A stretch of DNA of 64,000 nt, taken from NCBI GenBank assembly GCA_963737155.1, contig CAVTRN010000002.1, positions 2,976,001 to 3,040,000 of the forward strand. Reading direction: 5' to 3'. The position numbers and the translations under genes are program-made. Source of the stretch: Nitrospirota bacterium (GTDB lineage Bacteria > Nitrospirota > UBA9217). The notes under the pieces are model-generated. The model had not been told where the DNA came from, did not search any database, and saw nothing but the letters and a program-made list of their open reading frames with translations. Position 1 is the first letter of the stretch. Each line of letters begins with the position of its first letter. Of this stretch, positions 1 through 64,000 are shown in pieces.

Positions 1-409
1 GCATCAACGCTGTAAGGCGGTGCCCCGATTGCGAGGCGATAACGACGCCCGCTCCGCCGCGCGCAATGACGTTGCCGAATTCCTCGAGCACGAGCGCGGT
101 ACCATACAAATCGACCTTGAGGATCGTGGCCGGCGATGCCTGCGAGGGAGAGACACCGGCGGCATGGATGACGCCGGTTATGGTGCCGATTGCCGTGGCT
201 GTCTCAACGAGCGCTTGGACCGACTTGCGCGAGGAGACGTCGATGACAGCGGTGCTCGTCTCGAACCCCGCGTCGCTGAGGACTTTTGCAGCTGCATCGA
301 CGTTATCTTGGCGCAGATCAGCCAGCAGAACGTGCTTGCCTGCGCTGACCCGCCTCGCAATTGCCTGGCCGATCGAGCCTGCACCGATGACGACGATAAC
401 ATTGTTCAT
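1..409 (-). CDS. SDR family oxidoreductase (3' end runs off the window)
   Basis: Manual translation from ATG at 409: MNNVIVVIGAGSIGQAIARRVSAGKHVLLAD...VIHAAGVSP. Rossmann GxGxxG motif; AGGAG-type RBS upstream. Absent from the ORF track because no stop lies in the window. Confidence 0.85.
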   Translation of the reverse strand, partial: MNNVIVVIGAGSIGQAIARRVSAGKHVLLADLRQDNVDAAAKVLSDAGFETSTAVIDVSSRKSVQALVETATAIGTITGVIHAAGVSPSQASPATILKVDLYGTALVLEEFGNVIARGGAGVVIASQSGHRLTALM

Positions 410-441
410 TACGATCACCTTTCTCCTCTCTGCTGTTAAAA

Positions 442-975
442 TCAGGAAATACTCAGTCCACCAATCCAGCTCGACACATTTGAAACTGCAGAGCTTGCAC
501 CAGTTCCATGAATAGCGATTCCCTTTAGCACGGTAGCTTTGGGACATGCTTTGGCAATATCCTGTTCACTATGGCCTATCCCGCTGCCCTCGTGTGTGCA
601 AAAGGGAACAATTATTTTTTCGCAAAAGTCATAGCTTTCCAAAAAAGTGTACACCGGCATGGGCATCGTTCCCCACCAATTCGGGTATCCCAAAAAGATC
701 ACATCGTATGCCCCCATGTTTTCAACTTGTCCCGTCAGCTTTGGCCTGGCTTTGGCACGCAGTTCATTCTTTGCTACTTCCGTAGCTTCCGTATAATCTT
801 TGGGATAGGCTGTGACGGATTCAATATGAAACATGTCACCGCCCGTTATTTGCTTAATCATGTTTGCGACAACTTCTGTATTGCCAACTTTTAGATCGAC
901 AATCCTGCCGCTGACATAATTTTGTCCCTTCCGGGAAAAATAGGCTATCAGGCATTTTTTATTAGCTACATCCAT
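442..975 (-). CDS. Flavodoxin (Flavodoxin_4 type)
   Basis: YFSRKG..GNTE, IFLGYPNWWGTMP and PFCTHEGSG motifs. Confidence 0.9.
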   Translation of the reverse strand: MDVANKKCLIAYFSRKGQNYVSGRIVDLKVGNTEVVANMIKQITGGDMFHIESVTAYPKDYTEATEVAKNELRAKARPKLTGQVENMGAYDVIFLGYPNWWGTMPMPVYTFLESYDFCEKIIVPFCTHEGSGIGHSEQDIAKACPKATVLKGIAIHGTGASSAVSNVSSWIGGLSIS

Positions 976-1065
976 AATGAAACACTCCTCAGGATCCTTA
1001 TTCCAATAATCGTTTTTTATTCTACCGATTCTGGGAAAGTGCCACGGTGTTCATCGCGAGCAGTT

Positions 1066-1767
1066 TCATTTTCGTCCTACCTTGGTGCTGAGAACCTTGC
1101 CTAATATTTCATAGGCATTATTTGCTTCTTTCTTGCCAACTCTGACCTCGAGAACGGATATCAGGCTCCTCATCTGCGCCTCAGTCAGACCCGTATTAAA
1201 TCCGATGGTGATATGAGCTTGCAGCTGGGGATTGACTCCTTCAATACTGGCCAGGGCTGAAATAGTTGCTATCTCTCTGCTCTGGAAACCCAGATTGTCG
1301 CGTCCGAAGATGTCTCCGAAAAGGTGTCCTTTCAAAAAAGCATCAATGGCAGGAGCAAAAGTAATATACTTCCCGGTAGCCGGCGCTCCTATCAGTTTTG
1401 TCTGAATTTCCGTTCCGAGGTCAATGCTGCTTATGCTTGCAGGAATGGGGTTAGGTTCTTTGCCAAGCGTGTCCTTGATGCCGTTCTGTTTCCGTTCTTC
1501 CAGGACGTCCATAAAGGTATTGATACTGTTCAGGCTGCGGGGGAACCCACAATAAGCATACATCTGCACAAGGACTTCCTTGATTTCATTCACGGTCAAA
1601 CCTGCATCCAAGCCATCATTCAACGCCGTTTTCAGCTTCTCCATATTGTCGTTGGCGGTAAAGGCCGCGATGGGTATAATACTTTTCTGTACTGCACTTA
1701 AAGTCTTATTTTTATCCATATCATGCACCTCGGCTATGACTGCAGAGCTAAACAAAATGGCAGACAT
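1066..1767 (-). CDS. Carboxymuconolactone decarboxylase/AhpD-like protein, two CMD domains
   Basis: EIKEVLVQMYAYCGFPRSLN and HLFGDIFGR..REIATISAL motifs; start uncertain. Confidence 0.85.
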   Translation of the reverse strand: MSAILFSSAVIAEVHDMDKNKTLSAVQKSIIPIAAFTANDNMEKLKTALNDGLDAGLTVNEIKEVLVQMYAYCGFPRSLNSINTFMDVLEERKQNGIKDTLGKEPNPIPASISSIDLGTEIQTKLIGAPATGKYITFAPAIDAFLKGHLFGDIFGRDNLGFQSREIATISALASIEGVNPQLQAHITIGFNTGLTEAQMRSLISVLEVRVGKKEANNAYEILGKVLSTKVGRK

Positions 1768-1801
1768 AATATCCAGAAATGCTACGATCTGTTTTTCATA
1801 A

Positions 1802-2209
1802 TTACTTCCTTAATTGACCGTTGTATTCCTGATCAGTCACCTTTTCCATCCATTCAACGTTCTTGCCGTTGAGTGTTCCCGTGATGGCGATATGCGTCAT
1901 GGCGGTTGTTGGTGCAGCTCCATGCCAATGTTTTACTGTTGGCGAGCACCAGATCACGTCTCCTGCTTTGATTTCCTCTATGGGACCACCCACTTCCTGC
2001 GTTCGGCCAACACCGGCAGTAACAATCAGATGCTGTCCTGTCGGGTGAGTGTGCCAATGAGATCTGGCCCCTGGCTCGAAAGTGACATATGCGCCGGAAA
2101 AGTGCGCCGTATCATTTGTAGTAAACAGTGGGTCGATACGTACATTGCCGGTAAACCAATCGGCCGGTCCTTTTGCTGAAGGCTGTGAACCACTTCTTTT
2201 GATGTCCAT
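1802..2209 (-). CDS. Cupin domain protein
   Basis: [16 protein letters not shown] and KHWHGA cupin motifs. Confidence 0.9.
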
Positions 2210-2271
2210 TTTTCACTCCTTGCTGGTATCGTTGCTATCAGTCATTACCTCTTCAGAAAGCACAAAGCGAT

Positions 2272-3288
2272 TTAGGGGCATAGCAGCGTCTTTATTGCGC
2301 GGCGTTCGTCCATCGCGCGGTAGCCCTCGGCTACTTGGTCGAGGGGCAGGGTCAGGTCGAATACCTTGCCGGGGTTGAGATTCCCCTTCAGCACAAGGCC
2401 GATCAGATCGGGCAAATAGCGGCGCACCGGCGCAGGGCCGCCATGAAGATGGACATGAGCGAAGAACAACTCCTGACCATTCAGCTCAACTCCGTGCGGA
2501 ACGCCGACGTAACCTACGTGCCCACCCGGGCGGGTGGCATGAATCGCCTGCATCATCGACTCCTTCGTGCCGACGCATTCCAGTACCGAGTCAGCGCCTA
2601 TTCCTTTGGTCATCTCCTTTATTCGAGCCACGCCTTCGTCACCGCGCTCGGTTACGATGTCAGTCGCGCCAAACTCGCTCGCGAGCTTTGATCGGGACTC
2701 ATGGCGGCTCATCACAATTATGCGCCCGGCACCCATCTGTTTGGCAGAGAGCACGCCGAGCAGCCCGACCGCGCCGTCACCAACGACTACAACCGTCTTG
2801 CCCGGCTTTACGTCGGCCGCGTCCGCAGCAAACCAGCCGGTGCCCATAACATCGGAGAGCGTCAGCAAACTCGGGATCTGGCTGTCCAAGGGAACTGCCG
2901 GAGTCGCCACCAAGGTGCCGTCCGCGTGCGGGACACGCAGAAAGGGCGCCTGGGCACCGCTCATAAGTTCGCGATGCTGGCAGGACGACTGATAACCGAT
3001 CTGGCAGGTGGGGCAGGTGTTGTCTGAGGCGAAGAACGAACCGATCACGAACTGACCACGCCTGATTGAGGTGACCGCGCTGCCGATTTCTTCGACAATG
3101 CCGCAGTACTCGTGCCCCATCGGCGTCGGCTGAGTGACAGGATTGATTCCGCGATAGGGCCACAAATCGGACCCGCACACGCAGGTGGCCGATATCTTTA
3201 TAATGGCATCCGTCGGCTTGACGATTATCGGGAAGTCACGCTCCTCGAAACGCACATCACGCGGCCCGTGTATAACAGATATTTTCAT
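2272..3288 (-). CDS. Zinc-dependent alcohol dehydrogenase family protein
   Basis: CGSDLW, GHEYCG and GDGAVG motifs. Confidence 0.92.
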   Translation of the reverse strand: MKISVIHGPRDVRFEERDFPIIVKPTDAIIKISATCVCGSDLWPYRGINPVTQPTPMGHEYCGIVEEIGSAVTSIRRGQFVIGSFFASDNTCPTCQIGYQSSCQHRELMSGAQAPFLRVPHADGTLVATPAVPLDSQIPSLLTLSDVMGTGWFAADAADVKPGKTVVVVGDGAVGLLGVLSAKQMGAGRIIVMSRHESRSKLASEFGATDIVTERGDEGVARIKEMTKGIGADSVLECVGTKESMMQAIHATRPGGHVGYVGVPHGVELNGQELFFAHVHLHGGPAPVRRYLPDLIGLVLKGNLNPGKVFDLTLPLDQVAEGYRAMDERRAIKTLLCP

Positions 3289-3392
3289 GGTATATATCCT
3301 TATAATGAATTTTGCTCGCCACCGACGTGTGGTGGGCAGATGTTGTTCATACTTTAATTATATATCAGTCTCTGGACGATGCCATGTAGCAC

Positions 3393-4424
<1,032 letters not shown>

Positions 4425-4580
4425 CTATCTTCTGCTCTTATTGTTGTGATCATATCTTACCTCTGAAAGAGCAAAGGTAGGTAGACCAATCCTGCTCATT
4501 TCTTGCCTAATTGTCCGAAACCTACCATAATTGGGTTGACAGCGAAATTGCGTCTGGTAGTATGTGAACAGGAGGCAAGC

Positions 4581-5525
4581 ATGCAAAAGAGAACTCATAA
4601 GCAAGTAATTGGGGATCCCGAACTAGAAGGTGCACTCGAAACCTTGGGAAGGAGTATTGTTCGATGGACCGACAAAATCGACCGGGTCGAGACCGCCATC
4701 CCGGGATTGATACTTGCTCGGCGTGACAAGCCGAGCGAGCCGGTGAGTATCATGTTTGAACCGCGTATCTGCGTCATCGCGCAAGGGGCCAAACGCGTGC
4801 AGCTTGGAGACGACGCGTATGTGTATGACGCACACCATTTCCTGCTTACATCCGTGGATCTGCCCACGGTGGTGCAAGTCATTAATGCGAACCGGGAGAA
4901 GCCCTACCTAGGGCTCGTACTGAGACTCGATCAGCGCGAAATATCTCAACTGATGGTTGACAGCAACCTGCCGCCGCCCCGCCCGCAGCAATCGAGCCGT
5001 GGCATGGCGACCAGCGAGGTCACGAGGCCTCTCCTCACTGCCATTCAACGGTTGATCGATCTACTTGACGAGCCGAAGGACATCCCTATCCTTGCTCCGA
5101 TCATCGAGAGGGAAATTTTCTACCGTTTGCTGGTGGGCGATCAGGGTACACGACTCCGCCAGATGGCGGCGGCGGGAAGTCAGAGCCAGCAGATAGCGCG
5201 GGCGATCTATTGGTTGAAGGATAACTTCACAAAGCCGCTTCGTATCGATGTTCTTGCAGCACAGGTCAATATGAGCACGTCAACTTTCCACCATCATTTC
5301 CGAGAGGTGACGGCCATGAGCCCACTGCAGTACCAAAAATGGCTACGTTTGAACGAAGCGCGACGGTTGATGCTCGCCGAAAACAAGGATGCGACGACCA
5401 CAGCGTTCCAGGTCGGTTATGTGAGCCCTTCCCAATTTAGCCGCGAGTACGGCCGCATGTTCGGCGCACCGCCGTTGCGTGACATCACGAGTTTGCGACA
5501 GACGGCCACTACTGTAGAGACGTAA
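4581..5525 (+). CDS. AraC family transcriptional regulator (YqhC-like), divergent from the oxidoreductase cluster
   Basis: AraC_N domain plus C-terminal HTH (MSTSTFHHHF, SPLQYQK, VGYVSPSQFSREY); GGAGG RBS. Confidence 0.92.
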   Translation: MQKRTHKQVIGDPELEGALETLGRSIVRWTDKIDRVETAIPGLILARRDKPSEPVSIMFEPRICVIAQGAKRVQLGDDAYVYDAHHFLLTSVDLPTVVQVINANREKPYLGLVLRLDQREISQLMVDSNLPPPRPQQSSRGMATSEVTRPLLTAIQRLIDLLDEPKDIPILAPIIEREIFYRLLVGDQGTRLRQMAAAGSQSQQIARAIYWLKDNFTKPLRIDVLAAQVNMSTSTFHHHFREVTAMSPLQYQKWLRLNEARRLMLAENKDATTTAFQVGYVSPSQFSREYGRMFGAPPLRDITSLRQTATTVET

Positions 5526-5689
5526 TACTAAGCATCACCTAATATGTAAATGCCCAATTTTACAAAAATATTCAAATGCCCAACTTTTAGTAAACAAGGG
5601 AAAGGCGGCGTCATAAGCGGATGTCGTGTGGTTACGGAAGGGTAGATATTGATTGAAGAATACAAGCTGAATAAAGCATTAACTTCTGG

Positions 5690-6272
5690 TGAAACCTCCA
5701 ACTACCTCATCTTCTCGTCCCTCCAATACTTATCGCACCACTATCCTGTCTTAATGTAGTTCTCAGAACTGCTTCCGCTGGCGAGTATTTCTTGCCCGAT
5801 ATAGGCGAAACTCCTCCACTCCCTTTTCCGCCGATCGGTACCTTTCGCTATATTGCATATTCTTCAAGCTCTCATCCTGTGGTACATACAACTCATGCCA
5901 TACTATATATTTAATCCTATTGATCGCGAGTGTATCAGGTCTTTTACCTTTCGTCGTGTCAGCATGGACTACGCCATTTGAAGACGGTATGCCATATCGT
6001 GGGTCTAAATACCATCGCGCAACCGCCTCGTAACACGAACGGCTATCAATTCCCTGGTGAACTTGGAGTATGTGCAAGAATTCGTGTATCAACAAGTCCG
6101 TCTTGAAGCGTTGCATGAATTCTGGATCTTCCGGCTTCATTCCCCTTGGTTCATAAATCGCCCTGCACTGTGATTGAAACACAGTATTGTCCCAGTCCGG
6201 ACTGACTCCAATGTAGCCTCTTGCAGGATACGACTTCGCGGTATTTGCCGAGGAACCCTAAATTTTCGGCAT
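5690..6272 (-). pseudogene. Decayed HEXXH zinc-metallopeptidase-like gene
   Basis: LLIHEFLHILQ motif; in-frame TAG after MPKI; a 1-nt frameshift restores GVEEFAYIG; further stops downstream; boundaries approximate. Confidence 0.55.
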
Positions 6273-6332
6273 GTAAATAGCCACCTGTGCTATATTATCT
6301 CATAAAATTAACGTTAAAGTGATGCGGAGGCC

Positions 6333-6596
6333 ATGATGCGTAAGGACTATAATCCACATCTTCGAGCGGCAATTTTAGAGGTAGTCGAAAACCAAATTAC
6401 GAACAATAGCCCACCGGAAACGCGCCAAACATATAAACGTTTAATGCATGAAGGCGTATCGGAGGACGATGCAAAATCACTCATTGGAAGTGTTGTAGCT
6501 GTAAAGATATTCGAAGTTCTAAAGCGTCAAGAGCCGTTCAACCATGATCGTTTTACCCAGGCGCTTCACAGATTACCGGAACCTCCAGAAAGGTAG
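6333..6596 (+). CDS. Small helical hypothetical protein
   Basis: GGAGG RBS; 87-aa ORF (ILEVVENQI..PPETRQTYKRL). Confidence 0.75.
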   Translation: MMRKDYNPHLRAAILEVVENQITNNSPPETRQTYKRLMHEGVSEDDAKSLIGSVVAVKIFEVLKRQEPFNHDRFTQALHRLPEPPER

Positions 6597-6901
6597 TGCG
6601 CGCCCGAGAATATCGGGTCTTATGCAAATATTCGATATGAAGTATGCACTGTTTTAATTCATAATAAAATACGAGGTAATTCCTGAAGTATCGGTGTTTC
6701 CATTCCGTGTAACAGACAATACTTCATCCCAAAATTTTTAACTCACTTTAATTTGCATGTTCCCAATTTAACTCGCCATTATTGGCATAATATATTTTAT
6801 TCTTTCTGATATAATATCAAAAGCAATAGAGAAACTCTTCAATAACGTGATAGGCATGGTATCCTATCTCGAGAAAAATTAATCAGTCGTGGCAGCATTG
6901 A

Positions 6902-9145
<2,244 letters not shown>

Positions 9146-9197
9146 TCGTAGTATAAACGTCTTCGAGAGCTTCTGACAAGGCGGCGATAAAACAATC

Positions 9198-9254
9198 AAC
9201 TAACAAGAGGGTGCAGGCGACGCTTTACAGCGCGCCTGCCCCTTGATGTTACAA
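9198..9254 (+). mobile_element. Isolated integron-type attC site (degenerate)
   Basis: aactAAC-aagag-GGTGCAGGCG-acgctttacagcg-CGCCTGCCCC-ttgat-GTTacaa: AAC/GTT ends, 5-nt spacers, imperfect palindrome, 57 bp. Confidence 0.65.
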
Positions 9255-9298
9255 TTATCATCCAGAATTCTGCATAGATATTTAGTCAACACGAATGA

Positions 9299-9607
9299 AT
9301 GATTGTGGGTGCACGTCGGATGGCCAGATATTTTAGGAAGGTGAATAATTCTGAGATTGAAGATTTCAGGTTCCATGATCTGAGGCATTGCTTTGCATCG
9401 TGGAATAGGCAGGCGGGGGTTGATCTTGACACACTGGCTGATCTGATGGGGCATAAAGATACAAGGATGACTCGGCGTTATGCTCATATTGGGCCAAAGC
9501 ATTTAGCCCACGCGATAAGTCAGCTAGAACAAAGCTACGGGGAATTTAGCACAAATTTAGCACAGTCAAAAGAAAAAGGACTCCAGCATGATGCTGTAAG
9601 CCCTTGA
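9299..9607 (+). pseudogene. C-terminal fragment of a phage-type tyrosine integrase
   Basis: FRFHDLRHCFASW and LMGHKDTRMTRRYAH catalytic boxes; N-terminal part missing. Confidence 0.88.
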
Positions 9608-9609
9608 TA
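9543..9609. promoter_or_regulatory. att-site arm: 11-bp direct repeat plus IHF site
   Basis: AATTTAGCACA twice (9543-9564); TATCAAGGGCTTA on the minus strand (9597-9609) matches WATCAANNNNTTR. Confidence 0.6.
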
Positions 9610-9612
9610 ACT

Positions 9613-9690
9613 TGGCGTCCCCAACCGGATTCGAACCGGTGTTATCGCCGTGAAAGGGCGGTGTCCTGGGCCGGACTAGACGATGGGGAC
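9613..9690 (-). tRNA. tRNA-Glu (TTC)
   Basis: GTCCCCATCGTCTAG...CT-TTC-AC...GGTTCGAATCC...GGGGACGCCA cloverleaf with CCA end. Confidence 0.97.
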
Positions 9691-9795
9691 AATAATGCAG
9701 TTCTTAGTCGTAACTTTAAGTTTTAAGTACTAATTACTTCTAAATCTTGGCTTTCACTAATCTCTCATAACTTAAATCTCTTAACTGCAGATATT

Positions 9796-9871
9796 TGGTG
9801 AGCCGGCTGGGATTCGAACCCAGGACACCCGCCTTAAAAGGGCGGTGCTCTACCTACTGAGCTACCGGCCC
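9796..9871 (-). tRNA. tRNA-Lys (TTT)
   Basis: GGGCCGGTAGCTCAG...CCGCC-CT-TTT-AA-GGCGG...GGTTCGAATCC...CACCA. Confidence 0.97.
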
Positions 9872-10016
9872 GCTCTCGCAGTTTTCTTCAAAGACGCGTA
9901 TATTATCAAAGTAATACTCACTTTGTCAACAAAAAACAAGTATCTCGCAAAGGCATTGGTCATGAGGTAAGGAAATTCGAACAGCGCATTAACTTCCTCC
10001 TGCTCCCAAAACGATT

Positions 10017-12940
<2,924 letters not shown>

Positions 12941-12985
12941 GAATTCCTCCGGAAAAAACTTGCCTTTGATGGTCCATGGTTCTAT

Positions 12986-13021
12986 CGACTAAACCGTTTA
13001 AACGAGTCTAACCGATTAAAT
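12986..13021. repeat. Degenerate 9-mer tandem repeat x4
   Basis: cgactaaac cgtttaaac gagtctaac cgattaaat. Confidence 0.5.
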
Positions 13022-14157
13022 CATTTCATCAATATTTCCTGCGCCGCACCCACACCCGTGCCAAGCTTCACGGGATGGCCCAGACCTTTGAGCACCATTT
13101 CGATGCCGGCAATTGCCGTAATCACGTCAAAGGTGTCTGCATAACCTAAGTGAGCTATGCGGAAGATCTTGCCCTTAAGTTTGTCTTGGCCGCCTGCTCC
13201 CGTGATGCCATACTTGACGCGCAGATCCTTATAGATCGCCTGTCCGTCAACACCTGCTGGCGCCTCAATTGCGGTAAGTGCATTGCTAGGGTTTTCTTTC
13301 GGGAAAAGCTTAAGGCCAAGCGCCAAAGCTCCCGCGCGCGTCGCTCTAGCGAGTCGCTCGTGCCGCGCGAAGACCTTATCCAAACCTTCTGCCTGCAACA
13401 TTTTCACGCATTCGTTCAGCCCGATGATTAGGGTAACCGGCGAGGTGAAGAGCGTCTGGTTTTTTGCCAGGTTCTCACGCTCTTTCTTGAAATTGAAGTA
13501 GAACTTTGGTGTCTTGGCCTCATCGGCCATTTTCCAGGCCTTGTCACTCACCGAGACGAAAGCAAGCCCCGGGGGAAGCATGAGGCCCTTCTGGGAACCG
13601 CCGATCAAAACGTCAATCCCCCACTCGTCGGTCTTGATATCATGCGCAAGCAGGGCAGAAATGGCGTCTACAACAAAGATCGCATTGGTCTTCTTCACTA
13701 TGCCAGCAAGAGTTTTAACGTCATGAAACACACCCGTCGAGGTCTCATTGGCTTGGACAAACACGGCCTTGATCTTCGGGTTTTTCTTGAGCGAAGCCTC
13801 GACCTCTTCGGGCTTCACAGCATAGCCCCATTCCACTATGATCTCTTCCACTTTCATGCCGTATGCTTGGCAGATCTTGGTCCAGCGTTCGCCGAATTTA
13901 CCGCCATTGATGACAAGGACTTCGTCGCCAGGGCTCAAAAAGTTATTCACAGAGCCGACCATACCACCGGTCCCAGTAGAGCAGAGAATGAGTACGTCGT
14001 TTTTCGTCTGGTAGAGCCATTGAAGGCCCTTTTTCGCAGAATCAAGAACGGGAAGAAAATCTGGTGCTCGGTGATGTATGATCGGCATGGCCATGGCCAG
14101 CAGCGCCTCAGGCGGAACCGGTGTCGGGCCGGGGGCCAAAAGATATTTTTTTTGCAT
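13021..14157 (-). CDS. Class V PLP aminotransferase (alanine-glyoxylate/serine-pyruvate family); probable phosphoserine aminotransferase
   Basis: PGPTPVP, NETSTGV, VDAIS, GSQKGLMLPPG; immediately upstream of serA. Confidence 0.9.
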   Translation of the reverse strand: MQKKYLLAPGPTPVPPEALLAMAMPIIHHRAPDFLPVLDSAKKGLQWLYQTKNDVLILCSTGTGGMVGSVNNFLSPGDEVLVINGGKFGERWTKICQAYGMKVEEIIVEWGYAVKPEEVEASLKKNPKIKAVFVQANETSTGVFHDVKTLAGIVKKTNAIFVVDAISALLAHDIKTDEWGIDVLIGGSQKGLMLPPGLAFVSVSDKAWKMADEAKTPKFYFNFKKERENLAKNQTLFTSPVTLIIGLNECVKMLQAEGLDKVFARHERLARATRAGALALGLKLFPKENPSNALTAIEAPAGVDGQAIYKDLRVKYGITGAGGQDKLKGKIFRIAHLGYADTFDVITAIAGIEMVLKGLGHPVKLGTGVGAAQEILMK

Positions 14158-14459
14158 AGGTATATCCTCCATTAATTGAGAGCGTAAACGTCCATAAGGG
14201 AGTTTACGAGAACTACTGTCTTAACGTAATTAATTTGTCTGAAAAAGATTATAGTCTCGCCGGGGCGGGACCTATGCCCGGGGTTGGCGTGTCGCTGGGA
14301 TAATGTGGATGTCTGTGCTGTTTCAAGGGGAAACTGCCTCTCTCTTTGTCTATTTCAGGTCAAAAACCATATGACAGTAGCATAAGCTGGCGAAAATTGT
14401 CAAGAAAATAGTTTGTGCGACTCTACGCAAGCAGGTTACCTTTATAACCTTCAGTTGCG

Positions 14460-14858
14460 TTATTTTTGCACAATATCCATGTACATGCTGAATGAAAGTG
14501 CAGGATTCGTCCGATCATTTGAAAAAACACTGAAATACTTGGAAATAGGTCCACGGCTCCCGGTTGTATCCACGGTCGCTCTAATCTGTCCGACAGCCCC
14601 CGGGTCCAGGTGATTTGAACTAATCACCGCGACAGTGCACCCTCAGGAAGGAACAACCCGATCAATAATCAGGGGCTCATTTCCAACATTGCGGATCTCG
14701 AAAACATGAATTGCCTGTGTCCCCATTATGACTTTTCCAAAATCATATTTAATTTCCATGGTTGCAAGCTTCGGCCCATTAACCACTTGGGCCGGAAGAT
14801 GTCCCACAATCACCGAGAATACAAAAATTGATCCGATGGAAATCAGTATCTTTTTCAT
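14460..14858 (-). CDS. DUF1573-domain exported protein containing selenocysteine (UGA at 14643-14645)
   Basis: Signal peptide; YDFGKV..HVFEIRNVGNEPLII; VVPS-UGA-GCT at the family S-C-G-C-T motif; frame stays open to TAA at 14460; 132 aa. Confidence 0.85.
14609..14628 (-). promoter_or_regulatory. Putative bacterial SECIS hairpin
   Basis: GGUGAUU-AGUUCA-AAUCACC perfect 7-bp stem; loop has G at position 2 followed by U; loop starts 21 nt after the UGA. Confidence 0.7.
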
Positions 14859-15459
14859 ACAACAGCCTTTCACGACAGAATATCTCAGCGTCCGCCGTCC
14901 TCAAATTTGTTACAACCACATTATTACCGACCAGATCATGCTGACCAATTCTTAGCAAGAGATTTAGCCTTTTTCAATAAGCAGCGTGGTCAGCGCGTCA
15001 ATCCGGGTTTTGCCATACTGAAGAGCATGGTTTAAAATTCTGCTTGGACAGATTGGGATAATTTGGATCCGTCGCCTCCATCCGATACATATTTCAATAT
15101 GGAGTATAGGCCGCTTGTCGGCTTGCAACCGGACACCACCATCCACCCGAACGAATTCAAGTTCAATCAGAATGTTTCCGAGCTTTCCTCCCCCAATTGC
15201 GTTGGTAGCTGAGCAGATCACCTGGCTTTTTAACCACTGCCATAGAAGCAAACTCCCTAAGAAACAACAAGTTCTAAACCTAATAAACAATTGATTATAT
15301 GCCCTATGAGCGGATAATGTCAACGGTTTTTGAAGGAAAGTCCTTATTCACATGGGGGTGCGGCCTGAATTATCCAGTAAAAAGTTTAAACGGGAGGATT
15401 CTGAGAAGATATTCTTCAGTGCCGATTATTGGGTTCCGCGATTAATATGGCTAGGCACC

Positions 15460-16254
15460 CTATCGTGGCTGTTGCGTGAGAGAGCTTGACGTTTCATGCT
15501 CATCTAGCGCCTTCACCATTAAATGACGATGTTCCACATGGGCAATTGCGGAGAGTAGGCTTGCCTTGACCCCGGGCCGTTCTCGATCCAGTTCTGCGAG
15601 CAGGTTCTTGATTCTGACGCGCCTAAGGTCCTGATCTCCACAAGCAGGGCAAGCGCAGCAGACAATGGGATACCCAAAATCAGCGGCATGACGGACGATA
15701 TCATCCTCAGGAACATACACAAGGGGCCGGATCACCACATTCTGACCATCATCGGCGCGAAGAAGCGGCGCCATGGCTTTGATCTTGCCGTTATAGAACA
15801 TATTTAGAAGGAGTGTCTCGATGAAATCATCGCGATGGTGGCCGAGAGCTATCTTCGTACATCCCAGCTCCCGCGCCTGGGAATAGAGCACGCCACGTTT
15901 TATCCGGGAACAGAGCGCGCAGGGTGTATCATCGGGTCCCAATTTGTCAAGAATGAGGCGGTGGATCTGCGCAGGGACTATGCGGTACTCGATATCCTGC
16001 TGCTTACTGAGGTAGTCTTCGATTAATCCGGTATGAAATCCGGGGAACCCCGGATGGACGGTGACCGCGATGAGAGAAAAGGCCACAGGAGCTCTCTTTT
16101 GTAGACTTTGCAGGATATGGAGCAGCGTCCAGCTATCCTTCCCACCTGACAGCGCGACAAGGATCTTGTCGTGATTCTCAATCAGACCGAAGTCTCCGAT
16201 GGCCCTGCCCGCGAGCCTCCTGATATTGTGCTTTCTCTGTTCTCTTTCAACCAT
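15460..16254 (-). CDS. ttcA: tRNA 2-thiocytidine(32) synthetase
   Basis: SGGKDS PP-loop, CALCSR, LGHHRDD, IRPL and CPAC motifs. Confidence 0.93.
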   Translation of the reverse strand: MVEREQRKHNIRRLAGRAIGDFGLIENHDKILVALSGGKDSWTLLHILQSLQKRAPVAFSLIAVTVHPGFPGFHTGLIEDYLSKQQDIEYRIVPAQIHRLILDKLGPDDTPCALCSRIKRGVLYSQARELGCTKIALGHHRDDFIETLLLNMFYNGKIKAMAPLLRADDGQNVVIRPLVYVPEDDIVRHAADFGYPIVCCACPACGDQDLRRVRIKNLLAELDRERPGVKASLLSAIAHVEHRHLMVKALDEHETSSSLTQQPR

Positions 16255-16292
16255 CGGGGAATCTTAAGTCCTATCTGCCTTTTCATCAGCAG

Positions 16293-16322
16293 AAAAGGGC
16301 TCCCGAAGTCATTCGGAAGCCC
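16293..16322 (-). terminator. Intrinsic terminator after the histone-like gene
   Basis: GGGCTTCCGAA-tgac-TTCGGGAGCCC-TTTT on the minus strand. Confidence 0.75.
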
Positions 16323-16342
16323 AATTAAACGAACGGCTTTCG

Positions 16343-16651
16343 TTATCGTTTTTTTCTTGCCGTTTTTTTCTTTGCTGCTTTTTTGACCATTTTTTTTCTG
16401 GATGTTTTTTTCTTAGTTGCTGCTTTTTTCACTGCTTTTTTCACTGCCTTCTTTTTTGTCGCTTTTTTCTTCGCAGCGGACTTTTTCCTAGGGGCCGATG
16501 CGGGGGCTGACGGAGCTTCGGGAACGTTTACCATAGTTGTTTCCAAACCGCAGCAATACACCGGTTCCTCATACACCTCCCCTGTCCTCGACACCTCGAT
16601 TTTTCTACCGCACTCCCTACATTCGTACTGTATAATTTTCTCTATCCCCAT
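16343..16651 (-). CDS. Desulforedoxin-like (CxxC...CC) domain fused to a histone H1-like Lys/Ala-rich tail
   Basis: YECRECG...PVYCCG, Pro/Ala linker, KKAT/KKAV/KKAA repeats; AAGGAGG RBS. Confidence 0.85.
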   Translation of the reverse strand: MGIEKIIQYECRECGRKIEVSRTGEVYEEPVYCCGLETTMVNVPEAPSAPASAPRKKSAAKKKATKKKAVKKAVKKAATKKKTSRKKMVKKAAKKKTARKKR

Positions 16652-16834
16652 ACGTTTTACCCTCCTTAGATAATCTAATAATCCACACTGCCACGGTTGA
16701 AATATCGCTTCAGGCCGGAGCCACCCAGCTGTCTGCTTGCGAAGAAAACCATGTTTAAAATAATCGAATTTACATCGTTAAAGTAACTGTAAAATCATCG
16801 TGTGGAAATGTCAAGTTTTTTGTGAATATCGGGC

Positions 16835-17026
16835 TCACGACCACAACCTCGGTTGTTTCTTGCTAGCATTGACCATTGCAATCCGTCGCTCCTTGACCTG
16901 ATGTAGCTCCAATATCCTCTCCATACCTTCAATTGCAGTCGAGAGGGCTTCATCGGTCGACTTCCCTTCCCAGTTCCTTGTCTCAGCAAGCCGGTAGAGC
17001 TCCAGGATCACTTCTTCAAGATTCAT
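16835..17026 (-). CDS. Small hypothetical protein (63 aa)
   Basis: AAAGGAGA RBS before ATG at 17026; helical composition. Confidence 0.65.
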   Translation of the reverse strand: MNLEEVILELYRLAETRNWEGKSTDEALSTAIEGMERILELHQVKERRIAMVNASKKQPRLWS

Positions 17027-17101
17027 AAAATCTCCTTTTATACAATAGGTTAACTCAAGACAGAAATCAGAAATTCCTCCCAAGCCCTTGGCTTAGGACA
17101 T

Positions 17102-17128
17102 AAAAAAACCGGAAAAAAACCTTCCGGC
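17102..17128 (-). terminator. Intrinsic terminator downstream of nrdJ
   Basis: CCGGAA...TTCCGG followed by a T7 run on the minus strand. Confidence 0.65.
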
Positions 17129-17317
17129 TTAGGTTATACCAATGATACTTCCGACGAATAGTGATGAACAATGGGAGTGCCTCACATCACCTCCAGTTCA
17201 GGAAACATTCTTTTCACCATAAAGTAAGAAGAGGACAAAGTAAGAAAAACCCGAATCATATGCTTTCTCTTAACTCTTTTTCCTCGCACCTGGGCGGTAA
17301 AACTGGATTTTTTATGG

Positions 17318-19678
17318 TTACCCACATTTAGAGAAACCGCAGCCTCGGCAGAAAGCACAGCCCTCGCCGAATTCTAGGAGACCACCACAATCGGGACATT
17401 CAGGGCAAAGTCCGAGATGGTTCTTATTCCCACTCTGAACGCAGTCGGAAGAAGGATAGTCGACCACCGGATGCACCATGGCAGCCTTTGGTTTAACATA
17501 ATGCTGATGCCGGTGGCTCATGCCGTCCTTAGCATAGCGCTCCAGCGCACGACCGATGGCGTCAGGGCAGGACAGGATCGAACCTCCCTCACCCCAAGCC
17601 GGCGACGGGCAGCGAATGCCTTTAACCTGCTTTATGATCGAATCGAGGGACACCCCCGAGCGCAGCGCAAGGGAAACCATGCGGCTTACCGCCTCGGACT
17701 GGCTGGCTGCGCATCCACCGGACTTTCCCATGGTAGAAAAAACCTCGCAGATACCTTCCTCGTCCTCGTTGATCGTAATATAGAGATTGCCGCAACCAGT
17801 AGGGATCTTCTGCGTAATACCATGCGTGAGCACCGGCCGGTTCCGCGGTTTTTTCTCCTCGACCAGTTCTGGCGACGCTGAAGCAACCGTAATATGCTGG
17901 GCAGTAGCCTTGCGCGCCTTTTCCGTGGCGCCTGTGGAAAGCACCTGCTCATCGCGGGATCCGTCGCGGTAAATCGTCACGCCTTTGCATCCCGTTTTGT
18001 AGGCCAGCATATAGACCTTCTCAACATCCTTCTGCGTGGCGCTGTGCGGGAAATTCACCGTTTTGGATACGGCGTTGTCGGTATATTTCTGGAAGGCGGC
18101 CTGCATGCGGATATGCCACTCGGGGGTGATATCGTGAGCCGTGACGAACACGCGCTGCACGTCCTCGGGTACCGCAGGAACATTCGTGCATCCGCCGTGC
18201 TCAGCGATTTCCTTCATAAGCTCCTCGGAGTAAAAACCACGCTTTTTTGCCACATTTTCAAACATGGAGTTTACCTCGACCAGTTCAGCGCCGTCAAGCA
18301 CCTTCCGCATAAAGGTCAGGCCGAAAAGAGGCTCAATGCCGCTCGAGCAGCCAGCGATAATGGACAGGGTTCCCGTCGGCGCAATGGTCGTGATCGTCGC
18401 ATTCCGGATCGGCGCCCTTCCCGGCTTATCGTAGATGCTGCCTTTGAAGTTTGGGAAAGCCCCTCGTTCAGCGGCAAGTTCCTCACTCATTTTTCGTCCT
18501 TCATCGCTGATAAATTTCATCACCGCCTCGCCGATCCGCTCGGCTTCTTCGGAATTGTAAGATACGCCCATTTCGAGCAGCATGTCGGCAAAACCCATGA
18601 TACCCAGGCCGATTTTTCGGTTCGTCCGGGTTATCTGGCTAATCTTTTCGATTGGATAGCGGTTCACATCAATCACGTTGTCGAGAAAGTGGACCGATTG
18701 CCGCACTGTATGGCGGAGTTTGTCGAAATCGATCGATTTGCCGTTAGATGTAAGCATCCTCGCAAGATTGATCGAACCGAGATTACAGGATTCATAGGGG
18801 AGCAGCGGCTGTTCGCCGCAGGGATTGGTGGATTCCACCATGCCCACGTGCGGAGTGGGGTTGTACTGGTTGATGCGGTCCAGAAAGATGATGCCCGGAT
18901 CGCCGTTTTTCCATGCCATGTTCACGATGGTATCGAAAACCTTGCGGGCCTGGAGTCGCTTGACCGACGTCCTATTGCGCGGGGACACCAACCCATACTC
19001 GCTGTCCCTTTCCACAGCATCCATGAACTGGTCGGTTATGGCCACGGAGATGTTGAAATTGTTGAGCCGGTCATTCTGCTGCTTGCATGTCACGAAATCG
19101 AGAATGTCCGGGTGGTCCACCTGCAGGATGCCCATATTCGCGCCGCGACGGGTGCCGCCCTGCTTTACCGTCTCCGTTGCTGCATCGAAGACGGTCATGA
19201 AGGAGATAGGACCCGACGAAACGCCCTTGGTGGATTTGACCACGTCGTTCTTCGGCCGGATGCGGGAAAATGAGAAGCCGGTACCACCTCCAGACTTGTG
19301 GATGAGCGCCGCGTTCTTCACGGACTCGAAGATCTCGTCCATGGAATCGCCCACCGGTAGCACGAAGCAGGCGGAAAGTTGACCGAGCTCACGCCCCGCG
19401 TTCATGAGCGTGGGGCTGTTCGGCAAGAATTCAAAAGATGTCATGAGACGGTAGAACTCGGTCGCCATACGCTCCACGTCGGCGTCGGACCCGCCGTAGG
19501 CACGATCGCCCTCGGCAATGGTCCGCGCCACACGCGTAAACATGTCAACTACTGTTTCAATAACTGTCCCATCTTCATTCCGCTTGAGGTAGCGTTTTTC
19601 GAGAACTTTGAGACTGTTCTCGGAAAGATTAAGGCCCTTACCGGAAGCCGTTGTGGAAACAGAAGCTGAATTCTTCAT
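17318..19678 (-). CDS. nrdJ: Class II (adenosylcobalamin-dependent) ribonucleotide reductase with TSCPD and Zn-ribbon C-terminus
   Basis: [49 protein letters not shown]. Confidence 0.95.
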
Positions 19679-19816
19679 AAATCTTCCTCCTCAAGATGAA
19701 TAGAATAGATTAAATAAACTACTATCATGGATACAAATTAGGAAAGAGCACCCCGAAGGCTGCTCTTTGAAATACTGTCGGTAATTTATTGGTGATTCTC
19801 CGGATGAAAGGCACGC

Positions 19817-19870
19817 CACTCTATTTTGTGGAATGGCATAATTATAGCCACAAGATGTTGTGTTTGTCAA
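19817..19870 (-). promoter_or_regulatory. nrdJ sigma70 promoter with tandem NrdR boxes
   Basis: TTGACA (19870-19865), 18 nt, TATAAT (19846-19841); boxes CACTCTATTTTGTG (19817) and CACAAGATGTTGTG (19849), 32 bp apart. Confidence 0.85.
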
Positions 19871-20259
19871 ACTAAATATAAAAAAAAATCTCCAACAGAA
19901 AAGGTTCAAGGAAGTCAGGATTCATGCAGTTATTTTCACTTCATCCTAGTTCTCATTGCATTAGGCAAGGACGAAATAAAACAGAGTATCAAAACATCAA
20001 GCCCGTGACGCTTTTCCCATCCTCGGAGGTTCCGAGAGAAATTTTCCGCGGAGCAGTTTCGTCTTGTTTAGGAGAAAATGTGCCCTGTCTGAGTTGTGGT
20101 ACACAGATATCCTCACTTAGAACGCGATCTGTTAGATTGCCCAGTCGCTTAAATCCTTGATGGCGATGTCCACTATTTCCCCACGGTTTGTGTTCCTTTT
20201 TCAAGGGCGCAAACTAAACCGTCATTCCGTCCGAACAATTCCACATGCTGCGTAACGAG

Positions 20260-21008
20260 TTCCCGTACCTTGTCTATCAACTGAATTCTCATTCAAAGTG
20301 TCTGTTGTGGAGTGAGCAAAAACGTCGGATGAAAACACCGCTCCGTTTTTTTCCGGAGTTCGAGAAGGAACGGTCGAAGTGGCTCAAGTTAGTCTGCACC
20401 GACATGTGAGCGCCCTATCTCAAAGTGATCAAGAAGAAAGCGCCTCAGGCGATCCACGTGCTGGATCGTTTTCACATTATGAAGCACATCAATGAGGCCC
20501 TAGACTCCGTCCGCCGCGAGGGGGTGGGAAGTATAAAGGAACGGTTAAGGAATCACTCCTGACGACCAGCCCGCGGCCGCTTCTTAAGAACAAACCAAAT
20601 CTGGCGGAGAACCAGGTTATCAAATTGAAGGAGTTGCTTGGGAGCAAACTGAAGTCGGTAAAGTCGTACCTGATGAAAGAGGACTTTCAGCAATTCTGGA
20701 CATACCAGTCGCCGGTATCGGCGGAGAAGTTCCTTGATTCATGGACCAGGCGAACGATGTACACCCGAATCGAGCCGATGAAGAAATTCGCTCGCATGCT
20801 TCGCAAACATCAGGGGCTCGTATTGAATTGGTTCAAGGCTGATGGAGTTGTATCAGGAGGCATGGTGGAGGGTTTAAACCTCAAGGCGAAATTGACTATG
20901 AGAAAAGCATAAGGCTTTCGGAACGTGGAAACGCTGCAAACGGCTTTATATCATACGCTTGGAAAGCTACCGGAGCCGAAAATCAATCACAGATTCAGCT
21001 GACGAACC
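20260..21008 (+). mobile_element. Degenerate ISL3-family transposase (pseudogene)
   Basis: Fragments YLVYQL..LLW, VCTDM*APY, VLDRFHIMK, VEGLNLKAKLTMRKA*GFR, LPEPKINHRFS; stops and frameshifts; ends in GAACC, like an ISL3 terminus. Confidence 0.85.
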
Positions 21009-21052
21009 ACAAAAATCTTTATTTTTTCACCTGATTATTAAATATATTGCAT

Positions 21053-21529
21053 CTACTCCACCACCCAAACTGCGCAGTTCTTGGCCTCATGGATGAGCCG
21101 GTTCGATGTGCTGCCATAAAGAAACTCCTCAGCTTTCGTTTTGTGGTGACGACCGACAACCACGGTGCAGCAGGTGAGATCACACCGGGTCTCCAAAATG
21201 GCATCGGACATCGACTTTGACTCACCCACACAGGCGCGGTAGTGCACTTTGTTCTCGGGAAACCCGGATTGAATCAGGACTTGCCGGTAGTTCTTAAGCA
21301 TGTTGTTGGCGGTATCAAGCTCTTTCTTCAGCCACTCGTTCATCTCGGCATCGGAATCGAAGAAATCTGGCTCGGCATCGGGGATGATCGATAGCAGCAT
21401 GACAGTAAATCCCGGGAAGCCTCCGAGAAAATCGGCCACATAAAGCACGGCGCGTCGCGAGCTGTCCGTTTCATCGACGGCGATCAGGAGATGCTTGTCT
21501 TTCACCAGGTTATCGGTTTCGGATTTCAT
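21053..21529 (-). CDS. Universal stress protein (UspA family)
   Basis: LLIAVD..SRRAV, VVVGR and GSTSNRLIHEAKNCAVWVV motifs. Confidence 0.9.
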   Translation of the reverse strand: MKSETDNLVKDKHLLIAVDETDSSRRAVLYVADFLGGFPGFTVMLLSIIPDAEPDFFDSDAEMNEWLKKELDTANNMLKNYRQVLIQSGFPENKVHYRACVGESKSMSDAILETRCDLTCCTVVVGRHHKTKAEEFLYGSTSNRLIHEAKNCAVWVVE

Positions 21530-21673
21530 AGAGGAGCTCCTTTCGATAAACAAAATATTTTTCATGAAGGCATCGTAGCAATCGTGGAGAATTAAAGCCT
21601 GTTCAGATTGACTTTTTCCTCTTCAATAAAATCATTTCTTTGTGACCCTTGGATTCTCCACGATCCCGGTCAT

Positions 21674-22654
21674 TCAAGGGGTCAAGTCTTCCAGCGCCTC
21701 TCCCAGGTCTTCAAGCAGTTCCCGGGTCTCTTCATAGTAAACCGGCGCACTTAAAGCGAAATGCATAAGCACGCGGTTCAATTTTTCTGGGATATAGGGA
21801 TATATCTTTTTCAGGTTGTTCACCCGGTTATGAAATACGATATTTACATCGTCCTCCGTCAATCGTTCCAGTAGTTCGGGGTTTTCTTTGAGAAGCCGGT
21901 ACGTAGTAATGTCTCCTCTGCCAGTGATGAAAAGCAGGACATTGCCGAGGCCAAAAAGATCGTAGCCGAAACGGCTTTCGCCATGATGATAGTTGAAATC
22001 GAAGTCGATCCAGCGGTACCTACCCGTTGATGCATCCTGGATGATATGGTCACGTCGGATATCTCCGTGTTTTTCGTCGTTCTCGTGCAAAAAGCGTATA
22101 GCGCCGACGATGCCCATGAATTTATCGAGCAGTGCAGGATAATAATGACGAAAATAGTCCTCGTGGTTTTCGCCCATCTCCAGCGTAACCTGGCCCAGAG
22201 TTTTGCCTTTGATGTAATCCAAAATACGAAGCTGGTTTCCTGCCGAATCTAATACGGTCTTACCCTGCATGAAATCCGGCCTGCCGCGCACGAGATCAAG
22301 GATTCGTGCCTCTTTCTGCGGGCTTCTGACACATTCGAATACGAGGGTCCCGATTTTTGCCCGGAACCGTTCCTTGAAAACCCACTTTAGGATGGCAACA
22401 TCGCCTGTCAGGAGATTGCGTGCCCGCTTGACCCAGAACTTCTGCTCGTCATCGATGCCGAATCTGCCTTCGCGCTCGTTGTTACGTATAAAATAGGGTA
22501 TCCCGTCGAGCACAACCACATCGTCGTAGTCTACGCGGAAAAAATCCGAGGTATCCTTTACTTGCACGCGCTTGGGCACACGGTCTCGAGGAACCACCTT
22601 GCGGATCATGTGCAACAGTTCCTTCTCCGAATATCCTCTGTTGTCAGCCCCCAT
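21674..22654 (-). CDS. Protein kinase-like (Ser/Thr kinase superfamily) protein
   Basis: AILK, HGDIRRDH catalytic loop, WIDFD, YDLFGLG. Confidence 0.8.
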   Translation of the reverse strand: MGADNRGYSEKELLHMIRKVVPRDRVPKRVQVKDTSDFFRVDYDDVVVLDGIPYFIRNNEREGRFGIDDEQKFWVKRARNLLTGDVAILKWVFKERFRAKIGTLVFECVRSPQKEARILDLVRGRPDFMQGKTVLDSAGNQLRILDYIKGKTLGQVTLEMGENHEDYFRHYYPALLDKFMGIVGAIRFLHENDEKHGDIRRDHIIQDASTGRYRWIDFDFNYHHGESRFGYDLFGLGNVLLFITGRGDITTYRLLKENPELLERLTEDDVNIVFHNRVNNLKKIYPYIPEKLNRVLMHFALSAPVYYEETRELLEDLGEALEDLTP

Positions 22655-23648
22655 AAATGCCGCCCCTATTGACAAGATCAATACTACACGAATTCATGAT
22701 ATTTGCTTACGATTATGTTTCGCTGAGCACTAGTACTTCAATTATATCAGAGCCAGTTTTTCCCGAACTGGAAATCTGTCGGCCTAAGCTCATACAGCAA
22801 TGGGTACCGAGAAGCGTTTTCCGTCCTGCCCCTGCCAAGAGGCATCCGGCGAAACATGCCGGAAAGGATAAGTACTTCGGTCGACTTGCTGAATCAACGA
22901 ATTGAATAAGGCAATCATCTCAATTTTGCGTAGCGTGACCGGCATTCCTTGTTGACAAATCTGAATTGACGTAAGGCGAACAGCCCAGCCGCGTTCGACA
23001 TGGGAGGGGGGGCGGGGCTGATGGGTCCTGTCATTTGTGAGAAGGAAGTAGTTCTGTCGGTTCAATGAGCGAAATGAATCAACATCGGGATGATCTCCTT
23101 GGTTATCGAATTATTTTTTTTGAACTGCTCCTTTTCTATATGCTTTTATTAATAGGTTCATTGCCGCATATAGACATGTTTCTTGACAGCAACCAAACTC
23201 GAATCAATTCAAAATTCAAGGACAGAATATACACGATCATCATGCTTGTCTCCCGAGTTTCCCAGGTTAAGTATTTTTGATATATTTATATCCGAATATT
23301 TACCAAGCAACCGATTATTATATTTAGGTATGTAAATATATATTAAGAGAAACCGGGCAGACAGGAGTAAAAATAAAGATAATGGGATTGGATTCAGGAC
23401 TCAGGGAGCCGGCAAAAAACATCTTAATTCCCTCAACAAAACCACAACTCTCACAATCCCCCTGTTTCCACCTATTTTAATGGAGAGTTGATATGATACC
23501 GGCAGGGGACGCTGGCCAATAGATGCATGCCGGATCTTGTTTGCTGTCTTTTTACTTGACTTTTCGGGCAAATAGAGATAATTTCACTTTAACTTTATTG
23601 GGGGACGGGCGGTTCTCTCCATCCCTCTGCGGAGGTATCGAATCGTTC

Positions 23649-24407
23649 ATGTCGTACCAGATCAAACTTGAGATTTTTGAAGGTCCCATGGACCTTCTTC
23701 TGCACCTCATCAAAAAGCACGAACTCGACATCTACTCTATTCCCATCTCACTTATCACCCAGCAATATCTCGAATACATCGAACTCATGAAGAGCCTCGA
23801 TATGGAGATCGCAGGCGAGTTTCTGGTAATGGCATCGACGCTCACGCACATCAAGTCCAAGATGCTCCTGCCCCCACCTGAGAATCCTGAAAATGATGAA
23901 GACGGCGTTGATCCCCGGCAAGAACTAATCAGAAGGCTTCTTGAATACAAGACCTTCAAGAATGCTGCAGACTCCCTGGAGAACAAGGAAGAAGCCTGGT
24001 CGAAGATTTATACGCGCCCGGCCGAAACAGCACCCGATCTCCCGACCGGCGATGAACCCATGCTCTTTGATTTCCACCTCTTCGACCTTCTTGCAGCGCT
24101 CAAGGACGTAATGGCTCGCGTTCCTGACGCCGGGTTTGAAATCACAGCCGAGGCTGTTTCTATCACAGAGAAAATTTCCCTGATCCTGGCCCGACTCGAG
24201 GCTGTGGACAGTCTGCTCTTTGCCGACTTGTTCGAAGGAAACTCGAGCAGGGCCCAAGTGATCGGCACTTTTCTGGCGCTCCTCGAACTCATAAAGACCC
24301 GCGTTATAAAAGCCGTACAGGTCGAGCATTTCGGGGCCATCAGAATCATAAAGGCAGTGAACGAGGCAACGGCCCGCGATACAGCAACCGGCAATCTATT
24401 CGGGTAA
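23649..24407 (+). CDS. scpA: Segregation and condensation protein A (kleisin)
   Basis: FEGPMDLLLHLI, EFLVMASTL..IKSKMLLP and FLALLEL motifs; GGAGG RBS. Confidence 0.96.
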   Translation: MSYQIKLEIFEGPMDLLLHLIKKHELDIYSIPISLITQQYLEYIELMKSLDMEIAGEFLVMASTLTHIKSKMLLPPPENPENDEDGVDPRQELIRRLLEYKTFKNAADSLENKEEAWSKIYTRPAETAPDLPTGDEPMLFDFHLFDLLAALKDVMARVPDAGFEITAEAVSITEKISLILARLEAVDSLLFADLFEGNSSRAQVIGTFLALLELIKTRVIKAVQVEHFGAIRIIKAVNEATARDTATGNLFG

Positions 24408-24468
24408 GTTACACCAATGGGGAATGTCAAAATATTCACGCTGTTTAAGCACTTAGAACAAAAGGTCT

Positions 24469-25317
24469 ATGAAACCCGATATCAAATCGCTTGCGCAACA
24501 GAAAAAATTCGGTGATATCGAAACCGCCGTGTACAACGATCGATCGCTTATCGGAGACCTTGTGGCTCTCCTGTCCGAGAAGAACGGCGACGTGCGCTCC
24601 GGCGTATTGAACCTTCTATCCCGCGTGGGATTCGATTATCCGAATGATACGCGGCCCCATCTCCCGGCGCTCATAGCGCTCCTCGACGACCCCGATATGT
24701 TCATCAAAATCGATGCATCAAACGCCGTGGGGAACCTGGGTTTCAACTTCAAGGATTCGGCTTCTCAGGCTTCGCCCAAACTCAAAACACTACTAGACCA
24801 TGAGCAGAGCCTGGTGCGGCAGGAAGCGGCCTACGCCCTCGGGAATATCGGTTTTGCCCACACCGATCTAGTCAGGGATGCGGTGCCACGTCTGATCCTG
24901 ATGCTCGAACGTGGGGACGACGATGAACGCGAGTCTGCCGCCCACGCCCTCGGCAAAATCGGCATTAATGCCCCGGAGCTGATCCGCGGCATCCTCCCGA
25001 AACTCATTGAGGTGCTTGAATTTTCCAAAGAGGCGACCTGCGGCGGTGTGCTCTTCGCACTGGGAGCCATCGGCCTCCACTATCCCCAGGAAGTGGCGGG
25101 GTTGGTGCCGCGTTTGATGCAATACCTGGAAAGCAGCCAGCCGAACGCGGTCAAGAATGCCATCGCGGCCATCGGAAACATCGGAAGCTCCAATCCCGAT
25201 CTCGTGAAGGACTCCATTCCGAAGATCCGCAAAATTATGGAAACATCGACAGATATTGACGTGAAAATGAACGCCAAAGTGGCGCTCGGAAGGTTGGGTG
25301 ATCCTTCGGCGATGTGA
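24469..25317 (+). CDS. HEAT-repeat protein
   Basis: About six ~38-aa repeats of the form P-L-LL-D...VR..AA.ALG.IG. Confidence 0.88.
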   Translation: MKPDIKSLAQQKKFGDIETAVYNDRSLIGDLVALLSEKNGDVRSGVLNLLSRVGFDYPNDTRPHLPALIALLDDPDMFIKIDASNAVGNLGFNFKDSASQASPKLKTLLDHEQSLVRQEAAYALGNIGFAHTDLVRDAVPRLILMLERGDDDERESAAHALGKIGINAPELIRGILPKLIEVLEFSKEATCGGVLFALGAIGLHYPQEVAGLVPRLMQYLESSQPNAVKNAIAAIGNIGSSNPDLVKDSIPKIRKIMETSTDIDVKMNAKVALGRLGDPSAM

Positions 25318-25327
25318 GAAACAAATT

Positions 25328-25356
25328 TTCATGCGCAAATGAATATGGGTTATAAT
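25328..25356 (+). promoter_or_regulatory. Putative sigma70 promoter for scpB
   Basis: TTCATG, 17 nt, TATAAT. Confidence 0.5.
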
Positions 25357-25457
25357 ATAGCATTGCTTTTCTGAAATGTGGAGACCCATTTTAGGTTTTT
25401 TCGTTCTATCGACATTCATTCGTTGTTCCCTATCATTTAATTCTGTGAGGTTCAATT

Positions 25458-26147
25458 TTGGAAGATCAAGAATTGAAATCGGCAATCGAAGCCGTTCTTT
25501 TCATCGCAGGCAATCCAGTGTCTGTTGATAAGCTAAAAAATCTGTTTGGAGATGCGACACAGGAGCAGATCGAAGCGCAACTTGCCAGGCTCAGACAGGA
25601 CTATGACAACCGTAGCGCCGGTATCATGCTGGCGGAAATTGCGGGTGGATATCAGCTCGCCACGAGGCCGGAGAATGCTGCATGGCTGAGAAAGTTTCGC
25701 TCCGTCAAGGCCTCTGCCAGGCTATCGAAACCAGCTCTCGAGACGCTTGCCATAGTGGCCTATAAACAGCCGATAACGCGCACCGAAGCGGAAGTTATCC
25801 GCGGGGTAAACATCGGCGGCATCATGCGGAACCTCATGGAGCGCCGGCTCGTGAAGATCGTTGGCAAGAAGGACGTGCCTGGCAAGCCCATGCTCTACGG
25901 CACGACACCAGAGTTTCTTCAGTATTTCGGGTTGAAGGATCTCTCCGCGTTGCCCACGCTCAAGGAATTCCAAGACCTCGAAGAAGGCGAAGAGGTCATG
26001 GAAGAAGCCAACAGAGACGAGGATGCCGATGCGGTGGATGCGCAGGCATCTGAGGATGCGGCAATCTCGAGTGAAATAACAGGGACGGAAGCGGCGGAGA
26101 ACAAGCCGGTAATTTCAGCCCTATCCGAGGAGAACATCACAGGATGA
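25458..26147 (+). CDS. scpB: Segregation and condensation protein B
   Basis: IEAVLF, AGGYQLAT, LETLAIVAYKQPITR and YGTTPEFLQYFGL motifs; TTG start. Confidence 0.96.
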   Translation: MEDQELKSAIEAVLFIAGNPVSVDKLKNLFGDATQEQIEAQLARLRQDYDNRSAGIMLAEIAGGYQLATRPENAAWLRKFRSVKASARLSKPALETLAIVAYKQPITRTEAEVIRGVNIGGIMRNLMERRLVKIVGKKDVPGKPMLYGTTPEFLQYFGLKDLSALPTLKEFQDLEEGEEVMEEANRDEDADAVDAQASEDAAISSEITGTEAAENKPVISALSEENITG

Positions 26148-27088
26148 TAGAACTCCAGGACGCTCTGCGCAAAAAGGAAATCTGGGCAATTGGCGGCGGC
26201 AAGGGCGGGATCGGCAAAAGCCTGATCACCGGCAATATTGGCATCTGCCTTGCCCAGCTCAAGAAAAAAGTTCTCCTCGTTGATGCTGATCTGGGTGGCG
26301 CGAACCTCCATACCACGCTCGGTATCGGCGTCCCCGAGACGACACTGTCGGACTTCCTGAATCGCCGCGTGAACCGCATTCAGGACGTTATCATTGACAC
26401 GAACATCCCGAACCTTAGTCTGATCAGCGGGGCCCAGGATTTTCTCGATGCTGCAAACCCCAATTATGCGCAGAAGACCCGGCTACTCAGACACCTCACG
26501 ACCCTGGACGCCGATTATATCCTGCTTGATCTCGGTGCCGGGACTTCCTTCAACATACTTGACTTCTTCCTCTTCTCGGACCACGGCATACTGGTCGTTC
26601 TGCCCGAGCCCACGGCTATCGAGAACGCCTACCGGTTCATCAAGAGCGCCTTTTACCGCAGGTTTAAGAAGGTTGTGGCGAACCAGAACATCAAGGATCT
26701 TATCGACACAGCCATGGATCAGAAAAACAGTATGGGCATACACACCCCCTATGACCTGATCGAGCATGTAAAGACCGTGGAACGCGAGGTCGGCGAAATC
26801 CTCGAATTAGAGGTGCTCAAATTCAGGCCCAAACTCGTGGTAAACCAGGTTCGGACCAAGAACGACATCCAGATCGGCTTCTCTATGAAGAGCGCCTGCC
26901 AGAAATACTTCGGAATCAATCTCGAGTATCTTGGATACGTGGAATACGACGACTGCGTGTGGCAATCCATCCGAAGCAAGCGGCCGCTCGCTATCGAATA
27001 CCCTTACTCGCGGCCGTCGCGGTGCATCGAACGCATAGTCCACAATTTGCTTCGGAAGGAGCAGCTGACACTAAGCGTACTCTACTAG
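26144..27088 (+). CDS. MinD/ParA/FlhG-like P-loop ATPase
   Basis: GGKGGIGKS deviant Walker A, VDADLGGANL, LDLGAG, PEPTAIENAY; ATGA overlap with scpB. Confidence 0.9.
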   Translation: MIELQDALRKKEIWAIGGGKGGIGKSLITGNIGICLAQLKKKVLLVDADLGGANLHTTLGIGVPETTLSDFLNRRVNRIQDVIIDTNIPNLSLISGAQDFLDAANPNYAQKTRLLRHLTTLDADYILLDLGAGTSFNILDFFLFSDHGILVVLPEPTAIENAYRFIKSAFYRRFKKVVANQNIKDLIDTAMDQKNSMGIHTPYDLIEHVKTVEREVGEILELEVLKFRPKLVVNQVRTKNDIQIGFSMKSACQKYFGINLEYLGYVEYDDCVWQSIRSKRPLAIEYPYSRPSRCIERIVHNLLRKEQLTLSVLY

Positions 27089-27099
27089 GGAGTGGTGCT

Positions 27100-27801
27100 G
27101 TGATAAAAAAAATAGAGGACTTGAACTTCTACGAGCTGCTGGAAGTAAGCCCATTAGCCACCACACAGGAAATCCATAAAGCATATGAACGGGTCAGAAA
27201 GGTGTACGAACCGAATTCAATCGCCTTGTACTCTCTCTTTACGCCAAAAGAAACCGCCGCGATCCATCAGCGGGTAGAGGACGCATACCATACGCTTATC
27301 TATGAAGACAACCGGCGAAAATATGACGCCATGCTAAGAGAGCTGAATGAGTTGTCCGAACCGCCGATTCCTTCCAAGCCCCAGACATATCAACACCGGC
27401 TCGGCCAGCAGTCGATAACGTTCCCGGACGAGTATTTTACTCTCTCTGAGAGGGATTCAAAACCCCAGATCACCGCCGTGGTCGCCGCAGTGTCCGCGTC
27501 TGTTCTGGAACCGTCTGCTCCCGAGTCAGCGTTCATTGGAGAATTCACCGGTCCCGCCATCAAAGCCTTGAGAGAACAGCGCGGCCAGAATCTGCGATTC
27601 ATAGCGGATCTCACAAAAGTAAGCGCACGATATCTTGAATTCATTGAAGAAGAAAATTTTCAGAAGCTTCCAGCACGGACTTACACTAGGGGTTTTCTCA
27701 TGCTCTACGCCAAAGCCCTCGGTTGCGCCAATGCTGAGCAGCTTGCAAGCGACTACCTGAAGCGATACGACGCAGCCATGAAATCACCAGCGAAAAAATA
27801 A
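27100..27801 (+). CDS. J-like domain plus RodZ-type HTH protein
   Basis: N-terminal NFYELLEVSP..EIHKAY (HPD replaced by EPN); C-terminal LREQRG..IEEENFQKLP..YTRGFL..YAKALG. Confidence 0.8.
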   Translation: MIKKIEDLNFYELLEVSPLATTQEIHKAYERVRKVYEPNSIALYSLFTPKETAAIHQRVEDAYHTLIYEDNRRKYDAMLRELNELSEPPIPSKPQTYQHRLGQQSITFPDEYFTLSERDSKPQITAVVAAVSASVLEPSAPESAFIGEFTGPAIKALREQRGQNLRFIADLTKVSARYLEFIEEENFQKLPARTYTRGFLMLYAKALGCANAEQLASDYLKRYDAAMKSPAKK

Positions 27802-27818
27802 TATCGGTCATGCATGTG

Positions 27819-27844
27819 GAAAGGGGCATCTCCCACCCCTTTTT
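27819..27844 (+). terminator. Putative intrinsic terminator
   Basis: AAAGGGG...CCCCTTTTT. Confidence 0.5.
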
Positions 27845-28382
27845 GCTAGCTTTTTACTCCACTCTACCGCATGTTATCAACTGCCTACTGCCTAACGTCG
27901 GCCACTTTTCTCAGTTCTCGCTCCTTTCAAAAAACACATAATGCTGGATAGATAATCAACCCGAGCATCGTCGAGGTTATAGCAATGGAATTCTTGAGGA
28001 GAGCCTAAATAGCTTGGTTCAGAAAGCCAGATATAAGGCACGGGATGTCGAACATTCGCAAACATCTTAACAATTATTCCTACATGCTTACTTGCAAGTT
28101 CGACTGCAGTAAAGTCGGCTTACCCGATTGAGTTAAGAAAGGACCGCAACGTTGTTCTCATTGCAGCTCCTCTGGATGCTATTTATCGTAATGTTTAGAC
28201 GATCAGGAATGAGGTCCTTGATCATGAAATATAAAACTATTATGAACAGGCAAGACAGATTGTAGTGCTTATTTTGGAGCGTCTGTTGAGGGAGCTATAG
28301 TATTTAATGCAGTCGTACCAATGATCGAGAAAATATACGTGCTTATCTATAATATTTATATTTGAAGATCTCGTAAAAAAGG

Positions 28383-28409
28383 ATTCCTCGCAGCAGAGCT
28401 ACGGGGTAT
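28383..28409. repeat. REP-like or IS200/IS605-end-like imperfect hairpin
   Basis: ATTCCTCGCAGC-AGA-GCTACGGGGTAT. Confidence 0.4.
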
Positions 28410-28595
28410 AACCTCCGTGATCAAATTTTCCAGAACAGCCATACCAGTACGATCCCCTTCCTTATGATTCCTGATCGATTCAATCGGTGATAGGGTTCCT
28501 CATACAAAGAGAACAGTATTCTCGCTGCGATTTTACGCGGGAATCCAGCTTTGGGGTGTCGTTCGAGTGCTGAGAATCCTGTTTCTCCAGTGAAA

Positions 28596-29249
28596 TTATT
28601 GCTGTTTCTTTTCCAGCTTCTTCCAGTCTGTCAGGAACTTGTTGATGCCGATGTCGGTCAGGGGATGCTTCACAAGCTGATCTATAACGTTAAAGGGGAT
28701 TGTGGCGATATGGGCACCGGCAAGTGCCGCATCAACGACATGGAGCGGGTTTCTGACGCTCGCAACGATGATCTCGGTTTCGAACCCGTAGTTATTATAG
28801 ATCTCAAGAATCTGGCGCACCAAATCCATGCCGTAATGACTGATGTCATCGAGCCTACCGACAAAAGGGCTCACGTAGGCCGCACCGACCTTGGCCGCGA
28901 GCAGCGCCTGGCTAGGAGAGAAGACGAGTGTCATGTTCACCTTGATGTCTTTTTCAGCAAGAATCTTTGTCGCCTTCAGCCCGTCCTTGGTGAGGGGAAG
29001 CTTTACCACGATGTTTTTGTGAATCTTCGCGAGTTCGACGCCCTCGGCAACCATTTTGTCCGCCTCCAGGCTTACAGCCTCTGCGCTGATTGGACCATCG
29101 ACGATAGAGCAAATCTCTGCGATAACCTGATTGAAATCACGGCCTTCCTTCGCCACGAGCGACGGGTTTGTCGTGACTCCATCCACGACCCCGAGGCTTG
29201 CCGCCTCGCGGATTTCCTTCACATTTGCTGTGTCGATAAAAAATTTCAT
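28596..29249 (-). CDS. tal: Transaldolase / fructose-6-phosphate aldolase (short type)
   Basis: [20 protein letters not shown] and [11 protein letters not shown] motifs. Confidence 0.92.
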
Positions 29250-30514
29250 TCCTGATTCTCCTTGTTGTCCAACGTTATCGGTCTACCGGTGGCCCTGCGC
29301 CCTGAGCTCGCCATTTCCGCATTCCTTAGCGCCTCTTCCACCACCTGTATCGTATGCATCGCCTCTATTTTCGAGCCTGCCAGCTTCAGAGCATTGGCTA
29401 TCTGCATGCGACAGCCCGGACATCCAGTTACCACAGTCGACGCCTCTGTAGCGATGATATTTTTTGCTTTATCTTCCGCGATACCATCGGACAGCTTCTG
29501 ATGCGTAATCCGCATAACGCCACCGAAACCACAGCACCGGTCTGCGTTGCTCATCTCCACGAGCGTAAGCCCGGGGAGCGAACGGAGAATGCCGCGCACC
29601 ATTCCGGACAATCCCTGCCCCCTGCCGAGGTGACAGGGGTTGTGATAGGTCACCGTTCTTCGGACAAAGCCCATCGGCATGTCTGGAAGCGCATGAGCGA
29701 TGAATTCATGGATATCGAGGACAACAGGCACCTTCCCTGACAGCCGAAGCAGTTTAGGGTATTCCTCTTTAAAAGTCAAGCCGCAGGAGGCGCAGGCAGT
29801 GACGATGGCGTCTACTCGAAGTGCTTCGAAAAGCGCAGAGTTGTGAGCAGCCAGTTCCACCGCAGCCCTGCGGTCACCAAGAGAAAGTATTGATCTGCCG
29901 CAACAGCGCAGGCCGTCCGGAACAACCACCTCATACCCGAGCCTGCCAAGGACCGATGTCACGGCCCTCCCAATATCCTTTTGTATCGTGTTAATCGCAC
30001 ATCCGGGGAAAAACGCCACTCTGCCTCTGTTCTTTTGCCTACACCCTGACTTCTCTCCCTTTGAACTTTGAACTTTGAACTCTGACCTCCCCTTCGTATA
30101 ATGCAACGCCACGGGAGCGAGCCACGCAGTTGCGCTCAACGCAGCCGGATGCTTCAGCACATTGTAAACAATCCTGTCGATGATCCCAGTTCCCAATTCC
30201 GCGACAACCTGTTCCTTCGCAGCCTGGATGATCTTCACGACCGGCACACTGTTGGGGCAGGATGCCTCGCAAGCAAAGCAGGTAGTGCAAGTTGCAAGGC
30301 GGTCCTTGAATATCGCCGACAACGCGAGTTTTCTGTCAAGGACGGCTTTTACGAGCGCCATTCTGCCGCGGGCGGAATACGATTCACCCCGCTCATGGAG
30401 ATAGGTGGGGCACACAGCGCTGCAGGTCCCGCACTTGACGCAGCGCTCGATCTCGCGACGGTATGTTTCAAGCAACGGGGCAGGCAGGAAATGGGGTGAT
30501 ATTTTTTTTGTCAT
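29246..30514 (-). CDS. GlcF/HdrD-like (Fe-S)-binding protein with two CCG domains
   Basis: [52 protein letters not shown]; start MTKKI at 30514. Confidence 0.88.
30059..30086. repeat. Heptamer tandem repeat inside the Fe-S gene
   Basis: ctttgaa x3 followed by ctctgac. Confidence 0.7.
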
Positions 30515-30519
30515 TGAAA

Positions 30520-31050
30520 GATTACGCCGGGATCCCGAGGGACACCACGCATAGAGTTCATCGATATCGACATTGTCCAGTACGATAAAGCCGTCTGGAC
30601 AGTTCATTCCGGTGAGGCGTCGGCCTGTCGTTGATTCCACCAGCAATACGGCCATGAATGCCCACGGCCCGATCGAGCGTTATGTTCCAGCGCGGCTAGT
30701 TGCCGTTTCTAGGTCCCATTTTTCTCAGCTCATATACATCCGGCGATATGATTCCGGATTGGAGCCCGTATTTGGCATGTTTCAGGTCGGGATGGCTCAA
30801 CCCAAAAAACTTGTAGAACCGCAAACGTTAAAATTCCCCTCGCGGTTGCGCCGATCGCCCCGCCTCCGTTTATCACCGCACCTGCCCCCCAAGCCGAACA
30901 ACTCACGATAGTACTTGACAGGCCGGTCCCCTTTATGGCACGCCAGGAAACAGGCATATTTATCGAAAACGATTCTGCTGTCTCGGAACGACGCTATCCG
31001 CGACAGTAGCGTTTCGGATTTCGGTGCAGAGGAACCTAATAATGGGGACA
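30520..31050 (-). pseudogene. Decayed L,D-transpeptidase (YkuD family)
   Basis: Across frames: IVFDK..KGDRPVKYY..GDKRRRGDRR..EGNF / FYKFFGLSHPD / AVGIHG / NCPDGFIVLDNVDIDELY; several frameshifts; catalytic GC reads GF; boundaries approximate. Confidence 0.65.
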
Positions 31051-31136
31051 TGCGGCAAACGAGCAGAAGCAGATCTAACAACCTCGCGAGATAAAAAAAG
31101 TTCTTTTTGAATCCAGATTGCTCAGTAAACCCCACG

Positions 31137-31397
31137 TTAAGTGTTGTTTTTTTCTTCATATCGCTGAGCGCAGGCATCACTGCAGAAGGAGCAAAGCTTT
31201 CCTCCAATGCGGCGGGTAACGGCGCGGGCCTTTGGTATGTAAGTTCGGCATTCGAGGTCCTGCACCATCTCTTCACCCATGAGGCGATCGCTTTTCCGAT
31301 CCTCCCCATGGTAGGATCTAACCGCTGAACGAAACACGGTTTTAAAGACATAGTAGACCACAGCAACACAAAAAAGAATAAACAGGTCACGTATCAT
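31137..31397 (-). CDS. Small membrane-anchored YHS/TRASH-like protein
   Basis: N-terminal TM; MVQDLECRTYIP...FCSDAC. Confidence 0.8.
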   Translation of the reverse strand: MIRDLFILFCVAVVYYVFKTVFRSAVRSYHGEDRKSDRLMGEEMVQDLECRTYIPKARAVTRRIGGKLCSFCSDACAQRYEEKNNT

Positions 31398-31963
31398 CGA
31401 GCTTCCTTTTTGGAGATTTTTTTGAGCTCAGCGATGTTCGATCGCAAGAGTTCCGCCTGCGGATAATTGGGCGACAGCTTCAGAATCTCCTCCCATTCAT
31501 GAATGGCGGCCTGATAATTCTTTTTATCGTTGGCATAGACGACCCCCATATTGAAGCGGGCGTATAAGTGCGAGGGATCATATTCCAGTACAACGCGGTA
31601 TTCAAACAACGCCCGGTCATAGTACCCCAGGTTGCGATAGGAGGTCCCCATGTCTGTCCGAACGTCCGCGTTCCGGGGGTCGATCTGCAGCGCCCGCTCA
31701 TAAGACGTGATGGCATTCCGCCAGTCTCCGCTGTCGTAATAGGCATTTCCAAGTGCTATTAGCGTGGCAAGATTATCCGGATCTTCCGCAAGGATGGTCC
31801 GGTATTCATCGATCAGGCCTGCATAGTTCGGTATCTTGGCTTGTTCCGTATCGCCGGCCTGCTGCGACCGGGGTAGCGTGGAATGGTATTTTTTCTCTTG
31901 CGTTTTCGTGCAGCCCGCGAGAAGGGAAAAGCAAAGAATCATTGTAACAAAAATAGTGTTCAT
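31394..31963 (-). CDS. TPR-repeat lipoprotein
   Basis: Lipobox LAGC; TPR repeats (LGNAYYD, MGTSYRN, MGVVYAN). Confidence 0.88.
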   Translation of the reverse strand: MNTIFVTMILCFSLLAGCTKTQEKKYHSTLPRSQQAGDTEQAKIPNYAGLIDEYRTILAEDPDNLATLIALGNAYYDSGDWRNAITSYERALQIDPRNADVRTDMGTSYRNLGYYDRALFEYRVVLEYDPSHLYARFNMGVVYANDKKNYQAAIHEWEEILKLSPNYPQAELLRSNIAELKKISKKEAR

Positions 31964-32094
31964 GACAGTTAAACAGCCTGTTTGGCTTCATCTGCGGCAA
32001 AAGTCCGGAATGAAATGCTGATAATTCGCAGCCCCGCGCATGAGGACAAGCGCTCTGCGGAAGCTGATGCAGCATCAGGCACCATACCGCAGCA

Positions 32095-33654
32095 TCAATG
32101 TCTGAAGTGCCTCATACCCGTCATAATCATGGCTATTCCGTGTTCGTCCGCCGCCATGATTGTCTCCTCGTCCTTGAGCGATCCTCCGGGCTGGATCACC
32201 GCTGTGACGCCTGCCTGGGCCGCTTCGTCGAGCCCGTCACGGAAGGGGAAAAATGCATCTGATGCAAGCACGGACCCCTTGAGTGGGAACTGCGCCTTCA
32301 TCTTTGCGATACGGACCGAATCGAGACGGCTCATCTGTCCGGCTCCGATGCCGATCGTGCGGTCCCTGGTCGTAAACACAATGGCATTGGACTTAACGTG
32401 TTTGCACACCTTCCAAGCGAAATCGAGCGCTTCGTATTCTTCGTCCGTAGGCTTCCGTTTCGTTGCCACGCGAAGGGCGCGGACGTCGGCGATTCGTCCA
32501 AGATCGCGGTCCTGATAAATAAGCCCGCCGACTACCTTTTTCAGGTCCATGCCTTCGGCAGCACCCCTGACTGTTGGACCGATATCGAGGAGTCGCAGGT
32601 CTTTTTTCTTTCTGAGTTCATCGACCGCATCGGGCGCAAATTCCGGTGCCACGACCACTTCAACGAAAGTTGCTGTTAATTCTTTTGCCGTTTCAAAATC
32701 CACCATACGGTTAAAGGCTATAACGCCACCAAAGGCCGAAACGGGATCGCAGTCGCGCGCCTTGCGGTAGGCGTCGGCAAGCGTTGAGGCAACAGCCACA
32801 CCGCAGGGGTTGTTGTGCTTTACGATCACGGCGGCTGTTTCCTCGTACTCTTTTACAAGTTCAAGGGCGCTGTTCGCGTCGAGATAATTATTGAAAGACA
32901 TTTCCTTGCCCTGACGTTGCTTTGAGCTGGCTATAGAGGGCTCCTTTCGTCCAAACTCGCGGTAGAAAGCACCCTGCTGGTGCGGGTTCTCCCCGTAGCG
33001 CAGATTCTGCACCTTCTCGAACTGAAGCGTGAGGATGTTGGGGAAGCGAGTTTTTTCATCGGACGGTACCTGGCTATCGAGCCAGGCCGAGATCGCACTA
33101 TCATAGCGAGCAGTGTGAAGGAATACGGTGCGGCAAAGTTCAAAGCGGGTCTTAGCCGATACCTCCCCGGTTTTTTGAATTTCTTCGAGCACTCGACCGT
33201 AATCGCGTGGCGACACAACCACTGCAACATCATTATGATTTTTGGCTGCGGAACGCAGCATCGTAGGACCTCCGATATCGATGTTTTCGATGGCTTCCTC
33301 AAAGGTACAGCCTGGCTTCGCTACAGTCTGTTCAAAAGGATAGAGGTTCACGACCACGAGGTCGATCGGCTCGATCCCATGCTGCTTCATCTGTTTCACG
33401 TGGTCGGGGTTGTTCCGTTTTCCGAGAAGGCCGCCGTGAACCTTGGGGTGCAATGTTTTGACCCTCCCGTCTAGCATCTCAGGAAAGCCGGTAAACTCTG
33501 ACACATCCTTCACCGGAACCCCGGCGTCTCGCAACATTTTTGCGGTGCCACCAGTGGAAATTATTTCGATGCCAAGCTTGGAGATGCTTCTTGCAAAATC
33601 TAGGATCCCGTCCTTGTTTGAAACACTGATGAGTGCGCGCGTTACCTTAGCCAC
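32095..33654 (-). CDS. purH: Bifunctional AICAR transformylase/IMP cyclohydrolase
   Basis: ALISVSNK, GRVKTLHP, IDIGGP, LRYGENPHQ, SDAFFPF, GMRHFRH; GGAGG RBS before GTG. Confidence 0.98.
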   Translation of the reverse strand: MAKVTRALISVSNKDGILDFARSISKLGIEIISTGGTAKMLRDAGVPVKDVSEFTGFPEMLDGRVKTLHPKVHGGLLGKRNNPDHVKQMKQHGIEPIDLVVVNLYPFEQTVAKPGCTFEEAIENIDIGGPTMLRSAAKNHNDVAVVVSPRDYGRVLEEIQKTGEVSAKTRFELCRTVFLHTARYDSAISAWLDSQVPSDEKTRFPNILTLQFEKVQNLRYGENPHQQGAFYREFGRKEPSIASSKQRQGKEMSFNNYLDANSALELVKEYEETAAVIVKHNNPCGVAVASTLADAYRKARDCDPVSAFGGVIAFNRMVDFETAKELTATFVEVVVAPEFAPDAVDELRKKKDLRLLDIGPTVRGAAEGMDLKKVVGGLIYQDRDLGRIADVRALRVATKRKPTDEEYEALDFAWKVCKHVKSNAIVFTTRDRTIGIGAGQMSRLDSVRIAKMKAQFPLKGSVLASDAFFPFRDGLDEAAQAGVTAVIQPGGSLKDEETIMAADEHGIAMIMTGMRHFRH

Positions 33655-33754
33655 GGGGTGAACCTCCAAAAATAGATAAGAATTTCAAGCGGAATGCGTA
33701 GAATTTTAACCTAACAAAAGGGGAAAGTCAATTTTAATAGACCTGCCGGCGGAC

Positions 33755-35134
33755 TTAACCTACCACATTATATTCCCGCACGCGAAACTTTGCGCCCAGA
33801 TCCCCAGAGATCTTCCGGCAGGTTTCGATATCTACGCCCGGCGCGGACACGACAGTGGCGGTTACGTCAGGGATATACTTTATTGCCTCGCAGATAAAAT
33901 CCTTGACGCCTTCGTAAGTTGCAGGACCGAACTTGGGCTGAGTAAGCTTATCATAAAGTTCGGCGTTCTGGGCGTTGAGACTCACGCTCATGGCGTCCAC
34001 GAGACCGGCGAGTTCGGGCAAGATATTTCGTTTGTGGATCAAATTTCCATGACCGTTGGTATCGATGCGGACTTTCCCGCCCCGCCGCTTCACTTCGGCG
34101 GAAACGGCTTTCACCACGTCGAGTCTCAACATCGGCTCGCCATATCCGCAGAACACAATCTCCGTATAACGCTTCGGATCGCCAATCTCCTTGACGAGCT
34201 CTTCAGCTGACGGCTCATCGGCAAGTCTCAGATTGTGCCCCTTCACGAAATTGGTGTGATAGCGCACGCAAAACGTACACGCAGCCGAGCAGCGGTTCGT
34301 GATATTTAGGTAGAGGGAGTTCCTGATGGGATAAGTAATCTGGCCGTGCTTTGGCATCGTGCCGATGCCGAAAAGCTGCATAGCATTATAGCTCGTGATC
34401 CGGGCAACGTCTTCGAAAGTAAGACCCTTGATCTGCGCGATCATTTCTGCTGTATGGCGGACAAAGGCTGGCTCGTTCCGTTTCCCTCTCATGGGTTGGG
34501 GAGCAAGATAGGGCGCATCTGTCTCTATGAGCATGTACTCGATTGGAATCTGCTTCACGACCTCGCGCAGTGATTGCGCCTTGGGAAAGGTCACAGGGCC
34601 CGCAATGGAAATGGAGAAGCCCATTTCGATCACCTTCATCGCCATAGCAACGTCACCGGAGAAGCAGTGCATTACCCCACCCAAGTCGGGGGACCAATCC
34701 TCGGAGAGAATCCGAAGCATGTCGTCATGGGCTTCGCGATCATGAATGATGACAGGGAGGTCGAGCTCCCGGGCTTCATGCAGCATGTCGCGGAACTTCC
34801 TTTTCTGGTCCGTGCGGGGAGAATGTTCATAGTGATAGTCTAGCCCAATCTCGCCATAGGCCACAACCTTCTTATGCTGCGCGAAATGCCTGATAATCTC
34901 GTAGGCGGGGTGAAGGATGTCCTTCACTTCATGGGGATGGATGCCGATTGCCGCATAGATGAAGTCGTACTTGTCCGCCAGCATCACCGCGTCGCGGCTC
35001 GACTCAACCGTAGTGCCGATGGTTACAATATATTCAACGCCTGCTTCGCACGCGCGCCTGATCACGTCCTCGCGGTCGTCGTTAAATTCGCGCATCTCTA
35101 GGTGAGCGTGAGTGTCGATGAGCATTGTTTCCAC
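33755..35134 (-). CDS. tatD: TatD DNase fused to a TatD-associated radical SAM domain
   Basis: DTHAH, GIHPH, GEIGLDY, ETDAPY; C-terminal YLNITNRCSAACTFC and FCGYGEP. Confidence 0.92.
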   Translation of the reverse strand: METMLIDTHAHLEMREFNDDREDVIRRACEAGVEYIVTIGTTVESSRDAVMLADKYDFIYAAIGIHPHEVKDILHPAYEIIRHFAQHKKVVAYGEIGLDYHYEHSPRTDQKRKFRDMLHEARELDLPVIIHDREAHDDMLRILSEDWSPDLGGVMHCFSGDVAMAMKVIEMGFSISIAGPVTFPKAQSLREVVKQIPIEYMLIETDAPYLAPQPMRGKRNEPAFVRHTAEMIAQIKGLTFEDVARITSYNAMQLFGIGTMPKHGQITYPIRNSLYLNITNRCSAACTFCVRYHTNFVKGHNLRLADEPSAEELVKEIGDPKRYTEIVFCGYGEPMLRLDVVKAVSAEVKRRGGKVRIDTNGHGNLIHKRNILPELAGLVDAMSVSLNAQNAELYDKLTQPKFGPATYEGVKDFICEAIKYIPDVTATVVSAPGVDIETCRKISGDLGAKFRVREYNVVG

Positions 35135-35229
35135 CTGTACTTCTGAACAGAGGTCGCAACCAAAGAGGACCGCCCTTACAACATAATTGCGTATTGATTA
35201 TGAAACGTGGGTACACAGGTGTTTAAAAC

Positions 35230-37194
35230 TTACTTCACCCGGCTACCGGTCCTGGTCTGCTTATCGAATGTAGCGACTGCAAGGAGATCGCCGCTGCTCG
35301 CAGCAAGGAGCATGCCTTGGGATTCAATCCCCATAAGTTTGGCGGGCTTCAGGTTCGCGACTATCACGACGGACATGCCAGTAAGTTCCTCTGGCGTATA
35401 GTTTTTCCCGATACCAGCCACGATCTGGCGCGTTATGGTGCCAATGTCCACATTGAGTTTCACAAGCTTTTCAGACTTTTCAACGCGCTCGGCAGAGACG
35501 ATTCTGCCCACGCGCAGATCCACCTTCATGAAGTCCTCAATGCCGATAAGCTCCGGCCCGGCAGATGCGGTCTGCGACGCCGGCTGTTTTGATTCTTCCG
35601 CGGTCTTTTCCATCTTTTTCTCCGTGTTCTTTTTTTGGTCAATGCGGGGGAAAAGCTGCGCCCCTGGTTGTATTGTGCTGCCGTGAGGCAGCCCCCCCCA
35701 TGTGAGTTCCTCCTGCATGCGGCATGAGTTCAACGGCCTGTCGACGCCGAGGGCACTCCAGATTTTCTGGCAAGTCGACGGCATCACCGGATAAAGGTAG
35801 AGCCCGATCAGCCGGAGCGATTCTGAGAGGTTATAGAGCACGTTTCCAAGCCGTTTCAGGTCTTTGTTCTTCGCAAGCGTCCAGGGCGCGCTATCCTCCA
35901 CGTAGCGGTTGGCGCACGCTACCAGCACCCAGACGTCTTGGAGGTACTTCGTAAAGGAAAATGACGAGAAATCTTCCTCCACTCTTGGGGAAATCGAAGC
36001 AGCGATCTCGCGCAATGCCCGGTCGTTTGGCTGGTCGATCCCCGCTGGCGGGATCTTCCCATCGAAATATTTACTGACCATGGTGACAACGCGGGAGAGA
36101 AGGTTCCCGAGGTCATTCGCAAGCTCGGCATTGAACCGTGTGGTGATGTTCTGGACCGAAAAATCGCCGTCAAGCCCGAAAGGAACCTCACGCAGTACGA
36201 AATACCGAAACGCGTCGGCGCCGTAGGCATCGGTAATCGCGTTCGGGTCAATCACATTGCCGAGCGATTTTGACATCTTTTTGCCATCCTGCGTCCACCA
36301 ACCGTGGGCGAAGATATTTCCCGGAAGCGGCAGACCGAGCGCTAGAAGCATGGTGGACCAGTAGACGCTGTGTGTGATCAGGATGTCCTTACCCACAAGA
36401 TGATGGTTTGCCGGCCACCAAAATTGTTCGCGCCTCGAGGAATCCATTGAACCTTCCGCTGCCGGGCTCAGGTACCGCGTAGCCGACAAATAATTCACGA
36501 GCGCATCGAACCATACATAGGTGACGAAGTCCCGGTCAAAAGGAAGTTCGATGCCCCAGGAAAGTCGTCCCTTGGGCCTGGAGATGCAGAGATCGCCGAG
36601 AGTCTGCGATCGCAGAAACCCAAGCACTTCATTGCGGCGGCTTTCCGGCCGAATGTAGTTCGGGTTTTGTTCGATGTGCTTTATCAGACGATCCTGATAC
36701 CTGCTCATCAAGAAAAAGTAATTGTCTTCGGTTATTCGCTCAACAGGCCTACCGCAGTCAGGGCACTTGCCCTCCACGATTTCCTTTTCTGTCCAGAACC
36801 GCTCGTCGGGCGTGCAGTACCAGCCTTCGTAGGTGCGGCGTTCAATTTCACCTTTGTTGTAAAGCTTCTTCAGCAGTTCCTGAACGACGGCAATATGCTC
36901 GGGGTCTGTGGTGCGGATAAAGGCATCATTTGAGATTTCAAGCTTTTTCCATAGGTTCTGGAAGTTCACGGTCATGAGATCCGCATGCGCTTTCGGTGTA
37001 AGCCCCCGTTCCAGAGCCGCTTTCTCAACCTTCTGCCCGTGTTCGTCAGTGCCGGTGAGGAAGAATACGGCATCGCCCCTCAGGCGGTGGTACCGCGCCA
37101 GCGTGTCGGCAGCAATGGTCGTATAGGCGTGGCCGATATGCGGCACGTCGTTAACGTAATAGATTGGCGTAGTAATGTAGAATTTATCGGGCAT
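35230..37194 (-). CDS. metG: Methionine--tRNA ligase with C-terminal tRNA-binding domain
   Basis: YITTPIYY, HIGH, KMSKS; C-terminal Trbp111-like domain. Confidence 0.98.
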   Translation of the reverse strand: MPDKFYITTPIYYVNDVPHIGHAYTTIAADTLARYHRLRGDAVFFLTGTDEHGQKVEKAALERGLTPKAHADLMTVNFQNLWKKLEISNDAFIRTTDPEHIAVVQELLKKLYNKGEIERRTYEGWYCTPDERFWTEKEIVEGKCPDCGRPVERITEDNYFFLMSRYQDRLIKHIEQNPNYIRPESRRNEVLGFLRSQTLGDLCISRPKGRLSWGIELPFDRDFVTYVWFDALVNYLSATRYLSPAAEGSMDSSRREQFWWPANHHLVGKDILITHSVYWSTMLLALGLPLPGNIFAHGWWTQDGKKMSKSLGNVIDPNAITDAYGADAFRYFVLREVPFGLDGDFSVQNITTRFNAELANDLGNLLSRVVTMVSKYFDGKIPPAGIDQPNDRALREIAASISPRVEEDFSSFSFTKYLQDVWVLVACANRYVEDSAPWTLAKNKDLKRLGNVLYNLSESLRLIGLYLYPVMPSTCQKIWSALGVDRPLNSCRMQEELTWGGLPHGSTIQPGAQLFPRIDQKKNTEKKMEKTAEESKQPASQTASAGPELIGIEDFMKVDLRVGRIVSAERVEKSEKLVKLNVDIGTITRQIVAGIGKNYTPEELTGMSVVIVANLKPAKLMGIESQGMLLAASSGDLLAVATFDKQTRTGSRVK

Positions 37195-37372
37195 AAAAAT
37201 AGTTTACCACGAAGATCATGAAGAGCACAGTGGCAGAGCATCGCAGATTACAATAATGGAATTATTGCCGCGCAATATATAGTGCACCATTTACAGGCTC
37301 TTCATTGCCGGACGGTTTTGATAGGCTTGCAAAAAGCCATCAAGCCCTTCGCCCATCATTTTCGCGCACAAA

Positions 37373-38548
37373 TCACGGTACTACCGGTCCCTGAGGCTTG
37401 CCTTCGCCACCCGCCTGCCCCTTCTTTTTTTTGCGCCAAAACCGGCGTTTTTTCCGTTTGCCAGTTTTATCGCCTTCCTGCTGCGGCTGATGGGCCGCCT
37501 GCTCGTCGGGCTGTTTCTTTTCCTGTTTCACCTGCCGTTGCGATTCTAATGGTTGCTGAGTTTTCTTTGCCTGTTGAGGCTCTTTCTTCTTTTCGGGTCT
37601 GCCACTTCGCTGGTCATCCCTCTTTTTTTCGCGCCGTGGTTCCTGCTGTTTGCGGTCATCCTGGCGCTTCTTGTCCTCAGCCTGCCTGCGCTCTTCCGCA
37701 TCTTTCCGTTCCTCGGCAACATGCCGTTCGTCTTTCTCTGTCTTTTCCTTCACCGCCGCGTCTCGCATGCCAGCCATGTCTTTCTTGATTTCGTCATACA
37801 TTTCATACTCGTAGGAGAGGCAGCAAAGCAGTCTGCCGCAAACGCCAGAAATTTTCGCTGGGTTCAACACCATCTCCTGTTTTTTGGCCATGCGGATGGA
37901 AACGGGCTCGAAATTTTTGAGGAACGCCGCGCAACAGAGCTCCCTGCCGCAGGGCCCGAATCCGCCAATCATCCGCGCCACGTCCCGCACTCCGATCTGG
38001 CGCATCTCAATCCTACTCTTGAGTTTGTAGGCCAGGTCCTTCACAAGCTCCCGGAAGTCAACCCGAGTTTCTGAAAAAAAGAAAAATGTTGCACGCGACG
38101 CGTCGAAGGAATATTCCACGCGGATCAGCTTCATTGGCAATTCCCGTTCAGTAATGATGTCCTGGGCGATTTTATAGGCCTCGGCCTCACGCTCCACGTT
38201 CTTCGCCTCTCTGGCGAGATCGTCCTCGGTGGACCGACGCAGTATTTTCCTCAGCACCTGCGGCTTTAGCTTACTTTCAACGGTGGATTCAGCCTGCACT
38301 GCACCGATTTCAACCTCTTCTTCGACCTGCAGGCCATGCTCAATATGAACTGCCGGGTGCGATTCTGTCGGCACGGATTGCTCCGGCTGTTTTTTCAGGC
38401 GCACCACCCTGGCAAATCCCTGGCCGAGTTCGGAATCGACAATCACCTTATCGCCGATCGCTACCTCAATATCAGTTGCATCGAAATCGTAGACTTTCCA
38501 GTTCTCCCGGAAGCGAACTCCCGCTATTTTTATCATTTTATCGGTCAT
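37373..38548 (-). CDS. PSP1-domain protein (YaaT/RicT family) with a charged low-complexity tail
   Basis: RVDFRELVKDLA, RIEMRQIGVRD, GPCGRELCC and GVCGRLLCCL motifs. Confidence 0.92.
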   Translation of the reverse strand: MTDKMIKIAGVRFRENWKVYDFDATDIEVAIGDKVIVDSELGQGFARVVRLKKQPEQSVPTESHPAVHIEHGLQVEEEVEIGAVQAESTVESKLKPQVLRKILRRSTEDDLAREAKNVEREAEAYKIAQDIITERELPMKLIRVEYSFDASRATFFFFSETRVDFRELVKDLAYKLKSRIEMRQIGVRDVARMIGGFGPCGRELCCAAFLKNFEPVSIRMAKKQEMVLNPAKISGVCGRLLCCLSYEYEMYDEIKKDMAGMRDAAVKEKTEKDERHVAEERKDAEERRQAEDKKRQDDRKQQEPRREKKRDDQRSGRPEKKKEPQQAKKTQQPLESQRQVKQEKKQPDEQAAHQPQQEGDKTGKRKKRRFWRKKKKGQAGGEGKPQGPVVP

Positions 38549-38648
38549 GTATTATGTATAAACTGTTTTCTCCAGAATTTTTTTCTCTTTGTGGCTTGCT
38601 GGATTATAGCTCAATACTGCACTTCTGGTCCACCACTCCACAACCGGT

Positions 38649-39629
38649 TCAGAACCGTCCTAATTTAAAAAAAAGATTCTCAGCCACAAGCTGTGCGCTG
38701 ACGCGGCGATCGATCAGATGTCTGCTCGCGATGATCAGGTCCAGATCGGCGAGCATCGCCGGAAGAGGGAACCGACCCGCTCCCCGTCGATATTGTTCTC
38801 CGGACCCGGTCTGTACAAGCAGCCGCTCTTCCTCTGTTTCCCGATAGATAAGCGCATCGCGAATGCTTTCAACCCCGATTTCGAGCAGCCGGTCGAACTG
38901 TTCCCGGTCTTTCGCGTAACGTTCAGCGAGGTTGAGCACCTCAGAGGCACTCATCTGGCCGATATCGTTCCACAACGACAGGAACTGCTCCCGCTCGGCT
39001 TTTTCCTGCCCCGCATCCATTTCCAGGCTGCGGCCGATACTCCCACGGGCAAGTGCCGCAAGAAACCAAGCATCCTCCTTAGAAAGACCGCGTTCCCTCA
39101 CGAGAAACTGGGCCAGCGTCCTGCGCGGGAGGGGCTGGAAACGTATTTCCTGACACCGCGAGCGAATGGTTGGCAGTAAGCTTTGCGGAATTGACGTGAT
39201 CAGAATGATGAGCGCATCGCCCGGCGGCTCTTCGAGTGTTTTCAGGAAAGCGTTCGACGACGGCCGGTTCATACTCTCTGCGAAATCGACGATCAGCGTC
39301 TTTTTTGTTCCCTCAAAGGGCCTGAGCGACAAGCTCTCTTGTATCTGTCTGATCTGGTCGATCTTGATTTCCTCACCATCCGGAACCAGCAAGTGAATAT
39401 CAGGGTGTCCCCCCGATGCAGTCTTGCGGCATGACGGACAAACACCGCATCCGCCCTGAGGCCCTCGGTTCTGACAATTAACGGCGGCGGCAAGCGCGAG
39501 TGCCGTCAGCTTCTTGCCGATCCCCACATCACCGGAAAAAAGATATGCATGGGCGAGAGTGTTGTTTGCCAAAGCCCGCTTCAAAATGGCAACAGGCTGT
39601 TCATGCCCTTCTATCCCTGCAAACGACAT
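38649..39629 (-). CDS. holB: DNA polymerase III subunit delta'
   Basis: HAYLFSG, CGVCPSC, HPD, NAFLKTLEEPP and TIRSRC motifs. Confidence 0.95.
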   Translation of the reverse strand: MSFAGIEGHEQPVAILKRALANNTLAHAYLFSGDVGIGKKLTALALAAAVNCQNRGPQGGCGVCPSCRKTASGGHPDIHLLVPDGEEIKIDQIRQIQESLSLRPFEGTKKTLIVDFAESMNRPSSNAFLKTLEEPPGDALIILITSIPQSLLPTIRSRCQEIRFQPLPRRTLAQFLVRERGLSKEDAWFLAALARGSIGRSLEMDAGQEKAEREQFLSLWNDIGQMSASEVLNLAERYAKDREQFDRLLEIGVESIRDALIYRETEEERLLVQTGSGEQYRRGAGRFPLPAMLADLDLIIASRHLIDRRVSAQLVAENLFFKLGRF

Positions 39630-39801
39630 GTTTTATGCACCATTCCTAGAACTATAGTCTTTTATTTCTAATAACTATGACGGCAGCCGAATAGCACTGC
39701 TATTATAGGTTAATGTCGGGAGTTTCCGTCCTGTTTAATCCAAACCCCGTTTCTTGATAATCGGGATTCTTTTCAGCACCTTCAATAAGACTTCAAAACT
39801 T

Positions 39802-40443
39802 CTACGATCTCAACAATTCATCGACCAGATTGCGAAGCTCGTTCTGAATTACTTCGGGATCGGGCGACGCATCGACAATTCGGAAACGGTCCGGCTCTTG
39901 ACTTGCCAGAACAAGATAACCCTGCCGTACCCGCTCATGAAACGAAAGGTGCTCATTCTCGAAACGTGCCTCCGCCTCCAGTCCCCCACGGCTGTTTCTT
40001 CCACGCGCCCTAGCCAGCCCCGTTGCCGCATCGATATCAAGGAGAATGGTCAGGTCAGGCCGAATATCGTCCGTCACGATCCTGTCCAGAGACTTGATTA
40101 GTCCAAAATCGAGCCCGCGCCCGTACCCCTGGTATGCAAGCGTTGCGTCCGAGAAGCGGTCACAGAGCACGATCCATCCGGCTGAGCGTCCAGGAACGAT
40201 AACCGCCGCCAAGTGCTGCGCCCTGCCGGCGGCGTAGAGAAGCAATTCCGCCTTGGGATCAAGCGAGGTATTCGCCGGATCGAGCAGAATTTTTCTTATC
40301 TGGTCGCCGATCGATGTTCCCCCGGGCTCACGGGTGAGCGTTACGGACTTGCCGAGCGTGGAGAGGTAGTTCGCGAGCAAAGCGATCTGGGTGGACTTGC
40401 CTGAGCCTTCGATTCCCTCGAAGGTTATGAAGGGACCCACCAT
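39802..40443 (-). CDS. tmk: Thymidylate kinase
   Basis: FEGIEGSGKSTQ, TREPGG and CDRF..AYQGYGR motifs. Confidence 0.97.
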   Translation of the reverse strand: MVGPFITFEGIEGSGKSTQIALLANYLSTLGKSVTLTREPGGTSIGDQIRKILLDPANTSLDPKAELLLYAAGRAQHLAAVIVPGRSAGWIVLCDRFSDATLAYQGYGRGLDFGLIKSLDRIVTDDIRPDLTILLDIDAATGLARARGRNSRGGLEAEARFENEHLSFHERVRQGYLVLASQEPDRFRIVDASPDPEVIQNELRNLVDELLRS

Positions 40444-42336
40444 CTATTTGAGCTCCACAACAACATCGTTCGCCGCTTTAAGCGAGGCATTCGATGTGAA
40501 GAAGAGCACTTGTGTTTTCGAACCGAGTGCACGCAGTACCTGACATGCGGCATGCTGCCGTGCCGGGTCAAAACCGGCAAGCGAGTCATCCAGAACAAAA
40601 GGCAACCGCAGTTTCCCCTCTAGCGCCTCCACCAGCCCGACTCTGAAGCAGAAGTAAACGAGCGCCTTCGTACCATGACTGAGGTCTTCGAATTTGACAA
40701 CTGAATTATCCGTAGTATAGACGACCGTCGGGCCCTCATGATCGGCGAGCTCAATCCGCACATACCTGCTACTCGTGACGGCTGATAAATATTTCTGCGC
40801 CGCCACCTCGGCGGCAGGGACAAGCGTATCCATTTCGATACCGCTAATCCTGCTGGCAATGGCCAGTTCAGCAGGCCAGCCCGTTGAAACAGGGGGTGCC
40901 GCGTTTAATTTAACTGGCAATGCCGCGTCGCCGCGAACACCGGTCCACGCCGTCCCGGAGGACGAGCACTCGGAATCCAGGCGTTCGATATTCTGCCTTA
41001 TGCTGTAAGTATCCGCTTCATGATGGGAAACAGCCCTCGCTGCTGCTCCTAGCCGAAGAACCTCGTCCTGCTGTTTCTGGCTCTGCTGCCGCAAGGATTC
41101 GGGTGTCAAGTTTCCGAGGATGCGTTTACGCGTCTCTTCCTGGTCTTGCAGCAGTGAACACAAATAGCGGTAGTTCTCTGCTTTTTCCTTAAGCTCTCCT
41201 GTGGTTGCCGCACCAATGGAACGTATGTAGGACGCGACAAGAGCCCCGTCGTGCACAGCCTCTCGTTCTAGCTCAGTTAGTTCACTCTGAACGGTGAACG
41301 CTTCTTTTTTCACGGCCTTAAATTGCGCGTTCTTTCGCGAACCGTTGTACCAGGCCGTTGCCATGAGTATTAGAGAACCAATTATCCCTAGCGGAAACAA
41401 ATAGGCATAAGCATCAGTCAATAAGTACATTCCAACAACTAGCGACAGAATGCCGAGCACCACTCCGAGAAGAAACAATTTGTCAGTTACGAGGTTGGTC
41501 ATCGGCATGCTTGACAGCCGCATGTTCAATCCTTCAAGCTCCCTGCGGAGGTCATCGGCATCTGCCCCTTTCTGTGCCTGGTGGCGTTCGTGATCTTCGA
41601 GCACCTCGCTCAGATTCTCGGGGAGAACCTCGCATACATTGAGTTCGGCTAAAGAAGATTGAATCTCGGCGTTCTTTTTTTCCATCTCGTCAAGTGCGGC
41701 CAGTTTTTTATTGATTTCGTCCTGGGCGAGTTTGGCAGACTGGTACCGGTAGTCTGCATCCGCTGCCTCCTCTGCCAGACGCAGGGTCTCGCGAAGTTCG
41801 ACGAGCCTTGACCGAGCAGCGGAATCTTCTGGCGCGGCCACCTGAGCGGCTGGTAACTGCTGTTTTTTTTCTGCAGCAATCGGTGCTCCGCACAATGAAC
41901 CGTTGTGTAAATGCTCCCGCCGAATCACGAACACCTTCCCGTAGTCCTCCTCCGACAGGTCGGCCGTAAGCCCCCTCATGAATTTTGTCGCATTGTCCCA
42001 GTCCTTGTGAAGAAGGTTAAACTCTTTAGTAGCCGAATTATATTTGGAAAGGTTCACCGCGCTCTTCACGAAATCCTGGATCACGCGGTAGTACAGCCCG
42101 TCATCGGAGCATATCACCAGGGCACTCCGTGAAGCATCATGCGTGTATCTTGATTTGAGAGATTCCCCATGCTCTGGCTGTGCGGATGGGAAAAGAAGGC
42201 GTTGCAGTGTGTCGACAGCTGTGGTTTTCCCTGATTCGTTGCCGGCTATAACCATGTTAAAACCGTTCTCGAATCTCAGGCGCGCAAGTTCACGGATTCC
42301 GCGAATGCCCTGCATCACAAGCTCCACAAGGAACAT
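40444..42336 (-). CDS. Rad50/SbcC-like (YhaN-type) coiled-coil ATPase with two central TM helices
   Basis: Walker A GNESGKTT, signature LSHGT, Walker B PFVLDD; coiled coils; central hydrophobic hairpin. Confidence 0.8.
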   Translation of the reverse strand: MFLVELVMQGIRGIRELARLRFENGFNMVIAGNESGKTTAVDTLQRLLFPSAQPEHGESLKSRYTHDASRSALVICSDDGLYYRVIQDFVKSAVNLSKYNSATKEFNLLHKDWDNATKFMRGLTADLSEEDYGKVFVIRREHLHNGSLCGAPIAAEKKQQLPAAQVAAPEDSAARSRLVELRETLRLAEEAADADYRYQSAKLAQDEINKKLAALDEMEKKNAEIQSSLAELNVCEVLPENLSEVLEDHERHQAQKGADADDLRRELEGLNMRLSSMPMTNLVTDKLFLLGVVLGILSLVVGMYLLTDAYAYLFPLGIIGSLILMATAWYNGSRKNAQFKAVKKEAFTVQSELTELEREAVHDGALVASYIRSIGAATTGELKEKAENYRYLCSLLQDQEETRKRILGNLTPESLRQQSQKQQDEVLRLGAAARAVSHHEADTYSIRQNIERLDSECSSSGTAWTGVRGDAALPVKLNAAPPVSTGWPAELAIASRISGIEMDTLVPAAEVAAQKYLSAVTSSRYVRIELADHEGPTVVYTTDNSVVKFEDLSHGTKALVYFCFRVGLVEALEGKLRLPFVLDDSLAGFDPARQHAACQVLRALGSKTQVLFFTSNASLKAANDVVVELK

Positions 42337-42413
42337 AGACGTGCTCCTCTCTCATAATTCAGCTTCTTACTATATCGTATGCAGGCTAAAGATGCAACAG
42401 GGAAAAGCGGCGA

Positions 42414-43943
42414 CTACAGCATCGCGAGTGCATTCTTAAGCGCCTCCGCCTTCTGGAGCGTCTCCCGGTATTCCGCCGCGGGGTCGGAGTCGGCAACGAT
42501 CCCGGCACCGACCTGCAGGTACGCAGTTCCGTCCTTTATGACAAAGGTCCTGATGATGATATTCATATCCATATCGCCATCATTCGAAAAATAACCGATG
42601 GAGCCGGTATAAAGTCCGCGCGATACCGGTTCAAGTTCGTCGATGATCTCCATACACCGCACCTTAGGCACTCCAGTTATCGTACCGCCAGGGAATACAG
42701 AACGTACAAGGTCGAAAGCATCCTTCCCCGGCGCAAGGTCACCACGAACATTGGAAACAATATGAATCACATGGGAATAGTCCTCGACGGCCATGATTTC
42801 ATCGACCACAATCGACCCGTAAGAGCACACTTTTCCAAGATCATTCCGCTCTAGATCCAGAAGCATTATATGCTCCGCGCGCTCCTTCTCACTTGTCAGA
42901 AGCTCCGCGGAGAGCTCCCGCATTTCCGACTGATCGCTCCCTCTGCGGCGGGTGCCCGCGATCGGCCGCGTATCGGCAACCCCTTCGCGCAACCGAATAA
43001 GCCGCTCCGGCGAGGAACTCGCAAGTTGGAGATCACCAAAATCAAGAAAAGCGGCGAATGGTGACGGGTTGACGGCGCGCAGTATTTTGTACAAGCTGAA
43101 TGAGTCGGCCCCGTCGATAAACGCAGAGAACCGCTGGGACAAATTGGCCTGATAAATATCTCCTGCCGATATGTACTCTTTGCACCGGATGACCATGGCC
43201 TCAAACTCGGTCTGGCTCAAACCGGCTGAAAGCTCGAACTCTTTCACAGGCTCTCTTGCATTCGGTAGCGGGGCGCTATCACGATGTGAAGCCGATTCCA
43301 GCCTGACTACGGTTGTCCGCAATCTTTCCCCAGCCTCATTAAAAAGCCGGTCCCACTGGTTTGGCTCAGGCCGTCTGAATCCCAGTTCCTGCTCACGCGC
43401 CCCGGGGTTCACGATCACCCAGGCCTTGTCCAGAATATGGTCAAAAGCAACCACGAGATCGACAAAAATGAAGCAGGCTTCGGGAAAATCAACATCGACT
43501 GCTGCCCGGCGAGGCAGCTTTTCAAACTGGCGGGAGAAATCGTAAGAAAAGTATCCAACAGCGCCACCGGTAAAAGGGGGCAATCCGGCAATTCGGCTGG
43601 TCCTATAATTATTAAGCAACTCACGGAGTTTTTCCAGCGGCTTACGCTTCGTCATTGCCCGCCTGCCAAATTTCCTCTCGAGAGTTTTCGGTAGAATAAG
43701 TTCCACCGTTTCGCCGCGGGATTTAAAAATTAGATAAGGATCGGCAGTTACGAACGAATATCTTCCGATCTTCTCGTTAACGCGTGCGCTTTCGAGCAGC
43801 ACGGGACAACCGTCCTGACGCAGAGCTTCGAAGGCAGTTAACGGTGAAAGTCCAGGTATGCAGATTTCCGATGTGAGGGGCATGATAACGTCATGCCGGA
43901 GCTGCTCGAAAAATTCTTTTTTTGTGGGGTTTAGAATATACAT
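42414..43943 (-). CDS. Chorismate-binding enzyme: anthranilate synthase component I or PabB family
   Basis: LLESA, GGAVGYFSYD, YQANLSQR, SSPERL, PIAGT, EHIMLLDLERND, GAGIVADS. Confidence 0.9.
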   Translation of the reverse strand: MYILNPTKKEFFEQLRHDVIMPLTSEICIPGLSPLTAFEALRQDGCPVLLESARVNEKIGRYSFVTADPYLIFKSRGETVELILPKTLERKFGRRAMTKRKPLEKLRELLNNYRTSRIAGLPPFTGGAVGYFSYDFSRQFEKLPRRAAVDVDFPEACFIFVDLVVAFDHILDKAWVIVNPGAREQELGFRRPEPNQWDRLFNEAGERLRTTVVRLESASHRDSAPLPNAREPVKEFELSAGLSQTEFEAMVIRCKEYISAGDIYQANLSQRFSAFIDGADSFSLYKILRAVNPSPFAAFLDFGDLQLASSSPERLIRLREGVADTRPIAGTRRRGSDQSEMRELSAELLTSEKERAEHIMLLDLERNDLGKVCSYGSIVVDEIMAVEDYSHVIHIVSNVRGDLAPGKDAFDLVRSVFPGGTITGVPKVRCMEIIDELEPVSRGLYTGSIGYFSNDGDMDMNIIIRTFVIKDGTAYLQVGAGIVADSDPAAEYRETLQKAEALKNALAML

Positions 43944-44007
43944 ACATAACCTACGAAATTGTAAAGATAATTCGTCAGTTGGTCAAGACAATTTTAGTAA
44001 AATAATT

Positions 44008-44080
44008 CTGCAACCGAGCGATAAATATGGTATAGTATCATTAGATTAACGCATTAAGAAGTGCATTAACGTTCTTTGAA
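44008..44080 (+). promoter_or_regulatory. Promoter (extended -10) and boxA-like element upstream of the candidate ncRNA
   Basis: CTGCAA, 17 nt, TATAGT (44031-44036) preceded by TGn; GTTCTTTGAA at 44071-44080. Confidence 0.55.
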
Positions 44081-44097
44081 GATACGGCAGTTTGCAT

Positions 44098-44418
44098 GGC
44101 GTTGCCGAACCAGCACCGTTAGGTGTACAGATGATAACCCGTTATAAAGGGGATCAAGCACCGGAAATGATGGAGTGCCGAAGCCGGGAAGAGGACAGCA
44201 AGTTGAGCGGTCAGTCTCCCGATTGATACACAGGCATCCACAGGACGGAAGAGCCGAAACCCCTAAGTTGCGTGCGTACACGGGAAGAGGCGAGGAGGCC
44301 TTTCACACACGACGCTTCACAGGGTCTGCAAAGCGGAGCCGCAGAAGCAGGATGTACTTCCCGAAGTAGACACAGCTCAGCGGAATATCAAGACCGGTTC
44401 GGGGGCAACGCCTTTTTT
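44098..44418 (+). ncRNA. Candidate structured GGA-rich ncRNA (CsrB/Rsm-like)
   Basis: 5' GGCGTTGCCGAACC pairs with 3' GGTTC-ggg-GGCAACGCC, followed by T6; 12 GGA motifs, several in hairpin loops; no credible ORF. Confidence 0.65.
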
Positions 44419-44643
44419 ATTGCCTTTTACGTTTCAACCAACCAGAAAGGTTCTTCTCTTGCTGAAATTTATCAATACATCCCTTCCTCACTGTAATTGC
44501 AGCACTCTCCATAATTTCTTAAGACCCTTAGTAAAATAATGCATATCCCATCGATCTACCCCTCGACAAAAAGCAAATTTTATTTTAAACTGATCCCGTT
44601 TCCCGAATTCGCGATCTGATTACGTTTCAAAAGGGAGCTGGCC

Positions 44644-45036
44644 ATGAACCATGCCATTGACGTACATATCTATTATGAGGATACCGATTGCGGCGGTGTG
44701 GTGTACTATGCCAACTATCTGCGCTACATGGAACGGGCACGAACCGAATATCTAGCGTCGCGAGGGTTCTCGGTAAAAAAACTCATGGACGAGGGAACAA
44801 TCTTCATGGTGCTCCGGGTCGAGATCGACTATAAATCCCCTGCGCGGTATAGCGACACCATCGAAATCGAGACAGGGGTAAGAGACGTGACCCGAGTGAC
44901 CATGATGTTTGAGCATACCATGCGAGAAAAGATCTCGGGCCGGGTCTTTGTGGAATGCCGCGCAAAAGTTGTATATGTCGACAAGCACGGCAAGCCGAAA
45001 CGCCTAGCCGAAGATTTCGTGGAAAAAATGAAATGA
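44644..45036 (+). CDS. ybgC: YbgC/FadM family acyl-CoA thioesterase
   Basis: IYYEDTDCGGVVYYANYLRYMERAR motif. Confidence 0.9.
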   Translation: MNHAIDVHIYYEDTDCGGVVYYANYLRYMERARTEYLASRGFSVKKLMDEGTIFMVLRVEIDYKSPARYSDTIEIETGVRDVTRVTMMFEHTMREKISGRVFVECRAKVVYVDKHGKPKRLAEDFVEKMK

Positions 45037-45761
45037 AGGCTGTTACCCACGACCAAATCGCGCTTCGCGGTGCAGGCACAGTGAACATCACACAGCCTGA
45101 AAAAGGCGCCCGCTTCACGCTGGACAGCCTCCTTCTCGCAGATTTCTGCCGCATCAAAGCCCGGGACACCATTCTAGAACCAGGATCGGGTACAGGAATC
45201 ATATCCCTCCTTCTTGCAAAAAAGTTTCCCTGCGCCTCCATTGTTTCCGTCGAGGCGCAGACCTCCGTTGCTGATCTTTGCTCCCGAAATATATCGGACA
45301 ACGGCCTCGATGACCACATTAAACTGCTCAACCAGGACATCCGGGAGATGCAACACATCGTGAAACCCGCCTCCTTCGATGCCATTGTTGCTAATCCACC
45401 CTTCACGCGGACAGGAACCGGCAGACAAAGCCCCATTCCGGAAAGGCTGGCGTCACGTCATGACCGGATGGGGACAATACAGGCTTGGCTGGATCTCCGG
45501 ATTTTTCTCAGGAACACAGGTCGCTATTTCCTCGTCTTCCCTGCGGGCCGAGCAGCGGAAATTCTGTCTCTGCTGCACGAGGAAAAGTTGGAGCCTAAGC
45601 GTGTGCGGTTCGTCCATCCCCGGCAAAATAAGTCTGCTTCCCTTATCCTAATCGAAGCCATAAAATCAGCCGCCGCCGGCCTCGAAGTCCTACCACCGCT
45701 CATTGTACATGAAGCCAGAGGCTATTCCCAGGAGATGCTGCAAATCTACGACCTTTCTTAA
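45033..45761 (+). CDS. tRNA1(Val) A37 N6-methyltransferase-like SAM methyltransferase
   Basis: QPEKGARFTLDSLLLA, EPGSGTG and ANPPF motifs. Confidence 0.85.
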   Translation: MKAVTHDQIALRGAGTVNITQPEKGARFTLDSLLLADFCRIKARDTILEPGSGTGIISLLLAKKFPCASIVSVEAQTSVADLCSRNISDNGLDDHIKLLNQDIREMQHIVKPASFDAIVANPPFTRTGTGRQSPIPERLASRHDRMGTIQAWLDLRIFLRNTGRYFLVFPAGRAAEILSLLHEEKLEPKRVRFVHPRQNKSASLILIEAIKSAAAGLEVLPPLIVHEARGYSQEMLQIYDLS

Positions 45762-45921
45762 AGCCATCTTATTCTTGAATCTGCGCTTTTTCATAGCTCC
45801 TGCATCTCCTCCAACGAACTGTGATATAGTTATAATAGCTCATAAAACAGACGTTTCTCCCGTTCCGTTGAGAAACATATGGGGCGCGAGGGGAGAAAGG
45901 AATGACCGTAGGAGGTTCTCG

Positions 45922-47127
45922 ATGGCCGGAGATACATACCCTTATATAATAGTAGGAGCAGGTCTCGCAGGAACATCAGCCGTGGACGGCATCCGGGAGG
46001 AGGACAAAAATGGCGCCATTATGCTCATCGGCGCAGAAAGACACCTGCCCTATGATCGCCCGCCGCTTTCGAAAAAACTCTGGTTCGGCAAAAAGAAAGT
46101 CGAAGAGATATTTCTTCATGACCAGCGCTATTACGACCAGAACGGCGTTACCCTCGCCTCAGGCATTTCGGTGACTTCGATTGATACGAAGCAGAAGTCA
46201 ATTACAACACACGACGGGAACACCTACTTTTATCGAAAGCTCCTGCTCGCAACCGGCGGCATGCCTCGAACCCTACCTCTACCGGGAGGCGACTTGGAAG
46301 GCATTTTTTATTTTCGGACGCTCGACGATTACTTGAGGTTACGGCAGGAGTCATCAGCGGGGAAAACCGCCGTTGTAGTCGGCGGCGGATTCATCGGTTC
46401 GGAACTCGCCGCAGCCCTGACAATCAACAGAGTAAGTGTGACCATGATTTTCCCTGAGCCCGTCCTTGTGCGTCGGGTTTTCCCTGAGTCTCTGGGCAGA
46501 GCTATTCAGGATGATTACCTCAAGCGGGGCGTAACGCTTCTATCAGGAGAAAAACCCGCTTCCTTCAACAAAAAAGGAAACACTTTTATTACCCGCACTG
46601 AAAGCGGTAAGAAGATCGAATCGGACATGTTGATTGTGGGCATTGGAATTGCGCTTTCCCTTGGGTTGCCACGCAACGCCGGCCTGCAGACTGCCAATGG
46701 AATCATCGTGGACGAATATCTTCAAGCATCGATGCCTGATATCTACGCGGCCGGGGACAATGCTCTCTTTCCCTACCAGGCGCTAGGAAAACAAACGCGC
46801 GTTGAACATTGGGACAATGCCCTAAACCAGGGAAAGTGGGCGGGGAGAAACATGGCCGGCGCCGGCGAGCCTTATACGCACATGCCCTACTTTTTCTCGG
46901 ATCTTTTCGATTTCGGATACGAGGCTGTGGGGGAAGTCGACTCGCAGCTCGAAACCTTCGCAGATTGGCAGAAGGAAAATGAGAAAGGTGTGATTTACTA
47001 CCTCAGGGACAGCAAGGTCAGGGGTGCGATGATGTGTAATGTATGGGATAAAGTCGAGGCTGCACGCACGCTGATTCGGGCCGACCAACACGTAACAAAG
47101 GAAGGATTGCGTGGGATAATCCGGTAA
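45922..47127 (+). CDS. FAD-dependent NAD(P)H oxidoreductase (ferredoxin reductase/AIF-like)
   Basis: GAGLAG, PYDRPPLSK, LATGG, GGGFIG, YAAGD, RVEHW, PYFFSD; GGAGG RBS. Confidence 0.9.
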   Translation: MAGDTYPYIIVGAGLAGTSAVDGIREEDKNGAIMLIGAERHLPYDRPPLSKKLWFGKKKVEEIFLHDQRYYDQNGVTLASGISVTSIDTKQKSITTHDGNTYFYRKLLLATGGMPRTLPLPGGDLEGIFYFRTLDDYLRLRQESSAGKTAVVVGGGFIGSELAAALTINRVSVTMIFPEPVLVRRVFPESLGRAIQDDYLKRGVTLLSGEKPASFNKKGNTFITRTESGKKIESDMLIVGIGIALSLGLPRNAGLQTANGIIVDEYLQASMPDIYAAGDNALFPYQALGKQTRVEHWDNALNQGKWAGRNMAGAGEPYTHMPYFFSDLFDFGYEAVGEVDSQLETFADWQKENEKGVIYYLRDSKVRGAMMCNVWDKVEAARTLIRADQHVTKEGLRGIIR

Positions 47128-47232
47128 AAACAAGCATCACCGATGAACGCAGGAATATACCATAACTATTTTTTCAATATTGATCCGTGGTCATCGGTAA
47201 TTATCAAGGGTTTCAATTCTCAGGAGGCTACC

Positions 47233-47580
47233 ATGAAACTCGCACTGCAAACATCACAACCCATAACAAAAAACACCCCTCCCCTTTCACGGCAGGACGT
47301 TGTGTTGCTCCTTCGTGAAATTCCCGAATGGTCGCTGGGAGAACGGACAATCGGAAGAGAATTTCTTTTCAAGGATTTCAGGACCGCCATGGACTTCGTA
47401 AACAGCGTCGCCCAGATTGCGAACAAGCAGGATCATCACCCCGACGTGTTCATTTCGTACAACAAGGTACAGCTAACCCTGTCAACGCATAAGATTGGCG
47501 GTTTGACGCTGAACGATTTTATCGTGGCTGCGAAAATTGACGCTCATTCCAACCAGCCGCGAATTAAGAAGGCTGCGTGA
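47233..47580 (+). CDS. phhB: Pterin-4-alpha-carbinolamine dehydratase (PCD/PhhB)
   Basis: FKDFRTAMDFVN, DHHPD and STHKIGGLTLND motifs; AGGAGG RBS. Confidence 0.9.
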   Translation: MKLALQTSQPITKNTPPLSRQDVVLLLREIPEWSLGERTIGREFLFKDFRTAMDFVNSVAQIANKQDHHPDVFISYNKVQLTLSTHKIGGLTLNDFIVAAKIDAHSNQPRIKKAA

Positions 47581-48362
47581 CGAGCCATATCACCCACAGG
47601 GGCATCGATAAACCGATGGGGAAAGTCGCGCTTATTACCGGCGCAAGCAAGCGCATTGGCCGCGCAATCGCGATGGCTCTAGCGGAAGAGGGTGTAGGCA
47701 TCGTAGCCCATGACCGAGGAGCCCTGGAGACGGAGATTGAAAATATCTGTGAGGAAGTAGCTGACTGCGGTGCGAAGTCGTGGAAAGTCATGGCGGATTT
47801 GGAGAAGCCTCAAGAGTATGAGTCTCTGATCGCGCGGTCGATCAAGACAGCGGGATCGCTCGACATCCTCATAAACAATGCGGCGATCTTTCTACCCAGT
47901 ACGATAGTAGACGTAGGCTTTGATGACGTAAGACGGCATCTGCAAGTGAACGCTTGGGCACCCTTTGTTTTAAGCCGCGAATTCGCAAGGCTTGCGGGGC
48001 GCGGTAAAATCATAAACCTGCTTGACACAAGGATTGCCGGCTATGACCGGGAGCACACGGCATACGTTCTAAGCAAACAAATGCTCGCAACAATGACTAG
48101 AATGTGCGCGCTGGAATTCGCACCGGCAATCACAGTAAACGGCATTGCTCCCGGCTTGATCCTCCCCCCCGCAGAAAAGGATGAGGGTTATCTTGACCGG
48201 CTTGCGCAGACTGTACCGCTCAGGAAGCACGGCGAACCCGGCGATGTCACCAGCGCAGTGCTCTATCTGCTCAGAAGTGACTTCATCACGGGCCAGATAA
48301 TTTATATCGATGGCGGCCGGCATTTACTGGAGGACGGCAATGGACCGGATTCTGATAAGTGA
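47577..48362 (+). CDS. folM: Pteridine reductase-type SDR (FolM/PTR1-like)
   Basis: TGASKRIG (TGxxxRIG), NNAAIF, YVLSK, VNGIAPG; located in the fol cluster; alternative start at 47616. Confidence 0.8.
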   Translation: MTSHITHRGIDKPMGKVALITGASKRIGRAIAMALAEEGVGIVAHDRGALETEIENICEEVADCGAKSWKVMADLEKPQEYESLIARSIKTAGSLDILINNAAIFLPSTIVDVGFDDVRRHLQVNAWAPFVLSREFARLAGRGKIINLLDTRIAGYDREHTAYVLSKQMLATMTRMCALEFAPAITVNGIAPGLILPPAEKDEGYLDRLAQTVPLRKHGEPGDVTSAVLYLLRSDFITGQIIYIDGGRHLLEDGNGPDSDK

Positions 48363-48705
48363 TCTTCTGGTACGGTGTATTATCGGGATCGGCGAGGAAG
48401 AGCGGCGCGAAAGGCAGGATATCGTGATAAACTTGTCCCTTTCAACAGATTTAAGCAAAGCGGCAAGAAGCGACAATCTTGATGACGCTGTGGACTACCG
48501 GGAATTGAAAAAGCGGATTGTGAATATGGCTGAGCTATCGAGTTACCGCCTCGTAGAAGCCTTGGCCCAGGCTATTGCCGATATCTGCCTCGTCCATCCG
48601 GCCATATCGCAGGTTCAAGTTCGCGTGGAAAAACCCGGTGCCCTACGATTCGCCAGGACCGTGGGCGTGGAAATCACGCGGAACCAGAGTAAGAAGGAGT
48701 TATGA
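48340..48705 (+). CDS. folB: Dihydroneopterin aldolase (FolB/FolX family)
   Basis: IIGIGEEER, AVDY, LVEALA and VEKPGAL motifs. Confidence 0.88.
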   Translation: MDRILISDLLVRCIIGIGEEERRERQDIVINLSLSTDLSKAARSDNLDDAVDYRELKKRIVNMAELSSYRLVEALAQAIADICLVHPAISQVQVRVEKPGALRFARTVGVEITRNQSKKEL

Positions 48706-49265
48706 TCCGAGCGTTCATAAGCGTGGGGTCCAACATCAAACCCGCGACCAACACCGAGCAGGCGATCCACATGCTCGCCAACGAAACACAAATAACTGGC
48801 ATATCGATGGTGTATCTCACGGCGGCCGAAGGCAGACCCGGGCAGCCGTCTTACTATAATTGCGTGGTCGAAATCGAAACAGATTTGCCGCCCACTGTAT
48901 TGAAGAATCAGGTTCTCCGCGATATCGAGGCAAAGCTAGGACGCGTCCGGACCGAAGACAAATTCGCCGCTAGGACAATCGACCTCGACCTGATTCTCTA
49001 CGGGGAACTTGTTATGACCTCCGACGACCTTACGCTCCCGGATCCCAATATCCTTCGCAGGCCGTTTTTAGCGATCCCGCTGCGAGAGCTCATTGCGGGA
49101 TCGATCCTGCCGGGATCCGACCTCCGCATCGACGACATTGCCGAGAGTCTCGTGGGAAGCCCGATGAAACCGCTCGCAAGCTACACCAAGCAAATCCGAA
49201 AGGACCTTCTCCATGGTCGAAAACAAGGAACGAGTCGAGAAGCTGGTACGAGAGTTACTGGTTGA
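48702..49265 (+). CDS. folK: 6-hydroxymethyl-7,8-dihydropterin pyrophosphokinase
   Basis: ISVGSN, YYNCV and [11 protein letters not shown] motifs. Confidence 0.92.
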
Positions 49266-49791
49266 GTTGGGCGAGGACCCCGACAGAGAAGGCCTAGTCA
49301 AAACTCCGAAGCGCGTAGCCGAAGCCCTCGCCTATCTGACGTCTGGGTATCACGCCGATATCCAGCGGCTGATCAACGAGGCCATATTCGAGCAGAAAAC
49401 GACTAGCATGGTCGTGGTCAAGGACATTGAAGTCTACAGCCTCTGCGAGCATCATATGCTTCCGTTCTATGGTCGCTGCCACATCGGCTACATCCCCCGG
49501 GGTCGGGTATTTGGCATTAGCAAGCTAGCCCGTCTCGTCGACATGTATGCACGACGGCTCCAAATCCAGGAGCGGCTGACGGAGCAGATTGCCTATGCGA
49601 TCAAGGACTCCATTAATGCCGATGGTGTCGGCGTGATGATCGAAGCGCGCCACCTGTGCATGATGATGCGTGGCGTCGAAAAACAGAATTCGATGTTCGT
49701 GACTTCGTCAGTGCTCGGGGTTTTTCGATCCATCCCGGCGACAAGAGAGGAATTCTTGTCGATCATCAACAGGCCGAGAACGGACATTTAA
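49213..49791 (+). CDS. folE: GTP cyclohydrolase I
   Basis: [27 protein letters not shown] and HLCMMMRG motifs. Confidence 0.97.
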
Positions 49792-50114
49792 TTTCGATAA
49801 GCCATTGAAGGGCGAATAAAAATCTCAGCGCGGGACGGTCAAAGGAATCGATTTTTTCGGGCAGCGAGTCATAGGGCCCCCTTCGAAATCCCCAGCGACC
49901 GCAAAATGCAGCTTCGGGCGTGTTCGAACTTGTTAGTAGACAATGCTCACTTGGACGCTGCCCACAGCTGAATCGTCCGTTCTTTTTTTGCTTAAAAACA
50001 GTCCGAAACAACACTTCGATTTGACCCGATTCGGCGTCCTTTACGCCTGGAATACATCAGAGTCAGGGCAATTGAGGACTCAACAGAACATTCAACCCAG
50101 TCGGGCAGCCAGCA

Positions 50115-50588
50115 TCATCGTCCGGATTCCCGTTTCGTTCTGAGGAGGTGCTTTTCGATCATTCGTTTGATTGCTTCTCTGAGTTCATCGTCTCCAACCG
50201 CATGAACGGACTGATCGATCATTTTCCTTTCCTCTCGAGTAATAACCTCAGGAAACTGCTCCCTCTCAGGCAACTGTGCAGGTAACGATGCGATCTCACC
50301 GAGCTTGAGCGTGATGTCCCGAACTGTATCGGCACCCAGGTTGCTGTTCAGTTTCCCGATAATTTCCGGCTTCATCAGCGAGAGCTGCTGCATCCACGCC
50401 GGGCTGTCCACGATCAACAAAAGCCTGCCCCCGCGAAGCGTACGCGGTTGTGCATGCTGGGCAATTGCCGGACCCACCGTGCTGGCCCACCGACTTGAAA
50501 TGCGATACTCGGGAAGCCGGCTTTGCATGCCACGCTCTTTGAGGATCTTATAGATGGTTGCCGAAAGTTTATCGATCTTCCGCGCCAT
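50115..50588 (-). CDS. DUF721/DciA family protein
   Basis: W...VGPAIAQHAQP..L...VDSPAWMQQL pattern. Confidence 0.85.
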   Translation of the reverse strand: MARKIDKLSATIYKILKERGMQSRLPEYRISSRWASTVGPAIAQHAQPRTLRGGRLLLIVDSPAWMQQLSLMKPEIIGKLNSNLGADTVRDITLKLGEIASLPAQLPEREQFPEVITREERKMIDQSVHAVGDDELREAIKRMIEKHLLRTKRESGR

Positions 50589-51108
50589 GGTTACACATAG
50601 CCCCTCAGAAAATGTGAATAATTGGTTTTGAACATGTGCTGTTATTGCCTAATCGATGACTGACGGCCAGTATGCTACCGTCCGTCGCCGATAGTAAACA
50701 TCACGTAGATTCACTCCATGTTTAAACATCAAAGATGTTTTTTATTACCGTCCACACCCATCTTTTCAGACTCTTTTCGCGATTGTTTTCTATACGCTCG
50801 ACCGTCGGTACCTCCTGGTAGTCGCATGCCGTCTAGTTACACCCACGATAATCCCCGCGACCGCATCCGTCGATTTTTGCACCTTGTGACCGGGTGAATA
50901 CCCTCCGTTGCCTTCTTTCATGATCTTGCATTCCGGATTGTTTTCATTCACATGGGCTTCAGCCTTTATCGCGATTCACTGTTCCTTGGTTCATTCCCTG
51001 CGGCGTGTAACATCATAACATATCAAGAGTTGTTTTGACAACCGGGAATGAGATGGATATAATAGTAAAATCCGCTGTGGTGAAATGACGCGGAGTCAGG
51101 AGCGAACA

Positions 51109-52104
51109 ATGCCAGAATTACGGAAAGACCCCATAACGGGTCGGTGGGTCATCATTTCATCTGAACGGGGCAAACGGCCGAACGAATTTCTGGACCAGCG
51201 CAACAAAAAAAGGACAGGGTTCTGCCCTTTCTGCGCAGGCAATGAACGAACCACGCCGCACGAAATCCTTGCTTATCGGGACAGCGGACAACCCGACGGG
51301 CCGGGCTGGCGGTTGCGGACCGTACCAAATAAATTTCCCGCTCTCCAAATCGAGGGGGACCTGGACAAGCAGGGCGAAGGCATTTTCGACAAGATGAACG
51401 GAATCGGCGCCCATGAAGTCATCATCGAAAGTCCTGACCACAGTGCGACCCTCTCCACGCTGCCGGCGAAAGCCATGGAGGATGTGCTCTGGGCTTATCG
51501 AGACCGCATGGAGGACCTGAAAAGGGACAAACGATTCCAATATACTCTGATCTTCAAGAACGAAGGCCTTATCGCGGGCGCTACGCTCGAGCACACCCAT
51601 TCGCAGCTCATCGCCCTGCCTATCGTGCCGATACAGGTGCAGGAGGAGATCGAGGGCGCCAAGCGGCATTACAAACTCAAGGAGCGCTGCATTTACTGCG
51701 ATATCATCAGGCAAGAGATGCAGAGTGCGATGCGAGTCATCCTCGAAACGCAGCTCTTCATCGCCCTAGCCCCCTATGCGCCGCGGTTCCCCTTCGAGAC
51801 GTGGATCCTTCCCAAAAAGCACCTTTCCTGTTATTCTTGTTCCACGAATGATGACTTTCGGGACCTCGCCGGAGTCCTGCAGAACATCCTGCGCAGGATC
51901 GACCGGGCACTTTCGAACCCGCCCTACAATTATGTTATCCATACCTCCCCGTTCCGCGACGAGAATAATGACTACTATCACTGGCACATCGAGCTGATGC
52001 CCAAGCTTACAAATGTTGCCGGTTTTGAGCGAGGATCGGGATTCTATATTAATCCCACGCCGCCCGAAGATGCCGCCAAGTTTCTTCGAGAAATCAAACT
52101 ATGA
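51109..52104 (+). CDS. galT: Galactose-1-phosphate uridylyltransferase family (GalT)
   Basis: ELRKDP, CPFC, VPNKFP, AGATLEHTHSQ and HWHIE motifs. Confidence 0.92.
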   Translation: MPELRKDPITGRWVIISSERGKRPNEFLDQRNKKRTGFCPFCAGNERTTPHEILAYRDSGQPDGPGWRLRTVPNKFPALQIEGDLDKQGEGIFDKMNGIGAHEVIIESPDHSATLSTLPAKAMEDVLWAYRDRMEDLKRDKRFQYTLIFKNEGLIAGATLEHTHSQLIALPIVPIQVQEEIEGAKRHYKLKERCIYCDIIRQEMQSAMRVILETQLFIALAPYAPRFPFETWILPKKHLSCYSCSTNDDFRDLAGVLQNILRRIDRALSNPPYNYVIHTSPFRDENNDYYHWHIELMPKLTNVAGFERGSGFYINPTPPEDAAKFLREIKL

Positions 52105-53582
52105 AGATTCTTTTTGCGGCTTCGGAAGCCACCCCCTTCGCGAAAACTGGCGGCCTCGCCGACGTCGCCGGGAGCCTTCCGCCCGCTCTTGCAGCGCTCG
52201 GTCATGACATCAGCGTCGTTCTGCCCCGCTACCGGCAGGTGGACGTCGCCCGGTACAAACTCAAACCTGTTGCCTCCTTCTTCGTCCCGATCGGCGCCTG
52301 GCAGGAACGCTGCGAGGTGCTCAAAGGTGCTACCAGTGGCGGGGTAACAGTCTATTTTATCAGCAAGGATATTTACTTCGACCGACCCGAGCTTTACGGG
52401 ACGGGGCGGGCGGATTATTCCGACAACGCAGAGCGTTTCATTTTTTTTTCGCGAGCCGTTCTCGAATTGTGCATTGCCTTGGACTTGCGGTTCGAAATCG
52501 TGCACTGCAATGACTGGCAGACCGGCCTCGTTCCGCTCTACTTGAAGCAAGTCTACTGGAGGTCCGAAACGCTGCGCCGGACGCGATCGATATTCACGAT
52601 CCACAATCTCGGGTACCAAGGTCTGTTTCGGCACGAGGATATGCGCCTTACCAACCTTACTTGGGACGTCTTTACGCCTGAAGGTTTTGAGTTTTGGGGC
52701 AAAATGAATTTTTTAAAAGCGGGTCTCGTTTATGCCGACCTGATTACGACAGTGAGTAGAACCTACAGCCGGGAAATTCAGACACCGGAATATGGCTCCG
52801 GACTCGAAGGTGTGCTCAGAAACCGCTCTGCCGATCTTTTCGGGATAATGAATGGCATCGACTATGCCGAGTGGGACCCTTCGCGCAACCATATCATACC
52901 CCAGGCTTTCAGCGCATCTCGGCTCGCCGGGAAGACGGTCTGCAGAAAAAAGATCCTCGCGCGGCTCGGCATGCCCGATTCCGATAGCCCGGTCGTTGGC
53001 ATGGTCACACGCCTCGTTGACCAGAAGGGGCTTGATATCGTGACGGAAGCACTGCCGGAAATCATGTCCATGGGAATACAGCTCATTATCCTGGGTACGG
53101 GCGACGAAAAATATCATCTCATCCTGAGCGACGCTGCAAGCCGTTACCCCGGTAGGATGCGCGTGCTGCTGCAATACAACGACAGTCTTGCGAAGAGCAT
53201 CTATGCGGGCTGCGACATGTTCCTGATGCCATCGCGGTACGAGCCTTGTGGACTCGGGCAGATGATTGCCCTCCGGTATGGGGCTGTTCCACTCGTGCGC
53301 AAAACCGGTGGGCTTGCGGATACGGTCGTGGATTATTCCGTGAAAACCAGCCGCGGAACAGGCTTTGTCTTTGAAGAATATTCGTCGTCCGCGCTCGTTG
53401 AATGCTTACGGCGAGCGATCAAGGTCTTCAGCAGTGGGATAAAATGGAAGCAAATCATGCAAGCCGGCATGAAGCAGGACCTGTCCTGGGAGCGATCCGC
53501 AAAAGAATACGTAAAGGTGTATAAAAAAGCAATGAGAAAAATTGAGGGTCACGGGTCATCGGGCACGCAGCAAGTCAAGTAA
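52101..53582 (+). CDS. glgA: Glycogen synthase
   Basis: KTGGLADV, HCNDWQ, TIHNLGYQG and PSRYEPCGL motifs. Confidence 0.96.
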   Translation: MKILFAASEATPFAKTGGLADVAGSLPPALAALGHDISVVLPRYRQVDVARYKLKPVASFFVPIGAWQERCEVLKGATSGGVTVYFISKDIYFDRPELYGTGRADYSDNAERFIFFSRAVLELCIALDLRFEIVHCNDWQTGLVPLYLKQVYWRSETLRRTRSIFTIHNLGYQGLFRHEDMRLTNLTWDVFTPEGFEFWGKMNFLKAGLVYADLITTVSRTYSREIQTPEYGSGLEGVLRNRSADLFGIMNGIDYAEWDPSRNHIIPQAFSASRLAGKTVCRKKILARLGMPDSDSPVVGMVTRLVDQKGLDIVTEALPEIMSMGIQLIILGTGDEKYHLILSDAASRYPGRMRVLLQYNDSLAKSIYAGCDMFLMPSRYEPCGLGQMIALRYGAVPLVRKTGGLADTVVDYSVKTSRGTGFVFEEYSSSALVECLRRAIKVFSSGIKWKQIMQAGMKQDLSWERSAKEYVKVYKKAMRKIEGHGSSGTQQVK

Positions 53583-53617
53583 AAACCTTGGCGAATGCTT
53601 CTTGACCTTATTCAACC

Positions 53618-56002
53618 ATGGAAGCGCTCGAAAAAGCAGGGCTCAGCATCCTGAGCGATATCAGCCGCATATCGAATTCCACCATCGATCTCACCGAGAA
53701 GCTCCGGCGCATCGAGGAAGTCGTTGTCCGGGGAATGGTCAAGGACGGCGCATCCGTTTTTCTGGTTGACCCGTCCGGAAAAACGGTCACGCTCACCTCG
53801 GCAATCGGCCTGAACCAGGAATCGGTGGGCAGGATGAGCTTTCCCCTTGGCATGGGGATCGCGGGATGGGTGGCGGAGCAGAAGGTGCCACTTGCACTCG
53901 AAGACCCCTACTCCGACCCGCGGTTCGTGTATGTGCCCGAATCGGGCATCGAAAAATTCAAGTCCATTGTGGCCGCGCCCATCATGGATGAAGACCGCTG
54001 CCTCGGCGTGATCTTCGTGCTCTCTCTGTCGGCGTGGCAGGCCACATCGTCGGAGCTGACGCTCCTTACGACCACGGCAAACGAAATCGCAGGGGTGATC
54101 AAAAGCGCCCAGCTGATTCGGAACATCCAGGACCGCCTATCCGATCTTTCTACTATCTATGAAATCGGAATGGCGCTCACCTCCACGCTCGACCTAGAGC
54201 AGCTTCTGTCGCTCATCGCTAAGAACAGTGTTCAGTCTTTACGGGCCCAGGGTTGCACCATCCGGCTTATGAACATCCCTGAAATTCCTTCCAGCAAGAC
54301 GTTCGCATCGTATAATATCGCGGGCAATGTGATTATGGATATCGATGCACGAATCGGACAGGCCGTAACCGACCGAGTAGCGGGGGAAAAACGTCCGATT
54401 CTGATCAAAAACGCGCATCAGGATGCCGCTCTCTGCGAACAGCTTTCTGCCGTCGCCTGCTCTCTCATCAGCATCCCCCTGCTTTTCCGTGAAAAGGTTA
54501 TCGGAATTATCACAGTATACACTACGGATGAAAACCGGCCCTTCAAGGAGGACGACCTACAATTCCTGACCACCGTGGCCAGCGGCGCAACGGTGGCCAT
54601 CGAAAACGCGGCCATGTATGAGCGCATGGAATCCCTTGCAATAGAGGCGCGAACCCGTGCTCAGGAACTTGCCATTCTTAACGACATAGGCACGGCCATG
54701 AGCACCACGCTCAACCTCGACCGGCTTCTCAGAATCATTCTTACGGCAGCCACCATGGGAGGCAGCGGCCTAGGATTCAACCGCGCAATCCTTCTGCTCA
54801 CAAACGAGCGGACCGACATGCTGCAAGGAATGATGGGCGTCGGGCCAGCGAGCTGGGATGAGGCTGGCCGGGCCTGGAGCGAGGTGTCAAGCAAGCATCA
54901 GAGCCTCATGGAATGGATCCAAACCGGTGAGCTTTTCGAACACCGTGAGTCTGCGCTCAACACACTCGCGCGAAGTATCAGGGTCTCACTGGACCCGGCT
55001 GAAGGGGTCTTGGCACTTACGGTTCTGGACAAGCAGCCCCACAATATCACAAATGCCGCCTCGGACCCACTCGTCCGCCGTGAGTTGCGCGACATACTCG
55101 CAGTGAACAGCTTCGCCACGGTCCCGCTTATCGCAAAGGACCGCGTCATCGGCGTCATCCTCGTCGACAACATGTTCAATCAGCGGCCTATCACGAATGG
55201 AGATATCCGCTTCCTCACTATGTTTGCGCACCAAGCGGCCCTTGCTATTGAAAATGCCATCATCCATACGAACCTCGCAACCATGAATAAGGAAATGCGC
55301 GCCTTGCACGAGCAACTCGTTCAATCCGAAAAAATGGCCGCTCTCGGCGCAATGATGGCTGAGATAACTCATGAGATCAGAAACCCCTTGGTCTCGATCG
55401 GCGGTTTCACGCGAAGACTCGCAAAAAAGCTGCAGAATAGCGAGGAAAAAAAATATATCGATATCATCCTGAGCGAGGTCACCCGACTCGAAGGGATCAT
55501 CCATGACAATCTGACCTATATTAAAGAGGTGGCCCCACAGCCGGCCAAGACGGACATTTCTGCCCTCATCCGGGAAATCCTCATGCTCTACGAGGACGAG
55601 ATAGCTCTGCGGCATATCAACGTGGAAACGGATTTTGCTCCGGCACTCCCAGAGCTAATGATTGATGCCACTCAGATCAAGCAGGCCGCCATCAACATCC
55701 TGAAAAATGCCATGGAAGCCATGGAAAACGGCGGCACTCTGACCGTCAGGACTTATCCGTCCGACGCAACAAAGGAAGCCTCGATCGAATTTGGAGACAC
55801 GGGGCCGGGCGTATCCTCGAAAGCCATGCACAATGTCTTTAATCCCTATTACACCACGAAGACACGCGGTACGGGGCTGGGGCTTCCTATCACGAACCGG
55901 ATCATTAAAGCGCACCGGGGCAGGATCGAGCTGCGGAACAAGGACACCGGAGGGGCGGTCTTTACCATCAAGCTGCCCTACGGCGATTGGAGAGAAAAAT
56001 AG
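53618..56002 (+). CDS. Cytoplasmic multi-GAF sensor histidine kinase
   Basis: Three GAF domains; THEIRNPL H-box; N, D/G and G boxes (DTGPG, GTGLGL); no TM helices. Confidence 0.93.
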   Translation: MEALEKAGLSILSDISRISNSTIDLTEKLRRIEEVVVRGMVKDGASVFLVDPSGKTVTLTSAIGLNQESVGRMSFPLGMGIAGWVAEQKVPLALEDPYSDPRFVYVPESGIEKFKSIVAAPIMDEDRCLGVIFVLSLSAWQATSSELTLLTTTANEIAGVIKSAQLIRNIQDRLSDLSTIYEIGMALTSTLDLEQLLSLIAKNSVQSLRAQGCTIRLMNIPEIPSSKTFASYNIAGNVIMDIDARIGQAVTDRVAGEKRPILIKNAHQDAALCEQLSAVACSLISIPLLFREKVIGIITVYTTDENRPFKEDDLQFLTTVASGATVAIENAAMYERMESLAIEARTRAQELAILNDIGTAMSTTLNLDRLLRIILTAATMGGSGLGFNRAILLLTNERTDMLQGMMGVGPASWDEAGRAWSEVSSKHQSLMEWIQTGELFEHRESALNTLARSIRVSLDPAEGVLALTVLDKQPHNITNAASDPLVRRELRDILAVNSFATVPLIAKDRVIGVILVDNMFNQRPITNGDIRFLTMFAHQAALAIENAIIHTNLATMNKEMRALHEQLVQSEKMAALGAMMAEITHEIRNPLVSIGGFTRRLAKKLQNSEEKKYIDIILSEVTRLEGIIHDNLTYIKEVAPQPAKTDISALIREILMLYEDEIALRHINVETDFAPALPELMIDATQIKQAAINILKNAMEAMENGGTLTVRTYPSDATKEASIEFGDTGPGVSSKAMHNVFNPYYTTKTRGTGLGLPITNRIIKAHRGRIELRNKDTGGAVFTIKLPYGDWREK

Positions 56003-56089
56003 CCGGCGTAATTCGATGTTTTTTCCTTATCCATAGCGGATTTCAGAAGCGGGACTATAAAGAATGGAGTTATCTACAAGGAGGCACTG

Positions 56090-56440
56090 ATGAAAAAAAT
56101 ACTGGTTGTCGATGATGAGGAGAACATCCGGGAGTTGTACCGGATCGAATTCGAGGACATGGGGTATGCTGTGACCGTTGTCTCCGACGGAATTCAAGCG
56201 CTCAAGAAGATGGATACGGACAAGTTCGACCTTGTCACGCTGGACATGCGCATGCCAGATATAGACGGAATCGAGACGCTGCGCAAGATGAAGGAAAAGG
56301 ATAACGCGCTGCCGGTTATCATCTGTACGGCCTATGAAGAGTACAAACAGGACTTCGGCAGCTGGTGCTCCGAAGCTTACGTCGTAAAATCGGCGGATAC
56401 ATCACTCCTCCGCGAAACGGTCAAGAAGATTCTCGGATGA
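56090..56440 (+). CDS. Single-domain response regulator
   Basis: LVVDDE, LDMRMP, CTAY, VK; AAGGAGG RBS. Confidence 0.93.
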   Translation: MKKILVVDDEENIRELYRIEFEDMGYAVTVVSDGIQALKKMDTDKFDLVTLDMRMPDIDGIETLRKMKEKDNALPVIICTAYEEYKQDFGSWCSEAYVVKSADTSLLRETVKKILG

Positions 56441-57726
56441 ACGAGCGCGTCGAGCTCACTATTGAAAAACTGGTCTGTGGCGGAAACGGGCTGGCACGTC
56501 TAGACACGGGCCAAGTCGTGTTCGTCTCCGGCGTCCTGCCGCGCGAGCGAGTTGCCGTGGTTATCAGGCGGAAGCGAAAAGGCATTCTCGAGGCCGACCT
56601 CGTCAAAGTTCTGTCTTCCTCTCAGGACCGCAATGATCCGCCCTGCAGCGGGGAGAAACAATGCACCGGTGCGACATGGCCGCATATTGCCTACCCGGCA
56701 CAGCTTCGGTACAAGCAAGAGATTCTGCTCGATACGCTGGAGAAGATTGGCGGCATGAAGCCAGCCCGTCCCCTTCCCATTCTACCCTCTCCCCGGATTG
56801 ACCATTACAGGCTGCGCGCACAGTTCAATGTTCGCTCATCAGAAGGAAAACAACGGATTGGTTTTTTCCGACAGGGTTCCTATGACCTCATCGAGGTCGA
56901 AGATGCCTTTCTCATTGAGCCGCTCATCAACAAGACGCTGAACGCCATCCGGTTTCTGGAACCGAAACTGCCACCTCTGAAGGAAATCCATATCAACGCA
57001 ACCTCGGCCGGGGAAGTTCACTTGTTATTTTTCAGCGAGCAGAACACTCTACCTTCAGTGGATACATTCTTTGGCGAACTCAGAAAGGCAATACCCGAAG
57101 TGATCGGGATCACGGGATTCGCAAACCGCAAAAAAGCGTTCACCATCGGGAATAACCAGCTGACACTCGAAAATCAGGAGTTGACGTTCCACACTACGGA
57201 GGGGAACTTTTACCAGGTCAACTGGGAGCAGAACAAGAACATGGTGAAAACCGTGCTCGAATTCGCTTCCCTCACAGGGAATGAAACCGTGCTCGACCTC
57301 TACTGCGGAATCGGAAATTTCGCTTTGCCCCTCGCAAAACGGGCTAAAACCGTTATCGGGATTGAATCGGGATATTCGGCCATTGAGGATGCTAAAGCCA
57401 ACGCCATATTAAATGGCATCAAGAATACCGAATTCATTGCCGATGACCTCCAGAAGGGGCTGAAGACCTTGATACAGCGCAAATTGCGAGCCCATACCAT
57501 CGTCCTCGATCCGCCTCGCGCCGGAGCAACCTTAAAAACACTGGAACGTGCGCTCGCCTTTGTCCCGCAGAAGATCATCTATGTTTCCTGTAATCCCTCG
57601 ACGCTCGCGCGAGACCTCAATTTTTTCCACCTTTTCGGCTTTTTCCTTGACCGGCTTCAACCGGTGGACATGTTCCCCTGGACCTATCACATAGAATGCG
57701 TAGCGGAAATGGTGAGAACAGCTTGA
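56437..57726 (+). CDS. rlmD: 23S rRNA (uracil-1939-C5)-methyltransferase RlmD family
   Basis: TRAM N-terminus, FYQVN, DLYCGIG, LDPPRAG, YVSCNP and DMFP motifs. Confidence 0.9.
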   Translation: MNERVELTIEKLVCGGNGLARLDTGQVVFVSGVLPRERVAVVIRRKRKGILEADLVKVLSSSQDRNDPPCSGEKQCTGATWPHIAYPAQLRYKQEILLDTLEKIGGMKPARPLPILPSPRIDHYRLRAQFNVRSSEGKQRIGFFRQGSYDLIEVEDAFLIEPLINKTLNAIRFLEPKLPPLKEIHINATSAGEVHLLFFSEQNTLPSVDTFFGELRKAIPEVIGITGFANRKKAFTIGNNQLTLENQELTFHTTEGNFYQVNWEQNKNMVKTVLEFASLTGNETVLDLYCGIGNFALPLAKRAKTVIGIESGYSAIEDAKANAILNGIKNTEFIADDLQKGLKTLIQRKLRAHTIVLDPPRAGATLKTLERALAFVPQKIIYVSCNPSTLARDLNFFHLFGFFLDRLQPVDMFPWTYHIECVAEMVRTA

Positions 57727-58157
57727 AATCGGAAACAGCTATCGTTCAGTAAATGGCCATTTCCCACCAGTGCCGCCTGTAAGATTTTTCGATAACGTTT
57801 TGCGCGGCATTCATGATGACCTTCTTTTTTTCGTGCTTCCGAAATCGGTATCCGTATTTGTTGATTGTTTCTCGATGATTCACTGTAGAATGATCTGCTC
57901 ATCCTTCCTGCCAATCAGCGAAGCCCTATGATTCACGAAATGCACTTCGGTGATAACTCTTTTCACCATCGTAATATTCGTGATAGCTTTATCATGTCAC
58001 GAGCGGAGATTTTTTTCATATATCCCACTCTCCGCTTTTCCCATCCGTACAGAAGTCTCACCTAGAAGGTTTGCGCATGTGCAACCCGCAGGAGACAGGG
58101 GCAAAGCAAGAACCAGCATCAGCAGGCTGGTTATTTCCGACTTTCGTAAACATACTT

Positions 58158-59204
58158 TCACCTTTCACCTAATGATCCACTGACTCTTAGAACCTTTGCT
58201 CCTCTGATCTTCCGTTCTTTCAGTTCGAGAAGCGCCCTGTTAGCCTGATCAAGCGAATACTCCTCAATTTCCGGCCTGATCCGCATCTCAGCCGCAAGCG
58301 AGATAAATTCCTCGACATCCCTGCGTGTTATATTTGCCACGCTCTTAATCTCCTTCTCCATCCAGAGATCACGTGGATAATCAAGAGCAAGGAGCGCATC
58401 CCTATCGCGCTCTTCTTTGCGGATTGCATTGATAACGAGACGGCCCCCTCGTTCAAGATGTTTCAAAGACTCGACGACCGGTTTCCAGGCCGGCGTTGTA
58501 TCGATAATAGCATGGAGTTTTTCAGGCAGATTATCTGATGTATCACCTGCCCATTGGGCACCGAGTTCCCGGGCAAATGCCCGCTCTTGTTCCGTGCGGG
58601 AAAAGACGAATATCCCCGCCTTTGGATAGAGATGCTTTACCATTTTGAGCACAAGATGGGCCGATGCACCGAAGCCGGTAAGCCCTATGTTCTCGCAGTC
58701 ATGCATGTCGGCGAGCTTGAGCGACCGATATCCGATGGCACCGGCGCACAAAAGCGGCGCTGCTTCGGCATCGGAAAACTGCTCCGGAATCGGGTAGGCG
58801 AAAGCATCTGGGACAGTCGTGTATTCTCCATATCCGCCGTGTGCATCCCGGCCTGTTGCTTTGAAATCATCGCATAGGTTTTCCATTCCTTCCTTGCAGT
58901 ATTTACATCTGCCACAGGCTGAATGGATCCAGGCGATGCCGATCCGTTCTCCGATGGTAAACCGGCTTGCTTTGCTCCCAATCTTTTCTACGCGGCCCAC
59001 GATCTGGTGTCCCGGAATGATCGGAAATCTCGAAGGTGGCATTCTGCCTTCGATCTCGTCCAGTTCGGTGTGGCACACGCCGCAAATCGAGACCTTGACA
59101 AGAATTTCATTCTCACCCGGTGACGGAGCGGGCAATTCAACGAGTTCGAGCGGTGATTTGTTGACTTCAAGGCTGGTAATTTTTTTAAGCACCATGGCTT
59201 TCAT
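58158..59204 (-). CDS. Zinc-dependent alcohol dehydrogenase family protein
   Basis: CGVCHTELD, PGHQIVG, CGRCKYC..NLC and LLCAG motifs. Confidence 0.92.
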   Translation of the reverse strand: MKAMVLKKITSLEVNKSPLELVELPAPSPGENEILVKVSICGVCHTELDEIEGRMPPSRFPIIPGHQIVGRVEKIGSKASRFTIGERIGIAWIHSACGRCKYCKEGMENLCDDFKATGRDAHGGYGEYTTVPDAFAYPIPEQFSDAEAAPLLCAGAIGYRSLKLADMHDCENIGLTGFGASAHLVLKMVKHLYPKAGIFVFSRTEQERAFARELGAQWAGDTSDNLPEKLHAIIDTTPAWKPVVESLKHLERGGRLVINAIRKEERDRDALLALDYPRDLWMEKEIKSVANITRRDVEEFISLAAEMRIRPEIEEYSLDQANRALLELKERKIRGAKVLRVSGSLGER

Positions 59205-59410
59205 GATTTCACTCCAGCACGTAACGTTGATGAAAGCATCAATAACTCCTGATGAAACCTGCGGGTACAATAATGGAGAACCAAATGACAGGTGTGTATC
59301 TGTTGGAGCGTGAGATCAGTCTTCTGAAACTTATTATAGCAGGATCGAAACGTCCGAAGGACACAAAGGGGATTGATGAGACGGCAAACTGCAGCTTCCT
59401 CAGCAGATCT

Positions 59411-59518
59411 TCAGTTCAGTCTTTGCGTTTGGTGGAATGTAGATGCGGCCTTGATGATTTCGTGCAGATGTTCCCGGTCCACCGACTGATCGGTGAATTG
59501 ACGAATGTTAGAACGTAT
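59411..59518 (-). pseudogene. Nitroreductase N-terminal remnant
   Basis: IRSNIRQFTDQSVDREHLHEIIKAA resembles RRSIRxF..V...L..II.A; no start codon; truncated. Confidence 0.45.
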
Positions 59519-59649
59519 GTAACTCCCTTCGGGAAGGTTCATGCGAAACGTTTCCGTTACACCGCGCTATGGCCCTTTTCCGGCAATGAACCATGCTCGC
59601 TGGACTGTCTGGAAATAGCGTTCTGAAAGGGCTTCGCTGCTAAACGATG

Positions 59650-60456
59650 CTACTTAACCATATCCCCGTATTCCAGAGGTCTGCGGTGCTTGAGAAACCC
59701 CCAGGTATCAGCCGCGTCTTTGCGCTCCGCCAAATCAATGTTTGCGATGACAATGGCTTCCTTGCCTCCTGCCAGATCCGACGCCATCTCGCCCCAGGGG
59801 TTGGCGCAGAAGCTCCTTCCATAGAACGAGATTCCCTCTTCCTGTCCCACCCGATTAACACGGAAAATGAATAGATTGTTTGCAAAAGCGTTTGCCATGA
59901 TCGCCCGTTCCCACAAATTGTGAGTATTGTTCGACGATGCAGTGGGCGAGAAGATGATATCAGCCCCTTTGAGCGCTAGGATACGCGCACCCTCGGGAAG
60001 CAGGTTGTCCCAGCAGATCTGGACGCCGATTCTGCCGCGCGATGTTTCGAAAACAGGGAATCCCAATGATCCGGGAGAGAAGTAGTATTGCTCCCGGTAG
60101 AACGGGAGGTCCGGAACATGTATTTTACGGTATACGCCGGTCAGCTTGCCGACATCGATCACCGCCGCGCTGTTATAGTACGCGCCGTCTGCGGACTCGA
60201 AAAAAGGGACGATGATGACTGTTTTGGACTTTTCGGAGAATGCCTGAAATTGCTTCAGCGATTCGCCAGAGGCGTCCTGCGCCCGGGAGAGCTGCGACTT
60301 TTCCTCCTCCCGGGGAAACCAAGGATACAGAAACAGTTCAGGATAGCAAATGATTCCTGCGCCCTTTTCAACTGCAATTTCTGCCATCTCCAAGGCGCGC
60401 TGGATATTCCGGTTAATATGCTGATTTGGAATCATTTGTATACCGGCGATACGCAT
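59650..60456 (-). CDS. Carbon-nitrogen hydrolase (nitrilase superfamily, N-carbamoylputrescine amidase-like)
   Basis: Catalytic triad motifs YPELF, YRKIH and QICWD. Confidence 0.9.
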   Translation of the reverse strand: MRIAGIQMIPNQHINRNIQRALEMAEIAVEKGAGIICYPELFLYPWFPREEEKSQLSRAQDASGESLKQFQAFSEKSKTVIIVPFFESADGAYYNSAAVIDVGKLTGVYRKIHVPDLPFYREQYYFSPGSLGFPVFETSRGRIGVQICWDNLLPEGARILALKGADIIFSPTASSNNTHNLWERAIMANAFANNLFIFRVNRVGQEEGISFYGRSFCANPWGEMASDLAGGKEAIVIANIDLAERKDAADTWGFLKHRRPLEYGDMVK

Positions 60457-61431
60457 GGTATTCGAATTAAACAGTGACATGGTGATTCCAGAAACCGTTT
60501 TCAGGATTACGTTTCCGCACTTCGCGGGCAACGTGATAATTGGCAGACTGTTTCGGCAATTATATCGATTTTAACAGAAAATGTAAATTAGATATTCTTG
60601 GTCTTTCAAAGCCTTCGATTTCGAAACAATCTGCAGAAGACAGGATTGACGGATATCCAGGAATTGCCAAACCATCTCATTTCACGCTGATGTTTCAAAA
60701 AGGAAGGGTTTGAAATTATCCAGAGAATGAGTGGTAGCAGAAGCTTCAGACTTTGAAACATAACTTCAGCGCCGCTTTATTATGAGTGGTATTCTGGGAG
60801 TCATCACCATGAAGGACATGACGATAATCATATTAATTTATATCCAGCAGATCAGAAGATCACCTTTTTCCGATAGCTCGTAGGATAAGGTGATGTGCGC
60901 CACAAGCCAATTCAGTATAATTATCTATGCTCGTAAAACGGGATACCAGATTATAATAATGAGTCCTTTTGAGAAGAAAAGGTGTACGTTCTCATAACTC
61001 GTGGGACTCCAGCGTGCTAAGTAATGAGTACATCAGTCATAAATGATAATTCCACGATAAGATTGTTCTATAAGATAATATATTCCAGCATTTTCGCACA
61101 AAAAAAGACTGAAATTAAAGCTAGAGGGAATAAAATAAAGATAAATGTCTTTCGCGATATAACATGACATTTAAAATAAACAAAAGTACGCACAATATCT
61201 TTATTTTATTCAGACGTCCCCGTTGAGCTGCAACGTTTCCCAGAATATTCAAAGATAGAAATTATCTCAGGCGAGCCCGATATTTTCGGGAAGACATGAA
61301 TAGCTAATGAAACCGATACATTTGGTCGTGCCTTGCAACCTGCGGGGCCCATGAAATTATTTGCGACTGTTGCCGGTAAATCTGTCCTGATCTTTTACAT
61401 CACTTTTATGAATCTATCTATCGAAAGAGCT

Positions 61432-62292
61432 TCAAGTCTCAAAGCCGGATAGGTCCTCCTTGCCTATTTCATCGGTCCTTCGCTCGAGTTCCGCGATGAC
61501 CTGAGCACCCAGCAAAAGGATCAATGCTATAGCTTCAGTAGTTAGAAGCGCCACCACTGCCGTGGCGAAGGATCCATAAATTAAATTTACCATGGAGATA
61601 ACCGTGTAATACCAAACCAGCACTCGTCGAGTGATTTCCCATAAAATCGTTGCGGCTACCCCTCCAATCAAAGCGCGCCGGAACGTAATATGGACAACAG
61701 GCATGACCAGATAGATAGATGTGAGCAACAGCACCTCACCAATGATCCCCATGATATACAAAGCAATGCCGGAGATTCCTTCCAGGCTCAATGTCCAACC
61801 AAACAGGATCAATTGTCTTCTTTCAAGGGTCTCTATTGCTCCAGTAATGAATGATACCAGCAAGATGCCAAGACCTAACACGAAGATGTATACATAGGGA
61901 AGAAGCGTGGAAATCAGGAAGGGGCGGTGTTTTACTCTGACCCGGTGAAAAAAGATAACTGACATAGCATTTTCAAGAACGGTAAATGCTATAGAACTAA
62001 AAAAAAGCATCGCCAGGAATCCAATTGCACCAATCATATTCCGATGCACAAGAAATACCCGCACCTGCTCAGTCAAGGTTGTGGCATAGCCTGGAATAAT
62101 CATTTCCAGATAGATGGATAAGGTATGAAATAACTGGTCTTCCTCGATAAAATGAGACAACCCCACAAGAGCGAGAATCGACATGGGCACAATCGACAAT
62201 AGGGTGTAATAGGCAACAGCACCGCATAACAGCAGGCCCTGATTGCGCTTGAAATCGCGTAGAATACTCACCAGGAAGCTGATAAACCGCAT
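61432..62292 (-). CDS. YihY/virulence factor BrkB family membrane protein
   Basis: AVAYYTLLSIVP, IYGSFA, LLGAQV; multiple TM helices; GGAGGAGG RBS (alternative start at 62328). Confidence 0.9.
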   Translation of the reverse strand: MRFISFLVSILRDFKRNQGLLLCGAVAYYTLLSIVPMSILALVGLSHFIEEDQLFHTLSIYLEMIIPGYATTLTEQVRVFLVHRNMIGAIGFLAMLFFSSIAFTVLENAMSVIFFHRVRVKHRPFLISTLLPYVYIFVLGLGILLVSFITGAIETLERRQLILFGWTLSLEGISGIALYIMGIIGEVLLLTSIYLVMPVVHITFRRALIGGVAATILWEITRRVLVWYYTVISMVNLIYGSFATAVVALLTTEAIALILLLGAQVIAELERRTDEIGKEDLSGFET

Positions 62293-62665
62293 CAGTCCCC
62301 TCCTCCCTAAGTATCGATAGTCCATCATAGGTCAGGAAGAAAATAATCATCCCTTTTTCTTCTGCTATCATTTCCCCGTGAAAGAGGATAAGGTGAACCC
62401 CGATCGAGATCGTAATGATTACAGCGCTCTTGCAGTCAGAAGAGTAGATAATTTGCATGTCGTACGTCTCAAGTTGGACCACGGAAAAGAGGAAGCGTAT
62501 TCACAGTCTCCACCCTTTTTCTCCGGACGTATGCATAAATCACATAAAGAGGAAATGTGTGCGTATATGCATACCCTCTCTTCAAAATAACCTTCTGGAT
62601 CTTTCCCCCACCTCAGAGGAGGTTGGCCTCGCACAACGCTGAATTATTCACTCTCCCTACACGGC

Positions 62666-62944
62666 TCATGCATGCTGCCACTTTTCTTTCTCCTGGATAT
62701 ATGCGTTTTTACCCGCATCGATGGCGTTCGCAACTGCTGTTCTGCCTTCATCATAGAGGTTCTTCCCCTTATCGATGGCCACGGTAACTCGGTCCTTCGT
62801 CGTAGTGGCGAACCGCTTCATGTCGTTCCTTATTTCTTTCCCCGGCTTTGGTGCAAGCAGAAATGCTAATCCTGCCCCCACAACACCTCCCACGAGAAAT
62901 GATAGTATCAGGGTGCTACCCTTATTCGTTAGTTCTTCTTTCAT
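62666..62944 (-). CDS. YtxH-like protein
   Basis: FLVGGVVGAGLAFLLAPKPGKEIR motif; AAGGAG RBS. Confidence 0.9.
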   Translation of the reverse strand: MKEELTNKGSTLILSFLVGGVVGAGLAFLLAPKPGKEIRNDMKRFATTTKDRVTVAIDKGKNLYDEGRTAVANAIDAGKNAYIQEKEKWQHA

Positions 62945-63405
62945 AGATCATCGCTCCTTTCTTTGTCCATAATCTTCTCCAGCGTTATTACGAGGCCAGT
63001 ACCCCCTGGCTAATGCCACATACAGTTTCTCCTTTATTACAAGTTCTCTACGAACTCTAATTCTACTATAAGTATATCACCGGTTTTTAAATTGAGTTAC
63101 GGATGTGAAGAATAAACCCATCTTTTTTAAAAGTAACAGATAGGTGAAGACTGTCTCTTTATTCACGATAACGATTCATTTTTGGTTGCTTATAAACCAG
63201 CACCTCATATCCCCACTCTGGTGAGACGGGGTATAACGGCGCAGAAGGATAATATCGCCTCTACCGGCAATTGTCCGCTATTCTATGAAACACTGGAGGA
63301 TCCCATCTTCGGGGCTTTTATTGTGACCTAGTGAACAGGGGGGTAGGCATTCAGGAACATAAGCAATATTTAGCAGAATGACATGGAAATGAACTGAAAT
63401 TTATG

Positions 63406-63738
63406 TCAGGCGCCAGTGATGGCTTTTTTCTTGGCGGCATGCTGCTCGAAGAGAACTTCCTTCATCAGCGTGCATGCTTCAATAACTTTTGGATTCGCCA
63501 CGCGGTAGAAGATGTTCACACCTTCGCGCCGCGTCATGAGGATACCTTTATGCCTCATTACAGCAAGATGCTGCGATACATTCGCCTTCGAGGCGCCGAG
63601 TACCATTACTAGTTCGGTAACGGTCTTCTCTTCGTTTTTCAGTACATTTAATATTTCGATTCGCTTCGGATTGGTGAGAGTCTTGCAAATATCTGCCTGC
63701 ATTTCGCAAATAAATTTATTACTAGTAAGCTGTTTCAT
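63406..63738 (-). CDS. ArsR/SmtB family transcriptional regulator
   Basis: KTLTNPKRIEIL, VSQHLAVMR and RREGVNIFY motifs. Confidence 0.9.
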   Translation of the reverse strand: MKQLTSNKFICEMQADICKTLTNPKRIEILNVLKNEEKTVTELVMVLGASKANVSQHLAVMRHKGILMTRREGVNIFYRVANPKVIEACTLMKEVLFEQHAAKKKAITGA

Positions 63739-64000
63739 GTTTTCTTTGTACAGTGAACAGCATTTTTTGTCAAGTAGTAAATAACTTATTATTCTTTTGC
63801 CAATTATAGAACGGATGTTTTTAATTTTTAAAAAGCAGGAATCAACCTGTTTCGTAATGGGCATACCTTGAGCTGAGGTTTAAAACCAATAGTCATGCAA
63901 GATGTAGAAGTTGTTTGTGGCGATCGTGCTGGTACAACAAAGCATCATTATGTCTCCATATTTTTGTACAAATCAGCTGGACTACATGACCGATTATTTT

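Follow-up and report, generated by a model that had tools for sequence, protein, structure and literature searches.

The question raised by this locus is what is encoded between a trpE/pabB-like gene (42414–43943, − strand; Pfam matches Chorismate_bind and Anth_synt_I_N) and a 4HBT thioesterase gene (44644–45036, + strand; Pfam) in the 64,000-nt stretch of DNA that was analysed, referred to here as the window. The initial annotation of this interval had proposed a GGA-rich RNA of the CsrB/Rsm type that titrates CsrA, with a new class of large non-coding RNA as its fallback. We find that the fallback is the better supported of the two, there being no Rfam match, strong covariation and conservation across one bacterial family, and that positions 44098–44418 of the + strand are probably a gene in their own right, encoding a stable structured non-coding RNA of about 315 nt that acts in trans and whose family has not been described before. 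The genome analysed here (G000) is 100 % complete.

The mature structured body of the RNA, which we refer to as type 1, occupies 44098–44412 (+ strand, 315 nt), as indicated by two alignments (A1 and A2), covariation, covariance-model matches and contigs from RNA libraries. When the whole window was searched with Rfam at the gathering cut-off only two tRNAs were found, with nothing on the element, and at E≤10 the 4227 Rfam families gave two chance matches between 43900 and 44650, neither of them on the element. Nine divergent homologous loci gave no consistent match either; the sole CsrC match among these loci (L034, 1274–1313, + strand) falls beyond the limits of the element, on the strand opposite to it. 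A divergent RNase P, tmRNA, SRP or 6S RNA was considered and dropped, because RNase P, tmRNA, small SRP and 6S RNAs are each found above their cut-offs at other sites of the genome, and the Rfam models of these RNAs do not match the element, in agreement with the initial remark that RNase P, tmRNA and SRP signatures are absent. The interval had also been described as lacking a credible ORF, and indeed no ORF is conserved: a small protein gene was considered, but only 4 of 53 distinct relatives keep the aligned region of its 64-aa ORF open and in frame. No description of such an RNA was found in the literature searched, and the text of PMC8632094 contains no occurrence of ‘Nitrospir’, ‘trpE’ or ‘boxA’.

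The termini of the RNA are joined by a helix, P1, in which the 5′ strand GGCGTTGCCGAACC (44098–44111, + strand) pairs with the 3′ strand GGTTC-GGG-GGCAACGCC (44396–44412, + strand), leaving a 3-nt bulge at 44401–44403; both the sequence and the covariation model place the pairing here, and the 14-bp closing stem followed by six Ts that had first been noted is thus confirmed. The first nine base pairs of P1 are invariant, and G1–G7, C9 and G10 are unchanged in the 25 sequences of A1, an invariance not forced by any search pattern since the A1 sequences were gathered by blast. In A2, 49 of the 74 rows were gathered with a pattern that fixes parts of P1 and P2, and invariance is therefore to be read from A1 only. 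Immediately inside P1 is the P2 hairpin, CACC-GTTA-GGTG (44114–44125, + strand), with an invariant stem; as neither this stem nor the first nine base pairs of P1 ever vary, they contribute no covariation support, while P1 pair 11–349 is represented by AU 38 times, GC 11 times and UA twice. Helix P3 (5′ strand at 44133–44143, + strand; covariation helix 4, 91 % paired) encloses both long arms of the molecule. In it CCGTT (44139–44143) pairs with AGCGG (44379–44383), and an extension of GATA (44133–44136) with TATC (44386–44389) is predicted by the single-sequence minimum free energy (MFE) fold only and differs in register between genera. The 5′ arm (44149–44263, + strand; covariation helices 5–10) is a long irregular hairpin with helices at 44149–44151/44261–44263, 44157–44159/44253–44255, 44161–44164/44245–44248, 44172–44173/44238–44239, 44178–44179/44233–44234 and 44182–44199/44207–44224, capped by a conserved apical loop AAGTTGA (44200–44206). 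The 3′ arm (44267–44376, + strand; covariation helices 11–15) has helices at 44267–44274/44369–44376, 44281–44283/44360–44362, 44314–44318/44344–44348 and 44322–44329/44333–44340, as well as an insertion hairpin at 44288–44301 that is lineage-specific and absent from most genera. The transcript is organized as P1 joining the termini, the P2 hairpin and a long-range P3 closing the two arms, an arrangement backed by covariation.

The multi-helix fold on the + strand is real. When 53 distinct sequences are aligned by mafft on sequence alone, 90.1 % of the cells of the 76 predicted pairs are paired, compared with 31.7–43.0 % when the partners are slid by one to three columns, and the covariation score is 0.241 against 0.042–0.084 in the slid controls. 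Both-side changes occur in 42 pairs, where the shuffle mean is 28.6 and none of 500 shuffles reaches the observed value, and the slid controls are far lower; such changes are found in 11 of the 15 pairs of helix 10 in the 5′ arm and in 7 of the 8 pairs of helix 11 in the 3′ arm. G-U and U-G alternatives are frequent (for example, UG 15 times at pair 5–358 and GU 23 times at pair 107–123) and therefore the + strand alone fits. The element is purine-rich and U-poor, and its MFE is −116.7 kcal/mol (z=−3.13 relative to shuffled sequences). We note that the covariance model used for searching (R1) corresponds to the 5′ domain, and the 3′ half, P1 and P3 were judged on the mafft alignment only.

The U-tract (T6, 44413–44418, + strand) follows P1 directly, and the two together form an end resembling an intrinsic terminator, with a T-run after P1 in all 25 sequences of A1. 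A G+C-rich stem abutting a U-tract is thus present, although the terminator is a predicted one and its stem is unusual in being long-range, with about 285 nt enclosed; a terminator consensus scan reports just a weak local hairpin (44401–44415). Transcription would be expected to stop at the U-tract abutting P1.

Is this RNA a sponge for CsrA? An RNA of the CsrB/RsmZ kind would titrate CsrA or RsmA through GGA motifs in its loops, and the G000 copy does have 12 GGA triplets on the + strand compared with 3 on the − strand, and contains both CAGGACG and CAGGATG, as first reported. The count is nonetheless that expected from composition, since dinucleotide shuffles give 8.87±2.10 triplets and 10.6 % of them reach 12, and the family as a whole averages 7.9 (range 3–12) against 7.7 expected. 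Just one of the 12 (at 44382) is retained in more than 85 % of the 53 relatives, and the majority coincide with positions that are paired in the model supported by covariation. The GGA-loop hairpins GCAC/GTGC, GGC/GCC and CTGC/GCAG, in the register originally drawn, are not part of the consensus structure; a fourth, AGGC/GCCT, does exist, but it is the insertion hairpin at 44288–44301 and occurs in only part of the genus. Searches of the complete genome for CsrA (PF02599) and FliW (PF02623) gave no matches, the CsrA search being positive in the control genomes of E. coli, B. subtilis and T. maritima, and none of the Rfam models for CsrB, CsrC, RsmX, RsmY or RsmZ matches the element at E≤10. 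The reading that headed the initial annotation therefore fails on the missing csrA and fliW genes and on GGA motifs that are neither conserved nor enriched, and we regard it as having practically no likelihood of being correct.

The RNA is mostly single-copy within its clade and is found throughout it. A blast search of 24 further genomes from the same Nitrospirota family recovered it in 22, and the R1 5′-domain model in all 27 family genomes searched in addition to G000 (28/28; E-values 1e-31 to 1e-52). Outside the family, R1 gave four marginal matches (E-values 1e-4 to 5e-3) in 123 genomes representing 21 other families. Two of these (L116 and L117) were inspected, with the other two (G153 and G108) left out, and proved, like a weak blast match (L035), to be coding or unrelated sequence. 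A strict two-anchor pattern applied to one genome from each of 185,579 species identified 47 loci, all of them titled Nitrospirota, Nitrospirae, Nitrospiria or Nitrospiraceae. With a loose pattern applied to 401 Nitrospirota genomes, 28 of the 337 outside the family match, compared with 9 genomes for a reversed-pattern control; by eye, the matches listed have neither the P2 complement nor other landmarks, and several of them represent one conserved coding stretch. As far as searched, the RNA family appears to be confined to one family of Nitrospirota, and more distant homologues that are no longer recognizable may exist.

A paralogous RNA, type 2, aligns over its full length with type 1 and has the same termini and landmarks. 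In G000 it is located at C2:1770522–1770819 (nhmmer E-value 5.5e-71), and the type-2 profile also matches the type-1 element (E-value 4.9e-4). Type 2 has a −10 element positioned 7–8 nt before the same GGCG start, with no leader and no boxA, and has its own separate terminator.

The type-1 gene is organized differently at its 5′ end. An extended −10 promoter element, TGGTATAGT, is located at 44028–44036 (+ strand), and 51 of 52 distinct upstream regions contain the pattern TGNTANNNT, whose hexamer starts at a median position of −63 relative to the first base of the RNA. Transcription is predicted to begin at about 44043–44046, some 50 nt ahead of the mature RNA, and the positions of the promoter and of contig starts suggest that the resulting 5′ leader (44044–44097, + strand, approximately 50 nt) is removed from the mature molecule. 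Within the predicted leader is a boxA-like motif, GTTCTTTGAAG (44071–44081, + strand), which on sequence comparison is a putative site for NusB and NusE (S10). The corresponding pattern NNTCTTTNNNN is found in 51 of the 52 upstream regions at a median position of −28, most commonly as GGTCTTTGAAA (12) or GATCTTTGAAA (11), so that the dedicated extended −10 promoter and the boxA-like motif of the initial annotation are both present where they had been placed and are both conserved. The motif sits 17–59 nt (median 28) past the conserved extended −10, a position putatively within the leader given a start site predicted from the sequence only.

The same core is present in the rRNA operons of these bacteria. 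The sequence GGTCTTTGAAAAC occurs in the 16S leader of G000 and in those of G001, G090, G143 and G024 (at −123 to −127 in the latter four), and the boxA core of the RNA is that of the 16S leader in all five family genomes with a readable leader. The sequence hallmark of a Nus-factor dependent unit, a boxA resembling the one in the rRNA leader of the organism itself, is thus in place, and NusB is encoded in G000. The boxA of the RNA differs from the rRNA version at flanking positions, being GTTCTTTGAAG here and GATCTTTCTAA in some relatives. Such an 11-mer is not rare, a related pattern having 51 matches genome-wide (six of them inside insertion-sequence copies) where about 18 are expected by estimate, and the case for boxA therefore depends on its being conserved in position and on its resemblance to the rRNA leaders. 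TCTTT[GA]A is absent from the 150 nt upstream of the RNase P, tmRNA, SRP and 6S RNA genes of G000. Neither type 2 nor one second copy (L027) has a boxA, which indicates that the motif is dispensable for making an RNA of this kind.

The rRNA leader boxA, the leader–trailer helix and the Nus-factor antitermination complex are treated in PMC5725501, PMC10250234, PMC8632103 and PMC4807359, and the first of these gives the gamma-proteobacterial boxA consensus as GYTCTTTAANA and states that its survey left non-coding RNAs out of consideration. In the literature searched we found no report of a boxA ahead of a structured non-coding RNA gene. The likeness to an rRNA operon leader lies in the same boxA core, which comes soon after the promoter and precedes a long-range helix between the 5′ and 3′ flanks, with a leader that would then be removed; the differences are that the transcript here is a 315-nt orphan RNA with putative Nus binding, and that the long-range helix stays in the mature molecule with a U-tract directly after it. 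Among non-rRNA units, suhB and other genes are preceded by boxA, as are CRISPR arrays, and the RNA resembles these in having boxA before a transcript that is not translated and, lacking boxA, would be open to Rho. The leader boxA might be expected to load NusB, S10 and other Nus factors, which would protect the transcript from Rho and, by keeping its 5′ end near the polymerase, could aid formation of the long-range P1 as has been proposed for the rRNA leader–trailer helix.

RNA-library contigs provide a hint that the RNA is expressed. Among RNA runs, 24 from 15 studies showed a small word share, and contigs were placed from four of these libraries, representing four studies (two of freshwater, one of peat and one of soil); the remaining 20 runs do not count as evidence. 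These contigs are assembled, derive from relatives mostly less than 95 % alike rather than from this organism, and could include DNA, which may occur in RNA libraries; as such they cannot prove starts, ends, strand or level. Contigs 80–99 % alike cover 44094–44415 in all four libraries, and in all four there are contig starts at 44096–44099; many contigs begin at 44098±2. Some contigs extend 44–56 letters upstream of 44098, and one of 327 nt runs from 44099 to 44402 and then into Illumina adapter. No contig of the four runs was placed on 43950–44069 or 44430–44650, although the flanks of relatives are not conserved and silence is not implied. The summed k-mer depth reaches 12,806 (run X5), 3,095 (X8), 404 (X1) and 238 (X3), figures that are a poor measure of expression. 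It seems that the leader would be cut precisely where P1 begins, at G44098; this is hinted at because contigs start there and because the promoter of the leaderless paralogue sets the same G start. The early suggestion of antitermination and processing thus gains support from the boxA core shared with 16S leaders and from contigs whose first position is that of the closing stem, some of them carrying a leader of about 45–55 nt.

Two contigs of the soil run X8 link the 3′ end of the RNA to its 5′ start, one joining 44415 to 44098 with 2 letters between and the other joining 44368 to 44098 with 50 letters between. These, together with a large multi-domain fold, invariant core nucleotides and an RtcB encoded in the genome, are features that favour a catalytic or self-processing RNA, which might be circularized. 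The junction contigs, however, were found in only one of the four runs, among the matches listed, and could result from template switching by reverse transcriptase on an abundant RNA or from assembly. Known ribozyme models do not match the element, and in type 2 it is the promoter, and not cleavage, that fixes the mature 5′ end. We consider a catalytic or self-processing RNA distinctly unlikely.

The genomic neighbourhood bears on whether the RNA acts on an adjacent gene. Of 72 copies of the element, 70 have a TrpE-like match upstream on the opposite strand, the only conserved neighbour, the near end being 139–209 nt from the first base of the RNA in about 66 of the 72. A promoter-like site for trpE (TTGACC-17-TACAAT; 43958–43986, − strand) was identified by consensus scan with 10 of 12 matches, and its predicted −35 hexamer falls within a conserved motif, GGTCAAGAYAAWT, that is present upstream of many relatives. 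Downstream, the thioesterase is not a conserved neighbour, with a match for 28 of the 72 copies; the other copies are followed by unrelated genes on either strand, including those for TPR/DUF6627, MBL-fold, cytochrome, OMP, GlgC-like, radical SAM and ABC transporter proteins. No linked gene for an RNA-binding protein is present among the neighbouring genes checked. Because the divergent trpE is conserved whereas the downstream genes vary and there is no conserved ORF, we interpret the element as an independent gene.

A large structured element with a terminator-like stem and U-tract, 225 nt upstream of a gene on the same strand, could in principle be a cis-acting 5′ leader or riboswitch that governs that gene through the P1/U-tract terminator. 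This is very improbable given that the downstream gene is conserved neither in family nor in strand, that the RNA-library contigs are of the size of the RNA and stop at the element, and that the leaderless paralogue, with its own terminator, resides in a 1.5-kb gene-free gap. Regulation of tryptophan synthesis, with the RNA acting on the divergent trpE through interference between the promoters, through base-pairing or as a sensor of tryptophan or tRNA-Trp, would account for trpE being the sole conserved neighbour, with back-to-back promoters about 150 bp apart. There is, however, no excess of complementarity to the trpE translation-initiation region (median z 0.24 in 12 genomes, by the crude measure of RNAduplex without accessibility), the predicted pairing sites vary from genome to genome, and neither a T-box nor any other amino-acid riboswitch is matched. 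The trpE gene is not found beside second copies or type-2 paralogues, and an SMC-like gene next to trpE is likewise syntenic, so the linkage may simply reflect inherited gene order. A role in tryptophan regulation thus appears quite improbable.

The preferred reading, that of an independent gene for a trans-acting RNA, leads to the question of what the RNA does. Our best guess, which we hold to be quite possible if somewhat short of probable, is that it serves as a protein-binding scaffold or decoy, as the pattern of conservation and the paralogy would suggest. The invariant P1–P2–P3 core may act as a recognition module, with conserved arm loops such as AAGUUGA as further contacts. A more elaborate and rather unlikely proposal is that type 1 and its leaderless paralogue are the RNA subunit of an unrecognized ribozyme or ribonucleoprotein that only one Nitrospirota family possesses, with type 1 being made in the manner of rRNA: boxA and Nus factors would tether the 5′ end to the polymerase, allowing the long-range P1 both to finish the fold and to bring about termination, and the mature RNA might be a circle in vivo, as the junction contigs of run X8 hint.

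Comparison with known RNAs provides some context. Like CsrB, CsrC and RsmX, RsmY and RsmZ, the type-1 RNA is a stand-alone, terminator-ended and apparently abundant non-coding RNA of a few hundred nucleotides, and it has a paralogue with a different promoter, as is typical of CsrB/CsrC and RsmY/Z. It differs from them in that there is no CsrA or FliW here, no repeated conserved GGA loops and no Rfam match, and whereas those RNAs are strings of similar hairpins this one has a single compact multi-helix fold closed by its termini. It resembles 6S RNA, RNase P, tmRNA and SRP RNA in being universal in its clade, mostly single-copy, covered in RNA libraries and paired at its termini, but it is limited to one bacterial family, and the models for those RNAs miss it and find all four elsewhere. 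OLE, GOLLD, ROOL, raiA and HEARO are large orphan bacterial non-coding RNAs, all of them Rfam families; the new RNA is comparable in being large, intricately folded, lineage-restricted, without assigned function and recognized by covariation, and is distinguished by having no Rfam match, by its P1–P2–P3 core with two arms, by its boxA leader and by its leaderless paralogue.

As a well-supported new class, the RNA joins a small group of large bacterial RNAs that have intricate folds and no assigned function, and is, as far as the literature was searched, the first structured non-coding RNA gene with an rRNA-type boxA leader. It offers a natural system of 370 nt, compared with an operon of 5 kb, for asking whether Nus factors chaperone the folding of long-range helices and whether such a helix can act as a terminator, with the leaderless paralogue as a built-in comparison for the boxA question. 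The host lineage is a little-studied and mostly uncultured branch of the Nitrospirota from soil, peat and freshwater, and within its family the RNA resembles a housekeeping RNA in being universal, syntenic and represented by deep RNA-library contigs. If a protein partner or a catalytic activity were found, the RNA would define a new ribonucleoprotein.

The extended −10 element (TGGTATAGT, 44028-44036), the boxA-like motif (GTTCTTTGAAG, 44071-44081), the closing stem P1 (GGCGTTGCCGAACC at 44098-44111, paired with GGTTC-ggg-GGCAACGCC at 44396-44412) and the T6 tract directly following it (44413-44418), all on the forward strand, lie where the initial annotation had placed them. The 315 nt body, which we call type 1 and which begins at G1 (G44098), is rich in purines and poor in U (99 G, 90 A, 80 C and 46 T), and the reported strand bias of GGA triplets, 12 on the forward and 3 on the reverse strand, was reproduced. 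Folded as a single sequence, the element has a minimum free energy of −116.7 kcal/mol (z=−3.13). Only short ORFs surround it, and the aligned region of one of 64 aa is open and in frame in just 4 of 53 distinct relatives, bearing out the earlier view that there is no credible ORF.

When the whole window was searched with Rfam 15 (4227 models) at gathering thresholds, nothing but two tRNA genes was found (9616-9690 and 9799-9871, reverse strand). At E≤10 the element gave chance matches only, and nine divergent homologous loci gave no match consistent among them. The element, for which an Rfam search had been proposed, is without a match to any known family and is new at the RNA-family level. 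The genome of the window (G000; 4.84 Mb, two contigs, 100 % complete) has one type 1 copy and encodes RNase P RNA, tmRNA, small SRP RNA and 6S RNA each at other sites, in line with the earlier remark that the element has no RNase P, tmRNA or SRP signatures.

The initial annotation had suggested a CsrB/Rsm-like sponge that titrates CsrA through its GGA motifs. This reading is refuted, since the two findings that the annotation had itself set against it, absence of csrA and unconserved GGA motifs, are both made here: neither CsrA nor FliW is encoded in the complete genome, and the GGAs are neither enriched nor conserved. Dinucleotide shuffles give an expectation of 8.87±2.10 GGAs, with 10.6 % of shuffles reaching the observed 12, and the 53 distinct relatives have 3-12 per copy (mean 7.9 versus 7.7 expected by composition). 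Only one of the 12, at 44382, is conserved in more than 85 % of relatives (46 of 53), and the GGAs mostly coincide with paired positions of the structure model. Of the four hairpins said to expose GGA in their loops, three are absent from the consensus model and the fourth (44288-44301) is an insertion present in only part of the genus.

The consensus structure was derived with RNAalifold from a sequence-only MAFFT alignment of 74 rows, 53 of them distinct. In addition to P1 it contains the hairpin P2 (44114-44125), a long-range helix P3 (44139-44143 with 44379-44383) and two arms, a 5′ arm (44149-44263) with a conserved end loop AAGUUGA and a 3′ arm (44267-44376). Over the model pairs, 90.1 % of the alignment's cells are paired, falling to 31.7-43.0 % when partners are slid by 1-3 columns, and the covariation score is 0.241 versus 0.042-0.084 for the slid controls. 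Covariation among collected homologues had been named as a check, and 42 of 76 pairs show double-sided changes (shuffle mean 28.6; none of 500 shuffles attains the observed value), among them 11 of 15 pairs in helix 10 and 7 of 8 in helix 11. The G-U alternatives (UA/UG at 5-358, GU/GC/AU at 107-123) fit the forward strand only. Neither the stem of P2 nor P1 over its first 9 bp varies, and both are therefore uninformative about pairing; the alignment was collected in part by a pattern fixing P1 and P2 positions, and both segments are likewise invariant among 25 sequences collected by BLAST.

The promoter and the leader motif are both conserved. Among 52 distinct upstream regions, 51 contain TGNTANNNT, whose hexamer begins at a median position of −63 relative to G1, and 51 contain NNTCTTTNNNN at a median of −28, chiefly as GGTCTTTGAAA (12) or GATCTTTGAAA (11); the sole region with neither motif belongs to a second copy, L027. 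The single 16S gene of G000 has GGTCTTTGAAAACTAAATAGG in its leader directly after a promoter, and the identical string lies at −123 to −127 in the 16S leaders of four more family genomes (one further genome gave no 16S match). No boxA-type core was found within 150 nt upstream of the RNase P RNA, tmRNA, SRP RNA or 6S RNA of G000, and NusB is encoded there. The motif by itself is not rare, a related pattern having 51 matches in G000, six of them inside copies of one insertion sequence, and the argument for boxA rests not on rarity but on a fixed position and identity to the rRNA version. In the six insertion-sequence-like repeats, all outside the window (G000:C1:1126724, 1199394 and 1494267 on the forward strand; 1178719, 477882 and 20782 on the reverse), boxA-like GATCTTTGAAAAC is found some 120 nt in from one end and precedes a long ORF, beginning MYLRRR, that looks transposase-like. 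The gamma-proteobacterial boxA consensus is GYTCTTTAANA, from a survey that by its own statement did not consider non-coding RNAs (PMC5725501). The initial annotation's alternative, that of a new class of large ncRNA with a boxA and a processing step, is supported by the lack of an Rfam match, the covariation and the conserved boxA. The leader boxA would load Nus factors and confer Rho resistance, and may also help the long-range P1 to form, as has been suggested of the helix between leader and trailer in rRNA (PMC10250234, PMC8632103). Transcription would terminate at P1 and its U-tract, and the leader would be removed at G1.

BLAST detects the element in 13 of 14 further genomes from the genus and in 22 of 24 from the family, with one weak, chance-like match in 16 genomes of other families. 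A two-anchor pattern derived from invariant columns, applied to 185 579 species at one genome per species, recovered 47 loci with 49 copies in all, every one titled Nitrospirota, Nitrospirae, Nitrospiria or Nitrospiraceae. A covariance model of the 5′ domain (R1; 169 positions, 34 pairs), run on 151 Nitrospirota genomes, detected the element in all 27 family members and G000 (E-values 1e-31 to 1e-52); four marginal matches came from the 123 others, and the two inspected (L116 and L117) are coding or unrelated sequence. With a looser pattern and 401 genomes, 58 of 63 family members matched, and outside the family 28 of 337 genomes versus 9 with a reversed control; the other landmarks are missing, by eye, among the outside matches listed. 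Over the genomes searched, the ncRNA gene is conserved and specific to the family.

Upstream of 70 of 72 copies there is a TrpE-like gene in divergent orientation, its near end 139-209 nt from G1 in about 66. The window has a promoter-like site suited to trpE (TTGACC-17-TACAAT, 43986-43958, reverse strand) whose −35 falls inside a motif seen across many relatives. This site stops about 15 nt ahead of the ATG of the listed ORF (43943, reverse strand), and trpE has either a very short 5′ UTR or a real start farther downstream. The divergent gene would speak for a regulator linked to trpE, but complementarity to the trpE start region is not in excess (median z 0.24, 12 genomes), and we regard such a role as very improbable. 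Downstream, a thioesterase and a methyltransferase occur at 28 of 72 copies; other copies neighbour TPR/DUF6627, MBL-fold, multihaem cytochrome, OMP, GlgC-like, radical SAM or ABC-transporter genes, on both strands. The element is an independent gene whose linkage is limited to trpE. As listed, the thioesterase (44644-45036) and methyltransferase (44955-45761) ORFs share 82 nt (44955-45036), and the true methyltransferase start probably lies farther downstream.

Some genomes have tandem copies (L054, L074 and G157). In G157 (L114:1501-2092, L129:1-330) a type 1 copy lacking the U-tract is followed about 80 nt on by a divergent copy whose P1 covaries (GGCGUUGCAGG/CCUGCAACGCC) and whose terminator is canonical. 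G015 (C90, L153) has three copies head to tail on the minus strand (~3001, ~3487 and ~3888), two of type 1 and one type 2-like. Such arrays may be co-transcribed and then processed. Type 2, a second conserved type brought out by the looser pattern, is about 300 nt long, has termini GGCGUUGC...GCAACGCC as in type 1, and is alignable with it over its full length, with landmarks in common; BLAST finds it in 15 of 64 family genomes and 8 of 19 genera, and its neighbouring genes are uninformative. In type 2 the −10 element stops 7-8 nt short of G1, and the RNA therefore has neither leader nor boxA; some 20 nt downstream of it comes a separate hairpin terminator. The position of the type 2 promoter singles out G1, independently, as the natural 5′ end. 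The G000 type 2 copy lies outside the window (C2:1770522-1770819, or L154:4523-4815; nhmmer E-value 5.5e-71), and the type 2 profile also matches the G000 type 1 element (E-value 4.9e-4). That copy, in a gap of about 1.5 kb with no ORF of at least 90 aa, has termini GGCGTTGC...GCAACGCC, a −10 just 5′ of its first G, and a hairpin terminator set apart from the RNA; unlike other type 2 copies, it has no P2 hairpin. A third, more divergent paralogue (L128:2008-2312, or G006:C51:10207-10511; 42 bits with R1) has the shared termini, its own extended −10 element and a separate terminator, without boxA.

A few sequence words of this stretch occur in 24 metatranscriptome runs from 15 studies. Four runs from four studies (two from freshwater and one each from peat and soil) were aligned at ≥80 % likeness, and in all four contigs from relatives span 44094-44415 and contigs start at 44096-44099. 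One contig of 327 nt runs from 44099 to 44402 and then into Illumina adapter. Some contigs have 44-56 unlike letters 5′ of the element, the nearest 30 of which in one run contain a GATCTTTC... string resembling the boxA of some relatives. These contigs hint at an RNA-sized molecule that starts at G1, and at a minor form that keeps the leader; being contigs of relatives rather than reads, they prove neither. In the soil run (X8), two contigs among those listed rejoin the 3′ end to the 5′ start (44098), one from 44415 with 2 letters between the ends and the other from 44368 with 50. Circular RNA could give such junctions, as could tandem genes, template switching or a cycle in the assembly; we think it improbable that the element is a circular RNA or a ribozyme.

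The analysis shows an ncRNA gene that is conserved and covaries, that carries a conserved promoter, a leader motif and a terminator-like end, and that has paralogues. The P1-P2-P3 core is invariant in sequence and common to paralogues with differing arms. Protein-binding regulatory RNAs, among them CsrB/C, 6S-1/6S-2 and GlmY/Z, typically occur as paralogues under different promoters, as do the element and type 2. Because of this shared core and this paralogue pattern, the likeliest of the readings, which we put forward tentatively, is that the RNA may serve as a protein-binding scaffold or decoy.
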